In this document: positions 1-64,000 of the stretch, one piece after another | How the letters are laid out: each line of letters starts with the position of its first letter | Position numbering within the stretch: position 1 is the stretch's first letter | Assembly: GCA_050950505.1 (NCBI GenBank) | Contig: JBMNHS010000001.1 | Coordinates: 1,088,001 to 1,152,000, forward strand | DNA from: Candidatus Methanomethylophilaceae archaeon | GTDB taxonomy: Archaea; Thermoplasmatota; Thermoplasmata; Methanomassiliicoccales; Methanomethylophilaceae | Reading direction: 5' to 3' | DNA: 64,000 nucleotides | Translations under genes and position numbers: made by a program | The notes under the pieces: generated by a model | Told to the model about the DNA's origin: nothing | Database searches by the model: none | Seen by the model: only the letters and a program-made list of their open reading frames with translations

Positions 1-648
1 GTCACCGTATCTTTGTACGATTTCCGTTCCATCGGGTCAATAATCGACAATAAAAAACAGGCACATGTGGTGAACGTGGAAAACAGAACGAATTTTGCCA
101 TGGTTATTTTATACAGGATTGCGACCCAATATCAGAATTATTTGAAGCTTATCGCGAAGAAACGTATGGCGATCGAAGCTTCTATCCGCAACAAAACCCA
201 ACGTAGCGATCTTTTCGAACTTCACGAATTGGAGTCCAACCTCGTTTATTTCAAAACATCCCTCAGTGTCAATCTTTCCATCGTTGAAAGATTGGCCAGA
301 CAATTCAAATTCATGACCGACCCCGAAGACAGAGATCTTCTGGAAGAGGTCACCGTCGAAACCGAACAGGCTTTGAAGATGACCACGACTTACAGTGAAA
401 TCGTAAGAGGTACACGACAGCTTGTGCAGGCGGACATCAACAACACTGCAACGGGCATCATGAAGTTTTTGACATCCATAACATTGGTTGTTTCAATACC
501 TACGATGATTTCCGGTATTTTCGGTATGAACTTCGACTTCATCCCCGGTACTCAGCACCCTGCGGGATTCATGGTCACCGTTTTGCTGATGATTGTGATT
601 ATCTATTTCAGCATCAGATATTTGCGTAAGCAGGATCTGTGGCGTTAA
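1..648 (+). CDS. corA: CorA-family Mg2+/Co2+ transporter, C-terminal part (gene starts before the window)
   Basis: GIFGMNF signature between two C-terminal hydrophobic helices; stop TAA. Confidence 0.9.
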   Translation, partial: VTVSLYDFRSIGSIIDNKKQAHVVNVENRTNFAMVILYRIATQYQNYLKLIAKKRMAIEASIRNKTQRSDLFELHELESNLVYFKTSLSVNLSIVERLARQFKFMTDPEDRDLLEEVTVETEQALKMTTTYSEIVRGTRQLVQADINNTATGIMKFLTSITLVVSIPTMISGIFGMNFDFIPGTQHPAGFMVTVLLMIVIIYFSIRYLRKQDLWR

Positions 649-916
649 CGAACCGTATCGTCCGCCAATCCTATCGGATTCATTGCCTAGGATTAACAAT
701 TATCGCATCTGTGCTCATCAAAACCGTTCATATAAGCATCGGATGCTGTGAAGGCATTTCTCAACCAATCAATTGGTGGTTGTCATTCAATTAACGGATC
801 GATGAGATTCCAAAAATTCCGGCCAGAATCTTATGTCTGTATTCTGTGACGGTATGTGTTACGGTCATTGGATGTAACTTAGATAATTCTTTATACCTAA
901 ACCTCGTAATATATGT

Positions 917-1149
917 TGCACGCGTGGAGTTCGCAAGGATGAACAAAGAAGAATTGTCTTCTGAACGTCCGGAGCCCCACAACACCCAGGAACGGATGAT
1001 ACCATCTCAGTGCGTTACACCCGTATGCTGTGTGTGAAGATTCTTCTGCGGAGGATGAAGTGCAGGCGTAGAAAGGCTTCGGAGGGACCTCTCATGGAGA
1101 CATTCCCTCTTCGAAGTAACAACGACCTGCATCAGGCTTCACGCGTGCA
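917..1149 (+). ncRNA. Unassigned structured non-coding RNA candidate (~235 nt)
   Basis: 15-bp terminal helix 917-931/1135-1149 with G-U pairs only on the + strand; several internal hairpins; TTTATA at 890-895; T run just after 1150. Confidence 0.6.
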
Positions 1150-1163
1150 GTTTTCAAGTCTTC

Positions 1164-3254
1164 TCAGAAACTTTGACCTTTGCGGCGATCGGCAAGTTCT
1201 CCCTTCTTACCCTTGTTCCATCCGGATATCTTGGAAAAGAATCCCGTTACTCTTGTGATGCCTTCAACGTTGTCCGAATCGCAGTAAGGGCAGTTCTCGG
1301 ACAATCCCCGGGAAGTTCTGGAGCAATCGAGACAGGACGTGAATTCCGGACTGAAAGCAATCTGTCCGTTCTGTGTCTTCTCGAAGGTGCTCTTGACGAA
1401 TGCGGCAACACTTTCGGCGGAAGGTTTGGATTCTCCCAACCACACATGAGTAAGCGCTCCGGCGTCAATGATGGGGTGGAACATCCCTTCAAACCTGACT
1501 CTTTCGACGGGACTAACGTCGGCTCCGACGTTCAGATACGAGGAGTTGGTGTAATACACATTGCCGGCATCTTTGTCGCCCTTGACGACAGATCCCGCCT
1601 CTCTCGGATAATCCCTCAAATCCAATTTTGCGAGTCTGTATACGGTGGACTCCCCCGGAGTCTGTTCCAAAGTCAGTTTCAACCCGTCCCTCTTAGAAAG
1701 TTCTTGGGTTTTCTGCCTCATGTGGGAGATTACCTTCAGTCCGAACATCAAAGCATCCTTGGATTCATGCATTTCCTTGCCGGTATGATACTGAACCAAT
1801 TCGTTCAGGCCCAGAACCCCTACGAGGTAAGATGATTTTTCTATTCTGTAATACGGTTCACCGTCAAGATTCATTGTCAGCATGCTCAAGGGACCGTTGT
1901 TGCCCAACAGGAGAAGTTCCTGGATAAAGTCTCTTTTTTGACTGTGGGCTTTTGAAACCAACTCCAGAGCTTCGTCCAGATTGGAAAACAATTCTTCATC
2001 GCTGCCCGAGGACATATATGCTATTCTGGGGAGATTGACTGTAACGTTCTGCATTGCGGAGAATCTCATCTTCCAGGGGGTCTTTGCATCTTCAAGATCG
2101 GTGTCGTCCAAATTGAACGAGAGTCTGCAGCATTCGGATATCCTTGCGGTGTCGCCTCTGTCGAACACGAAATATGTGTTGCCCATCTCGGCGGCAAGTT
2201 TGCATATTTTATCCAAAAATTCTTCATGGCCCGGTGTTTCGAACATACGTTCGGTGATGTGAACCTGAGGCTTAGGGAAGAAGAACGGTCTTCCGTTCGC
2301 ATCCCCTTCCAAGTAGACCTCCATCAAAGCCATGGCAAATCTCTGAGATTCCTCTTCATAGTCTTCGTAGTTCTTTCCGGTATATTCTCCTCCGGGGCCG
2401 ATTGCGGGAACACCGACAAAATGTTTCGGTGTTTCCCAATAAATGTTGATGTCGCTGAATATCGACTGTCCGCCCCGGGCGACTGCCTGCTGGGCATATT
2501 CGTAAACAAGGATCTGTGCCAACTGATGCATTCTCTTGTCGTCCACATCAACCAGGTAAGGGGCAAGGAAGACGTTGAACGCATCCCATCCGATGGCGCC
2601 GGCGTAGTGTCCCTGCAGGGCTGCGGAAAATTTCACAATTTGTTCTATCAGGACTTCGGGGTGTCTTGCGGGTTTGGCGATGGACATGGCGTTCGGAAGG
2701 TTGAGACCGAACTTTTTAACGTATTCAATAGACTGTCCGCTGCAATAGGGGCGGTCAATCATGCCCAAATCGTGGAGATGGATAAGCCCTGTCATGTGTG
2801 CGTCAGCGACGTCGGGAGTGAAAACTTCCAGCAGAGCAAATTCTTTCTTGATGTTTTCTGCCAAGGTAAGATTGGTGGCTTCGGGCCCGTGGGGAACGTT
2901 TGCATTTTCTTTGTTGGGGGCCATTATGATTTCTCTCGCGTCATATATCGGAACTCCCAAACGGGTATGCTGTTTCCTGATGTCTTCGAGACCTCTCTCC
3001 ATAAGTTTGGCGTTTGTCAATTCTCTTATAAGGGGGGCGGTTATGTAATTGACATCGATCTGTTTTATCATACGGTCTACGTCGTTGGCGATGATCATGG
3101 CATTGAGTTCGGAAATATCCGTCTCTCTGAGCAGAACATCATAAATTCTCTTTTTATCCCACTTCTTGAGATCTTCATCTGAAGATCTCACAAACAATCC
3201 TATGTCTGTCGATTCGGCACCTTTCTTGATTATATTCTCTGTGTCCGTATGCAT
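1164..3254 (-). CDS. nrdD: Anaerobic (class III) ribonucleoside-triphosphate reductase with N-terminal ATP cone
   Basis: ATP-cone-like N-terminus, HLHDLG, C-terminal CxxC...CPYC zinc site and glycyl-radical motif RVTGF. Confidence 0.95.
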   Translation of the reverse strand: MHTDTENIIKKGAESTDIGLFVRSSDEDLKKWDKKRIYDVLLRETDISELNAMIIANDVDRMIKQIDVNYITAPLIRELTNAKLMERGLEDIRKQHTRLGVPIYDAREIIMAPNKENANVPHGPEATNLTLAENIKKEFALLEVFTPDVADAHMTGLIHLHDLGMIDRPYCSGQSIEYVKKFGLNLPNAMSIAKPARHPEVLIEQIVKFSAALQGHYAGAIGWDAFNVFLAPYLVDVDDKRMHQLAQILVYEYAQQAVARGGQSIFSDINIYWETPKHFVGVPAIGPGGEYTGKNYEDYEEESQRFAMALMEVYLEGDANGRPFFFPKPQVHITERMFETPGHEEFLDKICKLAAEMGNTYFVFDRGDTARISECCRLSFNLDDTDLEDAKTPWKMRFSAMQNVTVNLPRIAYMSSGSDEELFSNLDEALELVSKAHSQKRDFIQELLLLGNNGPLSMLTMNLDGEPYYRIEKSSYLVGVLGLNELVQYHTGKEMHESKDALMFGLKVISHMRQKTQELSKRDGLKLTLEQTPGESTVYRLAKLDLRDYPREAGSVVKGDKDAGNVYYTNSSYLNVGADVSPVERVRFEGMFHPIIDAGALTHVWLGESKPSAESVAAFVKSTFEKTQNGQIAFSPEFTSCLDCSRTSRGLSENCPYCDSDNVEGITRVTGFFSKISGWNKGKKGELADRRKGQSF

Positions 3255-3551
3255 ATCTTATTTCCCTCCATCTCTCCGGTTGGCGTTCCTGAGTTCACTT
3301 GATCAATATAAAGCGTTTTTTGAACTATAATTGGTAATAGATGGATGAGTCTTTGTTACCATGATTGTTACCATATCTGATATTTTTTAATAGGCCAGTA
3401 ACTTAAAATTTTTATTTGTGCGTATTAATGTACTAATTCATACATTGTTGGCATATACATCCAACTCAAAATCAAAATTGACCAAAAAAACACCCAAAAA
3501 ATCATGAAAATATGCATTAAGTTTAAGTTAATCTATTCAGTATGAGATTCT

Positions 3552-4115
3552 GTGTTCAATCCCGACAAAGATTTCTCCCGGATATTATTGTAGTGTTTGG
3601 GCAAAGATGGCAAGTCAATAAGTGCACTTTCAAGAGACCTTGAAAGAGTCGGTTTCAAACATCACAGACTGATATTGACGGGATATCTGAGAGCTCTTAC
3701 CGACATGAACATTGTGAAAGAAAAGTCGGTTCCGCCGTCTAAGGTATATCAGGTAGTAAGAACCCCTGCTGAAAATATCTATGAGGCCGTGGGCAGAGTC
3801 TGTCAGAAAAGATACCCGGGAAACAATGATCTGATTATTTTCGTTCTGAATCAAATATTCAAACGTCCCGTGTTTGAATCGGAGCTGTTGCTTGCCGGCG
3901 TGACGGAACACAACGGCAAACCCGCGCAACCTAACGAGACCTTGGAATGCCGGAAATTGTTGAAGCGTTCCGGAAACGTGGTGCCTGCCCACGACTCGTA
4001 TTATTCCCGCTCGGAGTATTCGAAAGAATTGAAAGAAGTGGTTATGGAAATAGTGGCAGATGTCACGGATTCAAACCATTTGGTGCTGTTGACCAAACAA
4101 ACCCGATTACTGTGA
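3552..4115 (+). CDS. Conserved archaeal HTH-like protein with in-frame TAG at codon 14 (3591-3593)
   Basis: GTG at 3552 reads MFNPDKDFSRILL-TAG-CLGKDGKSISALSRDL, in frame with ORF 3597..4115; TTTAAG TATA-like box about 25-30 nt upstream of the GTG. Confidence 0.7.
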
Positions 4116-4157
4116 AAAAACAATACTCTTTTATTGAGGTTGAATAATCCTCGATGC

Positions 4158-5135
4158 ATGTCTCTGGATGAACTTGTGCATGCTATCCGCACTTTTCCCG
4201 GCGTGACAAGAAAAAACCCTATCCATGAGATAGTAGGTCTTTTGCCTCTCGATGAGTTCCCGCAGGTTGCCGCCGCCGCAGGCGAAGATGCGGCCGCCGT
4301 CGAATTCGGCGATAAATATCTTTTGATGGCCGCGGACGGGATCATGTCCTCTCTTGTGAGGGTCGAGCCCTTCTACGCCGGATACTTCGCAGTGCTTGTG
4401 AACATAAACGATATCGCCGCAATGGGAGGCGTCCCCATCGCGATGGTCGACGTCATATCCATGAGAAGCAGCAAAGTCTGTTCTCAGATTCTCAGAGGTG
4501 TCGAACACGCAGTCAGAAAATTTGGCGTACCGGTGGTCGGAGGTCACACACACCCCGACGGCGAATTGAATTCCATTGAAATTTCAATAGTCGGTTCTGT
4601 TCCCAAGGAAGATATAATTCTAAGCACGACCGCCGTTCCCGGCGACGATATCGTGTTTGTTGCGGATTTGGACGGATTTTATCCGAAGAATCTTCCTTTG
4701 GCTTGGGATACGACCACTCTCAAAGATGCCGAAGCAATTCAGAAACAAATCGCCATATTGCCCAAAATAGCATCTGAAGGCCTCGTACATGCCGCCAAAG
4801 ACATGAGCAACCCCGGCAACATAGGAACGTTGGGGATGATGTTGGAATCTTCCGACATGGGCGGCACCGTCGATCTGTCAAAGATACTCAAACCGAAAGA
4901 CGTCGATCTGAAACATTGGTGTCTTTCCTATCAGGGATTCGGATTCGTATTTTCCTGTCCTCCCGAGAATTCTGCAAGATTGATTGAGATGTGCGAGTCC
5001 GTGGGCGCTTCCGGTTCGGTCGTGGGCACCATTGACGACACTTCCGAATTGAAACTTACATTGAACGGCGAAACAAAGACCGTGTTCGATTTCGACAAGG
5101 ACATCATTACCGGATGCCGTCCTAAAAAGAAATGA
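4158..5135 (+). CDS. Methanogenesis marker 2 protein (AIR synthase/PurM-like superfamily)
   Basis: GEDAAA, AADGI, VNINDIAAMGG, GGHTHPD and KDMSNPG motifs. Confidence 0.85.
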   Translation: MSLDELVHAIRTFPGVTRKNPIHEIVGLLPLDEFPQVAAAAGEDAAAVEFGDKYLLMAADGIMSSLVRVEPFYAGYFAVLVNINDIAAMGGVPIAMVDVISMRSSKVCSQILRGVEHAVRKFGVPVVGGHTHPDGELNSIEISIVGSVPKEDIILSTTAVPGDDIVFVADLDGFYPKNLPLAWDTTTLKDAEAIQKQIAILPKIASEGLVHAAKDMSNPGNIGTLGMMLESSDMGGTVDLSKILKPKDVDLKHWCLSYQGFGFVFSCPPENSARLIEMCESVGASGSVVGTIDDTSELKLTLNGETKTVFDFDKDIITGCRPKKK

Positions 5136-5142
5136 AGAAAGT

Positions 5143-5446
5143 GTTTGGCCACATGGGTTGACTCCGAATCCGGATCAAGTTGTCCGCGGCGTTTCTCGAC
5201 CCTGCGATCCCGCAAACGTCAGTAGTTCAGAGTAAGGCTGCTCCCGTCAGGACCTGGCCCGGTTTCCCCGATTAATACGGTTCAGCGATCCTCCGACCGC
5301 TTACATCGTACACACTGGCTCTGCAGGACAAGATCTCATTGTCCCGATGCGGGCTTGAACGTTCAACGGGGCCGTCCCATGCTGTCACCCCAGCATATCG
5401 ACGATTTCAGGTATAGGGCACGCCGACCTCCCCGGTCAAGCCAAAC
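5143..5446 (-). ncRNA. ffs: Archaeal signal recognition particle (7S) RNA
   Basis: Minus strand carries helix 8 GCCAGGTCCTGACGGGAGCAGCC and helix 6 CGGGGAAACCG; ends GTTTGGC/GCCAAAC pair; ~304 nt. Confidence 0.93.
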
Positions 5447-5486
5447 GATTCTTTACCTACGACGATGTATTTAACCGCTTTCAAAA

Positions 5487-5861
5487 TCAAAAAGGCGGAG
5501 GTTCGTTGTATTTTCGGTTCGAACCTCTTGAAGTTTCGACGGGATACCTTTCCTCATTTTTTCTTAATTTCTCCCTCAGGGAGGATGTGAGGTCGATATC
5601 GTTTCTCTGCGCAAATCTCAACACAAAATAGAATACGTCGGAAAGCTCATCCCTGACCATTGAAAGATACCTTTCGTCCTTCATCATTTCGGCGACTTCT
5701 TCGTCGCTTTTGAATCTGAATATTTCTAACAGTTCCGAAGCTTCGGTAATTAAACCTGCGGCAAGATTCTTGGGGCAGTGAAATTCATCCCATTCCCTTG
5801 CGTCACAGAATTCTTTGACCGAGGCTTTGAGTTCGTTCAGATTGGTGTTCCCGTCGTCCAT
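5487..5861 (-). CDS. MazG-like nucleotide pyrophosphohydrolase
   Basis: REWDEFHCPKNLA...EASELLE...DELSDV pattern. Confidence 0.85.
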   Translation of the reverse strand: MDDGNTNLNELKASVKEFCDAREWDEFHCPKNLAAGLITEASELLEIFRFKSDEEVAEMMKDERYLSMVRDELSDVFYFVLRFAQRNDIDLTSSLREKLRKNEERYPVETSRGSNRKYNEPPPF

Positions 5862-5983
5862 ATGAACCTCTTACGCCTTTTTTCACGTAAATCCTTTCCG
5901 TAACCCTTCACAATCAATTATATATGTCCTGTCCATAGAGGTGTCAACCGTGCTAAGTGTTAACATGGTACTCGGTGAATATA

Positions 5984-6109
5984 ATGTTAGGACTGACTGA
6001 CCCTTGGATCTGGAGTGCGTATATCGGCTGTTTTGCCGCCGTTGCGTTCTGCATAATATACGGATACTTCAAAGGAAACAAAGCCGAAGAGGTTGAAGAA
6101 GATGAGTGA
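5984..6109 (+). CDS. Small single-TM symporter accessory protein (41 aa; absent from ORF track)
   Basis: MLGLTDPWIWSAYIGCFAAVAFCIIYGYFKGNKAEEVEEDE; its stop overlaps the symporter ATG at 6102. Confidence 0.8.
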   Translation: MLGLTDPWIWSAYIGCFAAVAFCIIYGYFKGNKAEEVEEDE

Positions 6110-7745
6110 CGGAGTAAATTTGACGATATTCGGCGTCATGACCGTGATATTCGGTATCGCAACCGCCGTTCTCGCTTACTACGGATACAAGAACACCAGT
6201 GACAGCGAGCAGTTCATGCTGGGCAGGCATAAAACAAGTCCTGTGATTATAGCGTTGTCTTACGGAGCCACCTTCCTGAGCGCATCCGCCATCATCGGAT
6301 TCGGGGGGCAGGCGGCGGTTCACGGAATGTCGCTTATGTGGCTTTGCTTCCTGAACATATTCGTCGGAATCATAGTCGCGTTCATTGTGTTCGGTCCGAG
6401 AACCAGAAGGCTGGGGAAAAAGTTGGGAGCCTCCACTTTTGCCGATCTTCTGGGAAAAATATACAAATCAAAAGGAATCCGCGGATTTACCGCCATATTG
6501 ATTGTGGTGATGATGCCGATTTACTGTGCCGCGGTTCTCAAAGGTGCGGTCAACTCATTGGCGGTCATGACCGGATTGACCGCATACTATGATGTTCTGT
6601 TGATTGTGTTGGCTTTGGTTGTTGCTTTGTACGTTGTGTACGGGGGCATAGTGGCCGTGATGTACAACGATGCATTGCAGGCCGGAATCATGTTTCTCGG
6701 AATGGTGGTAATCCTGGTATTGACGTACTCCATGTTCGGCGGCGTAGGATCCGCCCATTCCCAACTGAGCAACCTCTGGGATGCGGGGATAGTCGATCAG
6801 GCGGGAACGCTGATCGGCGCCAGAGGATGGACGGGCATTTCCGAATTCGGTTCTCAGGAATGGATGTTGGTCATCACCACATTCCTGATGGGCGTGGGAA
6901 TAGGTTCGCTGACCCAACCCCAGTTAGTGGTAAGGTTCATGTCTGCCCGTGACGACAAGACCCTTTACAAGTCCATGATAATCGGAAGCATATTCATGCT
7001 TGTGGTGGTGGGGACCGCGTACACCGTGGGGCCTTTGAGCAACATATACTTCGCGGACAAGTACGGAGTCGGAGCCTTTGAATACATAACGGGTTTGGGA
7101 TTGGGCACGGATTTCATAATTCCGCAGTTCCTGACCGAAGTGTTCGGAAGTTTCAGCAACGCGACCTTCGGAGATCTGTTCCTGTCCCTGTTCCTTTTGG
7201 CATTGCTGTCGGCGTCGATATCCACGCTCAGTGCGCTGATGCACACCATCGGCGTTGCGGGGGGATACGATCTTTTCACTCTTGCCAGAAACAGGTTCTA
7301 CGGCGAAGAAAAGGATTCCAGATCCATCAGAATCAACAGAATTTTCACCATGTTCGTTTTGATTGTGGTTGTCGCGGTGTGTTACCTCATGCCCAACGAC
7401 ATCATCGCAAAAGCGACATCGGTGTTCATGGGGATAACGGCGGCGGCATTGCTTCCGGCATACGCCCACGGACTGTATGCCAAAAAACCCAACAGAATCG
7501 CAGCCTTGACGAGCATGATCGCGGGAACTTCGGTTTACCTGTTCTGGGCGCTTTTTATGAACGCGGGAACCGCGACCTTCCTCCCCATATGCAGAATATT
7601 GACGGGAAGCCACGTGCTCTTCGGGAATTCCGTGTTGGCGTCTTTGGACGCGGTCATCGTTGCTTTGCCGGTGTCGGTAATCGCAATGATTGCGGTGTTG
7701 ATTCTCAACAGAAGAACGGTGACGGAAGAACCGATCGCCGTCTGA
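6102..7745 (+). CDS. Sodium:solute symporter family protein
   Basis: About 13 TM segments; SYGATFLSASAIIGFGG, YNDALQ and QPQLVVRF SSS motifs. Confidence 0.9.
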   Translation: MSDGVNLTIFGVMTVIFGIATAVLAYYGYKNTSDSEQFMLGRHKTSPVIIALSYGATFLSASAIIGFGGQAAVHGMSLMWLCFLNIFVGIIVAFIVFGPRTRRLGKKLGASTFADLLGKIYKSKGIRGFTAILIVVMMPIYCAAVLKGAVNSLAVMTGLTAYYDVLLIVLALVVALYVVYGGIVAVMYNDALQAGIMFLGMVVILVLTYSMFGGVGSAHSQLSNLWDAGIVDQAGTLIGARGWTGISEFGSQEWMLVITTFLMGVGIGSLTQPQLVVRFMSARDDKTLYKSMIIGSIFMLVVVGTAYTVGPLSNIYFADKYGVGAFEYITGLGLGTDFIIPQFLTEVFGSFSNATFGDLFLSLFLLALLSASISTLSALMHTIGVAGGYDLFTLARNRFYGEEKDSRSIRINRIFTMFVLIVVVAVCYLMPNDIIAKATSVFMGITAAALLPAYAHGLYAKKPNRIAALTSMIAGTSVYLFWALFMNAGTATFLPICRILTGSHVLFGNSVLASLDAVIVALPVSVIAMIAVLILNRRTVTEEPIAV

Positions 7746-7833
7746 AACACTTTCATTTTAAACCCCTTTCCTGTTTTTGTTCACCGTTTGTTATTCCGTC
7801 ACTTTTAGGTATAATAAGGGTATAACCTCGTTT

Positions 7834-8625
7834 ATGGAGAAGGCAATGGAACTGAGGAACGTCTCGGTGGTCAGAAGCGGAAAAAAGCTTTTGGACTCCG
7901 TGAATTTGGATATCGGAGCCTCGGAAAATGTTGCCGTCATAGGCCCCAACGGTTCCGGCAAAACAACCTTGATAAAACTGCTCAGAGGGGACATCTATCC
8001 TTATTACGACGAAACAAACCCCCCCGTTATGAGAATATTCGGAGAAACCAACTGGTCGCTGTACGATGTGCGGAGCAAAATGGGCGTTGTGTCCATGGAT
8101 CTGCAAAATATGTTTTCCGACGACACGATTGTCAGGGATGTCGTACTGTCCGGATACTTCAGCAGTCTGGACATATTCAGAACCCATGAGATTTCAGATC
8201 TCATGACCGAAGGCGCGGAAAAAGCCATGGCGTATATGGGAATCGACAATCTCGCGGACCGGACTCTTGAGGGGCTTTCCTTGGGGGAGATGCGGAGAAC
8301 TCTGATTTCCAGAGCCTTGGTTACCTCCCCGAAAATGCTGGTTTTGGACGAACCCATGACGGGATTGGACATCGTCATGAAATCCAAATTCCGCAAGATG
8401 TTCGATCTTATGGCCGACACCGGAGTGAACCTGATTATGATAACCCATGACTTGACCGACATCCCGTTGTCGTTGAACAGAATCGTTATGATAAAGGACG
8501 GAAGGATTTATGCCGACGGTCCCAAATCAGAGATACTCACTTCCGAAAAGGTCAGTGAGTTGTTCGATGAACCTATTAATATCCAAAACAATAACGGAAT
8601 ATATTCCATGAGGATGGACGAATGA
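7834..8625 (+). CDS. ABC transporter ATP-binding protein (ModF-like, no adjacent permease)
   Basis: GPNGSGKT, LSLGE, LVLDEP and ITHD motifs. Confidence 0.85.
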   Translation: MEKAMELRNVSVVRSGKKLLDSVNLDIGASENVAVIGPNGSGKTTLIKLLRGDIYPYYDETNPPVMRIFGETNWSLYDVRSKMGVVSMDLQNMFSDDTIVRDVVLSGYFSSLDIFRTHEISDLMTEGAEKAMAYMGIDNLADRTLEGLSLGEMRRTLISRALVTSPKMLVLDEPMTGLDIVMKSKFRKMFDLMADTGVNLIMITHDLTDIPLSLNRIVMIKDGRIYADGPKSEILTSEKVSELFDEPINIQNNNGIYSMRMDE

Positions 8626-9161
8626 CGATTTACATCTGTTCCGAATGCGGAAAGGAAATTCCGCCGGATTCGGATTTCTGTTACCATTGCGGCAGCCTTA
8701 AGAGCAAGGCTTACACAATCGAATACAAGAATGACGGGTCGGTCTCGGAACAGTTTGCATGCCCGGAGTGCGGGATAATCGGTGACGAAAATACCAAATT
8801 CTGCAGACATTGCGGAGTGGAAATAGACAAGGCCGTGCCCAAGAACGTAAACCGTCCCCGTCCCGCCGCGGGCCCTTCTTACGGAGGCGGATACGGAACG
8901 ATGCCCATGCCCGTTCTTCAGAAGAACGGCGGATTCGCCATGTTCATGTCAATCATCTTCGGATTCGTCGGGATTTACGGCATCGGACATTTGATAATGA
9001 AAAAATGGTCCAGGGGACTTATGTTCCTGGCAATGTCCGCCGTGAACTGGTATATCTACATAAGTGTCGGAACCTTCCCGTTTTTCGTAATGTTGATTTC
9101 TCTGATGCTGTTCTTCAAACAGTCCATGGAAATCACGAATATAGCTTACGGGAGGTCTTGA
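8622..9161 (+). CDS. Double zinc-ribbon membrane protein
   Basis: Four CxxC pairs followed by hydrophobic C-terminal helices (GIYGIGHL). Confidence 0.75.
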   Translation: MTIYICSECGKEIPPDSDFCYHCGSLKSKAYTIEYKNDGSVSEQFACPECGIIGDENTKFCRHCGVEIDKAVPKNVNRPRPAAGPSYGGGYGTMPMPVLQKNGGFAMFMSIIFGFVGIYGIGHLIMKKWSRGLMFLAMSAVNWYIYISVGTFPFFVMLISLMLFFKQSMEITNIAYGRS

Positions 9162-9162
9162 G

Positions 9163-10578
9163 CTGGCCGAGGATTGGGCATCCAAATACCGTCCCTCAAC
9201 CCTCAACGACGTTCTCGGAAACCCCGGCGCCGTGGAAAGTCTGAAAAAATGGGCGGTTTCCTGGGATTCGGGAATTCCTGACAAAAGAGCCGTCATTCTG
9301 ATAGGTTCTCCGGGAATCGGAAAAACCTCCGCGGCATTGGCATTGGCTTCCGACATGGGTTGGAGCGTGGTGGAAATGAACGCTTCCGATCAAAGAACCG
9401 GACATGCCATTGAAGACGTCGCGGTCAGAGGCGCGATGTTCAACACGTTTTCCGGTACGGGAGAGTATCTGAAATCTTCCGAGGGCGGAAGAAAATTGAT
9501 CATTCTCGATGAAGCGGACAATCTCTTCGGACGGCAGGACCGAGGCGCGATTCCCGCCATAGTGAAACTTATCACGGAAACCAAACAGCCCGTCATACTC
9601 ATAGTGAATGACTTTTATGAACTGAGCCGGAGAAGTTCCACGATAAAGAACCGGACTTTGCAGATTGAATTCAGACGGCCTCAGATCAACACCGTCATAA
9701 AAACCCTGTCGAAAATCGCAAAAACCGAAGGGGTGGAGATAAAACCCGAAGCGTTGAGGTCGATAGCAGACAATGCCGCCGGGGACCTGCGGGCCGCGGT
9801 CAGCGACCTTCAGTCCATCGCCCAGGGAAAAACGAAAGTCACCGGGGATGTGTCTGAAATGCTGTCCGAAAGAGACGGCAGAAGCTCCATGTTTGATTTC
9901 GTCCACGCCGTGTTCAGAAAAAACGATCCGGGTAACGCCAGAGCCGTTCTTCATGAAACCGATTCCGACCCGGACACGGCATTGTTGTGGGTTGACGAGA
10001 ATCTTCCGTACGAATACCTGGACAAAGGAGATTTGGTAAGAGGGTACGAACGGCTCAGCCGCGCCGATATTTACCTGGGAAGGATTCACAGAAGACAGCA
10101 TTACAGATTTTGGGCTTATGCCAACGACATGCTTTCCTTCGGTGTCGCTTCCGCCAAACGTTCCAATCTGTCCGGAGGGGGACGGTTGCGTTTCCCTCAA
10201 TACCTTACAAAAATGTCCAGAAGCAGATCCGTGCGGGGCATGAAGAAAGAGATAACCCTCAAACTTGCGGTTTATCTGCACACATCCACCAAAAGGATAG
10301 AACTGGACGTTCTTCCGTACATCAGAATAATTGCGGCCAACGATGAAAAATTCAGGGTGATGCTGGTCAGAAACATCGATTTGGAGCAGGAAGAACTCGC
10401 ATTTATTCTCGGTGAAAAGACGGATGCCCCCGTTGTGGTCAAAACAATGAAAACGGCATATCCTGAAGTTGCCGGGGGGTCGAAACCGATTCCCGGAAAG
10501 AAAGAAATACCCGTCGAAACCGTGACCGTCGAAAAGCCGGTGCCGAAGGAAAATCAAAAAAGTCTGTTAGATTTCTGA
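9163..10578 (+). CDS. rfcL: Replication factor C large subunit (probable CTG start)
   Basis: In-frame extension upstream of 9232 gives AEDWASKYRP; GSPGIGKT, EMNASD and LDEAD motifs; C-terminal PIP box QKSLLDF. Confidence 0.93.
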   Translation: MAEDWASKYRPSTLNDVLGNPGAVESLKKWAVSWDSGIPDKRAVILIGSPGIGKTSAALALASDMGWSVVEMNASDQRTGHAIEDVAVRGAMFNTFSGTGEYLKSSEGGRKLIILDEADNLFGRQDRGAIPAIVKLITETKQPVILIVNDFYELSRRSSTIKNRTLQIEFRRPQINTVIKTLSKIAKTEGVEIKPEALRSIADNAAGDLRAAVSDLQSIAQGKTKVTGDVSEMLSERDGRSSMFDFVHAVFRKNDPGNARAVLHETDSDPDTALLWVDENLPYEYLDKGDLVRGYERLSRADIYLGRIHRRQHYRFWAYANDMLSFGVASAKRSNLSGGGRLRFPQYLTKMSRSRSVRGMKKEITLKLAVYLHTSTKRIELDVLPYIRIIAANDEKFRVMLVRNIDLEQEELAFILGEKTDAPVVVKTMKTAYPEVAGGSKPIPGKKEIPVETVTVEKPVPKENQKSLLDF

Positions 10579-10588
10579 GGTTTGAAAT

Positions 10589-11536
10589 ATGGATCCGGAT
10601 TACAAAGCACTGCTTGAAAAACAACAGTACCGCATCTGCGGAGACCATGCCGCCGTCAAACTTTGTCATTGGCTCAAAGAGTCCATAACCGGCAGACGGA
10701 ACTGTTACAAACAGGATTTTTACGGCATAACGAGTCACAGATGCCTTCAGATGACTCCTGCAATCAATGAATGCAGTCACCAGTGTTCTTTCTGCTGGAG
10801 GGTTCAGGAGCACGATTACGAAGTGACCGATTGGATGGAACCCGCCGAAATGCTCGATTGTCTCATAGAACGTCAACGGGAGCTCATAACGGGATACAAG
10901 GGAGATTCCAGAGTTACCTCCGAAGCTTTCGAAGAAGCCGGCAATCCCGATCAGATTGCCGTTTCATTGGCCGGGGAACCAATAACCTACCCTTATCTCT
11001 CGGACCTGTTCAAAGAATGTCACCGGAGGGGAATGACGACGTTTCTCGTGACCAACGGCACATACCCGGAAAGACTGGAAGCTCTGGACGAATTGCCCTG
11101 CCAACTCTACGTGACCGTCGCCGCACCGGATGAGGAAACCTACCGCAAAATATGCCGGCCGAAAATAAACGACGGATGGGAACGCATCATGGAAACATTG
11201 GATCTGATGCCGTCCCTTGACACCAGAACCGTGATAAGACACACTTTGGTGGACGGTCTGAACCTGCATGATGTCGAAGGGTACGCCGCGTTGGACAACC
11301 GGGCGGAACCGGATCTGATAGAACCCAAGGGATACGTGTTCGTCGGAGGTTCCAGACAGCGTTTGTCCATGTCCAACATGCCGTCTTTCGACAAAATCAG
11401 GGAATTCTCAGCAGAACTGGGAGAACTGACCGATATGAAAATCCTCATGGAAAAAGCCGACAGCAGAGTTCTGTTGTTGGGTCCCGAAGGGATAGACACC
11501 GACGTCAGAAGAGTGAACGCTCACCGCTTCAAGTGA
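10589..11536 (+). CDS. taw1: 4-demethylwyosine synthase (Taw1/TYW1 radical SAM)
   Basis: VKLCHW, CYKQDFYGITSHRCLQMTP and CxxxCxxC motifs. Confidence 0.92.
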   Translation: MDPDYKALLEKQQYRICGDHAAVKLCHWLKESITGRRNCYKQDFYGITSHRCLQMTPAINECSHQCSFCWRVQEHDYEVTDWMEPAEMLDCLIERQRELITGYKGDSRVTSEAFEEAGNPDQIAVSLAGEPITYPYLSDLFKECHRRGMTTFLVTNGTYPERLEALDELPCQLYVTVAAPDEETYRKICRPKINDGWERIMETLDLMPSLDTRTVIRHTLVDGLNLHDVEGYAALDNRAEPDLIEPKGYVFVGGSRQRLSMSNMPSFDKIREFSAELGELTDMKILMEKADSRVLLLGPEGIDTDVRRVNAHRFK

Positions 11537-11543
11537 GTCCGGT

Positions 11544-12347
11544 TCAGGATTTGTCGTTCATGACGTCGTCGTAAAGCGACATGACGTACTGATTGAAATA
11601 CATGTTTTCGGCCTTGGCCAGAGCTCGGATTATATCCGTGGTTCCGGAACCGTATTGGGAGGATTTCTTCTTTCTGCCGGCTATTGTGTCGAAGCCCAGA
11701 TCCGCCGCGATTTCTTTCAGGACGGTTTTACGGGAATCCATATCCTTGGGCCGGAGTTCGGAAGGGTCGATCTGATTCAGTTCCGCCAACACTCCCGTGT
11801 TCAGATACGGATACACTATCTCCTGTCCGAAATGGGAAACGATTTTTTTTTCGCAGGGAACCGACACGTTCAGCAATCTGTCGACTCCGTCCCGGACAAG
11901 AAGGGAATATTCGGGATCCGGGCAGTCAACGTATTTGGCGCATCCGATGAAGAATTCGTCACAGCCCTGCCCGGAAAGAATGGTTTTCTCTTTTGCGGTT
12001 CTGCATACGGAATAGAGTTGAAGTTCGTAGGTAATCGTGAACGGATCCGATATTTCGAAATATTCGATCATTTCCCGTATCAGGGATTCCACGTTGTCTT
12101 CGGATATTTTGACGTGAATCCACGGCAAACCGAGCTCTTCGGCAAGTTCTTCGGCCATAAGAGTGTCATAAGACGTGTCGGTTCCGCAGGTGTACAGCGT
12201 AACCGAATCCGCGCAATCCCCGGCCAAAGCCGAAACAAGACCGGAATCCAATCCTCCGGAGAAGGCAACGCCCACATCTTTGCCTTCACATCCGTCCTTG
12301 ACGGCTTTGATGATGGAATCCCGCAGTTTACCGTATCTGAATGTCAT
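11544..12347 (-). CDS. Asparagine synthase C-terminal-domain protein (PP-loop)
   Basis: FSGGLDS, SGQGCDE and KKKSSQYGSG motifs; no glutaminase domain. Confidence 0.8.
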   Translation of the reverse strand: MTFRYGKLRDSIIKAVKDGCEGKDVGVAFSGGLDSGLVSALAGDCADSVTLYTCGTDTSYDTLMAEELAEELGLPWIHVKISEDNVESLIREMIEYFEISDPFTITYELQLYSVCRTAKEKTILSGQGCDEFFIGCAKYVDCPDPEYSLLVRDGVDRLLNVSVPCEKKIVSHFGQEIVYPYLNTGVLAELNQIDPSELRPKDMDSRKTVLKEIAADLGFDTIAGRKKKSSQYGSGTTDIIRALAKAENMYFNQYVMSLYDDVMNDKS

Positions 12348-12396
12348 TTGCAGAATACCTTTATCCCGAAGGGCTGATAAATCTTGGGTTTGAAAT

Positions 12397-12765
12397 TCAC
12401 TGTTTCTCTTCGACGAACTGAACCGTGACCCCGTTAGGGTCGGAAACCATGAAGAAACTCAGACCCGGCGAGGGGGACACGGGACCGGATACAATCGGTA
12501 TTTTGTTCATCTTAATTTTTTCAAGCATGCCTTCAAGGGAATCCACTCTCAGGCCGACGGAAATGCCTTTGGTGTTTTTTACGGTTGCATAACCCTTCCG
12601 GCATAACAGTTCAACCTTCGCGGATTCGGGATCGCCCAGCATCGCAATGTCGGTGTTTTCGTCGGGACTGAATCTCGAATCTATTTTCAATCCCGCAATT
12701 TCCGTATAGAATTTCAGAGATTCTTCCATTTTTTCGGTTGTTATTGTAATCCAGCACAGACTCAT
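12397..12765 (-). CDS. VOC/glyoxalase family protein
   Basis: SLKFYTEIAG and DPNGVTVQF motifs. Confidence 0.85.
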   Translation of the reverse strand: MSLCWITITTEKMEESLKFYTEIAGLKIDSRFSPDENTDIAMLGDPESAKVELLCRKGYATVKNTKGISVGLRVDSLEGMLEKIKMNKIPIVSGPVSPSPGLSFFMVSDPNGVTVQFVEEKQ

Positions 12766-12827
12766 GGCATGATATCACGTAGTCTTTACATAATCGTAAT
12801 GTACGGTAAAAACAAAATCGGTTTGAT

Positions 12828-12844
12828 GCGGGGCATTGCCCCGC
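12828..12844. terminator. GC hairpin downstream of the flavoprotein gene
   Basis: GCGGGGC-ATT-GCCCCGC; T-rich tract downstream on the minus strand. Confidence 0.45.
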
Positions 12845-12854
12845 TTAAATGTTT

Positions 12855-13403
12855 TCAGAACTTCTTTCCGAGTTCTTTTGCCTGATTGAGGATGTCCCGA
12901 TCCTTGGATGCGGCGTCTTTGTCGCCCGAATCCTTGAACACTATGGAACCCACCGGCCCGGCGGAGAAGTATTTCTGGAAAACGAAGTTCATGTGGTCCG
13001 CTTCCTTCTGGGCGTCTTCGGTGTCAGCGCCGCAGGTGACCACGGCAACGACCTTCTTACCGGCGGGAATGTTGCTTCCGTTGGGTCCGATTGCGGAGTA
13101 AAGACGGTCTTCGAAAACACGGTACTGTGCGCAGGTCTGTCCGAAATACAAGGGCGCCGTGAGAATTACGCCGTCACAGTCCCTGATGTCATCGATAAGT
13201 GCGGAAATACCGTCTTTCTGGATGCATCTGTCGTGAATTTTACAGTAATTGCAGGCCTCACAGGGTTTCATTTCCATATCTTTCATATGGACGAATCTTA
13301 CTTTTTTTCCGTTCTCTTCAGCGCCTTCGGCGATGGATCTTGCTATGGTTTCAGAATTGCAGCCGGTTCTGGGGCTGCTTATAATTGCGATAATTTCTGA
13401 CAT
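12855..13403 (-). CDS. Iron-sulfur flavoprotein / flavodoxin-fold FMN reductase
   Basis: SSPRTGCNS, CEACNYC...C and APLYFG motifs. Confidence 0.85.
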   Translation of the reverse strand: MSEIIAIISSPRTGCNSETIARSIAEGAEENGKKVRFVHMKDMEMKPCEACNYCKIHDRCIQKDGISALIDDIRDCDGVILTAPLYFGQTCAQYRVFEDRLYSAIGPNGSNIPAGKKVVAVVTCGADTEDAQKEADHMNFVFQKYFSAGPVGSIVFKDSGDKDAASKDRDILNQAKELGKKF

Positions 13404-13478
13404 ATATATCCCCGGGCTCTCGCCCAAACATATTATGAGGCGTATGATTTAATATCCTTTTGATATCTGTTTCATATT

Positions 13479-13826
13479 ATGAAAGACTCTGTCCGTTTCA
13501 ATTGTGCCGTGGACGGAGTCATGTCCGTCATCGGAGGAAAGTGGAAAACAACCATACTTTGTCTGTTGTCTCAGAAGGAAAGACTCAGATTTTCCCAATT
13601 GAAAAGAAGCATTCCGCCGATTTCCCCGAGGGTGTTGAGCAAACAGCTGAAAGAACTGGCGGAGGACGGCATAATAATGAGGGTAGAGGTGAAGGACAGC
13701 TCCTATCACGTTGAGTATTCCCTGACGGAGAAAGGGAAATCCCTCCGGCCGGTATTGGAATGCATGGCAGGTTGGGGATTGAAAAATCTGATGAATCCCG
13801 TCATAGAAATCGATGAAGAGCCGTGA
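13479..13826 (+). CDS. HxlR-family winged-helix regulator, divergent from the flavoprotein gene
   Basis: IGGKWK...LRFSQL...LKEL...VEYSLTEKG. Confidence 0.9.
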   Translation: MKDSVRFNCAVDGVMSVIGGKWKTTILCLLSQKERLRFSQLKRSIPPISPRVLSKQLKELAEDGIIMRVEVKDSSYHVEYSLTEKGKSLRPVLECMAGWGLKNLMNPVIEIDEEP

Positions 13827-13885
13827 TTTTTGATTCTGTGCCGTAATCTGTTTTAATATCTGCATTTGAATACGGGACTGATAAG

Positions 13886-14821
13886 ATGAGTTACAGGGTC
13901 GATATCATAAGCACCGAAAGGGTGCGCGAACTCAAAGAAAGATATTCCGACAGGAATTTTTACACATCCAAAGCGGACATCGGAGGCATCTGCTTCCAAC
14001 TGTACACGGAAAACAGAAAATACATAGAAATGTGGACCGAGAACTTCTATTCCATGGGCGACAGGGTACATTCCCATGCCAGAGCCTACGAAGTATCGGA
14101 TCCCGACGAGGAACCCCATGTGGATTACGACCCTCTGTCCGCCACGGCTTTCATCTACAATTTTGATTATTACGGATGGGTCAAGAGCATAGCGCTGGGA
14201 GTGACCGGAAACCTTCTTGAAGACGTTCACGACATCTATTCCATACACGGCGCCGCCATAGACATCGACGGCTCCGGAGTGACTCTGATCGCGCCCTCCA
14301 AAACCGGAAAAACCACCCAGTCCTGGGGATTGCTGAGAATGCCCAACGCCCATCTGATTTCCGATGATTGGTATTTCGTCGTTCTAGGAAAAGGAAGGCC
14401 GGCCGCATTGGCCTCGGAGAAGAACTGTTACATCGATGCGGACATCGGCGACGTTTGGGAAGAATACAGGCCTCTTGTCGCATGTACCGAATTCGACAAC
14501 AAAGGAAGATGTGTGGCCAACATCAGGTGGATTCACGGAAACTCCGCGGTGATGCCCTCGACTTCCATCAGAACAATCATATTCCTGAAACGCGACCCCG
14601 AAGATCCGCGTTTCGAAGTCGAACTCAACACCGAGGAAGCCATCGAATATATGCTGGAAAACGATTTCTGCAATCCTCATCAGATGGTCTGCAACGAGTA
14701 CAAGAGAAACCTCAGAGTCGGTTTCCTGAGGGAATATTTCGACAAGTGCAAAATATTCCTGATAAACACCACCACGCCCGCGGAAGAAACTCAGGAAAGA
14801 ATCCGCGAACTCATAAAGTGA
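13886..14821 (+). CDS. HPr kinase/PEPCK-like P-loop protein
   Basis: HGAAI...APSKTGKTT...ISDD pattern. Confidence 0.65.
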   Translation: MSYRVDIISTERVRELKERYSDRNFYTSKADIGGICFQLYTENRKYIEMWTENFYSMGDRVHSHARAYEVSDPDEEPHVDYDPLSATAFIYNFDYYGWVKSIALGVTGNLLEDVHDIYSIHGAAIDIDGSGVTLIAPSKTGKTTQSWGLLRMPNAHLISDDWYFVVLGKGRPAALASEKNCYIDADIGDVWEEYRPLVACTEFDNKGRCVANIRWIHGNSAVMPSTSIRTIIFLKRDPEDPRFEVELNTEEAIEYMLENDFCNPHQMVCNEYKRNLRVGFLREYFDKCKIFLINTTTPAEETQERIRELIK

Positions 14822-15518
14822 TTCCGTTACGGAGTTTCACCGGAATTCTTTCGGCAAGCTCCATGGAATCTTCGGTCACCCTGCAGGTGTATGCGACAAC
14901 GTCCACACCTGCTTCGACCGCTTCTTCCACGGCGACGGCGAATTCTTCGTGCATGTCGTAATTCGGCATGAAATAATCCGCCCGGTCCATCTGCACGACG
15001 AACACCGCCGATGCTTTGAATCCCTGATCTATCAGCGACGCAAGGCCTTTGAGATGCTTTACCCCCCGTCCCGTGGGAGCGTCGGGAAACAGCGTGACGC
15101 CGTCATCTTCCAAAGTCACGCCTTTGACTTCGGTGTATATCTTTTCCCCGTCCTTCTCCACAAGAAAATCGAATCTGGAGTCTCCGCAGGTCGCTTCCGG
15201 CTTAACCGTGACGGGCACGTCGTAAATCCTGCCGTCGTTCAGCGCTTCGCCGTAAACTTTGTTGGGAGCCTGGGAATCTATGTTTATGAGAAGATCTCCT
15301 TTGTAAGCGGCGACGAGATCGAAAGCGGTTTTTCTGTCCGGGTTGTCCGAATGGGCCAGAACGGCTTTCGCGCCCGGTACGAGTATTTCTTTGCAACGGC
15401 CGGTGTTTTTCACGTGTGCCGTCACGGTTTCACCGTTCAGGTCGGCTTTCGCTATGAATCTGTTCGGTCTTTCCAAAAACGTGGCTTCCGACACTTTCGT
15501 ATATCTCATTTCAGCCAA
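14811..15518 (-). CDS. sfsA: Sugar fermentation stimulation protein (nuclease fold)
   Basis: RPNRF, HVKNTGRC, SRFDF, EVKGVTL and FPDAPT motifs. Confidence 0.93.
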   Translation of the reverse strand: MAEMRYTKVSEATFLERPNRFIAKADLNGETVTAHVKNTGRCKEILVPGAKAVLAHSDNPDRKTAFDLVAAYKGDLLINIDSQAPNKVYGEALNDGRIYDVPVTVKPEATCGDSRFDFLVEKDGEKIYTEVKGVTLEDDGVTLFPDAPTGRGVKHLKGLASLIDQGFKASAVFVVQMDRADYFMPNYDMHEEFAVAVEEAVEAGVDVVAYTCRVTEDSMELAERIPVKLRNGITL

Positions 15519-16075
15519 CTCAATATTTTCAGATCGTTTCTCGGTGTGACGGGATTTTCCTCGGCGGGAACGCCGAGAGCCAAGGCGGTTATGTATGTGT
15601 AATCGCCGGGAACGTTCAGGTCGGCCCTGAAACTGCTGTCACGGCCCAAACCCTGAGCGAATCCTATGAAACAGGTACCGTAACCCATGGAATGTGCGGC
15701 AAGAGTGATGTTCTGTGCGGCTATGGCCCCGTCTTCAACGGGTTTGACCCCTTCGGGGGATGAGAATATGAATATCTGCACGGGGGAATTGAAAAAAACA
15801 TTGTAATTCTCGTCGGAAAGTATTCTGATGAGCTTTTCGCTGGGCTCGCTCTTCATTCCTTCCCCTTCAATTCTGAGTGTTTTTGCCCGATCGGAATATT
15901 CTTTCGCTTTATCCCGATTTTTGACAACGGCAAAGGCCAACGCCTGTTTGTTCATGGCGTTCGGACCGCGGAACCCGAGATTGAGAAGCTTCATAATCAC
16001 CTCATCGGGAATCTCCTCGTCTTTGTAATTCCTGACGGAGGTACGGGTGTTTATACACTCAATGACCTGATTCAT
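15506..16075 (-). CDS. Nitroreductase family protein
   Basis: RTSVRNY, PNAMNKQ and AAHSMGYGTC motifs. Confidence 0.9.
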   Translation of the reverse strand: MNQVIECINTRTSVRNYKDEEIPDEVIMKLLNLGFRGPNAMNKQALAFAVVKNRDKAKEYSDRAKTLRIEGEGMKSEPSEKLIRILSDENYNVFFNSPVQIFIFSSPEGVKPVEDGAIAAQNITLAAHSMGYGTCFIGFAQGLGRDSSFRADLNVPGDYTYITALALGVPAEENPVTPRNDLKILSWLK

Positions 16076-16158
16076 GATTCCGTATTGTGACTTTATGTTA
16101 ATACTGATTGTCATGGTTGGCGGCAATGTTTACGAAACATCGCATACCGCCGTTGTGA

Positions 16159-16788
16159 TCAACCGATTTGATTTTTGATCAAGGCGTACCCTCTTTCATA
16201 TTTGCTGTCGGTGACCGGAGTCATTCCGAAGGAAGATTTCAAAGTCGAAATGAAATTTCTCAGGTCTTCCGAATATTCTATGACGCCTCTCATGGATTCG
16301 ATTTCCACTTCCGCAAATGATTGGACTTCGGCACCGTCGGAGGGATTTATGAATTTGCAGTTGTCTATGCATACGGTGTAATACAACTCGGTGCTCAACA
16401 TCCATCTGTGGGTTTCAAGGGTGAGGACATGGAGTATTTCCCCATCATAATCCGGGAAGACCTGATTGACGACGTTTCGAATGGCTTCTTCGTTGGAATC
16501 CACAATCGATCCTTCGTATTCGTTTCTTGTCAGAATTCCGTCCTCGTCGGAAATGAAGGTTTTGAAGGTAAATCTGCGTTTCCCGTCATTGAATTCCCTG
16601 ACCCTCAATGAACCCGAAGTGGAATAAAGTATTCCGTCGGGAGTGTCGTAATAAAAATCGGTGTAATGTTCCGAAATGAAAACTTTGCTGCCGAAAATGA
16701 AGGGGTTCGATAACGTATTTGACATTATACCGGCGGAATCCCCGTCAACCAAGGTCAGTTTTATTTCACGTTCGATTTCTGATTCCAT
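16159..16788 (-). CDS. CYTH domain protein
   Basis: EREIK, DFYYDT, LRVR, EVEIE and SKYERG motifs. Confidence 0.85.
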   Translation of the reverse strand: MESEIEREIKLTLVDGDSAGIMSNTLSNPFIFGSKVFISEHYTDFYYDTPDGILYSTSGSLRVREFNDGKRRFTFKTFISDEDGILTRNEYEGSIVDSNEEAIRNVVNQVFPDYDGEILHVLTLETHRWMLSTELYYTVCIDNCKFINPSDGAEVQSFAEVEIESMRGVIEYSEDLRNFISTLKSSFGMTPVTDSKYERGYALIKNQIG

Positions 16789-16890
16789 AGACGCGAATGG
16801 GCTTTGATGGATATTTGTTTATCTTCGATATTGTGAATTTTATATCATCAGAAAGACAAATCATGCATAAATGCGGAGAGAGAAGGTTAA

Positions 16891-16978
16891 TGGCGCGGAG
16901 AGAGGGATTTGAACCCCCGAGGCAGAATGCCACCGGTTTTCAAGACCGGCGCCGTGGTCCGGGCTTAGCTATCTCCGC
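16891..16978 (-). tRNA. tRNA-Ser (anticodon TGA), CCA encoded
   Basis: GCGGAGA acceptor stem, CCGGT-CTTGAAA-ACCGG anticodon arm, long variable arm, GGTTCAAATCC T loop, discriminator G. Confidence 0.96.
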
Positions 16979-17056
16979 TTGGACGAATAATAAAGGATGC
17001 CATATTTAACCGACACTGCTGAGATGCCGTCCCCGGGGCAAATCGACAACCGCATC

Positions 17057-17995
17057 TCACTGTGCCGCGCCGTCATGCGACGCGTCGGTATGCGGCCATA
17101 TCCTGTCTCCGTAGCTCGTGAAAATGGAAAACCATACGGATTCCATAACCAGGGATATCGCTCCCGGAACGGCGGCTTCGGGCATCCCGGTAAGCAGTAC
17201 CATGCTCAGCGAAGTGGCCATCCCCGAATTTTTCCAAACGGAGAACAGCACATAGATCAAACCCATGTCGCGATTGACGCCTTTGTGTTTCAACAGATAT
17301 GTCAGCAAAAATCCCAAAACGAAGGTTCTGATTATGCAGACCAGGATGATCCAGAATATTATGTCCGCCTGCGACAGGATGTAATCCCGGTTGGAACCCA
17401 ACGCAAGGAAGAGAAGGGTTGCCATCATCGCGTTTATGAAAATCAGTCTCCCCTTCGCCGGCAGGCTGCGGTGTTTCAGAGCCTGTGACGCAATCAGGGG
17501 AATGCCGATGAACAGCAGAATGTATTTCAGAACTTCAAGAGGGCTTATCGCCGAACCGATGAGAACCCAACTTATCAGAGGCGTTACCGCCAATGCCGCA
17601 ACATATATCGCACCGGTCATCAGCACCGTGGCTTTCGTGTCTCCTTTAAAGTACAGAGAAGCCGAAACCACCGATACGGCGGACGGAACGGCCGCAAGCA
17701 TGACCCAGCCATACCATAAAGCGGAACTGATCGGTATGAAAAACGAACCGAACAGTATCGTGATTCCCGAATTGACGAGGAAACAGCAAACCAACCCCCA
17801 CATCATCGGTTTTCCGTATTCGGATAAATCACCCTTCACAAAGGACAGTCCTTTCAAAGAAACCGTCATCTGAACAATGAGGACGACTATCATGATTGTC
17901 GAAGCCTGATCTCCAACGGGACCCACGATAAGTCCGGCGATGAATCCGAAAGCTATCCAGATTCTCAGGTCGCCAAGAGCGTCAACAACCGCCAT
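17057..17995 (-). CDS. Bile acid:sodium symporter-like transporter
   Basis: About 10 TM segments; AVPSAVS and KNSGMA motifs. Confidence 0.7.
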   Translation of the reverse strand: MAVVDALGDLRIWIAFGFIAGLIVGPVGDQASTIMIVVLIVQMTVSLKGLSFVKGDLSEYGKPMMWGLVCCFLVNSGITILFGSFFIPISSALWYGWVMLAAVPSAVSVVSASLYFKGDTKATVLMTGAIYVAALAVTPLISWVLIGSAISPLEVLKYILLFIGIPLIASQALKHRSLPAKGRLIFINAMMATLLFLALGSNRDYILSQADIIFWIILVCIIRTFVLGFLLTYLLKHKGVNRDMGLIYVLFSVWKNSGMATSLSMVLLTGMPEAAVPGAISLVMESVWFSIFTSYGDRIWPHTDASHDGAAQ

Positions 17996-18021
17996 GTACG
18001 GCAGTCAAGTTCACCGAGGAT

Positions 18022-20146
18022 TTATCCTTTGCCGAAAAAGCGTTCGGCTTCGGCAATGGGGTCGGAAGTGACTCTTGCTTCAAGGTCATTGGCATACCTG
18101 GAAGTTCTTTTGTCGAGTATGACGCACATCCCCCGGTCGGTTTCGGTTCTTATCAGACGTCCGATTGCCTGCTTTATTTTTCTCGTCGCAGGAGCCTCGC
18201 TTACGAACTTCCATCCCGAACCTTTGCCGAATCTGGTATCGTACAGTTCGGAAAGGGCGTTGGCTTCCAGTGAAGGCGGCGGATAAGGTATTCCGATTAT
18301 TATTGCCAAAGAAAGCTCGTCACCCGGGAAATCCATTCCTTCCGCAACGGAACCTCCCATTACGCTGAAGAAAACCCCGCCTCTCCCGCTCTTGAATTTT
18401 TCCAGTTCTTCCATGGTTCTTCGGGGATTGCCGGAATGTTCCCAGTACATGGGAAGTTCCACGTCCCTTTCCAGGAAAGGACGCATTTTGTCCATGATTC
18501 TGTAAGAGGTGAAAAACACAAGAGTGTTCTTTCCCACCGCGTTGCAGAGTTTGGCGGTTCTCCGTTCTATTCTGGAGAATATGCTCGGGTCGTCCTTCAT
18601 GTCGTTGTATCTGGTGGTCACGTCGTTCATGTAGAGAACGAGGCGGTTCTCCTTCGGGAAGGGCGAGGGATAAATTTTGCTTATGGTGCCCCGGGGCAAT
18701 CCCATGGTTTTGACATATTGTTCCAACGGCCTCAGAGTGCCGGACATGTGAACCGCTCCGTCCAATCCCCTCATGAAATCCGAAACGTCCACCGGGTCTA
18801 TGCAGGCGGCATAAAGATATTCCCCGGTTTCCGAGGCCTTGATGGTTTTGATGTAATTGTCTCCGGTGGCTCCCTAGCCAACTTTGCAGGGATGCCGCGA
18901 TTGTGTCGATGTCGGACGCTTTCTGCGCGTTGTTTTCCGTCAGCAGTCTGGATCTTTCGGAACCTATGTCCACCAGATTCGCGATTGCGACATCGAGGTC
19001 TCTGTCGGTGATGTTGAATTTTTTCATCAGACCGTGTTTCAGAACGTCGATTTCAATGATGGCCTCACGGTTCATTATGTCCAGCTTTGAATTGGCCGTG
19101 TTTTTGATGATGGTCTTTATTTCTTTCAGAAATTCGTCTATTTTTATTCCCTGGCCGATGGAAGTGGATCTGAACGTGGAACATTCGTCTATCGCCGCAT
19201 CGGCCATCCTCAATGAAATGCGGAAGCTTTCCTGATCCTTCGCCGCGTCGATGATGTTGTGGGCTTCGTCCACGATGACGGTTATGTTCTTCCTGTCCGC
19301 ATCCATGTTTCCCAGGAAAGTTTCCCTGATGTCCTCGGAAAGAATGTGGATGTACGGAGCCACGATGACGTCGGCGGATTTCATAAGGACTTTCTTCGCT
19401 TCGTAAGGACAGACGCCCTTGTCTTCGCAGAAGTTGTCCAATCTCTCGGATGTGGGGAATTCGTTTCTGCAGAAATCCCATATCACGTCTATCATGTCAT
19501 TGACTCTGAAGAAATATTTGCATTGTCCGCCTTTGCCTCTTTTTCGGTTTTCGCACAGAGACGACAAAACGTTTGCGGACAGGGGTTCCTGGCCGGGACC
19601 GGGTCTGAACAGCAGACAGGAACGTCCTCTTCCGGTTATCGGCAGGCCGGAAACGGGTTTGAACCTGGATATCGCTTTAAGTTCCCTCATTACCTGATTG
19701 CTTTGGGAAATGGTGCGGGTAAGGTACACAACTTTTTTCTTCAGAGGAACGGCGTGTTCAAGGGCACCGGACAGGGATACTATGGTTTTTCCCGTACCCG
19801 TTCCGGATTCCATCACTATGTGTCTGGACGAGTCAAGACATCCTTTGATGTCTTTTATGATTTCAAGCTGTCCCGGACGGGGGACATAAGGAAGGTAAGG
19901 CGCATCGCTGTTTTCCGAATCCGCAAAAACGTAATCCGTGACCTCCGGTTCCTCATGGAATTCAAATTCTTCCGAATCGTATCCCGGATCATGTCCCGCG
20001 TCTTCCTGAACCCCGGATATTTCCGACAGTGAACGCTGAGGGCTCACGGAATCATCGTCCAGTTTGGCGCGGCAGATTCTGCATCGCTTCGAACCGGGGA
20101 GATTGAGACTCTCACAGCGTTTGCAAAACAGACTTTGCATATTCAT
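18022..20146 (-). pseudogene. XPD/Rad3/DinG Fe-S helicase split by a one-base frameshift near 18872-18874 (real or assembly error)
   Basis: ESGTGTGKT, Fe-S cysteines and DEAH in the first ORF; SGTL, EGMDF and QAIGRLIR in the second; removing one G from GGG joins the two. Confidence 0.8.
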
Positions 20147-20206
20147 TGAATCGGTACCTCTGTTATAACCGTTCCCCGGAGCTGACCGAAACCTCCGAAA
20201 GTGGAT

Positions 20207-21106
20207 TTACACGGATTTGGAATCATCGAGGTCATCGCAGAGATTCAACTGCAGGATTTTCATAAGGTGCTTTTCCGCTTCTTTGACTTCTCCCGTCTGG
20301 GCGTAAAGCCCGGAAACGTCCCTGTGGGTTTCAATCAGCAGCTCCCTGATTTCCGGCCGGTGGTATTCAAGCATGATTTCCAACACGGAAATGACGGCTT
20401 CGTAATCCTCGAGGGCGGCTTCGATATCATCCTTTGCCAATCTTACGTCGCCTCTTAGAATCAGGGCGGTGACAAGGACCATCTCGTCCTCGAGAACGTT
20501 TTCTTCCATAAGCCGCCGGCAAAGGTTGACGGACCTGCCCAGATAATCCAATGAAGCGGAAAGTCTGTCCGATTCCTGTTCGGTTTTGGCCATAATGTTC
20601 AACGCGTCGACGCTCCGGTTAAGAGACCAGGGGTCGGTTCGGTCCACGAGCATCCTTTCCGCCGTTCCGTAAAAGGGAGCGACGCCTTCCGGGAATCCTC
20701 CGTAAAGAAGATCGTCGCCGCAGTTAATGCACATCACCACAATCTCTTTCCAATCAAAATATCTCGAGTTTTCATCAAGTTCTTTCAAACGCGATGCGGC
20801 GATTCCGTAATCTTCGGCCATGCCCCCCGCGTCTTCGGAATACTGCAGTTCGCCTCTTGACACGTACGCTTTCACAAAGGTGCCCGGATCCACGGATATG
20901 CCTTTTCTTTTCAAACTGTTGATTATATCGATGGCTTCGTCAAAATCGGTGAAGGCGGAAACGTAAGATTCCAGCATCGAAAGCACGGTGCCCCTCATTA
21001 TGTACGCGTCCAACAACTGCTCTTCGGTGCCGTTTTCTTCGCATTCCTGAACTTTGGCGTTATATTCTTTCAACGCCTCGGCAAGGTGTTTGTCGGATCT
21101 GCTCAT
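20207..21106 (-). CDS. TPR-like repeat protein
   Basis: Repeated helical AY/ALxxRG...A..D(F/Y)..A patterns. Confidence 0.65.
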   Translation of the reverse strand: MSRSDKHLAEALKEYNAKVQECEENGTEEQLLDAYIMRGTVLSMLESYVSAFTDFDEAIDIINSLKRKGISVDPGTFVKAYVSRGELQYSEDAGGMAEDYGIAASRLKELDENSRYFDWKEIVVMCINCGDDLLYGGFPEGVAPFYGTAERMLVDRTDPWSLNRSVDALNIMAKTEQESDRLSASLDYLGRSVNLCRRLMEENVLEDEMVLVTALILRGDVRLAKDDIEAALEDYEAVISVLEIMLEYHRPEIRELLIETHRDVSGLYAQTGEVKEAEKHLMKILQLNLCDDLDDSKSV

Positions 21107-21195
21107 GTCGGTTTGTATGACGCATTGTCAGATAAAAGGATTACAGTCTTTTTCGCATCGGAAGTTTTTATTAAAAGCGCCGTTATTGAGAAGTT

Positions 21196-22542
21196 ATGGT
21201 CCAAAAGAAAGTAGTGGCGATTCACGATATATCCTGTTACGGAAAGTGCTCGCTCACGGTCGCTTTGCCGGTGCTGTCCGCCGCGGGCATAAACACCCCA
21301 ATCATACCCACCGCGGTGTTGTCCACCTTCGTAGGGCCTTTTCCCGGTTTCACTTACCGGGACATGACCGAGGACATAATTCCCGTCGTCGAACACTGGA
21401 ACGACATGGGATTCGAATTTGACGCCGTATACACCGGATTTCTGGGATCCAAAGAACAGGTGGAAGTCGTCAGAAAAGCGATAGGGATGATTCGGAACCC
21501 CGATACCAAAGTTTACGTGGACCCGGTGATGGGGGACCACGGAGAACTTTACTCCACTTTTAATGAGGATTTCCCGTCGGAGATGAAAAAACTCTGCGGG
21601 GACGCGGATATCATCATACCCAACTTTACCGAAGCCACAAAAATGCTGGATGAACCCTTCGCCACAGGTCCGTACACCGAAGAATACGTTGAAGGACTGG
21701 TCAGAAGAACCGGAAAACTGAGTGCCGGAAAGGTTGTCCTCACCGGTGTTTATTTTGATGAGAAAAAACTGGGCGCCGCCGCTTACGACAAAGAAACCGA
21801 TGAAATCATGTACATAATGAAAGAACGGGTAAAGGGATTCTATCACGGCTCCGGAGACATCTTCGGATCGGGATTGGTGTCTTCCCTGGTTCACGGATGG
21901 GATCTTGCCGAAGCCGTCGACATAGCCGAAGACCTGACGATTGCCAGCATCAGAAACTCTCTGGAAGGGGGTTACGATACGGATCACGGCCTTTGTTTCG
22001 AAGAAGGATTGACGGATTTCGGACTCAGAGTCAAATCAATAAGGGGCCACAGAAAAATAATCTCCCGTGCCGATATGGATAAACTTTCAAACCTCGTGGA
22101 AGAAATATGGAAAGAGGCCTTTGCAGAAATGATTTCCGGGGAACAGATCGAATACATGCTGGAGAAATTCCATTCTCCCGTCGCGATTGAGAAGGCGATT
22201 TCCGAAGGGATGGTTTACGAATTCATCACGTTCAAAGGCGAAGACATCGGATTCCTGGCTTACAGAAAGGATGAGAACAGACTGTTTCTGAGCAAATTAT
22301 ACGTTCATGGAAAGTACAGAGGACACGGTTTTGCGTCTGATTCCATTAATCATATTCTCAGGATCGCCTGCAGAATGAACGTCGATTCGATCTATCTCAC
22401 GGTGAACAAAGGAAACAAAAAAGCAATTTCCACATACGAACACTGGGGTTTCAAAACCACCAAAGACGTCTGTGAAGACATCGGGAACGGATTCTTCATG
22501 GACGATCACATAATGGAACTTGACGTCAGGCGCGTCTTCTGA
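21196..22542 (+). CDS. pdxK: Pyridoxal/pyridoxamine kinase fused to a C-terminal GNAT acetyltransferase
   Basis: HDISCYGKCSL, DPVMGD, PNFTEA and HGSGD, then LSKLYV...RGHG...LTVNKGN...YEHWGF. Confidence 0.85.
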   Translation: MVQKKVVAIHDISCYGKCSLTVALPVLSAAGINTPIIPTAVLSTFVGPFPGFTYRDMTEDIIPVVEHWNDMGFEFDAVYTGFLGSKEQVEVVRKAIGMIRNPDTKVYVDPVMGDHGELYSTFNEDFPSEMKKLCGDADIIIPNFTEATKMLDEPFATGPYTEEYVEGLVRRTGKLSAGKVVLTGVYFDEKKLGAAAYDKETDEIMYIMKERVKGFYHGSGDIFGSGLVSSLVHGWDLAEAVDIAEDLTIASIRNSLEGGYDTDHGLCFEEGLTDFGLRVKSIRGHRKIISRADMDKLSNLVEEIWKEAFAEMISGEQIEYMLEKFHSPVAIEKAISEGMVYEFITFKGEDIGFLAYRKDENRLFLSKLYVHGKYRGHGFASDSINHILRIACRMNVDSIYLTVNKGNKKAISTYEHWGFKTTKDVCEDIGNGFFMDDHIMELDVRRVF

Positions 22543-22547
22543 ATGCC

Positions 22548-24299
22548 ATGTCCGCCGCCTCAGACAAAGACGATGTGAAATATTCCTCCGGACCGGAGAA
22601 TCCCTTCAAAGGATTCATTCCGGCTTCGAAAAAAGAGATGAAAGAACGGGGATGGGATTCCCTGGACATCATTCTTGTTTCCGGCGATACGTATTATGAT
22701 ACGCCGTACAGCGGCAGCGCGATGATCGGGAGATGGCTGATTCATAACGGATACAGGGTTGGCATAATTCCCCAACCGTCGGAGGAAGACATCGGAAAAC
22801 TGGGCATTCCCGAACTTTTCTGGTCGGTTTCCGCCGGATGCGTCGATTCCATGGTTGCGAACCGTACCGCCAACAACAAAAAGCGGAGACATGACGACTT
22901 CACCCCCGGAGGGGTAAACGACAGACGTCCCGATCGGGCGACGATTGTGTATACAAACATGATCAAACGGTTCTGCAGGGACAAACCCATCGTGTTGGGG
23001 GGAATCGAAGCGTCGTTGAGACGCGTCGCCCATTACGACGGCTGGACGGACACGGTGAGACGGAGCGTGCTTTTCGACGCCAAAGCAGATTACATCACAT
23101 ACGGCATGGCCGAATTTTCAAATCTTGAACTGGCCGATGCGCTGAAAGCTTCAAAAAACACAGAGAACATCAGAGGAATCTGTTACATTTCCAAGGAATG
23201 TCCGGAAAATCATATCCTGATTCCTTCTTACGAAGACTGTTCGGAGGACGATGGGAAGTTTGCCGAAGCTTATCGCGCGTTCGGTGAAAACTGCGACCCG
23301 GTCACGGCGAAGGGTTTGTGCCAGAGGCACGGCGACCGTTATCTGATACAAAATCCCCCTCAGAGAGATCCCACAACGGAAGAGCTGGATTTGTTTCACT
23401 CGTTGGGGTATATGAACGAAGTTCACCCGTCCTGCATCAAGGACGGGTACGTGAAAGCCGCGGACACCATCAAGAACTCCGTAACCACCCACCGGGGATG
23501 TTACGGAGGCTGCAGTTTCTGCGCCATAGCCGTCCATCAGGGGCGCAGAGTCGTTTCCCGCTCCGAAGATTCCATAATCGAAGAAATAAAAGGGTTCGCG
23601 AAGAATCCCGATTTCAACGGTATCATTTACGATCTGGGAGGACCCACCGCAAACATGTACGGCATTGAATGCGAAAAGAAAATCACAGGGGGTGCGTGTG
23701 AAGACCGGGGGTGTCTGTTCCCTCATGTGTGCAAGTCTCTGAAAGTGAACCATGACCGTCAGCTGAAACTTCTAGAACGTGTTTTGGACGTCGAAGGCGT
23801 CAGAAAAGTTTTCGTCACTTCGGGAATACGTTACGATATGATATTGGCCGATGAAGAACACGGAAAGGAATATGTCGATGCGGTTGTGAAGAACCACGTA
23901 TCCGGCCAATTGAAGATAGCGCCGGAACATGTTTCCGATGAGATTCTGGAACTTATGGGTAAGCCCGGCAGGAAAGAACTTCTGGAATTCAAAAAGATGT
24001 TCGATTCCTCCAACAGGGAGCACGGCAAAAAACAGTTCCTTACGTACTATACGATGGCGGCGCATCCGGGATGCACGCAGAAACACATGGAAGATCTGGG
24101 AAAATTCTGCCGCAACGTGCTGAAAACCAATCCGGAACAGGTTCAGATATTCACCCCCACCCCGTCCACGGTTTCCACGCTGATGTATCACACCGGCAAA
24201 ACCCCCGACGGAAGGGAACTTTTCGTGGAACGTCATCCCCAAGGAAAACAGAGGCAGAAAAACGCGGTGTTAGGAAGGCGGAGATATGCCAGAGAATGA
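22548..24299 (+). CDS. YgiQ/UPF0313 radical SAM protein
   Basis: VDSMVAN, GGIEASLRR, RGCYGGCSFC and QVQIFTPTP motifs. Confidence 0.9.
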   Translation: MSAASDKDDVKYSSGPENPFKGFIPASKKEMKERGWDSLDIILVSGDTYYDTPYSGSAMIGRWLIHNGYRVGIIPQPSEEDIGKLGIPELFWSVSAGCVDSMVANRTANNKKRRHDDFTPGGVNDRRPDRATIVYTNMIKRFCRDKPIVLGGIEASLRRVAHYDGWTDTVRRSVLFDAKADYITYGMAEFSNLELADALKASKNTENIRGICYISKECPENHILIPSYEDCSEDDGKFAEAYRAFGENCDPVTAKGLCQRHGDRYLIQNPPQRDPTTEELDLFHSLGYMNEVHPSCIKDGYVKAADTIKNSVTTHRGCYGGCSFCAIAVHQGRRVVSRSEDSIIEEIKGFAKNPDFNGIIYDLGGPTANMYGIECEKKITGGACEDRGCLFPHVCKSLKVNHDRQLKLLERVLDVEGVRKVFVTSGIRYDMILADEEHGKEYVDAVVKNHVSGQLKIAPEHVSDEILELMGKPGRKELLEFKKMFDSSNREHGKKQFLTYYTMAAHPGCTQKHMEDLGKFCRNVLKTNPEQVQIFTPTPSTVSTLMYHTGKTPDGRELFVERHPQGKQRQKNAVLGRRRYARE

Positions 24300-24969
24300 A
24301 CGCCTCAACGGATTTGTGAATGAAATCGCCGCCGAGAAAGGAATCAAGACAGTCGGGGCGGAGTATTGCAAATTTGCAAAAATAACCTATCATGCCTATT
24401 CCGTCAGAAACGTTTACAGATTCAGAATCTCGGACTATCTTTCCACGGCTCCGGACGATGTTCTGAAAGATTATCTTGACACGATGATGTCCAACCTGAA
24501 GAAAAAGCAAAGAAAACCTTCCGGAAAATTCATGGATTGGATGCTCTCCGACGAGTTTGTCTCGCAGTGGCGGCCGGTCCGCATCCAAAGAAGCAAAAAC
24601 ATTTCCCGGGGCACCGTTGGCAAAGCAAGAGATTTGGGGGCTTCTTTGGACCGATTGATGGACATGGGTTTGGTGTACGATTCGGATATCAAAAATTCAT
24701 ATTATACCTGGACTTCCCGTCCGAATCACAGAAAGGTGGGGGAATGCGACCTGGTATTCCGCATCGTCACCATATCCAGCGTGCTGGATTCCGAAAACGT
24801 TCCTGAAAAGGTTTTGGATTATGTGGTGTATCATGAAACCGTTCATCTGAGAATCGGACACCGTCAGGGTGAATCGGCTCACGGAAAGAAATTCAAAGAA
24901 TTGGAAAATCTGTATCCCGATATCGAATGGTGTGAAAGATACCTGTCTGAAAACCTGAAGAAAAAATAA
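24286..24969 (+). CDS. YgjP/DUF45-like zinc metallohydrolase
   Basis: DYVVYHETVHL...HGKKF. Confidence 0.75.
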   Translation: MPENERLNGFVNEIAAEKGIKTVGAEYCKFAKITYHAYSVRNVYRFRISDYLSTAPDDVLKDYLDTMMSNLKKKQRKPSGKFMDWMLSDEFVSQWRPVRIQRSKNISRGTVGKARDLGASLDRLMDMGLVYDSDIKNSYYTWTSRPNHRKVGECDLVFRIVTISSVLDSENVPEKVLDYVVYHETVHLRIGHRQGESAHGKKFKELENLYPDIEWCERYLSENLKKK

Positions 24970-25143
24970 AGACCTCTGGCTCATGACATCCGTAAACATG
25001 ATATTTTGTTTATTGCGGAGGCCCGCCTGCGCCAACTTTCTGATATGAGAGGTTGTTTTCTTCAATAAATTATACAAAATCCAACTATTTTTATAGAACA
25101 AGTCATATGTCGGTTTGCTGGATGGGGCTTTTTAGCACGTAAT

Positions 25144-27102
25144 ATGGAACAGGTCACTATAGTCACGGTTTATTTCGCAGCGGTATTTTTACCTGCCTTA
25201 TTCGGTACTTTATTGGGCGTGTTCCCCCGTTCTTCGAAAGTTTCCAAATTTGTCTCTGTTCTGTGCATTGTTTCCTGCGTCGCAGGGGCATCAACGTATC
25301 CCCTCTGGCATTTCGGTTATGAATTGTCCCAGATCATACCGGTACATTCCGCGCTGGGAAAATATGTCCTAAGCATAGACCAACTGACCGCCGCCGTGAT
25401 TTCCATGTCTTCGGTAATCTATATTCTGGTGGTGGTCCATGAAATGAGATCCACCACGGGTTCCGATTCCAGATACGGAGGATTCCTGAACGTTCTGTTC
25501 CTGGCATGTTTTTCATGCATGGCCGCAGACAGCGTCATCACCCTGCTGCTTTCCTGGGAAACGGTCACCCTTGCGACATTCATGATGGCCAAAAGAGGCA
25601 ACAACGAAAAAGCCAGATGGCTGTTTTTCGTCATCGCCCACATCGGCGGAATATTGCTGATTTCCGCATTCGTATACATGTCATTGGTTGCGGAGACTCA
25701 GATTCTTTCCGAATGGGGCAATCTCAGTGCCGTCATGGGTTCGGGCATTTCAATGGCGCTGATAATGATGCTCGTTCTCGGCTTCGGAGCCAAGCTGGGT
25801 CTGATTCCGTTCCACGCCTGGATGCCGGGGATGTACGCATCCGCGCCGATACACACCACCGCTTTGCTTTCCACCGTCTGTTCGAACGTTGCCGTGCTGG
25901 TGTTGCTCAAGAGCATTTTCTCTTATATCGGAATCCTGCCTTCGATGTCCTGGATAGCTTTCGTCATAATGGCGATAGCCGCGATCACCGCCCTCTGGGG
26001 CGCCATGGAATCCTTGATTCAGGACGAACCGAAGAAGATTCTGGCTTATTCAAGCATGGAAAACATGGCCCTTGTGGTTCTGTGCCTGGCATTGGGGATG
26101 ATTTACGTAAACGAATCCCCGGCCTTCGCGAAACTGGTTCTGATTGCCGCCATGCTGCACACTTTGAACCATTCCGTATTCAAATCGCTTATGTTGATGA
26201 CCATCGACACTGTTGAAGACTGTACAAAGGAAAAGAAAATCTGGAGAATGGGCGGACTGTCCAAGGCTCTTCCCGCATTGTCCGTCGTGGCAATCATAGG
26301 CGTGCTTTCGATGGCCGCAATTCCTCCGACGAACGGCTTTGTCAGCGAATGGCTTATGATTCAGTCTCTTATGGGCGGTGACATCGAATCCAAGGGAATG
26401 AGTCTGTTGATCCCTTTGGCTTTGGCCGCCGTGGGAATCTGCGGCATGATGATGGCCGCATCCTACGCAAGACTGTACGCTTTCGTGTTCCTCGGAAGAC
26501 CCCGTTCCGAAAAAATGGTGGATCCGACGCCGATGAAAGGAGGAACCATCGTTCCTCTGGTGGTATTGGCCGTTTTGTGTCTTGTGATGGGGTTCCTCGC
26601 CACGCTGATAATGGACGTTCTGGGCTCCGGTATAGTGTCCCTGACCGGAATGCCCTCGGATCCGAATCACAGAGACGTCATGACCGTCGAACTTCTCCCG
26701 CTGATATTGGGCACTTCGATAGTGGCGGTGTTGGGAACCGTATTTTGGCTTACATACCGTAAAAAACGCAACGTCAGGGAAACCCGCACCTGGGGGTGCG
26801 GCGGCGAATTGGATGAAACCATGCAATATTCGTCCATAGGATTTTCACAGCCCTTGGTCAAGGTTTTCCATCCTCTTTACGGGGATGCGGTAATGACCGT
26901 GGAATCCGACGAAAAAGGTGACAGGTCGGTGTTCGCCGAAATGAAAGAACCATTCGTCAAATATCTGTACAAACCTCTCGCGGACGCCGTGACGGCGTTT
27001 TCGGAGAGAGTGGGAAAAATGCAAAACGGCAGCATACAATCATATTTCGCATACATACTCGTGACACTGGTCGCGGTGTTGTTGGCGACGAGGTTCCTAT
27101 GA
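25144..27102 (+). CDS. Ehr/Hyf antiporter-like membrane subunit (HyfB-like)
   Basis: SWE, KLGLIPFHAWMP, LAYSSMEN, HSVFKSL and PPTNGFVSEW motifs. Confidence 0.88.
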   Translation: MEQVTIVTVYFAAVFLPALFGTLLGVFPRSSKVSKFVSVLCIVSCVAGASTYPLWHFGYELSQIIPVHSALGKYVLSIDQLTAAVISMSSVIYILVVVHEMRSTTGSDSRYGGFLNVLFLACFSCMAADSVITLLLSWETVTLATFMMAKRGNNEKARWLFFVIAHIGGILLISAFVYMSLVAETQILSEWGNLSAVMGSGISMALIMMLVLGFGAKLGLIPFHAWMPGMYASAPIHTTALLSTVCSNVAVLVLLKSIFSYIGILPSMSWIAFVIMAIAAITALWGAMESLIQDEPKKILAYSSMENMALVVLCLALGMIYVNESPAFAKLVLIAAMLHTLNHSVFKSLMLMTIDTVEDCTKEKKIWRMGGLSKALPALSVVAIIGVLSMAAIPPTNGFVSEWLMIQSLMGGDIESKGMSLLIPLALAAVGICGMMMAASYARLYAFVFLGRPRSEKMVDPTPMKGGTIVPLVVLAVLCLVMGFLATLIMDVLGSGIVSLTGMPSDPNHRDVMTVELLPLILGTSIVAVLGTVFWLTYRKKRNVRETRTWGCGGELDETMQYSSIGFSQPLVKVFHPLYGDAVMTVESDEKGDRSVFAEMKEPFVKYLYKPLADAVTAFSERVGKMQNGSIQSYFAYILVTLVAVLLATRFL

Positions 27103-28043
27103 ACATCCCTGAGATGGCCGTGATGGTCGCCCAGGTTGCGATCCTGATTGCAATATCCCCGCTGATAACGGGAATCATCAGAAAGATGAAGGCGTTCATG
27201 CGTCACAAAAAAGGTGCCAGCGTGTTCCAGCCTTACAGAGATCTGAAAAAACTATTCAAAAAAGAATCCGTGGTATCCGAAGATTCGTCCTTCCTGTTCA
27301 GACTGATACCTTTGGTCTGTTTGACTTCGATGTTGTTGCTTGCGGCGATGACTCCGTTCATCTATACCGGAGTCATTGCGCCGTATTCCGATGTAATCGC
27401 CATGGTTTACATATTCACCATGTTCAGATTCGCCATGGTCTTGGGGGGACTTGAGGGAGGTTCCGTGTTCGGAGGCATGGGAAGCAGCAGGGAAGTCATG
27501 ATGTCGGTTCTGATAGAACCGGCTCTGCTTATCGCAATCATGTCCCTTTCCGCGATGACCGGGGCGGGGTTCGACATCACCGCCATATCCGAATCGATGA
27601 TAGCCGCGGGAGCTGTGGCGATTTCCCCCGCTTTGCTGCTGGCCGGCACATCTTTCGTCATAACCATGGTGGCAGAGAACACCAGAGTTCCCTTCGACAA
27701 CCCCGATACCCATCTGGAACTCACCATGGTTCATGAAGGAATGGTCATAGAGTATTCCGGAAAGGACTTGGGAATGATGGAACTGTCATCCATGCTCAGA
27801 CTCACAATATTCATGACATTGTTGGGAACTCTGTTTTTCCCCTGGGGAACCGCGGTGACTTTGTCCGCGGTCAGTCTGATCGCCGCCTTTGCCGTAATAA
27901 TAGTGAAATTGCTTGTGATTGCCTTCGGAATAGCCTTGCTTGAGAGCACGGTTGCGAAAATGAGACTGTTCAGCGTACCGAACATGCTCACCGCGTCCTT
28001 TGCCCTGTCCCTCATGGCAATGATTTCCCTGTACATACTGTGA
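27099..28043 (+). CDS. Ehr/Hyf membrane subunit (HyfC/NuoH-like)
   Basis: QPYRDL, GSSRE, RVPFD and ELTMVHEGM..EYSG motifs. Confidence 0.88.
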   Translation: MNIPEMAVMVAQVAILIAISPLITGIIRKMKAFMRHKKGASVFQPYRDLKKLFKKESVVSEDSSFLFRLIPLVCLTSMLLLAAMTPFIYTGVIAPYSDVIAMVYIFTMFRFAMVLGGLEGGSVFGGMGSSREVMMSVLIEPALLIAIMSLSAMTGAGFDITAISESMIAAGAVAISPALLLAGTSFVITMVAENTRVPFDNPDTHLELTMVHEGMVIEYSGKDLGMMELSSMLRLTIFMTLLGTLFFPWGTAVTLSAVSLIAAFAVIIVKLLVIAFGIALLESTVAKMRLFSVPNMLTASFALSLMAMISLYIL

Positions 28044-28053
28044 GGAACCGAAA

Positions 28054-28716
28054 ATGTACAACGTACTTACCGGAAATCTCATAGACATCTTTGCTGTCGC
28101 GATGTTGCTGTCTTCGGTGATGGCAATGGCCAGCGTGAGGATGCGCCCTCTGATCCGTCTGTTCCTTGTGCAGTCGGTGTTTCTTGCCGCCTACGAATTT
28201 ACCGTTGCATACACTCACAACGAACCGAAAATTTACGTGATGGCAGTTCTGACTTTTGTGATCAAAGTCCTGATCGTGCCTAAATTGCTGAATTACATCA
28301 TGGACCGCATCAAAGTCGGTGACGAAATGTCGTTGAGCATCGGGATTCCCGGTTCGATGCTGCTGTCCGCATCGATGATTTTCCTGTCCTATTTCATTTC
28401 GGAACCTTTGATATCCATTCTGGACACCGCCGAAAGGAACTCCCTGGTGCTGTCGTTCTCCATGATTCTCATAGGGATGCTGATGATGGCCACCCGTCAC
28501 AAAGCCATCAGCGAAGTAGTCGGTCTGCTTATGGCGGAGAACGGTCTGTTCATGGGCGCCATCGCCCTGTCCAACGGAATGCCCTTCATTGTCGAACTCG
28601 GGGCGTTCATAGATGTGCTGATGGCAGTGATAATCATCGGTATATTCGCACTCAGGATCAACAAATCCTTTGACTCGTTGGATACGACACTGATGCGGAG
28701 GCTGAAAGAAGAATGA
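28054..28716 (+). CDS. Ehr/Hyf membrane subunit (HyfE-like)
   Basis: Hydrophobic; AENG and PFIVELG motifs; operon position. Confidence 0.85.
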   Translation: MYNVLTGNLIDIFAVAMLLSSVMAMASVRMRPLIRLFLVQSVFLAAYEFTVAYTHNEPKIYVMAVLTFVIKVLIVPKLLNYIMDRIKVGDEMSLSIGIPGSMLLSASMIFLSYFISEPLISILDTAERNSLVLSFSMILIGMLMMATRHKAISEVVGLLMAENGLFMGAIALSNGMPFIVELGAFIDVLMAVIIIGIFALRINKSFDSLDTTLMRRLKEE

Positions 28717-30170
28717 CGCCTCTCGCCATGGTTCTGATGCCTCTGATCTTCGGCGTGATGCTCCTGTTCATCAGGAATATGAAGTTCCTCCCGTACGTTT
28801 CGTTGACGGGGGCCGTCGCTTTCCTTGCTGTTACCGTTGCATGCTGTCTCCCTCATCTGAGGGGGGAAGCATACAACGATTCGATATGGTACATCGACAG
28901 TCTGTCCGCTTTCTTCCTGACCGTAACCGCGGTGATTTCCTTCGCCGCCGTTTTGTATTCGAAAAGTTACATGGAAATCGAACATGAGAACGAAGTGTTC
29001 AGCACCAAAGAAGTGAGCCATTATTACTTCATAGTGTTCGCTTTCATTGCGATAATACTCTTCACTTTCTCCGTACGGTCCGCAGCGCTCACGTGGATAG
29101 GAATCGGCATGACCACTTTGGTTTCCGCTTTCCTTGTCGGATTGCGCAAGGATGCCGCGGCCACCGAAGCCGCCTGGAAATACATCATGCTGTGTTCCGT
29201 AGGGATAATGCTGGCATTGTTCGGAATCGCATTATTGTTCGCCGCGTCAACCGACGTCATACCGGACAGCGATTCTCTTGATTGGCCCGCGTTGGTTCTC
29301 AATGCTTTGGATCTCAATCCGGTTCTGATGAAGTTCGCCGCCGCTTTCTTTATAATAGGTCTCGGAACGAAAGCGGGATTGGCCCCGTTGCACAACTGGC
29401 TGCCGGATGCCCACAGTCAGGCTCCCGGTCCGGTGAGCGGAATGATGTCCGGAATTCTGCTTAACTGCGCAATGTACGGAATCATGAGGTTTTACACCGT
29501 ATCGGAACTGGTCAACCCCGGGTTCGCAAAGAATATTTTGCTTCTGTTCGGAGTTCTTTCTTTGGTGATTGCCTCTTCGTTCATACTCATTTCAAAAGAT
29601 TTCAAAAGGATGCTGGCTTATTCAAGCGTGGAGAACATGGGGTTGATTGCCATAGCCCTGGGAATCGGGACTCCCCTTGCATTGTTCGGAGCCGTATTCC
29701 AAATAATGGCACACTCCGTGTGCAAACCGTTGATATTCTTCTGTTCCGGAAACGTCGCACAGGCTTACGGAACAGGAAACATGTCAGAAATACGCAACGT
29801 TTCGAAGAAAATGAAATTTACCGGGTTCGCAACGGCGGCCGGGGGGTTGGCCGTGGCGGGGGCTCCGCCTTTCCCGTTGTTCATCGGCGAATTGCTGATA
29901 ATTTTCGGTGCGATAAGCGCGGGAATGTACTGGTTGGCGGGATTCCTGGGCATCATACTCGTGTTCGTCTTCGCCGCCCTCATCAAGAACATATTCCCCA
30001 TGCTTTCCGGTTCAACCGACAAAGAAGTCAGCGAAGGGAAATCTCCGTTCGGAAGTTTCGCAATCGTTTTACTCATAGGGATTGCTCTGTTCATCGGACT
30101 TTTCATGCCCGAATCCATGAGGGACGTCTTTGAAAGCATGGTTTTGATTCTGTCGGGAGGCGGGGCATGA
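28713..30170 (+). CDS. Ehr/Hyf antiporter-like subunit (HyfF-like)
   Basis: EAAWKY, GTKAGLAPLHNWLPDAHSQAP and KRMLAYSSVEN motifs. Confidence 0.88.
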   Translation: MTPLAMVLMPLIFGVMLLFIRNMKFLPYVSLTGAVAFLAVTVACCLPHLRGEAYNDSIWYIDSLSAFFLTVTAVISFAAVLYSKSYMEIEHENEVFSTKEVSHYYFIVFAFIAIILFTFSVRSAALTWIGIGMTTLVSAFLVGLRKDAAATEAAWKYIMLCSVGIMLALFGIALLFAASTDVIPDSDSLDWPALVLNALDLNPVLMKFAAAFFIIGLGTKAGLAPLHNWLPDAHSQAPGPVSGMMSGILLNCAMYGIMRFYTVSELVNPGFAKNILLLFGVLSLVIASSFILISKDFKRMLAYSSVENMGLIAIALGIGTPLALFGAVFQIMAHSVCKPLIFFCSGNVAQAYGTGNMSEIRNVSKKMKFTGFATAAGGLAVAGAPPFPLFIGELLIIFGAISAGMYWLAGFLGIILVFVFAALIKNIFPMLSGSTDKEVSEGKSPFGSFAIVLLIGIALFIGLFMPESMRDVFESMVLILSGGGA

Positions 30171-31625
30171 TACTGAACAGATCCACATACTGCGACAGCG
30201 ATGCGTTGACCCAGTTCATAGGTAACTATCACGCGGACGGATGGAGAGTGATGGATATTTTCGCTTACGATCTTTCGCCGGGATTCATGATGAACTTCCT
30301 TCTCAGACGGGGGAGCGACATACTCAGGATCACCTCCGACGTTGACGAAACGTATCCCGCCGTCACTCCTGCGGTTCCTTCCGCTTCGCTGTTCGAAAGA
30401 AAGGTTTGGGAGATGAACGGCATCGTCCCCGAAGGTCACGAAGATCTCTCGCCCGTGATTTACTGGAGGAAAGGTGACGGGTATCCCCTTCAGAAAGAAC
30501 CTTACATGACATTTGACGAAACCAGAATACCCGTGCCGAAAAACCGTTTGGCGGGGCCGGGAGTGTTTGAAATACCCGTGGGGCCCGTACACGCCGGAGT
30601 CATAGAACCCGGCCATTTCAGATTCAGCACCGCGGGGGAACCCATACTTGAACTGAAAGTGCATCTGGGATACACCCACAAAGGAATCGAGAAACTGATG
30701 GAGGGTTCCGTGGACCGCAACCTGTCGCATCTTGCCGAAAGGATCTCCGGCGACAATGCGGTCGCCCACAGTCTTGCTCACGCTCACGCCATGGAAGGCA
30801 TCACGGAAATACCCGAAAGGGCCCGTATAATCCGTGTCATACTGTCCGAATTGGAAAGGATACACAATCATCTTGAAGTCATGTCCGGGCTTTGCACGGA
30901 CACCGCGTTCAGCGTCGCCGCGGCTTTCGGTCAAGAAACGCGGGAAATACTGCTGAGAACCAATCAGGAAGTCTTCGGAAACAGACTTCTCATGGGAAAC
31001 ATCGTCCCCGGGGGAGTGAGGAGAGACCTTACCCCGGAAAAAATCAAGAAGCTCGAGAACGCGGTCATGAAAGCGAGTTTTGCAGCCTCCAAGTTGGACG
31101 GCTACATGACGAAATCCCCGTCGGAAACCGATAGATTGGAAACCACGGGAATCCTTACGGAGGAGTATGCCGAAAAACTCGGTACGGTGGGAGTCATCGC
31201 AAGAGCCAGCGGCATAGAATCCGACGTCAGGAAAGAAGTTCCTTATGACAAATACGGCGATTTGTCGCTGAACGTCATTACCCGGAAGAAAGGGGATTGC
31301 TTGGCCCGGTCCTCCGTAAGGGCAGGAGAGATAAACGAATCCGTCAGTCTGATACTTCAGTGTCTCACAAAAATAGAAACCGGAGACATCATGACGGAAC
31401 CGGAAATACCGAGAGGCATGGCCTGCGGCATAGTCGAATCTCCCCAGGGGCGAATTGCTGCACAGTGCGGAAATCATAGACAATGAAATTTGGAGATACA
31501 GCATAAGGGATCCGTCTTTCGTCAACTGGCCGGCGTTGGAGGTGTCTGTATTGAAGGACATCGTTCCCGATTTCCCGTTGATCAACAAAAGTTTTGGGCT
31601 GTCCTACAGCGGGAATGACGTGTGA
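30167..31625 (+). CDS. Ehr large subunit (HyfG/NuoCD-like, no NiFe cysteines), frameshifted near 31442-31445
   Basis: GPVHAGVIEPGHF and ERISGD motifs; removing one C gives ESPRGELLH...RDPSFVNWPALE...DFPLINKSFGLSYSGNDV, stop at 31625. Confidence 0.85.
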
Positions 31626-31634
31626 GGTGAAAGA

Positions 31635-32378
31635 ATGATAAAAAGAAGCCTGCTGAATTTCTTTTCAAGGAATAAACCCGCCGAGTCGCCGAAGGATATG
31701 GACAAAACGCCGCTGATGATGCCTTTTGTCGATGAAGGCTGCGAAAGATGCGGGAGATGTGCCGATATATGTCCTTCTTACGCCATAGAAATAACTGAAG
31801 AATGGACCATCGATGCGGGAAAGTGCATATTCTGCCTGGATTGCCTCGATGTCTGTCCCATGGGTATCATGGGCACCGTAAAAGTGCCGTTGTACGCTCT
31901 GAAAAGAGAGGATTTGGTATTCTCCGAATCCGAACCTCCCAAGGATACCGCGGAAACTCTGAACAAAGAAATAACAGACGCCATCGGAAAATCGATTTCC
32001 ATAAGAGAACTGGACACGGGTTCCTGCAATGCCTGCGAAGTCGAAATCAACAATTTGGGAAATCCGTTCTATGACATGAACAGATTCGGAATGAACATCG
32101 TGGCATCGCCGAGACATGCGGATCTGTTGCTTGTTACGGGTCCAATGTCGAGAAACATGAGATGCGCCGCGTTGAACACTTATGACGCGGTTCCGTCGCC
32201 CAAAATCGTTGTGGCGCTGGGAACCTGTGCCATATCCGGGGGAATATACGTAAAAGGGGATGTGCTCGGCACCGGCATCACGGACACGATGAAAGTCGAC
32301 CTGTTCATCCCGGGCTGTCCCCCGTCGCCGGACAGAATCGTATCGGCATTGCTGAAGGCCTTCGGACGCAATCAGTGA
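31635..32378 (+). CDS. Ehr small subunit (HyfI/NuoB-like) with N-terminal 2x[4Fe-4S] ferredoxin
   Basis: Two CxxCxxCxxxCP motifs, then GSCNACE, SPRHAD, GTCA and PGCPP. Confidence 0.88.
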   Translation: MIKRSLLNFFSRNKPAESPKDMDKTPLMMPFVDEGCERCGRCADICPSYAIEITEEWTIDAGKCIFCLDCLDVCPMGIMGTVKVPLYALKREDLVFSESEPPKDTAETLNKEITDAIGKSISIRELDTGSCNACEVEINNLGNPFYDMNRFGMNIVASPRHADLLLVTGPMSRNMRCAALNTYDAVPSPKIVVALGTCAISGGIYVKGDVLGTGITDTMKVDLFIPGCPPSPDRIVSALLKAFGRNQ

Positions 32379-32761
32379 ATGACCGTAACGTTGAGTTTGG
32401 CGTGATCAACCACATACTGGGAAACACTTCCCAGCACCACTCTGTCGAGTATGGTTTTGTCCGATCTTCCTATCACGATGAGAGTTGATTCGAATCTCGA
32501 GGCGGCGGAAAGAATGTTTTCACCCACAGGGCCGGGTTCTATCACGGTATGGACTTTGATGCCTTCGGCTTTGGCGATGTCTTCGGCTTCTTTCATGTGA
32601 GTCCTGATTTTCTCCATCTCTTCCTCGTTTTCCATAATTTTCTCCGAACAGATTGAAGTGTAGATGTAGAGGGATTTTCCTGACATCTTTGCATATTCCA
32701 TCGCAAAATCCAAAGCCCTGCGCGAAGCGGGTCCGCCGTCGTAGGCCAATATTACAGACAT
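32372..32761 (-). CDS. Universal stress protein
   Basis: ILAYDG...IVIGRS...LGSVS. Confidence 0.88.
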   Translation of the reverse strand: MSVILAYDGGPASRRALDFAMEYAKMSGKSLYIYTSICSEKIMENEEEMEKIRTHMKEAEDIAKAEGIKVHTVIEPGPVGENILSAASRFESTLIVIGRSDKTILDRVVLGSVSQYVVDHAKLNVTVIH

Positions 32762-32819
32762 GATTCCTAATCTGCTCCTGTCAATATATAGACGTGTTCT
32801 TCGACTATATCATACACGT

Positions 32820-33344
32820 TCATTGACGGAAACAATTGTAACTTACCGTTTCCCTGATATCTTTTCTGTTGCCGTGGGAGTTGCTAGGTTCGGCATCTTC
32901 CGCGGGATATCCCATAGGCAACAGGGCAACGGGAACAAGATTTTCCGGAAGGTTGAATTCTTTGATCACTTCCTTGGGGTCGAAGTATGCCACAAAGGTG
33001 GTTCCCAGGTCGGATTCGGTCGCCTGCAGCATCATATGGGTAATTACGATGGCAGCATCCAAAACCCCGCCGTCATCCCCGCTGAAGGGGTTTTTCCAGC
33101 TTTCTTCGGAATCATAACAAACAATCATTACAACGGGTGCGTCAAAGTGATACTTTGTGCACTTCTTGATTTTTGACAATGATTCCTTTTCGTTGAGAAC
33201 GATAATCCTCTGAGGTTGTTTGTTCACGGCGGTCGGAGCCATCCTTCCGGCTTCCAGAACTTTGTTCAGAAGTTCCGCGTCGACGGGTTTGTCACTGAAT
33301 TTTCTTACCGAGTAACGTTTCTTTGCCAAATCGATGAATTTCAT
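32820..33344 (-). CDS. Nitroreductase family protein
   Basis: RYSVRKF, APTAVNKQP and LGTTFV motifs. Confidence 0.9.
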   Translation of the reverse strand: MKFIDLAKKRYSVRKFSDKPVDAELLNKVLEAGRMAPTAVNKQPQRIIVLNEKESLSKIKKCTKYHFDAPVVMIVCYDSEESWKNPFSGDDGGVLDAAIVITHMMLQATESDLGTTFVAYFDPKEVIKEFNLPENLVPVALLPMGYPAEDAEPSNSHGNRKDIRETVSYNCFRQ

Positions 33345-33397
33345 GAATGTACCTACATTCATTCGTCATTAAATCATTGACTGTTCCATGATTGAAA

Positions 33398-34012
33398 TCA
33401 CAGCAATAATACTATCTTGAATTCGATTGTGGGTCGCAATATAAGACCCATGCCTCTGCCTGCTTCCACATGCAGTGCGACAGGCCCGTCATCGCACCTC
33501 ATAAAATCCCCATCGCTCAATGTGGCGGTTTTCGGAATCGTTCTCAGTGTTTTATTCCCTTCTTCAAGGCCACTTGCGGTGTAGTAGAACACGCTTTCAA
33601 GAGTACCCACTATAATCTTGATATCGGCAACGTAGTTGACACCGTTAATCAGGACATCTATCTTAAGTTCGGCAGACGGCCCTGAAAACTCTCTCTTAAC
33701 AGTTCCCAATATAATGAAATTTACTCCTGAGGGTATCTCCAAATCGAATTCGGCACTGTTAACGCCACCGTTAAGTAGGTTATCACTACCGCCGCTTTGA
33801 ACGGAAACAGCAGGATAATCGCCTTCTGTCGTTGTTACTAAAGAATATTTCGGATCTGTATTTTCATCAATGCCGACACCGCCCGCAATCTCCGGTTTAA
33901 GTTCAACCTTATTTTCGCTGATGAACACTGTGGATAAGCCAAAGACTGGTGGGACCATAAGCGCTGCCACAACGGCAATCGTTGTAATCAGAATAATATT
34001 GCTTTTTTTCAT
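33398..34012 (-). CDS. Hypothetical secreted/membrane-anchored beta-rich protein
   Basis: MKK plus hydrophobic signal-like N-terminus; no recognised motif. Confidence 0.6.
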   Translation of the reverse strand: MKKSNIILITTIAVVAALMVPPVFGLSTVFISENKVELKPEIAGGVGIDENTDPKYSLVTTTEGDYPAVSVQSGGSDNLLNGGVNSAEFDLEIPSGVNFIILGTVKREFSGPSAELKIDVLINGVNYVADIKIIVGTLESVFYYTASGLEEGNKTLRTIPKTATLSDGDFMRCDDGPVALHVEAGRGMGLILRPTIEFKIVLLL

Positions 34013-34385
34013 TGGACACTCTCGTCATTGCACAGTCTTTACGGTGTTATTTATCATTTTTAAGTATTTATGTATTTACTTTTATTGGCTTACAAATACC
34101 GGATAATGGGATTCTATTAAGAATTTTAAAGAGATTTCCACACTCAGCCAGTTGATTTAAACTCTGATCCGGTAGAATAAAATGTCCTGTTGCAACAAAT
34201 TTTCGTTCAGCACGTTCTAATTTTTTCAAATTCCAATCAATGTACGGATTGAAATACCTTAAGAATACAATATCGGCAAAAACACCCCTTGCCCTGTTTT
34301 CGGTGAACCGCATCGAATACGTATCGTTTAAAATTATGAAAAAACGAGTTAGTTTCAAGTAAAAACAACAGCTACGGAACAAAAC

Positions 34386-35252
34386 ATGAACGGCAACGGA
34401 AAAACATTCGTTTTCGAAACACCGGAAGGCACCGTGGAGATGGATCTCGGCGAAGTCCGTTCTTTGGCGGAATCCGGAAACATTGACGGAATGTACGCCT
34501 ACGGAATGTCCCTTGTCCTTGGAATCGACACTCCCGCAGACGAAAGGAAAGGATACGGTTTTCTTGAAACCGCCGCGGAAGAAGGTCACCCCGAAGCCAT
34601 GCTGTTTCTCGTGAAGATGTTCTTTGCCGGAAATTACAACGGAATGGACATTGAGAAATCCGTCGAATATTCCGAAAAGGCTTCCGAAGCCGGCTGTCAG
34701 GAAGCAAAATTGTATCTGGGAACGGCTTACATGGACGGAATTCACGTAAAACAGAATTATGAAAAAGCCGCATCGTTGTTCCGACAGGCCGCCAACGCGG
34801 GATTCCAGGAGGCAAGAAACAGTCTCGCACATCTGTACGAAGAGGGTCTCGGCGTTCCCAAAGACGAAAACAAAGCCTTCAGACTTTACAGAACCGCCGC
34901 CGGGGCCGGCAACATGAACGCCATGTTCCGTCTGGCGGTATGTTACGAGTTCGGCATCGGAACTTCCGCCGATACGGAAAAAGCGATGGAATGGTATGGG
35001 AAATCTTCCGAACTGAACGATGTTTTCGCTTTGCACAGATTGGGAATCATACATTCCGAAGGAATCATCGTGAAGGAAGATCCGAAGAAAGCTTTCGATT
35101 ATTTCATGAACGCCGCATTGCAGGGTTATCCCGAATCCATGGAAGCCGTATCCGAGTGCTACGGAAAAGGATACGGTACCGAACAAAACAGAGAAGAATC
35201 AATCAAATGGAAGAAGTTGACCGAATCTTCCATAAACGACCCGATTCATTGA
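34386..35252 (+). CDS. Sel1-like repeat protein
   Basis: Multiple A...LG..Y..G.GV..D..KA repeats. Confidence 0.9.
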   Translation: MNGNGKTFVFETPEGTVEMDLGEVRSLAESGNIDGMYAYGMSLVLGIDTPADERKGYGFLETAAEEGHPEAMLFLVKMFFAGNYNGMDIEKSVEYSEKASEAGCQEAKLYLGTAYMDGIHVKQNYEKAASLFRQAANAGFQEARNSLAHLYEEGLGVPKDENKAFRLYRTAAGAGNMNAMFRLAVCYEFGIGTSADTEKAMEWYGKSSELNDVFALHRLGIIHSEGIIVKEDPKKAFDYFMNAALQGYPESMEAVSECYGKGYGTEQNREESIKWKKLTESSINDPIH

Positions 35253-35296
35253 AAAAACGGAATGAAATTATAAAGAACGCGGACCATCCCGTAGAT

Positions 35297-35947
35297 ATGG
35301 AAATCAACGGTTTTTTGGCCGCCGCGGAAGACGGCGATCTCAAGGCACAGCACCAACTCGCATTGATCTACATTCAGGGCGAAGCCGTTCCCCAGAATTT
35401 TGCGGAAGCGGAGAAATGGCTGAGAAAGGCTTCCGAAGCGGATCATCTTCCCTCAAAGAGGGAACTTGGGATTCTGATAGCTTCCGGTTCGGTCAAAGGA
35501 AAATATGAAACCGAAGCTTATGACTTGCTGATAGGGCCCCTCGACCGTCTCGATCCCCGTTCGGTGTATTATCTCGCTTTGATGTACGAGAACGGAAAGG
35601 GCGTCGAAAAAGACATCCTGAATTCCATCAGACTGTACGGCATCGCCGCAAGTCTGGGATACCCGGGGGCGGAAGAGGATTATGCCAGAGTGGAAAAAGC
35701 ATACACCGAAGAAAGGCACGCCATACTCAGATCGATGCCTCTTCTGAACCTTGAGATATCCGAAGACGGCATCGAGGCCGCCTGCTGCAAAAAGATGTTT
35801 GACGTGATTGTCACGGGCGATATCTTTTTCATTGATTCGTACAAAGGACCCGCCCTCGGGGGCATGGACGAAGACGGCAGGGACATCGTGCTCAACGCCT
35901 GTCCTTTCTGCAGCGCACCCGTCCGGGTCATCGAAAAGAAAAAATAA
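35297..35947 (+). CDS. Sel1-like repeat protein with C-terminal Cys-rich domain
   Basis: Sel1 repeats then ACCKKM...CPFC; start taken at ATG 35297. Confidence 0.8.
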   Translation: MEINGFLAAAEDGDLKAQHQLALIYIQGEAVPQNFAEAEKWLRKASEADHLPSKRELGILIASGSVKGKYETEAYDLLIGPLDRLDPRSVYYLALMYENGKGVEKDILNSIRLYGIAASLGYPGAEEDYARVEKAYTEERHAILRSMPLLNLEISEDGIEAACCKKMFDVIVTGDIFFIDSYKGPALGGMDEDGRDIVLNACPFCSAPVRVIEKKK

Positions 35948-35997
35948 TTTTTTTCTTTCTGCATTCGTTGCGAAACAATTGACGAGGACATGATACG

Positions 35998-36504
35998 ATG
36001 ACCGACGAAGAGTATTACGGTGAAGAAGAGATCGAAATTCTGTGTTCCGCCGTAGATAGGAAACTGATCGAAATCTCCAGTTTCGGGAAGAAACTGTCCG
36101 AATCCGACTCGACGGAATCGAAGAAAAAATACGAAAACATCATCGATTTGCTTTATTCCGACATCGTCGGATACAAAACGGCGATATCGGAAATCACCGG
36201 CGAAGCGTTCAGCATCGCAGATTTGGATTACGACACGGATATGACGCCGGAATACGACGCGGAAGAAGTTTACGACATGTACCTCGAAGAACTGGACGAG
36301 GCGTCCAGAATCGAAGATATGAAGCAAATGGGGCTGAAGGCGGAGTTCTTCAGAGACCTTATCGATCAATCGTATTATTCGGCCGGATTGAGGGTTCTTT
36401 CCGACGAATCGTTGCGCAGGGAAATCATGGATTACGATGCGGTTCTGATAAACATCGGAAAAGCGGTGATGGAAGAAGATTCGCTGAGGAAACACTTTCT
36501 CTGA
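35998..36504 (+). CDS. Acidic hypothetical protein
   Basis: 168-aa ORF with host-like codon use; GAGGA upstream. Confidence 0.65.
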   Translation: MTDEEYYGEEEIEILCSAVDRKLIEISSFGKKLSESDSTESKKKYENIIDLLYSDIVGYKTAISEITGEAFSIADLDYDTDMTPEYDAEEVYDMYLEELDEASRIEDMKQMGLKAEFFRDLIDQSYYSAGLRVLSDESLRREIMDYDAVLINIGKAVMEEDSLRKHFL

Positions 36505-36640
36505 AACCGTGACGGACAGAATATGCAGACGAAACAACGTCCAACGGGATTGAATGAAACATCGGCATGCGGACAAACAATCATTATAACTTCAATCATA
36601 CATGCGAAGTCGCTGAATAATCAAGGAGGGATTCAGAAAA

Positions 36641-37300
36641 ATGTCATTTTCAACATGCAAATACGACCGTGAGCTTAGATTCATCTGGTCCAGACTCAAC
36701 TATTTGAAGAAGAATATGGACTCCGGCAAAATCATCGGAGACGAACTGAAAGAAGCAGAAAAAGAATACGACATGCTTCATGAACGGCAGAAGGATATTG
36801 AAACCACATACATAGACGGCGGATTGGGCGATTACCTGGTTGAATTCAAAGCCCGCTGCTTGTCGCCGCCCCTCAATCCCGAAGATTTCGGATTGTTTCT
36901 TGAAGGGGATGATGACGAGGACGAGGCCGTCGAAGTTCAATGCCCCGCCTGCGAACACCCGTTGGCACAGATTACGTCCATAAACATGGAAATCGCCGAA
37001 TTGGACAACGCATTGGTCAACGCTCAGCTGAACGGAAACGATGCCGAGTGCAAGAAATTGGAAATGTCCATCGAATCCCTGAAAGCCAGACGAGCCGATC
37101 TTATCGAACTGTCCAGAGCCATGGAGAGAGAAGCCGAAGAACAGGAAGAACCCGTTCAGGTCTCCGACGCCGAACTTGATGAAATCAAGAAGGATGTCGC
37201 CTCTCTCAGAACCCAGATGGGCATACTCCGTTCAGACGTTCTGGAACTCAAGGGATTGGTGGCCCAACTGTCCGATTACATAGACGTGCGTCAACGGTGA
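36641..37300 (+). CDS. Coiled-coil hypothetical protein with CxxC
   Basis: AGGAGG RBS; heptad-rich sequence; CPAC. Confidence 0.65.
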   Translation: MSFSTCKYDRELRFIWSRLNYLKKNMDSGKIIGDELKEAEKEYDMLHERQKDIETTYIDGGLGDYLVEFKARCLSPPLNPEDFGLFLEGDDDEDEAVEVQCPACEHPLAQITSINMEIAELDNALVNAQLNGNDAECKKLEMSIESLKARRADLIELSRAMEREAEEQEEPVQVSDAELDEIKKDVASLRTQMGILRSDVLELKGLVAQLSDYIDVRQR

Positions 37301-37313
37301 TATCGGTACAAAC

Positions 37314-37345
37314 AACCTTTCCCGACCGAACCGCCGGGAAAGGTT
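37314..37345. terminator. Hairpin between convergent genes
   Basis: AACCTTTCCCG-N10-CGGGAAAGGTT followed by a T run. Confidence 0.55.
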
Positions 37346-37367
37346 TTTCAAAACAAATTTGCGAAAA

Positions 37368-37679
37368 TCAATCATCGGGTTCGTAAATGAACCCCCTGGT
37401 GTATCCGCCGCGGTCATTCTTGATGATTTTCCTCATACGGACCATCTCTTCTTCCGGGTAGCCCATAAGAGCGCTCAGGGCATAAGCGACTTCGATCAAA
37501 TCGATCATAACATCGGGATCGTCCTTCTCAAGGAATGTCTCGGCATTACGCAACAATCTTTTCTTCAGCATATCGAAACGTTCGTTCCGGTCGGATTTGC
37601 GGAAGATTCCTTCGTAACCTTCGCCGTCCATCAGGTCCGGTTCAAGGTCTCTCACAACTCTTACGTCCTCATCGCGCAT
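37368..37679 (-). CDS. Degenerate MazG/PRA-PH-like all-alpha pyrophosphohydrolase
   Basis: VVRD...DLIEVAYAL...RGGY pattern. Confidence 0.5.
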   Translation of the reverse strand: MRDEDVRVVRDLEPDLMDGEGYEGIFRKSDRNERFDMLKKRLLRNAETFLEKDDPDVMIDLIEVAYALSALMGYPEEEMVRMRKIIKNDRGGYTRGFIYEPDD

Positions 37680-37760
37680 GACTGAGTGAGCGACGAAGGG
37701 AATAAAAAATTAACCCAAGGTCAAGCAAATTCATTATACGGATAACCGCATTCTGAAACC

Positions 37761-38573
37761 ATGTTTGCGGATGCCTGCGAGAAAGCGGCCAAATTCGTAC
37801 GTCCGGTAATCATATCCACCCGCCGAAGGGACGGCGTGGTGGAAGCATCCTGCGGTACGTTCTTCGTAATCAACGACAAGGGATGGATCATAACCGCAGG
37901 TCACCTTTACGACAAATACGTAAAATTCCGTTCCGATGCGAAAAGAAAAGACAACGACCCTACAATATTGACGAACCATTCTTTTTGGTGGGGTTGGGAC
38001 GGGGTGCATTTGACAAACATTTACGTCAACAGACAAATCGATCTCACCATAGGAAAACTGGAACCTTTCGATCCCAGTTGGATCAAAGAATATCCGGTGT
38101 TCAGAAATCCGGAAACACTCCGGCCGGGAACAAGTCTCTGCCGTTTGGGATTCCCTTTTGTGGAAGTCGCTTCTGATTTTGACGAGGACACGAAATCATT
38201 CAAGATTCGAAAAGGCGTTCTGCCGATGACGCTGTTCCCCAACGAAGGGATGCATACAAGAAACGTGTTCAAGGGCAAAAGCAAAGACGGGAACTACGAC
38301 ATGCTGTACGTGGAAACGTCCACGCCGGGCCTGAGGGGGCAGTCAGGAGGGCCGATATACGACCGGAACTGCAGGATATGCGCCGTTCAGGTGCAGACCG
38401 CCCATTTTCCCCTTGGATTCCATCCCGCCATCGAATACGAGGGGGAAACCATGGTTGAGAACCAATTCCTCAACGTAGGGCTGGGAATCCACGTAAAGAC
38501 GTTGCTGAAGATACTGGAAGACCGGAACGTGAAGTTCCGGGTTGACGGTAAACCGGACAGCAATGAATTCTGA
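37761..38573 (+). CDS. Trypsin-like serine protease without signal peptide
   Basis: ITAGHL, IDL and GQSGGP catalytic motifs. Confidence 0.8.
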   Translation: MFADACEKAAKFVRPVIISTRRRDGVVEASCGTFFVINDKGWIITAGHLYDKYVKFRSDAKRKDNDPTILTNHSFWWGWDGVHLTNIYVNRQIDLTIGKLEPFDPSWIKEYPVFRNPETLRPGTSLCRLGFPFVEVASDFDEDTKSFKIRKGVLPMTLFPNEGMHTRNVFKGKSKDGNYDMLYVETSTPGLRGQSGGPIYDRNCRICAVQVQTAHFPLGFHPAIEYEGETMVENQFLNVGLGIHVKTLLKILEDRNVKFRVDGKPDSNEF

Positions 38574-38586
38574 ATGACCGATTGAT

Positions 38587-38772
38587 TCATTCCGTGGAAA
38601 TTGCGGCAACGGGGCAGGCATCCACCGCCGACTGAACGCATTCCTCTTCATTCTCTTCCGGTTGTCTTTTGACTCTGGACACGGATTCCATGTCGAGTTC
38701 GAAAATCACAGGGCATTCTTCTTCGCATCTTCCGCATCCGATGCATTCGTCTTCGTCGATTATGACTATCAT
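38587..38772 (-). CDS. Single-cluster ferredoxin
   Basis: CIGCGRC...ACPVAAI. Confidence 0.9.
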   Translation of the reverse strand: MIVIIDEDECIGCGRCEEECPVIFELDMESVSRVKRQPEENEEECVQSAVDACPVAAISTE

Positions 38773-38795
38773 GATTTTAGGGGGATGAGCGTTTG

Positions 38796-39555
38796 TTATA
38801 ATTGGTTTTTTCGTTTCTTCTCCTGTGCTTTATCGTAGTATTCCCGGAGTTCTTCGACGGACAGGGTGCTGTTTCTTCTGCGGTGAATCATGCGGTGACA
38901 GTTGGAACACAGGCAGGTAAGGTCTTGGACGGGATCGATGAGAAGCTCCCCTTTAAATGTCGAAACGGGTTTGTTGTGATGTACTTCGATGAATCCTTTG
39001 CCGGGATTTCCGTAGCTTTCTTCGAAGTTGAAGCCGCATATCATACAGCTGCGACCGTGAGCCCTGATGGCGTTTTCACGATTTCGGGGATCGCGTTCAT
39101 AACGTGTTGAATATACCTTGGTTTCTTTGCCGTCTATATAGCTTTCAAAAACGTCTTTGCGATTAACGTCGTCAAAATATCCAATTTCAGAAGATATGGA
39201 AATTTCGTAGTTGTTATCCGAGGCGTGTTCAAATGCTAAATAAGGAAAGTCTTCGGGATTGAAGAGAGAATGATTTGGAAAATTTCTACAAAGCTCTTTA
39301 CTTAATTTTGAATCCCAAAAAACCTAATTTGACCTAATTAACCAGACTCCCTTGCAAAATAAGCGGGTATATGTTCCTCTTCTTCAATCAGAGTAATTAT
39401 ACGCTTTTTCCCATGTTCCATATCATCTACGTTAAAAAATTGATATGATTTTCTAGAGGGTGTCAAACCCCGATGTTCAAAGCATGATTTATCTGTTCTT
39501 TTGGCGGTTATTTTATTACCGAAACCGACCCAAGATTTATTTTTAAAATCATATT
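38796..39555 (-). pseudogene. HNH (McrA-like) endonuclease relic
   Basis: YERDPRNR...HGRSCMICGF...EVHH...LCSNCHRMIH is open back to 39323; upstream part has a frameshift in the A run 39317-39322 and TAA at 39338-39340. 5' limit approximate. Confidence 0.75.
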
Positions 39556-39685
39556 CTTACCAAATTTTTCTTATTTGAAACCACATTTCAAATATATCAT
39601 AGCTCACTGTCTTCCTTTTACTAAGTCCAACATTATAAATATTGTTTACGAAACCTATTTAACACGTTTAGATTCTTTATTATTA

Positions 39686-41881
39686 ATGTCTGACTCATCC
39701 TTCAAATTCCTCAATATTAAGAAAAAATATGATTCAGACGAACGTGAGAAACAAGATTATATTTTACAGAATTTTTATATTCCCTGCTTATCTAGAACTA
39801 TTGAGTATTCAAGACTTACTGGGTTTTTTACTTCGACATCGCTTTCAGTTACCTCGCGTGGAATTGCTAATTTGATTACAAACGGAGGTCGAATGAGATT
39901 AGTGACATCCCCGAGATTATCTCAGTCGGATAAGCAGGCTATTGCAGATAATGTGTGTTCAGAATCAGAAGTTATCGAAAGATCTCTAATTAGGGAGATA
40001 TTTGAGAATAATATTGTAGCAAATAAACATGTTGAGGCATTAGGTTGGATGATAGCTAATAACATACTCGAAATAAGATTGGCTATAATTTTAGACGAGG
40101 AAAACAATTCATCTGATGTCGAAGGTACTAATGATTTTGCTATGTTCCATACCAAAATAGGAATTATGACGGATAATCATGGGAATAGAATATCGTTTTC
40201 AGGATCTATCAATGAAACTAAAACAGGGTGGACTCGTAATATTGAATCATTCGACGTTTTTTGCGAATGGAAATCCTCAGATCAAGAAGAATATCTACAA
40301 GGTCATGTAAATGAATTTGAAAAATATTGGAAGCTAGGTGACAATGGTCGGTGTAGAACTATTGCATTTCCAAAGAATGTTGAGAATCTTTGGACCGAGG
40401 GTGTTACATCTGATTTAAAATCACTAAAAATATTCAAAAAATCACAAAATGAAGAAGAAAAAGAGAGAGGTTTTTCACTGCCATCCGGATTCAAATTGAG
40501 AGATTATCAAGAGAAGGCTGTGGAATCATGGGCAGGACAGGAATATAGAGGGTTATTCGACATGGCTACAGGTACCGGAAAAACTAGTACTGCCATTGCA
40601 GCCGCGCTCCGATTATATGAAGATAAGAATCAGGAAATCTGTATTATCGTAGCATGTCCGTTCTTACACCTAGTTGAAATGTGGGTAGAGGAATTTAGAT
40701 TATTCGGCGTAGATGGAGTCATCGAAACTCACTCTCAATCCAAGAATTGGAAGCGTGATCTTTCGAACAAAATACGCCTATACAATACGAAAGGTAAGTT
40801 TTTCGTCGTAGCGACAACAATCAATACGTTTTCTACTAAATATTTTCAAAATGCTTTAGAATCTATCAAGGGCGATGTACTGTTAATCTCTGATGAAGTC
40901 CACAGAATGGGCACTGGTTCTTACAGTAAGGGACTTTCTGATAAAATACGGTATAGGCTTGGCTTATCTGCGACTATAGACCGATGGAACGACCCCTCCG
41001 GAACAAATCGATTATTGAAATATTTCGGAGAGAGGTGTATTGTCTATGACTTAAAAAAAGCAATGGATCAAGGCATGTTGACACCGTACATGTACTATCC
41101 AATTCCCTGCTACTACAGCGACGAAGAATATGAAAGAATTGTGAATGTCAATAGAACCATTGACGAATTAAGTAGTTATGGCGGTTATGCTAACCGCGCT
41201 CTAATTCAAAAGGAAAAGGTTAACGGCGTGAGAATAATGGCACAAATGGAGGACAAAATGGTAATGCTGATTAAAGTTCTCCAAAATTACAAAGATAAAC
41301 ATCACATGTTGATTTATTGCGGCGACGCCCGTGTAAATTCTGATGATATCGATGAAGACACGGGTAACATCAATGGTGAAGAAAGAATGGTCGAGCATGT
41401 TTCTCGCAGGGTGTATTCCGAGTGTCAAATGGATCTTCGAAAATTTACTTATGAAAGAACGCTGGACGAACGAAAGGACATCATTGAGGATTTTACAAAT
41501 AAAAACCTTCAAGCACTAATAGCCATAAGATGTTTGGACGAGGGAGTCAACATACCAAACATACGCACAGCTTTCATTCTCTCTAGTAGTGAAAATCCCA
41601 AAGAGTATATCCAGAGGAGAGGCCGTGTGTTAAGATTGGCGGAGGGCAAGAATTATGCAGAAATATACGATTTCTTAGCATTGCCTAAGTCCGCATCTTA
41701 TCATTCATATATATCGGATAAAGATGATATGGATTTGAGACTCGCTGCGCGGGAATTAAAACGTGTTTATGAATTTATGGAACTATCCACGAATAAAGAA
41801 TATTCTACTAACTTAATTGAAAAAATTGCAAAAATATACAATGTGGGAGATATTGAATCATATGTCAGAAACTGTGAATAA
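39686..41881 (+). CDS. pbeA: PbeA-like PLD nuclease-SF2 helicase
   Basis: FHTKIG...FSGSINET PLD motif, MATGTGKT, DEVH, LDEGVNIP and QRRGRVLR; adjacent to dndCDE. Confidence 0.8.
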   Translation: MSDSSFKFLNIKKKYDSDEREKQDYILQNFYIPCLSRTIEYSRLTGFFTSTSLSVTSRGIANLITNGGRMRLVTSPRLSQSDKQAIADNVCSESEVIERSLIREIFENNIVANKHVEALGWMIANNILEIRLAIILDEENNSSDVEGTNDFAMFHTKIGIMTDNHGNRISFSGSINETKTGWTRNIESFDVFCEWKSSDQEEYLQGHVNEFEKYWKLGDNGRCRTIAFPKNVENLWTEGVTSDLKSLKIFKKSQNEEEKERGFSLPSGFKLRDYQEKAVESWAGQEYRGLFDMATGTGKTSTAIAAALRLYEDKNQEICIIVACPFLHLVEMWVEEFRLFGVDGVIETHSQSKNWKRDLSNKIRLYNTKGKFFVVATTINTFSTKYFQNALESIKGDVLLISDEVHRMGTGSYSKGLSDKIRYRLGLSATIDRWNDPSGTNRLLKYFGERCIVYDLKKAMDQGMLTPYMYYPIPCYYSDEEYERIVNVNRTIDELSSYGGYANRALIQKEKVNGVRIMAQMEDKMVMLIKVLQNYKDKHHMLIYCGDARVNSDDIDEDTGNINGEERMVEHVSRRVYSECQMDLRKFTYERTLDERKDIIEDFTNKNLQALIAIRCLDEGVNIPNIRTAFILSSSENPKEYIQRRGRVLRLAEGKNYAEIYDFLALPKSASYHSYISDKDDMDLRLAARELKRVYEFMELSTNKEYSTNLIEKIAKIYNVGDIESYVRNCE

Positions 41882-42029
41882 TGAGTTAGAGAAGAAACGT
41901 ATATACAATATGAGGATAAAAATTATTAGTCTAGAACGTGAAAATGTGGCTACTCAGTCACACTCTAATAAAGCTATGGTGAATAAAATAGCCGATATTA
42001 TTAAAGAGGAGGCGTTAAAACGATATTAA
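41862..42029 (+). CDS. pbeB: PbeB-like small protein (55 aa)
   Basis: Short helical ORF overlapping both neighbours at the pbeB position; call is positional. Confidence 0.6.
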   Translation: MSETVNNELEKKRIYNMRIKIISLERENVATQSHSNKAMVNKIADIIKEEALKRY

Positions 42030-43990
42030 CCCGCATAGAATTGAATAACTTCCGACAATATAAAGGCAAAAGTGAAGTTCATTTCTCAAAGGATCCCGAT
42101 AGAAATACGACAGTGTTCCTGGGCGATAACAGTGCCGGAAAGAGCACACTTGTCGAGGCGTTCAGATGGGCGCTTTATGGAAGAGATTTGAACTTGGATT
42201 ATAAACAAGATGTTCTGAACAAAGAAGTCGTTAATGGGATGTATTCAGGCAAGGAAGAAAAAGTCAGCGTTGAAGTTGAACTTATCCATAGCGACATAAG
42301 GCATGTTTTTAGAAGAGAGGTCTTGTACGTATGTACGGATATAGGTAAAGTTAGGGTAAAGGATGAGCTTCCGGTTTTCGCGTGGGTATATGATGACGGA
42401 GACAAAGAACGTCGAGAAAATCCTCATGAACTTATACAGAAAATACTACCCGAGTCCCTGGCCGGATATTTCTTCTTTGATGGAGAACACATTGAGAAAT
42501 TACATCAATCGAAAAACCTCAAGGATTCCATATCAATTTTAATGGGGCTTAAACCGTTGAAGGAAGCTGTAAACCATCTAAAAGAAGTAAATAAAGCTTT
42601 TTTGAATCAATGTGCATCCGGCACCTCAGCCAAGGAACAGGATTTACAACGGAAATTGGAGCAAAACCAGGAGGCTTTGAAAGAGGCTGAAAAGGTTTTG
42701 AAACGTGAAGAAAAAAATGTTGAAATTTTACGTGAACTTTTTGAAGAGGCAGAACAGAATTTCAATGATAATAAGAAAACTATAGACTATTCCATTGAAA
42801 TTAAAAAGATAGATGCCGAATTGAAGAAAAAATCTGAATATATAAATAATGTCTTGATAGAAATCTCTGAGATTTTCAATAAAACATATCTGAATATATT
42901 CTCATATGATATTGTCACTAAGTCTTTGGAACTTTTGAATGAATCCATGAATAATAAAATAATCAAGGAGAGTGTTCCGGGAGTAAATGCAGAATCTATT
43001 AATAGAATATTAGAACGAGGAAAATGCATTTGCGGCTCTGAATTGAAATCTAATCCTGAGCTTATTGAAAATCTTAAACTGGAGTTGAACTTTATACCGC
43101 CTCGTTCGATTGGTACGGAGATATTGCTCTTCAATAAAGGCGTTAAAGCAGAAAATAATGCAGTACCTATTTACAAAGATAATTTAGAAAAAAGATACAT
43201 GACATTTATAGATCAGCTTGATGAGATAGATAATTTAGAGCGCAGACATAACGAATTGTTATCCAAATCTGCAGGTCTATCTGACGAGGAAGCTAGTAAA
43301 ATTGCTAAGAAATACAATAGTTATAAACAACAATATAACACAGCTACCTCTAAACTCCGCAGTTTGGATAGTCGAGTTATTGATGCCGAAAAGGAGTTAG
43401 GAAAGACCGAAGACGACATTAAGAGACTGGCCATAATCGATGAGAAAAACAAGGTCCCTATGCTTTGTTCAAGATATACTGAACAGTTAATCGCTGAAAT
43501 TCAAAGTACTATCGATGTAAAAGAAAAAAACATCTACAACGAATTCAGTCATAAATTGGAAGAAATATTTGAAAAAATGTATCATGGGGAGCGTGTAATC
43601 GGCTTGACAGAAAAATACGAAATAAAACAATATACGGCTGCCGGAGAGACTTCCCTGTCTACGGGTACAAAGGTTATGCTTGGATTTGCCTTTGTTGCTA
43701 CACTGCTGTCCATGGCTCGCGAAGAGTTGAACAGAGGAGATTCAGATGTAGAGACGGAACCTTATCCGTTAGTCATGGATGCACCCACATCTGATTTAGA
43801 CGCTACACATATTGGTAACGCTTTTGAATATATTTCTGATGTTGCGGAGCAGATTATACTCATGATGACTGATAAAGACTGGGAGCACGCAAAAAATGCA
43901 TTGGGTCATCGCATTGATAAGGTATATCGGCTAAGTAAAACAAGTGAGACTCATACGAAAATTATAGAGGAGGATCAAAATGTTCGATAA
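42020..43990 (+). CDS. pbeC: PbeC-like SMC/Rad50-type ATPase (probable ACG start)
   Basis: NNFRQY, GDNSAGKS, FFFDGE, CICG hook, LSTG and VMDAP motifs. Confidence 0.8.
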   Translation, partial: TILTRIELNNFRQYKGKSEVHFSKDPDRNTTVFLGDNSAGKSTLVEAFRWALYGRDLNLDYKQDVLNKEVVNGMYSGKEEKVSVEVELIHSDIRHVFRREVLYVCTDIGKVRVKDELPVFAWVYDDGDKERRENPHELIQKILPESLAGYFFFDGEHIEKLHQSKNLKDSISILMGLKPLKEAVNHLKEVNKAFLNQCASGTSAKEQDLQRKLEQNQEALKEAEKVLKREEKNVEILRELFEEAEQNFNDNKKTIDYSIEIKKIDAELKKKSEYINNVLIEISEIFNKTYLNIFSYDIVTKSLELLNESMNNKIIKESVPGVNAESINRILERGKCICGSELKSNPELIENLKLELNFIPPRSIGTEILLFNKGVKAENNAVPIYKDNLEKRYMTFIDQLDEIDNLERRHNELLSKSAGLSDEEASKIAKKYNSYKQQYNTATSKLRSLDSRVIDAEKELGKTEDDIKRLAIIDEKNKVPMLCSRYTEQLIAEIQSTIDVKEKNIYNEFSHKLEEIFEKMYHGERVIGLTEKYEIKQYTAAGETSLSTGTKVMLGFAFVATLLSMAREELNRGDSDVETEPYPLVMDAPTSDLDATHIGNAFEYISDVAEQIILMMTDKDWEHAKNALGHRIDKVYRLSKTSETHTKIIEEDQNVR

Positions 43991-44522
43991 AGCGATTTCA
44001 ATTGACAGCGAATATAGAAATAAATTTATGCATCTCAGGCAGCCAATTCAACCCGATAGATATCCCAAAAAATTCTACATCTTTACCCGCTACATAGACA
44101 TATTGATGTGCGGCGCATTAGTCGGATTCAAATATAACAGAAAGAAAGGAGAAGGTGCTCCTGCCCCTGGCAGTGGTGATGAAGAATCAGAAAGGTCAAT
44201 CGACGCAACAATTCCCATAAAAACTGTATTGGATGAGAGAGAACGATTACTCAACATATACAGAATGATAATGCTTAACGAAGATGATCGCAAATTATCC
44301 GTTGAAGAACGTATAGACAACGCGTTTAGGTATACGGATGATAACGATGAAAGAGTCGCTGAGAATATAGAATTGATGATGTCCTACGCCTATGGCGGTG
44401 TAGACATTCTATATGAAAAATTTGGATCCATCAGCACACAAGAAGATGCCGTAGATATAATGAACCGGATTTACGACGGTTTGAAGATTGAGGATAAAAA
44501 TAGTATAACCATAGATCAGTAA
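43980..44522 (+). CDS. pbeD: PbeD-like phosphorothioation-associated protein
   Basis: Fourth gene of the operon; F..YIDILMCGALVG and YAYGGVDIL resemble this family. Confidence 0.65.
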   Translation: MFDKAISIDSEYRNKFMHLRQPIQPDRYPKKFYIFTRYIDILMCGALVGFKYNRKKGEGAPAPGSGDEESERSIDATIPIKTVLDERERLLNIYRMIMLNEDDRKLSVEERIDNAFRYTDDNDERVAENIELMMSYAYGGVDILYEKFGSISTQEDAVDIMNRIYDGLKIEDKNSITIDQ

Positions 44523-44524
44523 TT

Positions 44525-44932
44525 TTAACCAGAATTACTGTCTTCAGTATCGATATACATTTCAACCGAAGGGCTACAGAGTTCTTTGAAGAAATCCGTT
44601 GATGAATTGGTTTTAGTATAGAGATCGGACAGTAATTTTAAACCGTTTTCTAAATGAAATTCCATAACTTTGTTAAAATCAGCCATTCCAAATTTTTCAT
44701 CTAATTGTTGAGAAGCCATTGCGAAAAACACATCTTTATCAGATTCGAGAATTGGAGATAAATCGATATGGACAGCGTTTTGTTTGACCTGATTTAAATC
44801 AACACTGTTCTTAGACTGTAGAGATACGGCAATGGACATCCTACAAACAATATTTTTAGCCAGTCTGAGGCTGGAAGATAGTGAATCTAACATTTTTACG
44901 GATGTATCAGATATGTTGACAATGTCTGTCAT
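44525..44932 (-). CDS. dndE: DndE-like protein
   Basis: NIVCRMSIAVSL and HLENGL motifs; directly follows dndD. Confidence 0.75.
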   Translation of the reverse strand: MTDIVNISDTSVKMLDSLSSSLRLAKNIVCRMSIAVSLQSKNSVDLNQVKQNAVHIDLSPILESDKDVFFAMASQQLDEKFGMADFNKVMEFHLENGLKLLSDLYTKTNSSTDFFKELCSPSVEMYIDTEDSNSG

Positions 44933-46894
44933 TTAAACACCAAAATAGCCTGATTTTACTTTATTTATAACATCATTTGTCAAGGTGTATGACTTATTCA
45001 AAGATCCTTTCATGAAGTTATAGCTATCTGTATCGATTTCCCGATCATGGGATAAGATAATCGTTTGTTCGGCAACGATAGGGAAATAATATTTAATTAG
45101 ATTTTTAACGTGATGGGAATCCATTCTCCCCAAGGGAGAATCGACTATCAACGGCATTTTTACATTTGAAATCTGCACCAAACCATATACTATAGAGTAC
45201 ATAAGTATCCCTTTCTCGCCCTCGGATATATACTCCACTCGGACAACATTACCGTCATAACCCATTAGGATTAATTCATAATCTTCAGTGATATGAATTT
45301 CTTTTATCATATCGTCTTTATTAGCCAATATTGGATAAATCATGTTTATTTCGTTATTTAAATTTGAAAGAGTATGACGTTCAATCGTGAGAATCCGTTC
45401 ATTTATCAGCCCCAGGACATCATCTATAGTATCCACAGATTTTTTCTCTGATTCATTGATGATAGTTTTTCTCTCTTCAACCCGTATTTTACGATTTAAA
45501 TCATAGACTATGGATTCGTGATTTTTGATTATATCTTCTAAACGTTTAATTTCGATATTTGCATCGTCAATACTTTTACTCAATCCTTCATTCTTTGAAG
45601 CTAAAATCAATGCATCGTTAGAACTCTTCCTTCTCAAAAGGGTCTCCTGTTTCGATATCTCATAATGTAGTTGTTCTCGTCGTTCAACTGCTTTCAAAAA
45701 GTTGTGAATTTCAGAATCGCTTACCACAAAAGACTCTAATCTTAGCATGTCTTCGAAGGATATGTTAGACGTGTTATCTAAATCCGATTTATCTTGTTCT
45801 AATTTTTCTATGAGCGTGGTTAGTACATCACCTATAACTTCAGCATCAATTTTATCTTCGAAACTCTGTAGAATGTTCGGCCAGATTGCCATTATCTTTT
45901 CCGAGGTATATTTTGATATAACCCCATCATTATTTTTCTTGGCCGAATCTAGAGTAATATCCAGTTGCTTTGCCGACAATAAGAAAGGGAGTTTATGATG
46001 ACAGAATTTAACAAAATCCGAGTCAATCATATCATATTCATACTTCATCCGAGATATCTTCTCTCTAATACCCTCGATATCCGATTCAGAATTGCCGGTG
46101 ATTCTTTTAATTTCATCATTATTGAAATTGAATTTATCCAGATATGAATTTCTTTTTGATAATACATTTATCCTTTTATTTTCAGATTTAGAAATTTCTC
46201 TTTTGATAAAAGCTATTTGCCCCTCAAGGGTGGAAATCTCTTTTTGAGAAGTTTTCTTTGTGGATTTGGAGATTATATTTCTGCGTACTACATACAAGTC
46301 TCTTTTCAAATCATCCAGCTCTTTAATTCCGGTAAGATCTCTAATTGCAGATTTTAAATAGTTTATTGATTCGTCAGAAGAGATGGTATTCCGAACCGTT
46401 TCACCATCAAATAGAAAGTACTGGGATACATTCGGAGGAATTAATCTTTCAACAAAATAAGACCAATAATTCTCACTAATTACTTCAAGTGAGAAATATT
46501 CTCTTCTAAGAGTTAAATTTTCCACATAGCTTTCAGAAATTTTCTTAAATTCGCGCCTAATAATTATTGGATGATTATTCTGATTTATTGTGATTTTTAA
46601 TGATATAAAAAAACTATCTGGTATGGTTCCATTTCTAGCATGCACATTATCCAAATAGTTTTGATATGCTCTTTTGGACATCTGAGTTCCATTCATTTTG
46701 TTGCCATATAGGCATAATCGAATTGCTTCAGAAAAGGATGTTTTTCCTGAACCGTTAAGTCCTCCGATTAATATTATATTTTTTGAAAGTTCGGTTAAAT
46801 CATTGTTATATTCCTGAGTTTTTATCGAGAGATCGAAGATATTGATTCCGGGATAGTTTTTAAAATTTGAAATGGTGAGTTCATCTATTATCAT
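44933..46894 (-). CDS. dndD: DNA sulfur modification ATPase DndD
   Basis: GGLNGSGKT, FLFDGE, SEGEK, DSPLGRMDSHH and SHDREI motifs. Confidence 0.9.
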   Translation of the reverse strand: MIIDELTISNFKNYPGINIFDLSIKTQEYNNDLTELSKNIILIGGLNGSGKTSFSEAIRLCLYGNKMNGTQMSKRAYQNYLDNVHARNGTIPDSFFISLKITINQNNHPIIIRREFKKISESYVENLTLRREYFSLEVISENYWSYFVERLIPPNVSQYFLFDGETVRNTISSDESINYLKSAIRDLTGIKELDDLKRDLYVVRRNIISKSTKKTSQKEISTLEGQIAFIKREISKSENKRINVLSKRNSYLDKFNFNNDEIKRITGNSESDIEGIREKISRMKYEYDMIDSDFVKFCHHKLPFLLSAKQLDITLDSAKKNNDGVISKYTSEKIMAIWPNILQSFEDKIDAEVIGDVLTTLIEKLEQDKSDLDNTSNISFEDMLRLESFVVSDSEIHNFLKAVERREQLHYEISKQETLLRRKSSNDALILASKNEGLSKSIDDANIEIKRLEDIIKNHESIVYDLNRKIRVEERKTIINESEKKSVDTIDDVLGLINERILTIERHTLSNLNNEINMIYPILANKDDMIKEIHITEDYELILMGYDGNVVRVEYISEGEKGILMYSIVYGLVQISNVKMPLIVDSPLGRMDSHHVKNLIKYYFPIVAEQTIILSHDREIDTDSYNFMKGSLNKSYTLTNDVINKVKSGYFGV

Positions 46895-48182
46895 TTTTAT
46901 CCTCCACCATTTTATTCATGGAAAATTCGGATATAACCTGTTCTAATTTCTTATAAACACCAACCCTTCTAGAGATGGTTGAAAAATCTTTTTCTACTGC
47001 CAGTAGATTGTCTAAAAGTCTTTCTTCTGGAGTGTTACCGTGTGTAAATCCATCACCTAAAGCGTACGCATCGGAAGTATCACCATCATATACCCAGGCC
47101 ATTTTTATTAAAGTTATTTCATCATCTGATATCAGTTCTATATCAGGCTCGGTCTCTCTTAAACCATCTTGAATTTCCAATAGTTTTTTCAATAAATAAT
47201 GACGTGTTTTCAAAGTGAATGGTCCAAGTACCATAAATCCGTTTGAATCCAATTCCTGAGTTTTATTGTAATATTGATCATAGAACTTATCCAGACGTTG
47301 ATTTCTTCTGTGCTTTTCTCTACAATCTGGATTGTCTCTCATCATTTTGAGAGAATTCCTAAATTCTAACAACGGTAAATACTCTTCATGGCCTTCGTTG
47401 ATAAGACTTTGAAGAGCCTTATCCACTTCAACGACAGTACATGTCCAACAGCCAAATCTACTATGTCCTGAAGAGGCGGAATCTCCATCTATCATAAAGT
47501 CAATTTCAGAATTTTCACCTTTGTAAAGATGATATAATTCTATATTAGACTCGTACCATCCAGTATTCTTCCGTAATAAAAAATTCCAAACTTCATCTTC
47601 AGTTAGATCTTCTATGGGCGCATAGATAAAAGCGCCACTTATCGAATTGTGTTTTCGTAAATGAAAGCCACTTATCTCATGCTTAGTCATGCTTTCTGCA
47701 CGTGCTTTGCTTTCAGACTTCCGCGTACCAAGTAATATGCAGACTTCTCCGTTAATTCTAACATTATTTAGGATATATTTGTTCATCGGATCTATTTTTA
47801 GCCTGCTTGTGCACCATCTAAACCATCTGTTGGGGGCAGGATATCCTCGTCCAATGACATTTACCCAAAATGTGTCTGAAATATTAGGTCTCAATAGCTT
47901 TATCTCTACTGGATAGTTTTTACTGGTGGCCATATTCTCAATGTCCAGACACATCTTCTTTAATCTCTTAATTACGGGGGGAGATTCCACCATTGTGTTT
48001 GTGGAAAGTATGAATATTTTTTTATTTCGATGTTCGGGATTGAGTCTTGATAGCATTTCAAAAACTAACTGAACAATCATGGTGGAGTCTTTGCCACCGC
48101 TGAAGCCTACAATCCACGGTCTGTCGTTAGATATGTATTCTAACCTCATCTCTTCAAGAATTATATCAATATCTCGCGACAT
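46881..48182 (-). CDS. dndC: DNA phosphorothioation sulfurtransferase DndC
   Basis: PWIVGFSGGKDST, GRGYPAP, RWCTSRLKI and SRFGCWTCTVV motifs. Confidence 0.95.
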   Translation of the reverse strand: MSRDIDIILEEMRLEYISNDRPWIVGFSGGKDSTMIVQLVFEMLSRLNPEHRNKKIFILSTNTMVESPPVIKRLKKMCLDIENMATSKNYPVEIKLLRPNISDTFWVNVIGRGYPAPNRWFRWCTSRLKIDPMNKYILNNVRINGEVCILLGTRKSESKARAESMTKHEISGFHLRKHNSISGAFIYAPIEDLTEDEVWNFLLRKNTGWYESNIELYHLYKGENSEIDFMIDGDSASSGHSRFGCWTCTVVEVDKALQSLINEGHEEYLPLLEFRNSLKMMRDNPDCREKHRRNQRLDKFYDQYYNKTQELDSNGFMVLGPFTLKTRHYLLKKLLEIQDGLRETEPDIELISDDEITLIKMAWVYDGDTSDAYALGDGFTHGNTPEERLLDNLLAVEKDFSTISRRVGVYKKLEQVISEFSMNKMVEDKNDNR

Positions 48183-48283
48183 CTTAACCTACGTACTTCA
48201 CGTATAATCCCGGGTATAATAAGAATTGTGTAGTATATAGGTGATTAATAATACAAAATTATATTCCACGTTATTTTGTTTTG

Positions 48284-49805
48284 ACGTCTCTTCGACACCC
48301 TCGGCATAAAATCGAATAATTTTCAGATTCCGGACAGCGCCACAGCTGAAACATGAGCGGAAAAGCACTCAAAATCCAATTAACCGATTAAATCCGACGG
48401 ATCCATGCCCAATATACGCAGAAAAACCTTCAACTGCTGTTTTTCCGCGACGGGACCGTCAAGATAAATCCGTTCCTCAATTCTGTTCAAACGAACGGAC
48501 GTATTCCGAATCATACCGAACATGCGATACGCGGTTATGTTCCTGGGAATACCGAATCCTTTGCCGTATTCTTTCCGCGTGAGCAACTGCATCATACGTC
48601 TGACGAGAACCGCTATCGCTATGGAGAAAAGCATTACCGCTTCCCGTTTGGGCGATTCGAAGAACACCTGATCCGCACCGAGTTTGGATTTCATCTCTCC
48701 GAAGACGTTTTCAATCTTCCACTGTTGTAGATAAATGCGCATAACATCTTCGCCGGCAGTTCCGTCGACTACGTCCTCGAACGTCACGTCGGAACGTGGA
48801 AGGGACGTCACGATTACTCTGATATCCCGTTCCTCGGCCATCTTTCTCGCACGGGTTTCGTTGATGACGTTTTACTTCCAGCATAGCATCTTTTTCGCAG
48901 ACAAACGTCTTCTTTGCAATCTTCGTCAAACGTTCGTTCACATCCTTCCCGACTTTTTTGCGATAGAAGTTCAGAGAATGTTCTGTGTCGCTTTCTCGAT
49001 AAGCGATGAAACGGAGTTTTTCCCCGTTGGCGATTGCGTCAAGATCGCAAATCTCGTACTCCCGGTTCGGATCTCTCACGATGGTTATGTTGCTGCCGTC
49101 GATATGGTAGTATTTTGAGACGATGCCGTACTGTGCTTTGGCTCTCGAAGCGATGTTGTAGTACATCAGTTCAAGATCGCCGCCGAAAATCGTATCCATG
49201 GCTCTTCCCAGGGATACGTCGTTCAAAGATCGGTGATTGACCTTTGCGCCGAACAACGTGTCCACCGGCAATATCCGTAGAACGACGATATCGCCGTCAG
49301 CGAACGTTTCAGATTCTCCGTGAACATTGTGCCGCATATTGCTTTCAATGCGTTTCCGGGACTCAGCACGCGTTGGAAACGGTCCCATTCCGTGTTCTCG
49401 TCGATGTATTCGGGAATGTCGATTGTTTTCATCACTGCCATTCCGAGGGCGGAGCCTGCGCTGATGCTTTCGATCTCTTCCGAATCGTCATCGAAAGTGA
49501 ACTTCTTTCCGAAATCCGCGCTCGGTTCTTCCCTCATTGGCTGTTCATCCGTTCTTTCCGCAAAAATAGCGCCCGATCAATCGATTTTCAGTGATTTCGC
49601 CATCTTTCTGAATGGTTACTTTATCGATTAGCTTTGCTAATCGATAAAGTACCTCAATCTATATATAGCGCTCCGTCCATGCAATACACAGCGTCCGACA
49701 TCAGCGAAAGCTATCGCTGACGCTTCATTTTTCCAACAAGATCACGCAGAAATCGCACGGAATCAGTAATTATTCACAAAAATACAGGGGGTGTCGAAGA
49801 GACGT
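48284..49805 (-). mobile_element. IS1634-like insertion sequence, internally deleted and frameshifted
   Basis: Perfect 17-bp inverted repeat ACGTCTCTTCGACACCC (48284-48300 / 49789-49805); transposase fragments LNDVSLGRAMD, YHIDGS, FVCEKDA and YLQQWKIENVFGEMK spread over three frames. Confidence 0.8.
49617..49651. repeat. Perfect 16-bp inverted repeat with 3-nt loop inside the IS, upstream of the transposase
   Basis: TACTTTATCGATTAGC-TTT-GCTAATCGATAAAGTA. Confidence 0.9.
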
Positions 49806-50059
49806 AGAATTAGCTTCAGTATCAAAATCCACTCATTGATCAATCTATTGACCTAATCTAATTATGAAAAAAATATATTGAAAGAAAAGCACATTTTTCA
49901 ACAGATCTCAATGATCCTCTCCTAATTTACTTGACTGGGAGTCGAGTCAATTAAAGAATATTGGCATACTCAGCGATGTAAAAGAAGATTTTTTAAAATC
50001 AATTATATTTACCTCATAGAAAAAAAACTTCCAGGTTCGAGATTCAAAGAACGAATATT

Positions 50060-52903
50060 TTACGCCGTCAGATATTCGTAAATATCACTTCTCACCGGGC
50101 GTTCCAACTTTAAGTTGAACCTGACGACATTGTATTCTTTGCCCGACTCATCAACATCCGTATCATCGACAGCGCTGGTGACATCAGCCTTTCCCAAATA
50201 GTAGAAATCGACATTGTCGTCAGAATCACTTCGCTTCACGAAGAGATAGTTCGATATTCCCAACTCCTTACTGTTGATAATTTTTTGAATTTCAGGACTC
50301 TCTATCGTCCTGGAATGTTTGGACATCCACTGCATAGTGGAAGAATCAATGAACTTGTCATCATATTCCACAACAGAAGTGATGTTTTCATCTTTGTTGT
50401 AAGTTATGAAGATAGGCATCGATTTTTCATTCATGACGTACCCTCCAATGTTTAAAGATGGCATATACTGTTTCCAATTCAACAATCGCATAACTTCCAT
50501 TCTTTTGTATCGGCCATACATCTTGAATCCGTCATCTACCCTGTCTTTGTATTCATCAGAATAAATTTTCAAACCGCACTTAACGGCATCTTCAACATAA
50601 TATCTGAATTCATGACTTTCAAGGATCTTGTCGAAGTACTCTGATCTGACTATGACTTCATTGACAACGTTGATGAATTCTTCACTTTTATTCCTGTAAG
50701 AGGAATCTAGAACGGAAATTGCAGAATCCAGCGAATCCGTATCGGTTACGTCGATTAGGAATTCTTCTTCAAGAATATCTTTCACCCGTCTTTTCTCAAC
50801 AGATGTATGTTTGAGCAATTCTCTCAATATAACCAATTCCTGTGCCCTCAATCCTGTGGAGAATGTATTGGTTATTGTTTTTAATGCTTTAGATTCAGAT
50901 TCCCCTAGCTTCTCAACACCGGAACCCCTTAACGAAGCCTGAATGTCGTTAAGACTTCCGAATGCGGTTATCACAGCCCGAGGGTCCAATTCTTTACCGT
51001 CATATAATTCTGATAAGGAAATCAGTCGACCATACATATCGACAAGTTTGCTGTAACTTTCTTTGACATAGGCCTTTTTGCTAAGATTCGAACTCGATAT
51101 AGATTCGAATATCTTCTCCTTGGCAATTTCATCAAAACTTACTGTAGACGTGCCGGGAATCAAGGCATTGCCTTTGAACATGAATTGTCTGAGATTGTCC
51201 TTTATGCAACTCTTGTCGCCCGACAGCGCGACGGCTATCAGAAAATTGCTTTTGTAATTTCCTATGAAGTCCAGAACCACCAGGAAATCTTTCAGATCAT
51301 CTCTTCTCCTGAGCCCTCTACCGAGTTGTTGTACGAATATGATTGCAGATTCAGTAGGCCTTAACAAAATCACTTGGTTTACGCTCGGAATGTCAATCCC
51401 TTCGTTGAAGATATCTCGCGTAATGATGTAATCGAGCCCACCTTCATAATCACCTTCCAATCTGTTTATGGCATCCTCGCGTTCCTCATTGGAAGATCTG
51501 CCTGTCAGTGCAATGGTTCTCAATCCTCTTTCGTTGAGTTTAACCGATAATTCCTCACATTCGTCCACATTGCTGCAGAAAATTAACCCTCTCAGCCTCG
51601 ATCCTGAATATCCATAGTATTTCGCTTCATTGAGAATATGATCTGTCCTTTCGTCCGACGTCAACAAATTAAAATCGGCATCTTCACCCAGCAATTCTCC
51701 GTTTACCGTGATATCCCGTATTCCAAAATAATGAAACGGACTCACCATACCGAAATTCATTGCGTCTTTCAAACGAATTTCCTATGCGATGTTATAGTCG
51801 AATGTGCTGAATATTTCTTTGGCATCGGTCCGTTCAGGGGTTGCGGTCATCCCCAACAAAAACTTAGGTTTGAAATAATCGATGATTTTCTTATAATGGG
51901 ATGCGGCGGAACGATGTGCTTCGTCACATACGATATAATCAAAGTAAAACGGATCAAAACGCGATAGATTATGATCCAACGACATTGACTGAGTTGTGGA
52001 AAATAAATAATCCGAATCAAAATCTTTACGTTCGCCCGTAAGTTTACCTGCTTTTATATCCTTGCCAAGTACTTTTTTGTAAGAATCAATGGCATCATTC
52101 AGAATCTTGTCCCGGTGAACCAAAAACAACAAACGTTTGGGGTTGAAATTTTTGACATCAAAGGCTGAAAGATAAGTTTTTCCGGTACCGGTGGCAGAAA
52201 CAATCAACGCCCGATCCTTTCCTGAATCTCTGATGCTTTGCAGGTTCCTCAAAGCATCCATTTGCATCAGATTGGGTTTTGGTGCCTTGTCGGATTCCAA
52301 TTCTATTTTTTCTTCTTCGTGATGTCTCTTTGATTTTTTAAACCGCGGGATATAATCGATGATCCACTCTTCGGTTAGATATTCTGCATTCTCCCACATG
52401 GATTCAAATTCGTTTTGAATTTCGGTGAGGAGCGATACTTCATTGGAAGACACGAGCAGATTCCATTCTTTGTTCTGACACAATGCTCCCGCGGTGAGAT
52501 TGGAACTTCCGACAAGAGCCGTCGTTTTACCGTCTTTGGTAAACATATACGCCTTGGTGTGGAAATTTTCCTTTGTATATATCCTGACGTCAATGTCATC
52601 GAACTCCAAAAGTTTTTCAAGTGCTTCCGGATCATTGAAATTAAGATAATCTGTAGTTAAAATTCGACCTCTTTTGTTTCCTGTGTTGAAACGGCGAAGT
52701 TCTTGCAGTAAAGCGGTCACTCCGCTCATTGAAATGAATGCTACGGAAAAATCAAAACTGTCACAGGTTTCAAGATTTTTTGATACGGTCGTTATGACTT
52801 TCTGCTCGTTCTCAGGGCTGTTGTATATGAAATTCAGATCTTCGGTGCATTCCATATACCGGTTGACGAGATTCGATACTGATTTTGAAGATTCGCCCTG
52901 CAT
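50060..52903 (-). CDS. PLD nuclease-SF2 helicase-DUF3427 protein, one gene with in-frame TAG at 51782-51784
   Basis: FHTKAY...GSSNLT, SATGTGKT, DEAH and MTATPER, then FDYNIA-TAG-EIRLKDA...PFHYFG, FNEGIDIP and QQLGRGLR in the same frame. Confidence 0.85.
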
Positions 52904-53037
52904 TGCTTTAAGAGCTACCGGATTTTATATCAACTTGCCGGAGCCAGATCTAAAGCATTTCGATGCATTAATCGGTACTCTTTAATAAATCTCAACAATT
53001 CTTATGTTAATGTGTTTAAACAACGGAGCCGGATTAA

Positions 53038-53555
53038 TTGATTAAAAATGAAACATATTCCGTATTGTACAACGGATACAGTCTTCCAAACAAACTTTCC
53101 GAGATTGAACATCTGTTAAAAAACGGAATAAAGTATTCTGGTTCGGATCCTCAACAGACACAAAATATCTTTCTGATAAATTTAAAATTTTCTTCAAATA
53201 CCGTTTGCTTCAATCCTATGAAACAAAGATTCGGAACCAATTTACAATAATTGATGGAAATTTTCAACAGAGCCGTAGCCTCTTCGATGAATTGTCAAAA
53301 TCCAATCCTGATTTCAACTCCGGACAATACAGAGTTGAACACGGCCCCAACAAGAACATCGTTGTCAAACCAAGCGCAGGAACAGGAAAGACCACTGTGA
53401 TGATTGACAGAATCATGTACCTTCTCCACGCGAAAGATGCGAATCTTTCTGAAATTGCCATGATCACATTCACCAATAATGCAACCAATCAGATGAGTCG
53501 TCGTGTTCAAAACCAAAAACGATTGTTGATGAAGAACCTGAACAAAAAATTGTAA
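53038..53555 (+). pseudogene. UvrD/REP helicase N-terminal relic
   Basis: PSAGTGKTTVMIDRI and MITFTNNA motifs, then truncated; frameshifted relative to the upstream fragment. Confidence 0.7.
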
Positions 53556-53803
53556 CGAGAGGGTCTCAAACTCATGAATATGATAGAAACATCTCCAGGA
53601 GCAAATTGATTTCCATGTTGAAGTCAGTAAATATTTATCATATTGATCTGGGGCCCAAAGCTCCCGTCTGGATTATAGACGGTCCCGGTGTAGCTGACTA
53701 CATAGAAGACTTTGAAGAGCGGGGATATTCTTTCAAATATTCACCCAATGGTTCTAAAAGCACGCGCGGCAAAGCCGCTTATTTCACATAGCTGAAAGAC
53801 TGA
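53513..53803 (+). pseudogene. Probable C-terminal fragment of another gene; TAG at 53789-53791 followed by LKD-TGA
   Basis: Frame is open upstream of 53606 (PKTIVDEEPEQK...) without a convincing start; 5' limit approximate. Confidence 0.4.
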
Positions 53804-53821
53804 TATCGAAGGTGAATTGAC

Positions 53822-54013
53822 ATGAGATACGCCATCGTAACCCCTCAAGGGTCAACATACGCACCGGACGGCAGTTGCATCGAGAACGTACAGGTTTTGG
53901 CCTTCATAGAGGCATCCGATTCAAATGAAGCCCTGTCTGTGTTCGAAAAAGAATTTCTGCCTGATTTACAGGAAAAGGGTTTCAACGAATACTCCTGCTT
54001 CCCGAAGGAATAA
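53822..54013 (+). CDS. Small hypothetical protein (63 aa)
   Basis: AGGTGA RBS upstream of the ATG; protein-like composition. Confidence 0.6.
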   Translation: MRYAIVTPQGSTYAPDGSCIENVQVLAFIEASDSNEALSVFEKEFLPDLQEKGFNEYSCFPKE

Positions 54014-54033
54014 CAAGAGTATTCGTAATAAAA

Positions 54034-54567
54034 TCAGAAATAACTTCTGCTGTACGAATTGAAACACTCAAGACAGACCTTTTTTCCTTCCTGAATACGA
54101 ATTAAATCTTCGCGTGCCGATTCTTTGCATAATTCGCACTCGACGCTGTTGAAAATCTTGGCTTCCTTGGGGAGATCGAAAGGGGGCTCCTTTATTTCGC
54201 ATATCTTGTCTTTGGGCGCATTGAGGATGTAATTCATCGCTTCATCACGTTCCATCTCCCTGTGGGCTCCTTTCATAACAATACGGACCTTTTTGCCTGA
54301 ATTTCTGTCAAAGAAAGAGTAAGCCTGTTTTCCTCTTATTTTGAAAAGCAGATTTCCTTTGCCCGCGGTGCATGAGAACAACACCTGCACGGCGTCGACA
54401 CTGCAGGCATCGTTTTCGGCAACACACACGATTTCTTCGTCTGAAGCTTTTTCTAAGGGAATACCCAGTTCCTCAGCGCCGATCTCGGCGGCTCTGAAAC
54501 CCAAAGCCAATCCGGGACAGGAATGTCCGTGAAATTCAATGCATTCATTCCAAAGTTTATCATTCAT
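54034..54567 (-). CDS. FmdE-family protein with C-terminal zinc finger
   Basis: FHGHSCPG, CSVDAVQ, CTAGKGNL and CELCKE...CLEC motifs. Confidence 0.88.
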   Translation of the reverse strand: MNDKLWNECIEFHGHSCPGLALGFRAAEIGAEELGIPLEKASDEEIVCVAENDACSVDAVQVLFSCTAGKGNLLFKIRGKQAYSFFDRNSGKKVRIVMKGAHREMERDEAMNYILNAPKDKICEIKEPPFDLPKEAKIFNSVECELCKESAREDLIRIQEGKKVCLECFNSYSRSYF

Positions 54568-54705
54568 GACAGAGGAAATTACGTGATACTATTCAATGAT
54601 TTGTATCTTATTCGTGTTACCGATTTATATTTAAATAATATTTTACTACGTCGGATTCACATACATTTTTTAATCCGGTGTCGGAAATCAAGCAATAATC
54701 AAAAA

Positions 54706-55521
54706 TCAGTCACTTCTTCCATCCGATTCATCGATTTCCCCGGAAAACAAGTTCTTTGTCGACTCCGTTTCACCGGTGGGGTCCTGAGATTGCAGTATAT
54801 TGCCGACAATATCTTTCAGATCGTTCAGCTCTTTCCGGATGTCATCGAGAACTTCCACGGTCGGATCTTTGCTTCTGAAGTACTTGTTTCCCATCAGATG
54901 ATTGGCTTCCAAAACCATGTAGCTGTTGTAAACGTGTCCCGATGAATCTTTGTAAGTGATGTTTACTTCATATTCTATCTCGGATTCCCGTTCTCCCATT
55001 CCGGCAACGGTTCCGAACAACGTTCGTCTACTGTCATTGGGTGGCAAAAATTGAATCGGATATTTTATTATGGATAGGTTATTAAAATTTGAAAATATGG
55101 CGCCGCTTTCCAAAAGTTCTTCTTCCCCCTCCAGAGGCAAAACGCTGATGTTTATATCGTGCGCCGGTGCGTTTCCGCTGTTTTGAACCACGACATAAAC
55201 CAAATGTTCTTTTTCCTCGTATAAGGTGAAATTCACATGCACGTACGGTATTCGGTCGCGTTTCAGCTCTATTGTACTTATGTAACTGAAAACCATCCCC
55301 ACCGCACCGAAACACGCTAAGGCAACGGTTCCTGCAGCCGTCCAATCCCTTGAGTGCCAGTATATCGCAGTTATTATTGTCAGCGATATTAGGACTGACG
55401 TGACGATGGCAAATCCCATCCTGTTCCGTTCAAACCACTTGTTGCGTTCCGACAATTGAATCAACACCCGATTATGTTCAATGATGACTGATTGATATTG
55501 CATTAACGTATAGATATACAA
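54706..55521 (-). CDS. Hypothetical membrane protein (start may be 55419)
   Basis: Two TM helices followed by a beta-rich domain with QNSGNAPA. Confidence 0.6.
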   Translation of the reverse strand: MYIYTLMQYQSVIIEHNRVLIQLSERNKWFERNRMGFAIVTSVLISLTIITAIYWHSRDWTAAGTVALACFGAVGMVFSYISTIELKRDRIPYVHVNFTLYEEKEHLVYVVVQNSGNAPAHDINISVLPLEGEEELLESGAIFSNFNNLSIIKYPIQFLPPNDSRRTLFGTVAGMGERESEIEYEVNITYKDSSGHVYNSYMVLEANHLMGNKYFRSKDPTVEVLDDIRKELNDLKDIVGNILQSQDPTGETESTKNLFSGEIDESDGRSD

Positions 55522-55583
55522 TATCGGTCACAGGTTGCCATATAAATCTTTAAACGGATGTTTTTATCAAAACTCGTTAGAAA

Positions 55584-56192
55584 TCACATCTTTACCAAAA
55601 TTTCTTTAAACTGTTCGGTGGGCACTTCGGGATAATCGATGGTTTCGACACTCTCACGATTCCAATATCTTCCGGCAACCGGATGTTCATCCGTCACTTC
55701 CATGTGATAGAACGTCTTACCGTCATATTCATAAGATCTTCCGTGCCCTCCGTCAAAACACACCGCCGGAAACATATGGCCGTAAATGGTCACATTGACC
55801 ACGTCCAATCCGAGATTATGGGCCAAAGAAACATACAGATTCGCCATGCAATCACAATCCCCGACGCCCAGATCGGCAACGGTTATCGGCACCCCCCAAA
55901 CATCTTCTTCGCCGTAAATATCCTCATCGTGCTTGTATTTGATGTTCTGCTGAATCATCGCCAATACCACTGCGGCCTTTATTCTGTCGTCCCTTCCTTC
56001 CAACTGTGACGCCAGCTGCTCCGCGGCCTCAATTACAGCGGGATCGTCTATGGTGGAATAGTAAGGGAGGAAATCCAGAATTCTTAATGTGGGCACCATT
56101 CCGGCGTAGGGGCTCTTTGACTTGTCAAAGGTCATCTCGTACGTCCTTGCGCCGTAAATGCACTTGAACTTTATCAAATTCTTATTCAGCAT
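55584..56192 (-). CDS. Transglutaminase-like cysteine protease-fold protein
   Basis: GDCDC, GHM and HMEVT catalytic-triad pattern; ATG overlaps the helicase 3' end. Confidence 0.78.
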   Translation of the reverse strand: MLNKNLIKFKCIYGARTYEMTFDKSKSPYAGMVPTLRILDFLPYYSTIDDPAVIEAAEQLASQLEGRDDRIKAAVVLAMIQQNIKYKHDEDIYGEEDVWGVPITVADLGVGDCDCMANLYVSLAHNLGLDVVNVTIYGHMFPAVCFDGGHGRSYEYDGKTFYHMEVTDEHPVAGRYWNRESVETIDYPEVPTEQFKEILVKM

Positions 56193-58320
56193 AGGTAGCA
56201 AGCCTGCCTATCAGTTCGCCTTCCTTCGCGGACCAGAACTTTTTGTCGCAGACGACGATGAGGTTCTTCTTTGCCCGGGACACTGCCGTGTTTATCACTT
56301 TCCGTCCGATGGAAGACTCGTCCATGGTGCTTGTGAATCTCAGCTGAACTTCCCTTTCGACGGTACCGCTGTCGGCGACGCTGAGAATCACGGTATCCCA
56401 CTCCCTTCCCTGGGACCCGTGGACCGTGAGCACGTTTTCTTTAACTTCCGGTAAGGAATTTTTCAAAAGGTTGACTTGGGCGGTGTACGGAGTCAATATG
56501 ATGTATTCGCCGTCCTCCATAGGATTGTCGATGAGGAATTCTCCGATAACCTTCACTTCTTCGTAATTCGCCCGGGTTTCTCTTTTGCCCGCAACGGCAT
56601 CCAAACATTCAATGGCCAAAGGATATTGGGAAACCCCGGTTATCCCGTTCATGTAAATACAATCGTTCAGTATTTCGGCAAAGTTGTTTCCGAATCTGTG
56701 GGACACCGTGAGATCGGCCCTCCGGGTCAGTTCAAACACCGGGTCCAAATCTTCCAGATATGCGTTCTGCAACCATTCTATTCCTTTTGTGAAAAAAGAT
56801 TCCGCGAACAATGCGGGAATATCCCACATGAATCCGTATCTCATGGAGTTGTCATTTTTTATGCCGTCTTCAAGACTGGAACGTTCAACGGCGCACACCG
56901 GAGGGAGTTGCAAATGGTCCCCCAGCATCGTGATGGGGACGTTTTCGGCAAACAGAGGAAGGATGTTGATGAGGTTGCAGTATCCGACTTCATCGACGAA
57001 GATATGATCGGCGTTCAACAGCATCTTATCTCCGATTTCCGGTATCGGGGCGAATCTTCCCATGAACACCTGCGGCGTCATGGCAAGAACTTTGGCATCC
57101 TCCGCTTTCTTGGACGAACTGAACCTTTCGAGCTCCTCCACTTCCTTCCTCAGAGGTTCCATCAGCTCATCGAGTTCTTCGTTGGTCATATTTTTGTACA
57201 TTTCGATGTCCAAAGCGGCACGGGGTCTGTTGTACAGCGTATCGGCGATGATTTTTGCTTTTGTTTTCACATTGTATTCGTCAAAATCATCCGTCAGGTT
57301 TTTGTAGGATTCACTTTCCGACAAAACGGCTTTTATTTCCCGGATGTACGTCCGGACCTGTTTCATTACCCTCTTTTTGCCCGAATAATCGGCATCGGCG
57401 TATTCTTCGCCCATCAACACTTCGATTTCATCGAAGTGGGCTTTGAGAACATCGCATTTTCTCTCGAAGATGACTTCTTCGAGCATTCTCATGGCATTTA
57501 TCTTCGAATGGAGTTTCCCCTGAATCTCTTTGTTTTCGCAAACGTCGGGATAATCCTTTATGAATTCCGACGTGGCCATCCCCAATCTGAGAATGTCCTT
57601 CTTCACGTTTATGAAAATACCGTGGGGATCCTCTATTTCTATTATCTTCAGCAAACCTCTGAGAACCTGCTCCACCGCGTTGTTTGTTGGGGCGAATATT
57701 GCCACACGTTTCCCTTTTCTGATAAGCTCCATCATCGCGGTTGCAAGAACAAATTGTGTCTTCCCCGTTCCGGGAGCACCCCATATGTAGGATAAATCGG
57801 ACGAAAGGATTGTTTTGACGGCTTCCTTCTGTTCTTCCGAAGGCTCCATGCCTTCGGGGAATTTGATGGATTCAATGTCAATTTCCTTTTTGTCGGTTGA
57901 TTCGGGAAGTTCGATTAGGTCTCCAAAATTTTTATAGTAATCTTTGGTCCGGTCAATCAGCCACTTCAGATCGACTATGAGATGTATTTCGTTCCCGGTT
58001 CTGCTCAGGGCTTCTTTGTTGAGAAGAGGCATGACATTTTCGCTCGGGAACAGAACAACGGTTGAAGACAGTTCATCGAATCTGTCAAAAGTTACGTCCG
58101 GTTCGTAAAATAACTTGTTTCCTATGGTCAGTCCGAGACTGGAGGTATCGCGGACCTTCTTTCCCAGAGTCAGTATAACGTGTTCGCCGCAGATGTCGAA
58201 ATCCTCGACCTTTGTCATTACCCTTCCCATGGATTCGTCCGAAAACTGATGAGCTTCGATGTAATCGAAATTCGATTCGCAGGATTCCACGCATATTTCC
58301 TTCAGTGATTTGTTCCCCAT
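56182..58320 (-). CDS. SF1 helicase, DNA2/NAM7/UPF1-like
   Basis: GAPGTGKT, APTNNAV, VDEVG, GDHLQLPPV, TVHGSQGRE and NTAVSRAK motifs. Confidence 0.88.
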   Translation of the reverse strand: MGNKSLKEICVESCESNFDYIEAHQFSDESMGRVMTKVEDFDICGEHVILTLGKKVRDTSSLGLTIGNKLFYEPDVTFDRFDELSSTVVLFPSENVMPLLNKEALSRTGNEIHLIVDLKWLIDRTKDYYKNFGDLIELPESTDKKEIDIESIKFPEGMEPSEEQKEAVKTILSSDLSYIWGAPGTGKTQFVLATAMMELIRKGKRVAIFAPTNNAVEQVLRGLLKIIEIEDPHGIFINVKKDILRLGMATSEFIKDYPDVCENKEIQGKLHSKINAMRMLEEVIFERKCDVLKAHFDEIEVLMGEEYADADYSGKKRVMKQVRTYIREIKAVLSESESYKNLTDDFDEYNVKTKAKIIADTLYNRPRAALDIEMYKNMTNEELDELMEPLRKEVEELERFSSSKKAEDAKVLAMTPQVFMGRFAPIPEIGDKMLLNADHIFVDEVGYCNLINILPLFAENVPITMLGDHLQLPPVCAVERSSLEDGIKNDNSMRYGFMWDIPALFAESFFTKGIEWLQNAYLEDLDPVFELTRRADLTVSHRFGNNFAEILNDCIYMNGITGVSQYPLAIECLDAVAGKRETRANYEEVKVIGEFLIDNPMEDGEYIILTPYTAQVNLLKNSLPEVKENVLTVHGSQGREWDTVILSVADSGTVEREVQLRFTSTMDESSIGRKVINTAVSRAKKNLIVVCDKKFWSAKEGELIGRLATYAE

Positions 58321-58369
58321 TTTTGCTTCCCCGTTTTTTGAATGATATTCTGATTTTCCCCCGTCAGAA

Positions 58370-61030
58370 TCAAACGTACCATTTCAGATGCTGCAGCGTT
58401 GCGTCATCGGGATACAGAGTTTCCAATCTGTTCAGAACCGTTTTTGCGAAATCTTTTCTGACATTCACATACTTGTTGAACAAGCGGATTAAACTGTGTT
58501 TGCATTCCGTATCTGTCTGTATCTTTAATATCTGAGCCTCGACTTCACCGTAAAGCTTCCTGGCCATCACGTCAGGCATTCTTTCCCCGTAAGCATTTTT
58601 TAAGAATAAATCCTCAAGATTCTCCCCTCTGTAATCGTCCGAGTACCGTTCATCGGCAATCATGGACTCGAAATATTTGGGATTTAATTCTCCTTCATAG
58701 GTTCCGTAATGATATCCTATACTTTCGGGCAGAACATTCCGTCTTATAGCGGAAGAATCGATTTCAACATCAATCTCTTTCGGAACGAGAAGGATTTTTC
58801 TGACGTCCTCCATTCCGAAATCATCAACGGTTATCTGGTTAACGGTTATTTCTTCAAACCCTTCTTCGTCAAATTCTGCCACGCCGTCTTCGAAGGAAAC
58901 GGTTGCGGAGTCCCCGTTTTCATAATCGATTACGAGCCTGTACGAAACATTGCCGGCAACATTGTTAACGACTCTGACCTGTCCGTCGGCGATGATATAA
59001 CCTGCGTTTACCGAAATGGGAAATATCATTTTGCTCATTCCTTGGCCGACTCCCCAGTTATAATATACTAAAAATCGGGGACTGTTCACATAGGGTGCAA
59101 TCTTTGTAATTTCAGTCAGATTGAAGGTATTGACACCGTTTTCAAAAACTCCTTTCAAAGGGGAAGCTTCCGACACAGATATGGACAGATATCCTCCGTC
59201 TTTGTCCGGAGTTTTCACGTGAAGCAGATCCGATTTCAGATCTTTGTAGTAATATTTCTTGGAATTGAAGATGAGCCAATCCTTTCGGTTGAAACTGTAT
59301 CTGAACGAGGGTATGTCGACGGTTATGTCATATACTCTTCCTCGGCTGGATTCAAAGGGAAATGTGACCTTATCATCCCTCGCAGAATTGAATTCAATCG
59401 AATCGTTGACATTCCAGTTAATTACCAGGCGACCGTTTTCTCCGAAGTAAACTTCCTTGTCAAATGTGCAAGTAAACCCGGGAATGTAGAGATATTTCAG
59501 CGACTTGTAACTTCGGTTAAATTTGAATTTGTACACTCCTTCCCCATAACCTCTCAAAATAGTTTCCAGGTCTAATTCCACATGAACTTTGTCGCAGAAA
59601 GACACTTTGTATCCTGGCGGCAGGGATTCGCGGCATTTTTTAAAATCGAGCTCCCTTATCTTTGATTCGTCCTTCCATACGGTAAGGCGCAGAAGATCCA
59701 ATCGATCCTCTTCTGATTCCAAACTTATCGAAGGATGACTGGGATAGAGACTCCATTCATCCCCGTTGGAATCCGTACAGAGTAGATTCAATTCATTGTC
59801 CGATATATCGAAGAAGTCTCCGAAAGGTTTGTGGATTAGGTATTCAATGCCGTTGATTTTGACGGAATCCCCGCGTTCAAGATAGAGCATGTTGACAATC
59901 AGATTATCATTCTCATGTAGCACGGAAGTCTCCGTATCGATTGTCACTTCAGGTTTCCTTGCAACGTAATTAACTCCTCTGGACAGATTTCTTGACGATT
60001 TTCCATCATAGGAGAATATCAAATAATCCACGTTTGAGGATTCGAATTTCCTGTTTCCTGCAGTGATTGTGAAATTATCAAAGGGGTTTAGTCCGTATTC
60101 GCGGAGGTTGACCCATCTGTGTTCGGTGAGGGTATACCCTTGGAACGTTCTTTCCCTGAGGCGTATCTTTTCAAAAACCTTTCCCTTCCCATCCTTTATA
60201 TATGCGTAAGGTTCACCCTGTCCGTGGAACAGAATTTCAGGAATGAATATCCTGAAAATCATGGTTTTTATGTCGAAGTGCATACGGATTTCGCCTCCGA
60301 TCTTTCCTTTACTGAGATTTCCCGCAAGCTTCTCCGCAATCCACTTCTTGAAAGAACTCTCATGGATTCCCAATGATGTGCCCTCGTCTTCAGGGGAGTT
60401 GATTCTGATAAGAATCTTCTTTGCCACCGGACCGAAAATTTTGAAATCGGAAAAGGCGAGTTTCATGGGAACTATCAAAGCTGTGTCGAAAATGCTCCCT
60501 TTGTCCTCATTGTTCTCAACTGATGTTTCATCGGCGAGATTGTTCAGCGCCTCATCCATTCCGTCAAGACTTCCGTTCAGAACAGAATCGTATAACATAT
60601 ACATGAAATCAAACAGTTTCGAACTGTATTCGTCAGGAATGAAGGCGTGCATCAGAATCATGTTCACATAGGTTCTTCCGCCTCTTTCAACCCAGGCCAA
60701 ACCGTGATCTTCGATTGTTGATTTGAACAGGTCTGACAGTTTGGACTGTTTGGAAGTTGTGCGTTTTTCTATGTCGGAAAGTCTCCAGAAGTTGTCCCAG
60801 TACATTCCGTCGTTGTACTCGCGCTGACCGACATCCATCATGTAGTAACAGGACGAGAGGTTGTATTCCGCAACTCCTTCGAGAGCCTTTTCCAATATCG
60901 TCGCTGAATTGTCTCGTATGAACTGACGTTCGGATGGTTCCAAGTTCAGTTCCGAAAGCAGCATTATGTCGTTTTCAATGATTTGGGATTTCATTTTTTC
61001 GTTTATTTTCCTTATTGTTGAAGGAATCAT
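58370..61030 (-). CDS. Large unknown protein (886 aa), DruF/DruH-like partner of the DUF1998 helicase
   Basis: GGAGGTGA RBS and ATGA overlap with the helicase stop; helical N-terminus (YNDGMYW...GRTYVNMILMHAFIP) followed by a long beta-rich region. Confidence 0.65.
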   Translation of the reverse strand: MIPSTIRKINEKMKSQIIENDIMLLSELNLEPSERQFIRDNSATILEKALEGVAEYNLSSCYYMMDVGQREYNDGMYWDNFWRLSDIEKRTTSKQSKLSDLFKSTIEDHGLAWVERGGRTYVNMILMHAFIPDEYSSKLFDFMYMLYDSVLNGSLDGMDEALNNLADETSVENNEDKGSIFDTALIVPMKLAFSDFKIFGPVAKKILIRINSPEDEGTSLGIHESSFKKWIAEKLAGNLSKGKIGGEIRMHFDIKTMIFRIFIPEILFHGQGEPYAYIKDGKGKVFEKIRLRERTFQGYTLTEHRWVNLREYGLNPFDNFTITAGNRKFESSNVDYLIFSYDGKSSRNLSRGVNYVARKPEVTIDTETSVLHENDNLIVNMLYLERGDSVKINGIEYLIHKPFGDFFDISDNELNLLCTDSNGDEWSLYPSHPSISLESEEDRLDLLRLTVWKDESKIRELDFKKCRESLPPGYKVSFCDKVHVELDLETILRGYGEGVYKFKFNRSYKSLKYLYIPGFTCTFDKEVYFGENGRLVINWNVNDSIEFNSARDDKVTFPFESSRGRVYDITVDIPSFRYSFNRKDWLIFNSKKYYYKDLKSDLLHVKTPDKDGGYLSISVSEASPLKGVFENGVNTFNLTEITKIAPYVNSPRFLVYYNWGVGQGMSKMIFPISVNAGYIIADGQVRVVNNVAGNVSYRLVIDYENGDSATVSFEDGVAEFDEEGFEEITVNQITVDDFGMEDVRKILLVPKEIDVEIDSSAIRRNVLPESIGYHYGTYEGELNPKYFESMIADERYSDDYRGENLEDLFLKNAYGERMPDVMARKLYGEVEAQILKIQTDTECKHSLIRLFNKYVNVRKDFAKTVLNRLETLYPDDATLQHLKWYV

Positions 61031-64000
61031 AGTTTCACCTCCAGGGATTTCAGGTAAGCGATTGCTTTCGATCTGTCGAGAATGTCGTGGTACCTCTGGT
61101 TGGCGTAAGTTCTGAGGCAGGAGTAACAGGAATGGTTTCCGTCGGCTCCTCCGCAGGTACACTGTTCCATCATGTTCAACGAGAAGGTCAGAACCTTTTT
61201 CAGACTCTCTTCGTTGTGAAGTGCTTTCACATAGCCGGAACCTCCGGGCGTGTTGTCAAAGATAATGAATGTGTACTCATTATCAGTATTATCCAGACAT
61301 CCGGAAACCTCTTTGTTGTCTATTCCGAAGGTTCTGCAGAATCCTTCCTGCAAAGCCTGTAAAACCGAAACGGCGGTTTCAAAATCGGTGCAGGGGGTAG
61401 TAATGAACCGTAACATCACTATGTCGGTTTTGAATATATGGCCGAGACTGAGGGGCCTCAGGAATTTGTTCTTGCATTCAACACCTCTTTCATTCTCGTG
61501 CTTTGTATCCCGCACGCCTTCGTTCTGAATTTTTCCGAATCCGCAAACTTCACAAATCATGAACTTGGTATCGTTGATTGCGGTCAAACGTCCGTTTTCA
61601 CGGGAAATCAGTTGCAATGATTCATTATCCACTGTGATTATGTCTGTTTCCCTGGAGTACTTTTCACTCAGCGATATGTCACTTGAATAGGACTTGACGG
61701 GTTTTTCAGACACGTTGGTTTTGTTGTCATTAGGATTGTACATAAACCCGAATTCAGGCTTGATGAATCTCTCCTCGCCATGTAGCTTCTCACCGCAAGA
61801 ACAGACATCCAAATCCCCCTCGTCATCGATGAAATTGTCCAGTTTGACAGAAATCTTTCTGCAGTGTCCGCATTTTCTGAATTTGTAGATAGGCCAGCCC
61901 CTTCCGTACATTTTCTTCACAAATTTACTGGTCAGTTTGTTACCGTCCACCATAACTTCGGAACCGGGGGCGTAATCCGATATTCCGATCAGCGCATTTC
62001 TTGACAGATTGTATTTTTTAGGATACGAACTGACCGGAACCAATTCCACTGTATCTACAGGGAAACCGTATTTCGGAATTATATTGTGTGAGGATAAGAA
62101 ATCGAGAGTTTCGGTATGTTCAAAAGTTGAAAGCACTCTGTCTGCTTTGCTTGCCGATCTCAGCAGTTTTCTTCTATCTCCGGAGGATATCTTTGAATCG
62201 CTCTGTTGTATGCGCGTGAAGGATTCTTCCATATGTTCGCAATCTTCCTTAAATTCCTCCACTGCCATTCTCATCCGTCCGTATTTTTCATTGAACAGAT
62301 GTTCCGTCCATGCGAAGTTGTTCGGATCCAATTTGGTATCGTCTTCAGCCAGAGGTGAATCCAAAGGGTTCGGCAATACTTTACAGAGGTATTTTTTCAA
62401 GGTTTCCGGTTCCGATTCCATATATCTTTGGAATTCTCCGTAAGAATCGATGAATTCAGGTGTTTTTTTAGGGTAGGAACTGTAACCATTCTCAACCCAG
62501 AAATAACGCAGAGCGGAAGCAAACATGTGCCTGATTGCAATGTTGGGGTTGTCCGCTTTTATTTTCGGTACAGGAATCTGTCCGTTTATCATGTCCAAGG
62601 GATTATTGAAGAATGACACATCGTGAGACATTTCCCTGCAGAACGTAACCGCGAAAGCAGATGAGTCCGGACCTCTTCCGGCTCTTCCCGCCCTCTGAAT
62701 ATAGTTGGCCGAAGAAGGAGGAACATTCCTCATAAGAACCGTGTTGAGATCCCCTATATCCACACCCATCTCGAAAGTGGTCGAACAGCTCAAAGCGTTC
62801 AGTCTGCCTTCTTTGAAAGAGTTCTGTGTCTCCCTTGCTGCGTCTATGTTCAACTGCGCGGTGTGTTCCGCGATTCTGAGATGTTTCAACGGGGATTTGA
62901 TTACCTGTCTAGTGTAGTGGTCCAATCCGCTTATATCCAAGGTGCCGTTCTTTTCCTCGCGAATAATTCTCATTACGTCTGTTTCGAATCTCTCAAGTGT
63001 CGATGTGACGCATCTGGGACAGATGCCTTTGACCGAGAACGGGAAATTCTTTTTACAGGAACTGCACCTGTAATAATGTTCGGGAATTATTACGTTCAGA
63101 CTGTCCAGATTCAAGAAACTGCAGGATTCTGAATTGTCGTATTCCAAAAAGTGATTGAAAGTCGAGAGTACGAATCTTTCAACTAAATCCTCATTGCCAT
63201 CAAAAACACTGAGAAGGTAAGAGTTCATTCTTTTGTTCAGCAAGGGTTTTATGCGATTTGTATTCTTAGTGTCCGTGGTGTACCCGTAACGGTATTCGTA
63301 CTTCTTCAGAGATCCGTCGGTATTACACACAGCCCTGTTATCTCGTATGTGTTTCAACACCGAATTTACAAGATTGTAGAACGTGTCTGTATCCAATCCG
63401 AAAGCATTCTTTTCGAACGGAACGAAGTCGTTGCCATTAGTTATTCTTCCGGCTTCAAAACGTAAAAATCCCATATATTCCATTGAACGGTACGAGTTGT
63501 TGCAGGAACATTCCCTTCTCAATCCTTCGACCAGATCGTTCTTTGGAAAGTGCAGACCGTTGGTGTTGGAAATGTTACCCAACAAAGTCACAGCTTCTTC
63601 GTAAGGAATGCCTTTCATGAACAAGTCCGTATAGTTCTTCATCGCTTCGAAAATCACACGTTTCATGAGTATTCCGCGATAGGTGTCCGAAAGATAAGCG
63701 GAAAAGAAGGCGGCAGACTGCCTGCTGTCCGAGAACGAAAGGAATCTGTCGTCCTTTCCTTTGATCAGATCCTCATAAAGAGAAGACGCAATAACAGAGG
63801 TGGAAGCATCCTGTCCCAAATACAGCTGTCTGAGAAGACCCCGTTTTGTGTTGGAGTTCTTGCATACCGGACATACAGACACTTTCTCTTTGTCACTTAT
63901 TTTTATGATTTTATTCAGATAAATTTCACCGCAATCACAGGAACGGTCACCTTCAACATAGGAAATCATTCCGCATTTGCTGCAGAGAAGTCTCGACTCT
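61027..64000 (-). CDS. Large SF2 helicase with C-terminal DUF1998 (DruE-like); N-terminus outside the window
   Basis: FSDSRQ, AEHTAQL, STTFEMGVDIG, YIQRAGRAGR and FDNTPGGSG...CTC...SCYSCL motifs; frame open to the window edge. Confidence 0.88.
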   Translation of the reverse strand, partial: ESRLLCSKCGMISYVEGDRSCDCGEIYLNKIIKISDKEKVSVCPVCKNSNTKRGLLRQLYLGQDASTSVIASSLYEDLIKGKDDRFLSFSDSRQSAAFFSAYLSDTYRGILMKRVIFEAMKNYTDLFMKGIPYEEAVTLLGNISNTNGLHFPKNDLVEGLRRECSCNNSYRSMEYMGFLRFEAGRITNGNDFVPFEKNAFGLDTDTFYNLVNSVLKHIRDNRAVCNTDGSLKKYEYRYGYTTDTKNTNRIKPLLNKRMNSYLLSVFDGNEDLVERFVLSTFNHFLEYDNSESCSFLNLDSLNVIIPEHYYRCSSCKKNFPFSVKGICPRCVTSTLERFETDVMRIIREEKNGTLDISGLDHYTRQVIKSPLKHLRIAEHTAQLNIDAARETQNSFKEGRLNALSCSTTFEMGVDIGDLNTVLMRNVPPSSANYIQRAGRAGRGPDSSAFAVTFCREMSHDVSFFNNPLDMINGQIPVPKIKADNPNIAIRHMFASALRYFWVENGYSSYPKKTPEFIDSYGEFQRYMESEPETLKKYLCKVLPNPLDSPLAEDDTKLDPNNFAWTEHLFNEKYGRMRMAVEEFKEDCEHMEESFTRIQQSDSKISSGDRRKLLRSASKADRVLSTFEHTETLDFLSSHNIIPKYGFPVDTVELVPVSSYPKKYNLSRNALIGISDYAPGSEVMVDGNKLTSKFVKKMYGRGWPIYKFRKCGHCRKISVKLDNFIDDEGDLDVCSCGEKLHGEERFIKPEFGFMYNPNDNKTNVSEKPVKSYSSDISLSEKYSRETDIITVDNESLQLISRENGRLTAINDTKFMICEVCGFGKIQNEGVRDTKHENERGVECKNKFLRPLSLGHIFKTDIVMLRFITTPCTDFETAVSVLQALQEGFCRTFGIDNKEVSGCLDNTDNEYTFIIFDNTPGGSGYVKALHNEESLKKVLTFSLNMMEQCTCGGADGNHSCYSCLRTYANQRYHDILDRSKAIAYLKSLEVKL

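Follow-up and report, generated by a model that had tools for sequence, protein, structure and literature searches.

What is encoded at positions 917-1149 of a 64,000-nt stretch of archaeal DNA (the window, the whole stretch that was analysed), in the gap between corA and nrdD? The original prediction was a stand-alone multi-arm non-coding RNA (ncRNA) that has a promoter of its own and belongs to no recognised family, and this reading is supported, having survived every refuting check named with it. The RNA is real, expressed, independently transcribed and structured, and it belongs to a new family. The gene is flanked by corA on the same strand and by nrdD on the other:

1-648, + strand: 3' part of corA (Pfam CorA, E 2e-45)
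917-1149, + strand: the RNA gene, from the MFE fold, the match to covariance model R1 and metatranscriptome contigs; ends within 917-921 and 1145-1149
1164-3254, - strand: nrdD (Pfam NRDD, E 3.4e-118, and ORF table), convergent with the RNA gene
5142-5447, - strand: SRP RNA (Rfam, 157.1 bits), the only SRP match in the window

The ORF table lists no + strand gene downstream of the RNA gene, the next being nrdD on the opposite strand, so a reading as a riboswitch leader fails, as originally argued. Folded on the + strand, 917-1149 has an MFE of -91.9 kcal/mol against -69.6 ± 4.4 in 200 dinucleotide shuffles (z -5.04), none of which matched the real value, while the - strand fold is less exceptional (z -3.26). 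The proposed terminal helix pairs all 15 positions of 917-931 (TGCACGCGTGGAGTT) with 1135-1149 (GGCTTCACGCGTGCA), its three non-Watson-Crick positions being G-U on the + strand. Also present in the MFE fold, as proposed, are GGAUG/CGUCC around AGAAGA/UCUUCU (937-970), the hairpin UCUUC-UGCG-GAGGA (1042-1055) and the long arm at 1060-1132. One proposed element did not survive: the small GGATG-ATAC-CATCT hairpin (around 993-1006) is unused in the MFE fold and not conserved in relatives, a longer arm at 982-1035 being conserved instead.

BLASTN found relatives in sister genomes at 68-84% identity. The covariance model R1 (256 positions, 57 pairs) matches the window at 916-1149 with 224.7 bits. 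Together with the fold, the alignments give the following parts, all on the + strand:

917-931, + strand: P1, 5' strand; core GCACGCG almost invariant
937-970, + strand: P2 arm, with conserved internal loop GAAC/GAAC and a tip of varying length
971-983, + strand: J2/3, conserved single strand GGAGCCCCACAAC (GAGCCCYRCARC), its GCCC and CA invariant or nearly so in 28 sequences
982-1035, + strand: P3 arm (helix 4), with compensatory changes
1036-1060, + strand: J3/4 GAAGAU, P4 hairpin (1042-1055) and J4/5 UGAAG; tandem G-A motif
1060-1132, + strand: P5 long arm, with conserved internal loop GGCGUAGAAAG / AACAACGACC
1135-1149, + strand: P1, 3' strand; core CGCGUGC almost invariant
1151-1154, + strand: TTTT run just 3' of P1, a possible, weak terminator

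P1 joins the 5' and 3' ends, and P2, P3, P4 and P5 radiate from one junction, making a five-helix junction. The outer 7 bp of P1 (GCACGCG/CGCGUGC) are conserved in sequence, as are J1/2 (AUCGCA), the GAAC/GAAC loop of P2, J2/3, J3/4, J4/5, the P5 internal loop and J5/1 (GUAAGG); the peripheral helices vary by compensation and the junction strands are held in sequence. Copy length ranges from 233 to 271 nt through insertions in the tips of helices (24-29 nt at the P2 tip of relatives in the alignments), and these length differences are incompatible with a conserved reading frame. The T run that had been noted after the element is confirmed as the TTTT above, and it is not kept as a T run in all relatives.

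Two alignments were used to measure covariation. The structure-blind one (MAFFT, 8 sequences, with an RNAalifold consensus of 64 pairs) shows both-sided changes in 22 of the 64 pairs. In the other, 28 sequences were aligned to R1, an alignment that leans towards the model, and both-sided changes occur in 43 of the 57 pairs; standard pairs fill 92.9% of cells, compared with 32-52% when partners are slid by 1-3 columns, and none of 500 shuffles reached the observed values. The structure-blind alignment agrees with the model-leaning result, and covariation, named at the outset as a check, is strong. By helix, P1 is paired in 97.2% of cells with 5 of 14 pairs changed on both sides, and the corresponding counts are 5/5 for P2 helix 3, 7/8 for P3 helix 4 (where 13 sequences have CG and 12 have UA at column pair 113:211), 4/4 for P4 and 18/20 for P5 helices 7-10. 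The U16-G393 pair is U-G in 27 of 28 sequences; such fixed G-U/U-G pairs, together with the promoter described below, identify + as the transcribed RNA strand.

A scan of mutual information for a pseudoknot gave no convincing extra helix, its signal being dominated by subfamily, and showed the lower helix of P5 to be lengthened by compensating changes in other subtypes. The segment J3/4-P4-J4/5 may form a K-turn-like or k-junction-like tandem G-A motif; a K-turn, the type of RNA bound by L7Ae, has a 3-nt bulge, then tandem sheared G-A pairs, between C and NC helices. In copy types 1 and 2, GAA-GA-U[P4]U-GA fits the layout of a k-junction (a K-turn built into a three-way junction), and the GA..GA flanks around P4 are conserved in these two types, altered in genus g9 and lost in type 3.

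The RNA can be filed under no known family. At gathering thresholds, Rfam 15 finds only the SRP RNA (5142-5447, - strand) and one tRNA in the 64-kb window, with no match at 917-1149. A permissive search of 650-1400 at E<=10 returned only Gut-1 (15.4 bits) and sR52 (12.2 bits, E 8.6), which at cut-offs of 50 is chance level, and of the 11 rows that the same E<=10 search listed for 10 loci with relatives and paralogs, none falls on an RNA copy. The earlier exclusions of tRNA, SRP RNA and RNase P RNA all hold. ARAGORN finds no tRNA or tmRNA in 700-1400; the SRP RNA gene (RF01857) is full-length (model positions 1-317 of 317) and lies elsewhere, on the - strand; and no RNase P RNA match occurs at 650-1400 even at E<=10, the canonical gene (RF00373) being at C1:804398-804688 (205.6 bits, model positions 1-288 of 288).

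Several functional classes were also considered and rejected: (i) A cis-acting riboswitch or leader, there being no same-strand downstream gene and the next gene being convergent in all five paralog contexts. (ii) A known riboswitch aptamer, cobalamin families included, neither the element nor the 10 paralog-holding loci giving a riboswitch match at E<=10. (iii) A box C/D sRNA; these are RNAs of ~50-70 nt with C, D, C' and D' boxes and guide segments, while the element has 233 nt and five helices, and its sR52 match stays at the 12.2 bits given above (cut-off 50). (iv) A Ro60-bound Y RNA, the TROVE/Ro60 domain (PF05731) not being found in this 99.6% complete genome (G000). (v) An IS200/IS605 omega RNA, the genome holding only one sub-threshold 20.4-bit fragment of TnpB (PF07282), far from either RNA copy. 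(vi) A hammerhead-like reading of GAAGA...GAA around P4, where the junction is five-way rather than three-way and Rfam gives no match. No description of the RNA was found by full-text literature searches, or in a 2026 preprint on prokaryotic non-coding clusters, whose supplementary cluster table could list one. The RNA is a new family, a claim limited by its narrow distribution.

The promoter that had been proposed from a TATA box is supported and extended, in that the TATA box is preceded by a conserved box specific to the family:

869-878, + strand: upstream promoter box TGGATGTAAC, specific to the family and separated from the TATA box by 11 nt
890-895, + strand: TATA box TTTATA, 22-23 nt before G918

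The TTTATA is read directly from the sequence, and a TATA-like hexamer stands at the same place in all copies. In archaeal promoters, a TATA box at 890-895 places initiation at about G918, so transcription from the dedicated promoter is expected to start there, at the foot of P1. The arrangement of (A/T)TGGATGYAAC, then 11-12 nt, then TATA, is found in 29 of the 30 listed copies, the box of one G064 copy (G064b) being degenerate, and in 24 of 26 measured copies the box starts 46-50 nt upstream of the RNA (the other two were mis-anchored by the script). In the 1.33-Mb genome, the expression TGGAT[GA][CT]AACT occurs at two sites only, each before an RNA copy, and a PWM of the box scores these two at 30.2 and 31.9 bits and the next best site at 18.7. 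The promoters of the two copies are 79% identical (41/52 aligned columns), against 55% for the RNA bodies.

The same promoter pattern has a life outside the family. Over 151 genomes, box plus TATA is listed at 53 places, compared with 9 for a reversed control pattern. We examined 24 pattern loci outside g1 and g9 (the two genera with the RNA), 21 of which have an ORF of >=80 aa starting within 450 nt; 15 of these ORFs were sent to Pfam, the other six having been dropped by eye as apparently spurious GC-rich frames (L179, L180, L181, L182, L184, L186). At 6 of the 24 loci the pattern lies up to 390 nt before genes for corrinoid proteins (B12-binding plus B12-binding_2), and at one before CobW. 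No RNA copy follows the promoter-like box in the other genera (best score 7 bits with R1, filters off), and the GC-rich stretch after the box in L186 shows no significant structure (z -0.94) and no Rfam match. In our genome, palindromes of the type TGGATATAACATCCA or TGGACATAGCATCCA stand upstream of 3 of 8 corrinoid-protein genes, and their left half is the RNA promoter box. The RNA promoters are without the right half, and the spacing to TATA differs by ~8-10 nt between them and the corrinoid promoters of this genome. From the shared half-site we infer that the RNA genes may be read by the same factor as the methyl-corrinoid methanogenesis genes, or by a paralogous one; since the box equals the left half of the palindromes, the RNA is probably co-expressed with the methyl-reducing methanogenesis machinery.

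The RNA family is found only in two genera, g1 and g9, of Methanomethylophilaceae-like methanogens. R1 matches 18 of the 151 genomes of the taxonomic family (one of the Methanomassiliicoccales); with G000 set aside, these are 13 of 15 in g1 and 4 of 4 in g9, against 0 of 131 in the 17 other genera. At the level of the order, matches occur only in family f1 (7/63) and in none of 87 genomes of six other families. At the level of the class, a second model, R2 (from a MAFFT alignment of 28 sequences, with only 27 pairs kept), found copies in g1 only, apart from a 21-bit match in G300 that R1 did not confirm; 132 genomes of the class gave no confirmed match. This narrow distribution argues against a core cellular role.

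In public genome contigs, a pattern of 14 specified bases gave at least 120 stretches, mostly chance matches in GC-rich bacteria; R1 confirmed 3 of 80 loci taken from these, and 2 more were stem-only fragments of 23 and 15 bits. The confirmed records include Methanomassiliicoccaceae archaeon UBA370 and UBA72. Three pattern matches in viral contigs were not confirmed by the covariance model. Among 30 loci of metagenome contigs, which came from fermentation and digester assemblies, there were 11 full-length copies and 3 matches cut by contig ends; 6 of the 11 score exactly as known variants do, the rest lie within about a bit of one, and on these scores we take the metagenome copies to add no new diversity.

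Genomes carry 1-3 diverged copies, most g1 genomes 2-3. The second copy of the genome studied here, at C1:894335-894557, outside the window, scores 43.8 bits with R1 and 93.8 with R2 and is 55% identical to the first. Tandem pairs of copies occur in G064, G003, G021 and G087. Copy types differ in gene context: corA/nrdD (G000 and G092, with corA also in G064), chorismate synthase/GHMP kinase (G003), a nitrogenase-like oxidoreductase/ACT protein (g9), a zinc-ribbon protein (type 2) and an OpuAC transporter (type 3). Orthologous copies keep their context, no protein gene is conserved beside the RNA across the five contexts, and the downstream gene is convergent in all of them; in types 1 and 2 its stop codon is ~15 nt from the end of the RNA, in type 3 and g9 the gene ends 55-155 nt away. 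The neighbours of the RNA gene are housekeeping genes.

Transcripts were sought in sequencing runs. Part of 860-1200 occurs in 16 run rows from 8 studies; 12 of these are RNA by their records and come from metatranscriptomes of wastewater, digesters and fermentation. For four runs, each of a different study, contigs were mapped on 600-1500, and those on the RNA span 917-1149 (X1), 948-1126 (X3), 918-1072 (X5) and 929-1084 (X8), although assembled contigs cannot give its strand, true ends or abundance. The original prediction had named a discrete transcript as a check, and contigs confined to 917-1149 are indeed present in metatranscriptomes of all four studies. The X5 contig has 14 foreign letters ending in GGG directly before 918, which would fit a template-switch adapter at the 5' end. 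No contigs lie upstream of 917 in any of the four runs, and X3, X5 and X8 have none on corA or nrdD; uncovered parts prove nothing.

In the X1 contig (259 nt, depth 26.2), 1120-1145 is directly joined to 917-1149. For an assembly at k=31, its 259 nt would be a 229-nt closed path plus a 30-nt overlap. At the junction, ...CACGCG-UGCA-CGCGUG..., the 4-nt palindromic repeat UGCA is present once. The 229-nt path is thus either a circular RNA or a jump of the reverse transcriptase (RT) from the 5' end to the 3' end across UGCA, and both readings place the ends of the RNA at 917-921 and 1145-1149. Perhaps the functional form is a covalently closed 229-nt circle, resistant to exonucleases, in which the ends held together by P1 would be ligated and P1 would become a UGCA-capped hairpin, making a new genome-encoded, promoter-driven class of archaeal circular RNA. 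The closed path in X1 argues for this, as does the RtcB ligase encoded in the genome, and stable RNAs in circular form have been reported from archaea (PMC12558985). Against it stand its origin in one contig of one run, the 4-nt palindromic microhomology at the junction, which is typical of RT template switching, and the second X1 contig, a linear one, which continues from 1120 to 1343 into nrdD. Inspection of the flanks of 30 copies found no bulge-helix-bulge (BHB) motif, that is, no outer helix with two 3-nt bulges, P1 being continuous. RtcB, which needs 5'-OH and cyclic-phosphate ends, is the only RNA ligase found in the genome, an Rnl3-type ligase (PF09414) not being found; it would depend on cut ends, and with transcription starting at about 918 there would be no 5' leader to remove. 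We regard the circle as a serious possibility that nevertheless inclines to the doubtful side; it is compatible with the trans-acting role that we favour.

That favoured reading, which we hold to be reasonably likely, is that 917-1149 (+) is an independent gene for a stable, highly structured ncRNA of a new family, acting in trans and probably binding a protein or a ligand. It is transcribed from the dedicated box-plus-TATA promoter, with a start expected at about G918, the RNA is present in metatranscriptomes as a discrete species, and it folds into five helices around one junction, P1 joining the ends and P2 to P5 forming the arms. The folded junction core would act in trans, either within an RNP as a protein-binding RNA or as an RNA that binds a small ligand; expression would be together with the methyl-reducing methanogenesis machinery; and the paired ends may be joined head to tail into the 229-nt circle in at least part of the molecules, unless the junction is an RT artefact. 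Action in trans is suggested because the RNA has neither a downstream gene on the same strand nor a travelling protein gene, and no host gene or antisense target was found, and the reading as an RNP core or aptamer because conserved junction strands are combined with variable arms. As to antisense targets, a search of the genome at <=1 mismatch with five conserved segments of 12-13 nt gave 3-7 scattered sites each and nothing notable, and an 11-nt conserved segment has about 25 sites, two of them exact.

A more specific version would make the RNA a trans-acting sensor of a corrinoid or methylated substrate that controls the methyl-corrinoid regulon by sequestering a factor. It would account for conservation concentrated in junction strands beside varying peripheral helices, the pattern of riboswitch aptamers, for the promoter box held in common with corrinoid-protein genes and for the RNA standing alone; yet the promoter link is a half-site only, the RNA has no similarity to cobalamin or other riboswitch families even at E<=10, and we judge this sensor improbable. 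A broader proposal, a genome-encoded, promoter-driven circular class of ~229 nt with paralogs that would be switched on by the methyl-corrinoid transcription factor and would use its five-way junction as a ligand- or protein-binding regulator or ribozyme of methyl-reducing methanogenesis, is unlikely as a whole. The RNA might instead be a diverged or circularly permuted member of a known family, missed by the linear Rfam models. Permuted SRP RNA in Thermoproteus is a precedent, and if the RNA is circular its helix order need not match a known model; since full-length SRP and RNase P RNAs are present elsewhere in the genome, and no partial local match appears at E<=10 in the element or the 10 paralog-holding loci, this has very little in its favour.

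Could the element act in cis, by terminating transcription from both sides or insulating two convergent genes from each other, or by antisense control over the 3' end of its convergent neighbour? Convergence of the next gene in each of the five contexts would fit, as would the closeness of its stop to the RNA end in types 1 and 2 and the X1 contig running from 1120 into nrdD. However, a 230-nt five-helix junction with conserved strands and its own, apparently regulated promoter exceeds the needs of a terminator, neighbours differ between paralogs and the convergent gene ends 55-155 nt away in type 3 and g9, so that we consider a cis role highly improbable. Least credible of all is a mobile-element relic of the MITE kind with TGCACGCG...CGCGTGCA as terminal inverted repeats, for which there is next to no room, even though the inverted termini are invariant in sequence and genomes hold several copies, some of them in the tandem pairs listed above. 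The original prediction had named many dispersed copies with target duplications as the sign of a MITE. This genome has only two copies, about 55% identical, orthologs sit in conserved gene contexts, and no recurring direct repeats that could be target-site duplications appear in the listed flanks. In addition, the conserved promoter lies outside the supposed repeats, all internal helices show compensatory changes with fixed G-U pairs marking one strand, the genome has no real TnpB beyond the 20.4-bit sub-threshold piece, and 0 of 3 pattern matches in viral contigs were real. The independent trans-acting RNA gene remains our preferred reading.

To our knowledge, very few large structured ncRNAs are known in archaea beyond rRNA, tRNA, RNase P RNA, SRP RNA and guide sRNAs. 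The present RNA is a clean new archaeal case, combining strong covariation and a defined architecture of five helices with paralogs, expression and a dedicated promoter that is apparently regulated. The broad category of stable structured ncRNAs is familiar; the family is new, is seen in two genera, and has a function that we infer. As it is expressed in communities of anaerobic digesters, wastewater and fermentation, it offers a handle on what may be a new RNA-protein or RNA-ligand interaction in methanogens relevant to waste treatment and gut methane. Its promoter may lead to the factor and operator of the methyl-corrinoid methanogenesis genes in Methanomassiliicoccales, and its ends make it a case for asking whether, in archaea, ordinary genes that have no BHB motif give rise to functional circular RNAs.

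Known systems resemble the RNA in part. Archaeal circular stable RNAs include circular rRNA and tRNA intermediates, C/D sRNAs and circular omega RNAs; like them, the present RNA has paired 5' and 3' ends, a head-to-tail junction in RNA-derived data and RtcB in its genome, but it is without a BHB motif, a host rRNA or tRNA, IS200/IS605 or TnpB, and its candidate circularity comes from one contig. With RNase P and SRP RNAs it shares the approximate size class, a helix that brings its two ends together, a junction of several helices and possibly a K-turn-like motif; unlike them it has paralogs and a narrow distribution, and it gives no match to their models. EutX and Rli55 are trans-acting riboswitch RNAs in which an orphan aptamer stands without an expression platform. 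The RNA, too, is structured, stands alone with no gene downstream of it and is perhaps part of a cofactor-linked regulon, while differing in having neither an aptamer of a recognisable class nor any identified terminator-switch or protein-binding sites. OLE, raiA, ROOL and GOLLD are orphan large structured ncRNAs of bacteria. The present RNA differs from these in being archaeal and about 230-270 nt long, in its box-plus-TATA promoter, in its several diverged paralogs and in having no Rfam 15 match to them. It resembles them in its stand-alone gene, its intricate multi-helix fold established by covariation, its conserved junction nucleotides with variable peripheral helices and its restriction to one lineage; furthermore, one of its paralogs adjoins a tRNA gene, the second copy in this genome lying ~155 nt downstream of it.

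The RNA gene recurs in the source genome (G000) as a diverged paralog outside the window, with 55% identity to the window copy; the promoters of the two copies are 79% identical. A tRNA gene lies ~155 nt upstream of the second copy, which precedes a convergent OpuAC-type ABC transporter gene. Tandem pairs occur elsewhere, the two copies of a pair being 255-590 nt apart, and every copy in them has its own promoter, the upstream box being degenerate at the second copy of the G064 pair.

RNA genes and neighboring tRNA gene
G000 C1:894335-894557 (locus L047:1501-1723), +, diverged RNA paralog
L047:1273-1346, tRNA gene
G064 C32:61767-62023 and 62612-62864, tandem RNA pair
G003 C6:90067-90334 and 90674-90943, tandem RNA pair
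G021 C2:406108-406377 and 406717-406986, tandem RNA pair
L048:1501-1728 and 1984-2226, tandem RNA pair

One contig from metatranscriptome run X1 (window 1120-1343) starts within the 3' end of the RNA and extends into nrdD's 3' portion. Possible origins of this contig are read-through from the RNA gene, the 3' end of an nrdD mRNA (an antisense overlap with the RNA gene), and library DNA.

In G000, 15-nt palindromes of the form TGGAT-N5-ATCCA occur within AT-rich promoters, at C1:50012, C1:1026951 and C1:12190 (-), with further occurrences at C1:863782, 865526, 870387 and 874757 and at C2:22344. The type TGGATATAACATCCA lies upstream of 3/8 corrinoid-protein genes, and the type TGGATATATAATCCA upstream of another set, whose N-terminal translations look, by eye, like those of cobalamin biosynthesis, chelatase and ABC transport genes. 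Such palindromes may serve as the operator of a corrinoid/methyltransferase regulon.

In locus L186 (G146, genus g16), a near-perfect match to the promoter pattern is followed by a GC-rich 330-nt stretch (1150-1480, -). This stretch matches neither Rfam nor our covariance model of the family (R1), and its fold is not significant (z -0.94), which makes a long 5' leader the probable reading. In locus L192 (G143), also from a genus other than that of G000, the same box-plus-TATA pattern is followed, ~215 nt downstream, by a 5S rRNA gene:
L192 reverse-complement position 1501, box
L192:1196-1317, -, 5S rRNA

Two other RNA gene matches were found in the window:
5142-5447, -, full-length archaeal SRP RNA (157.1 bits)
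16894-16978, -, tRNA match; its 85 nt exceed the model's 71 positions
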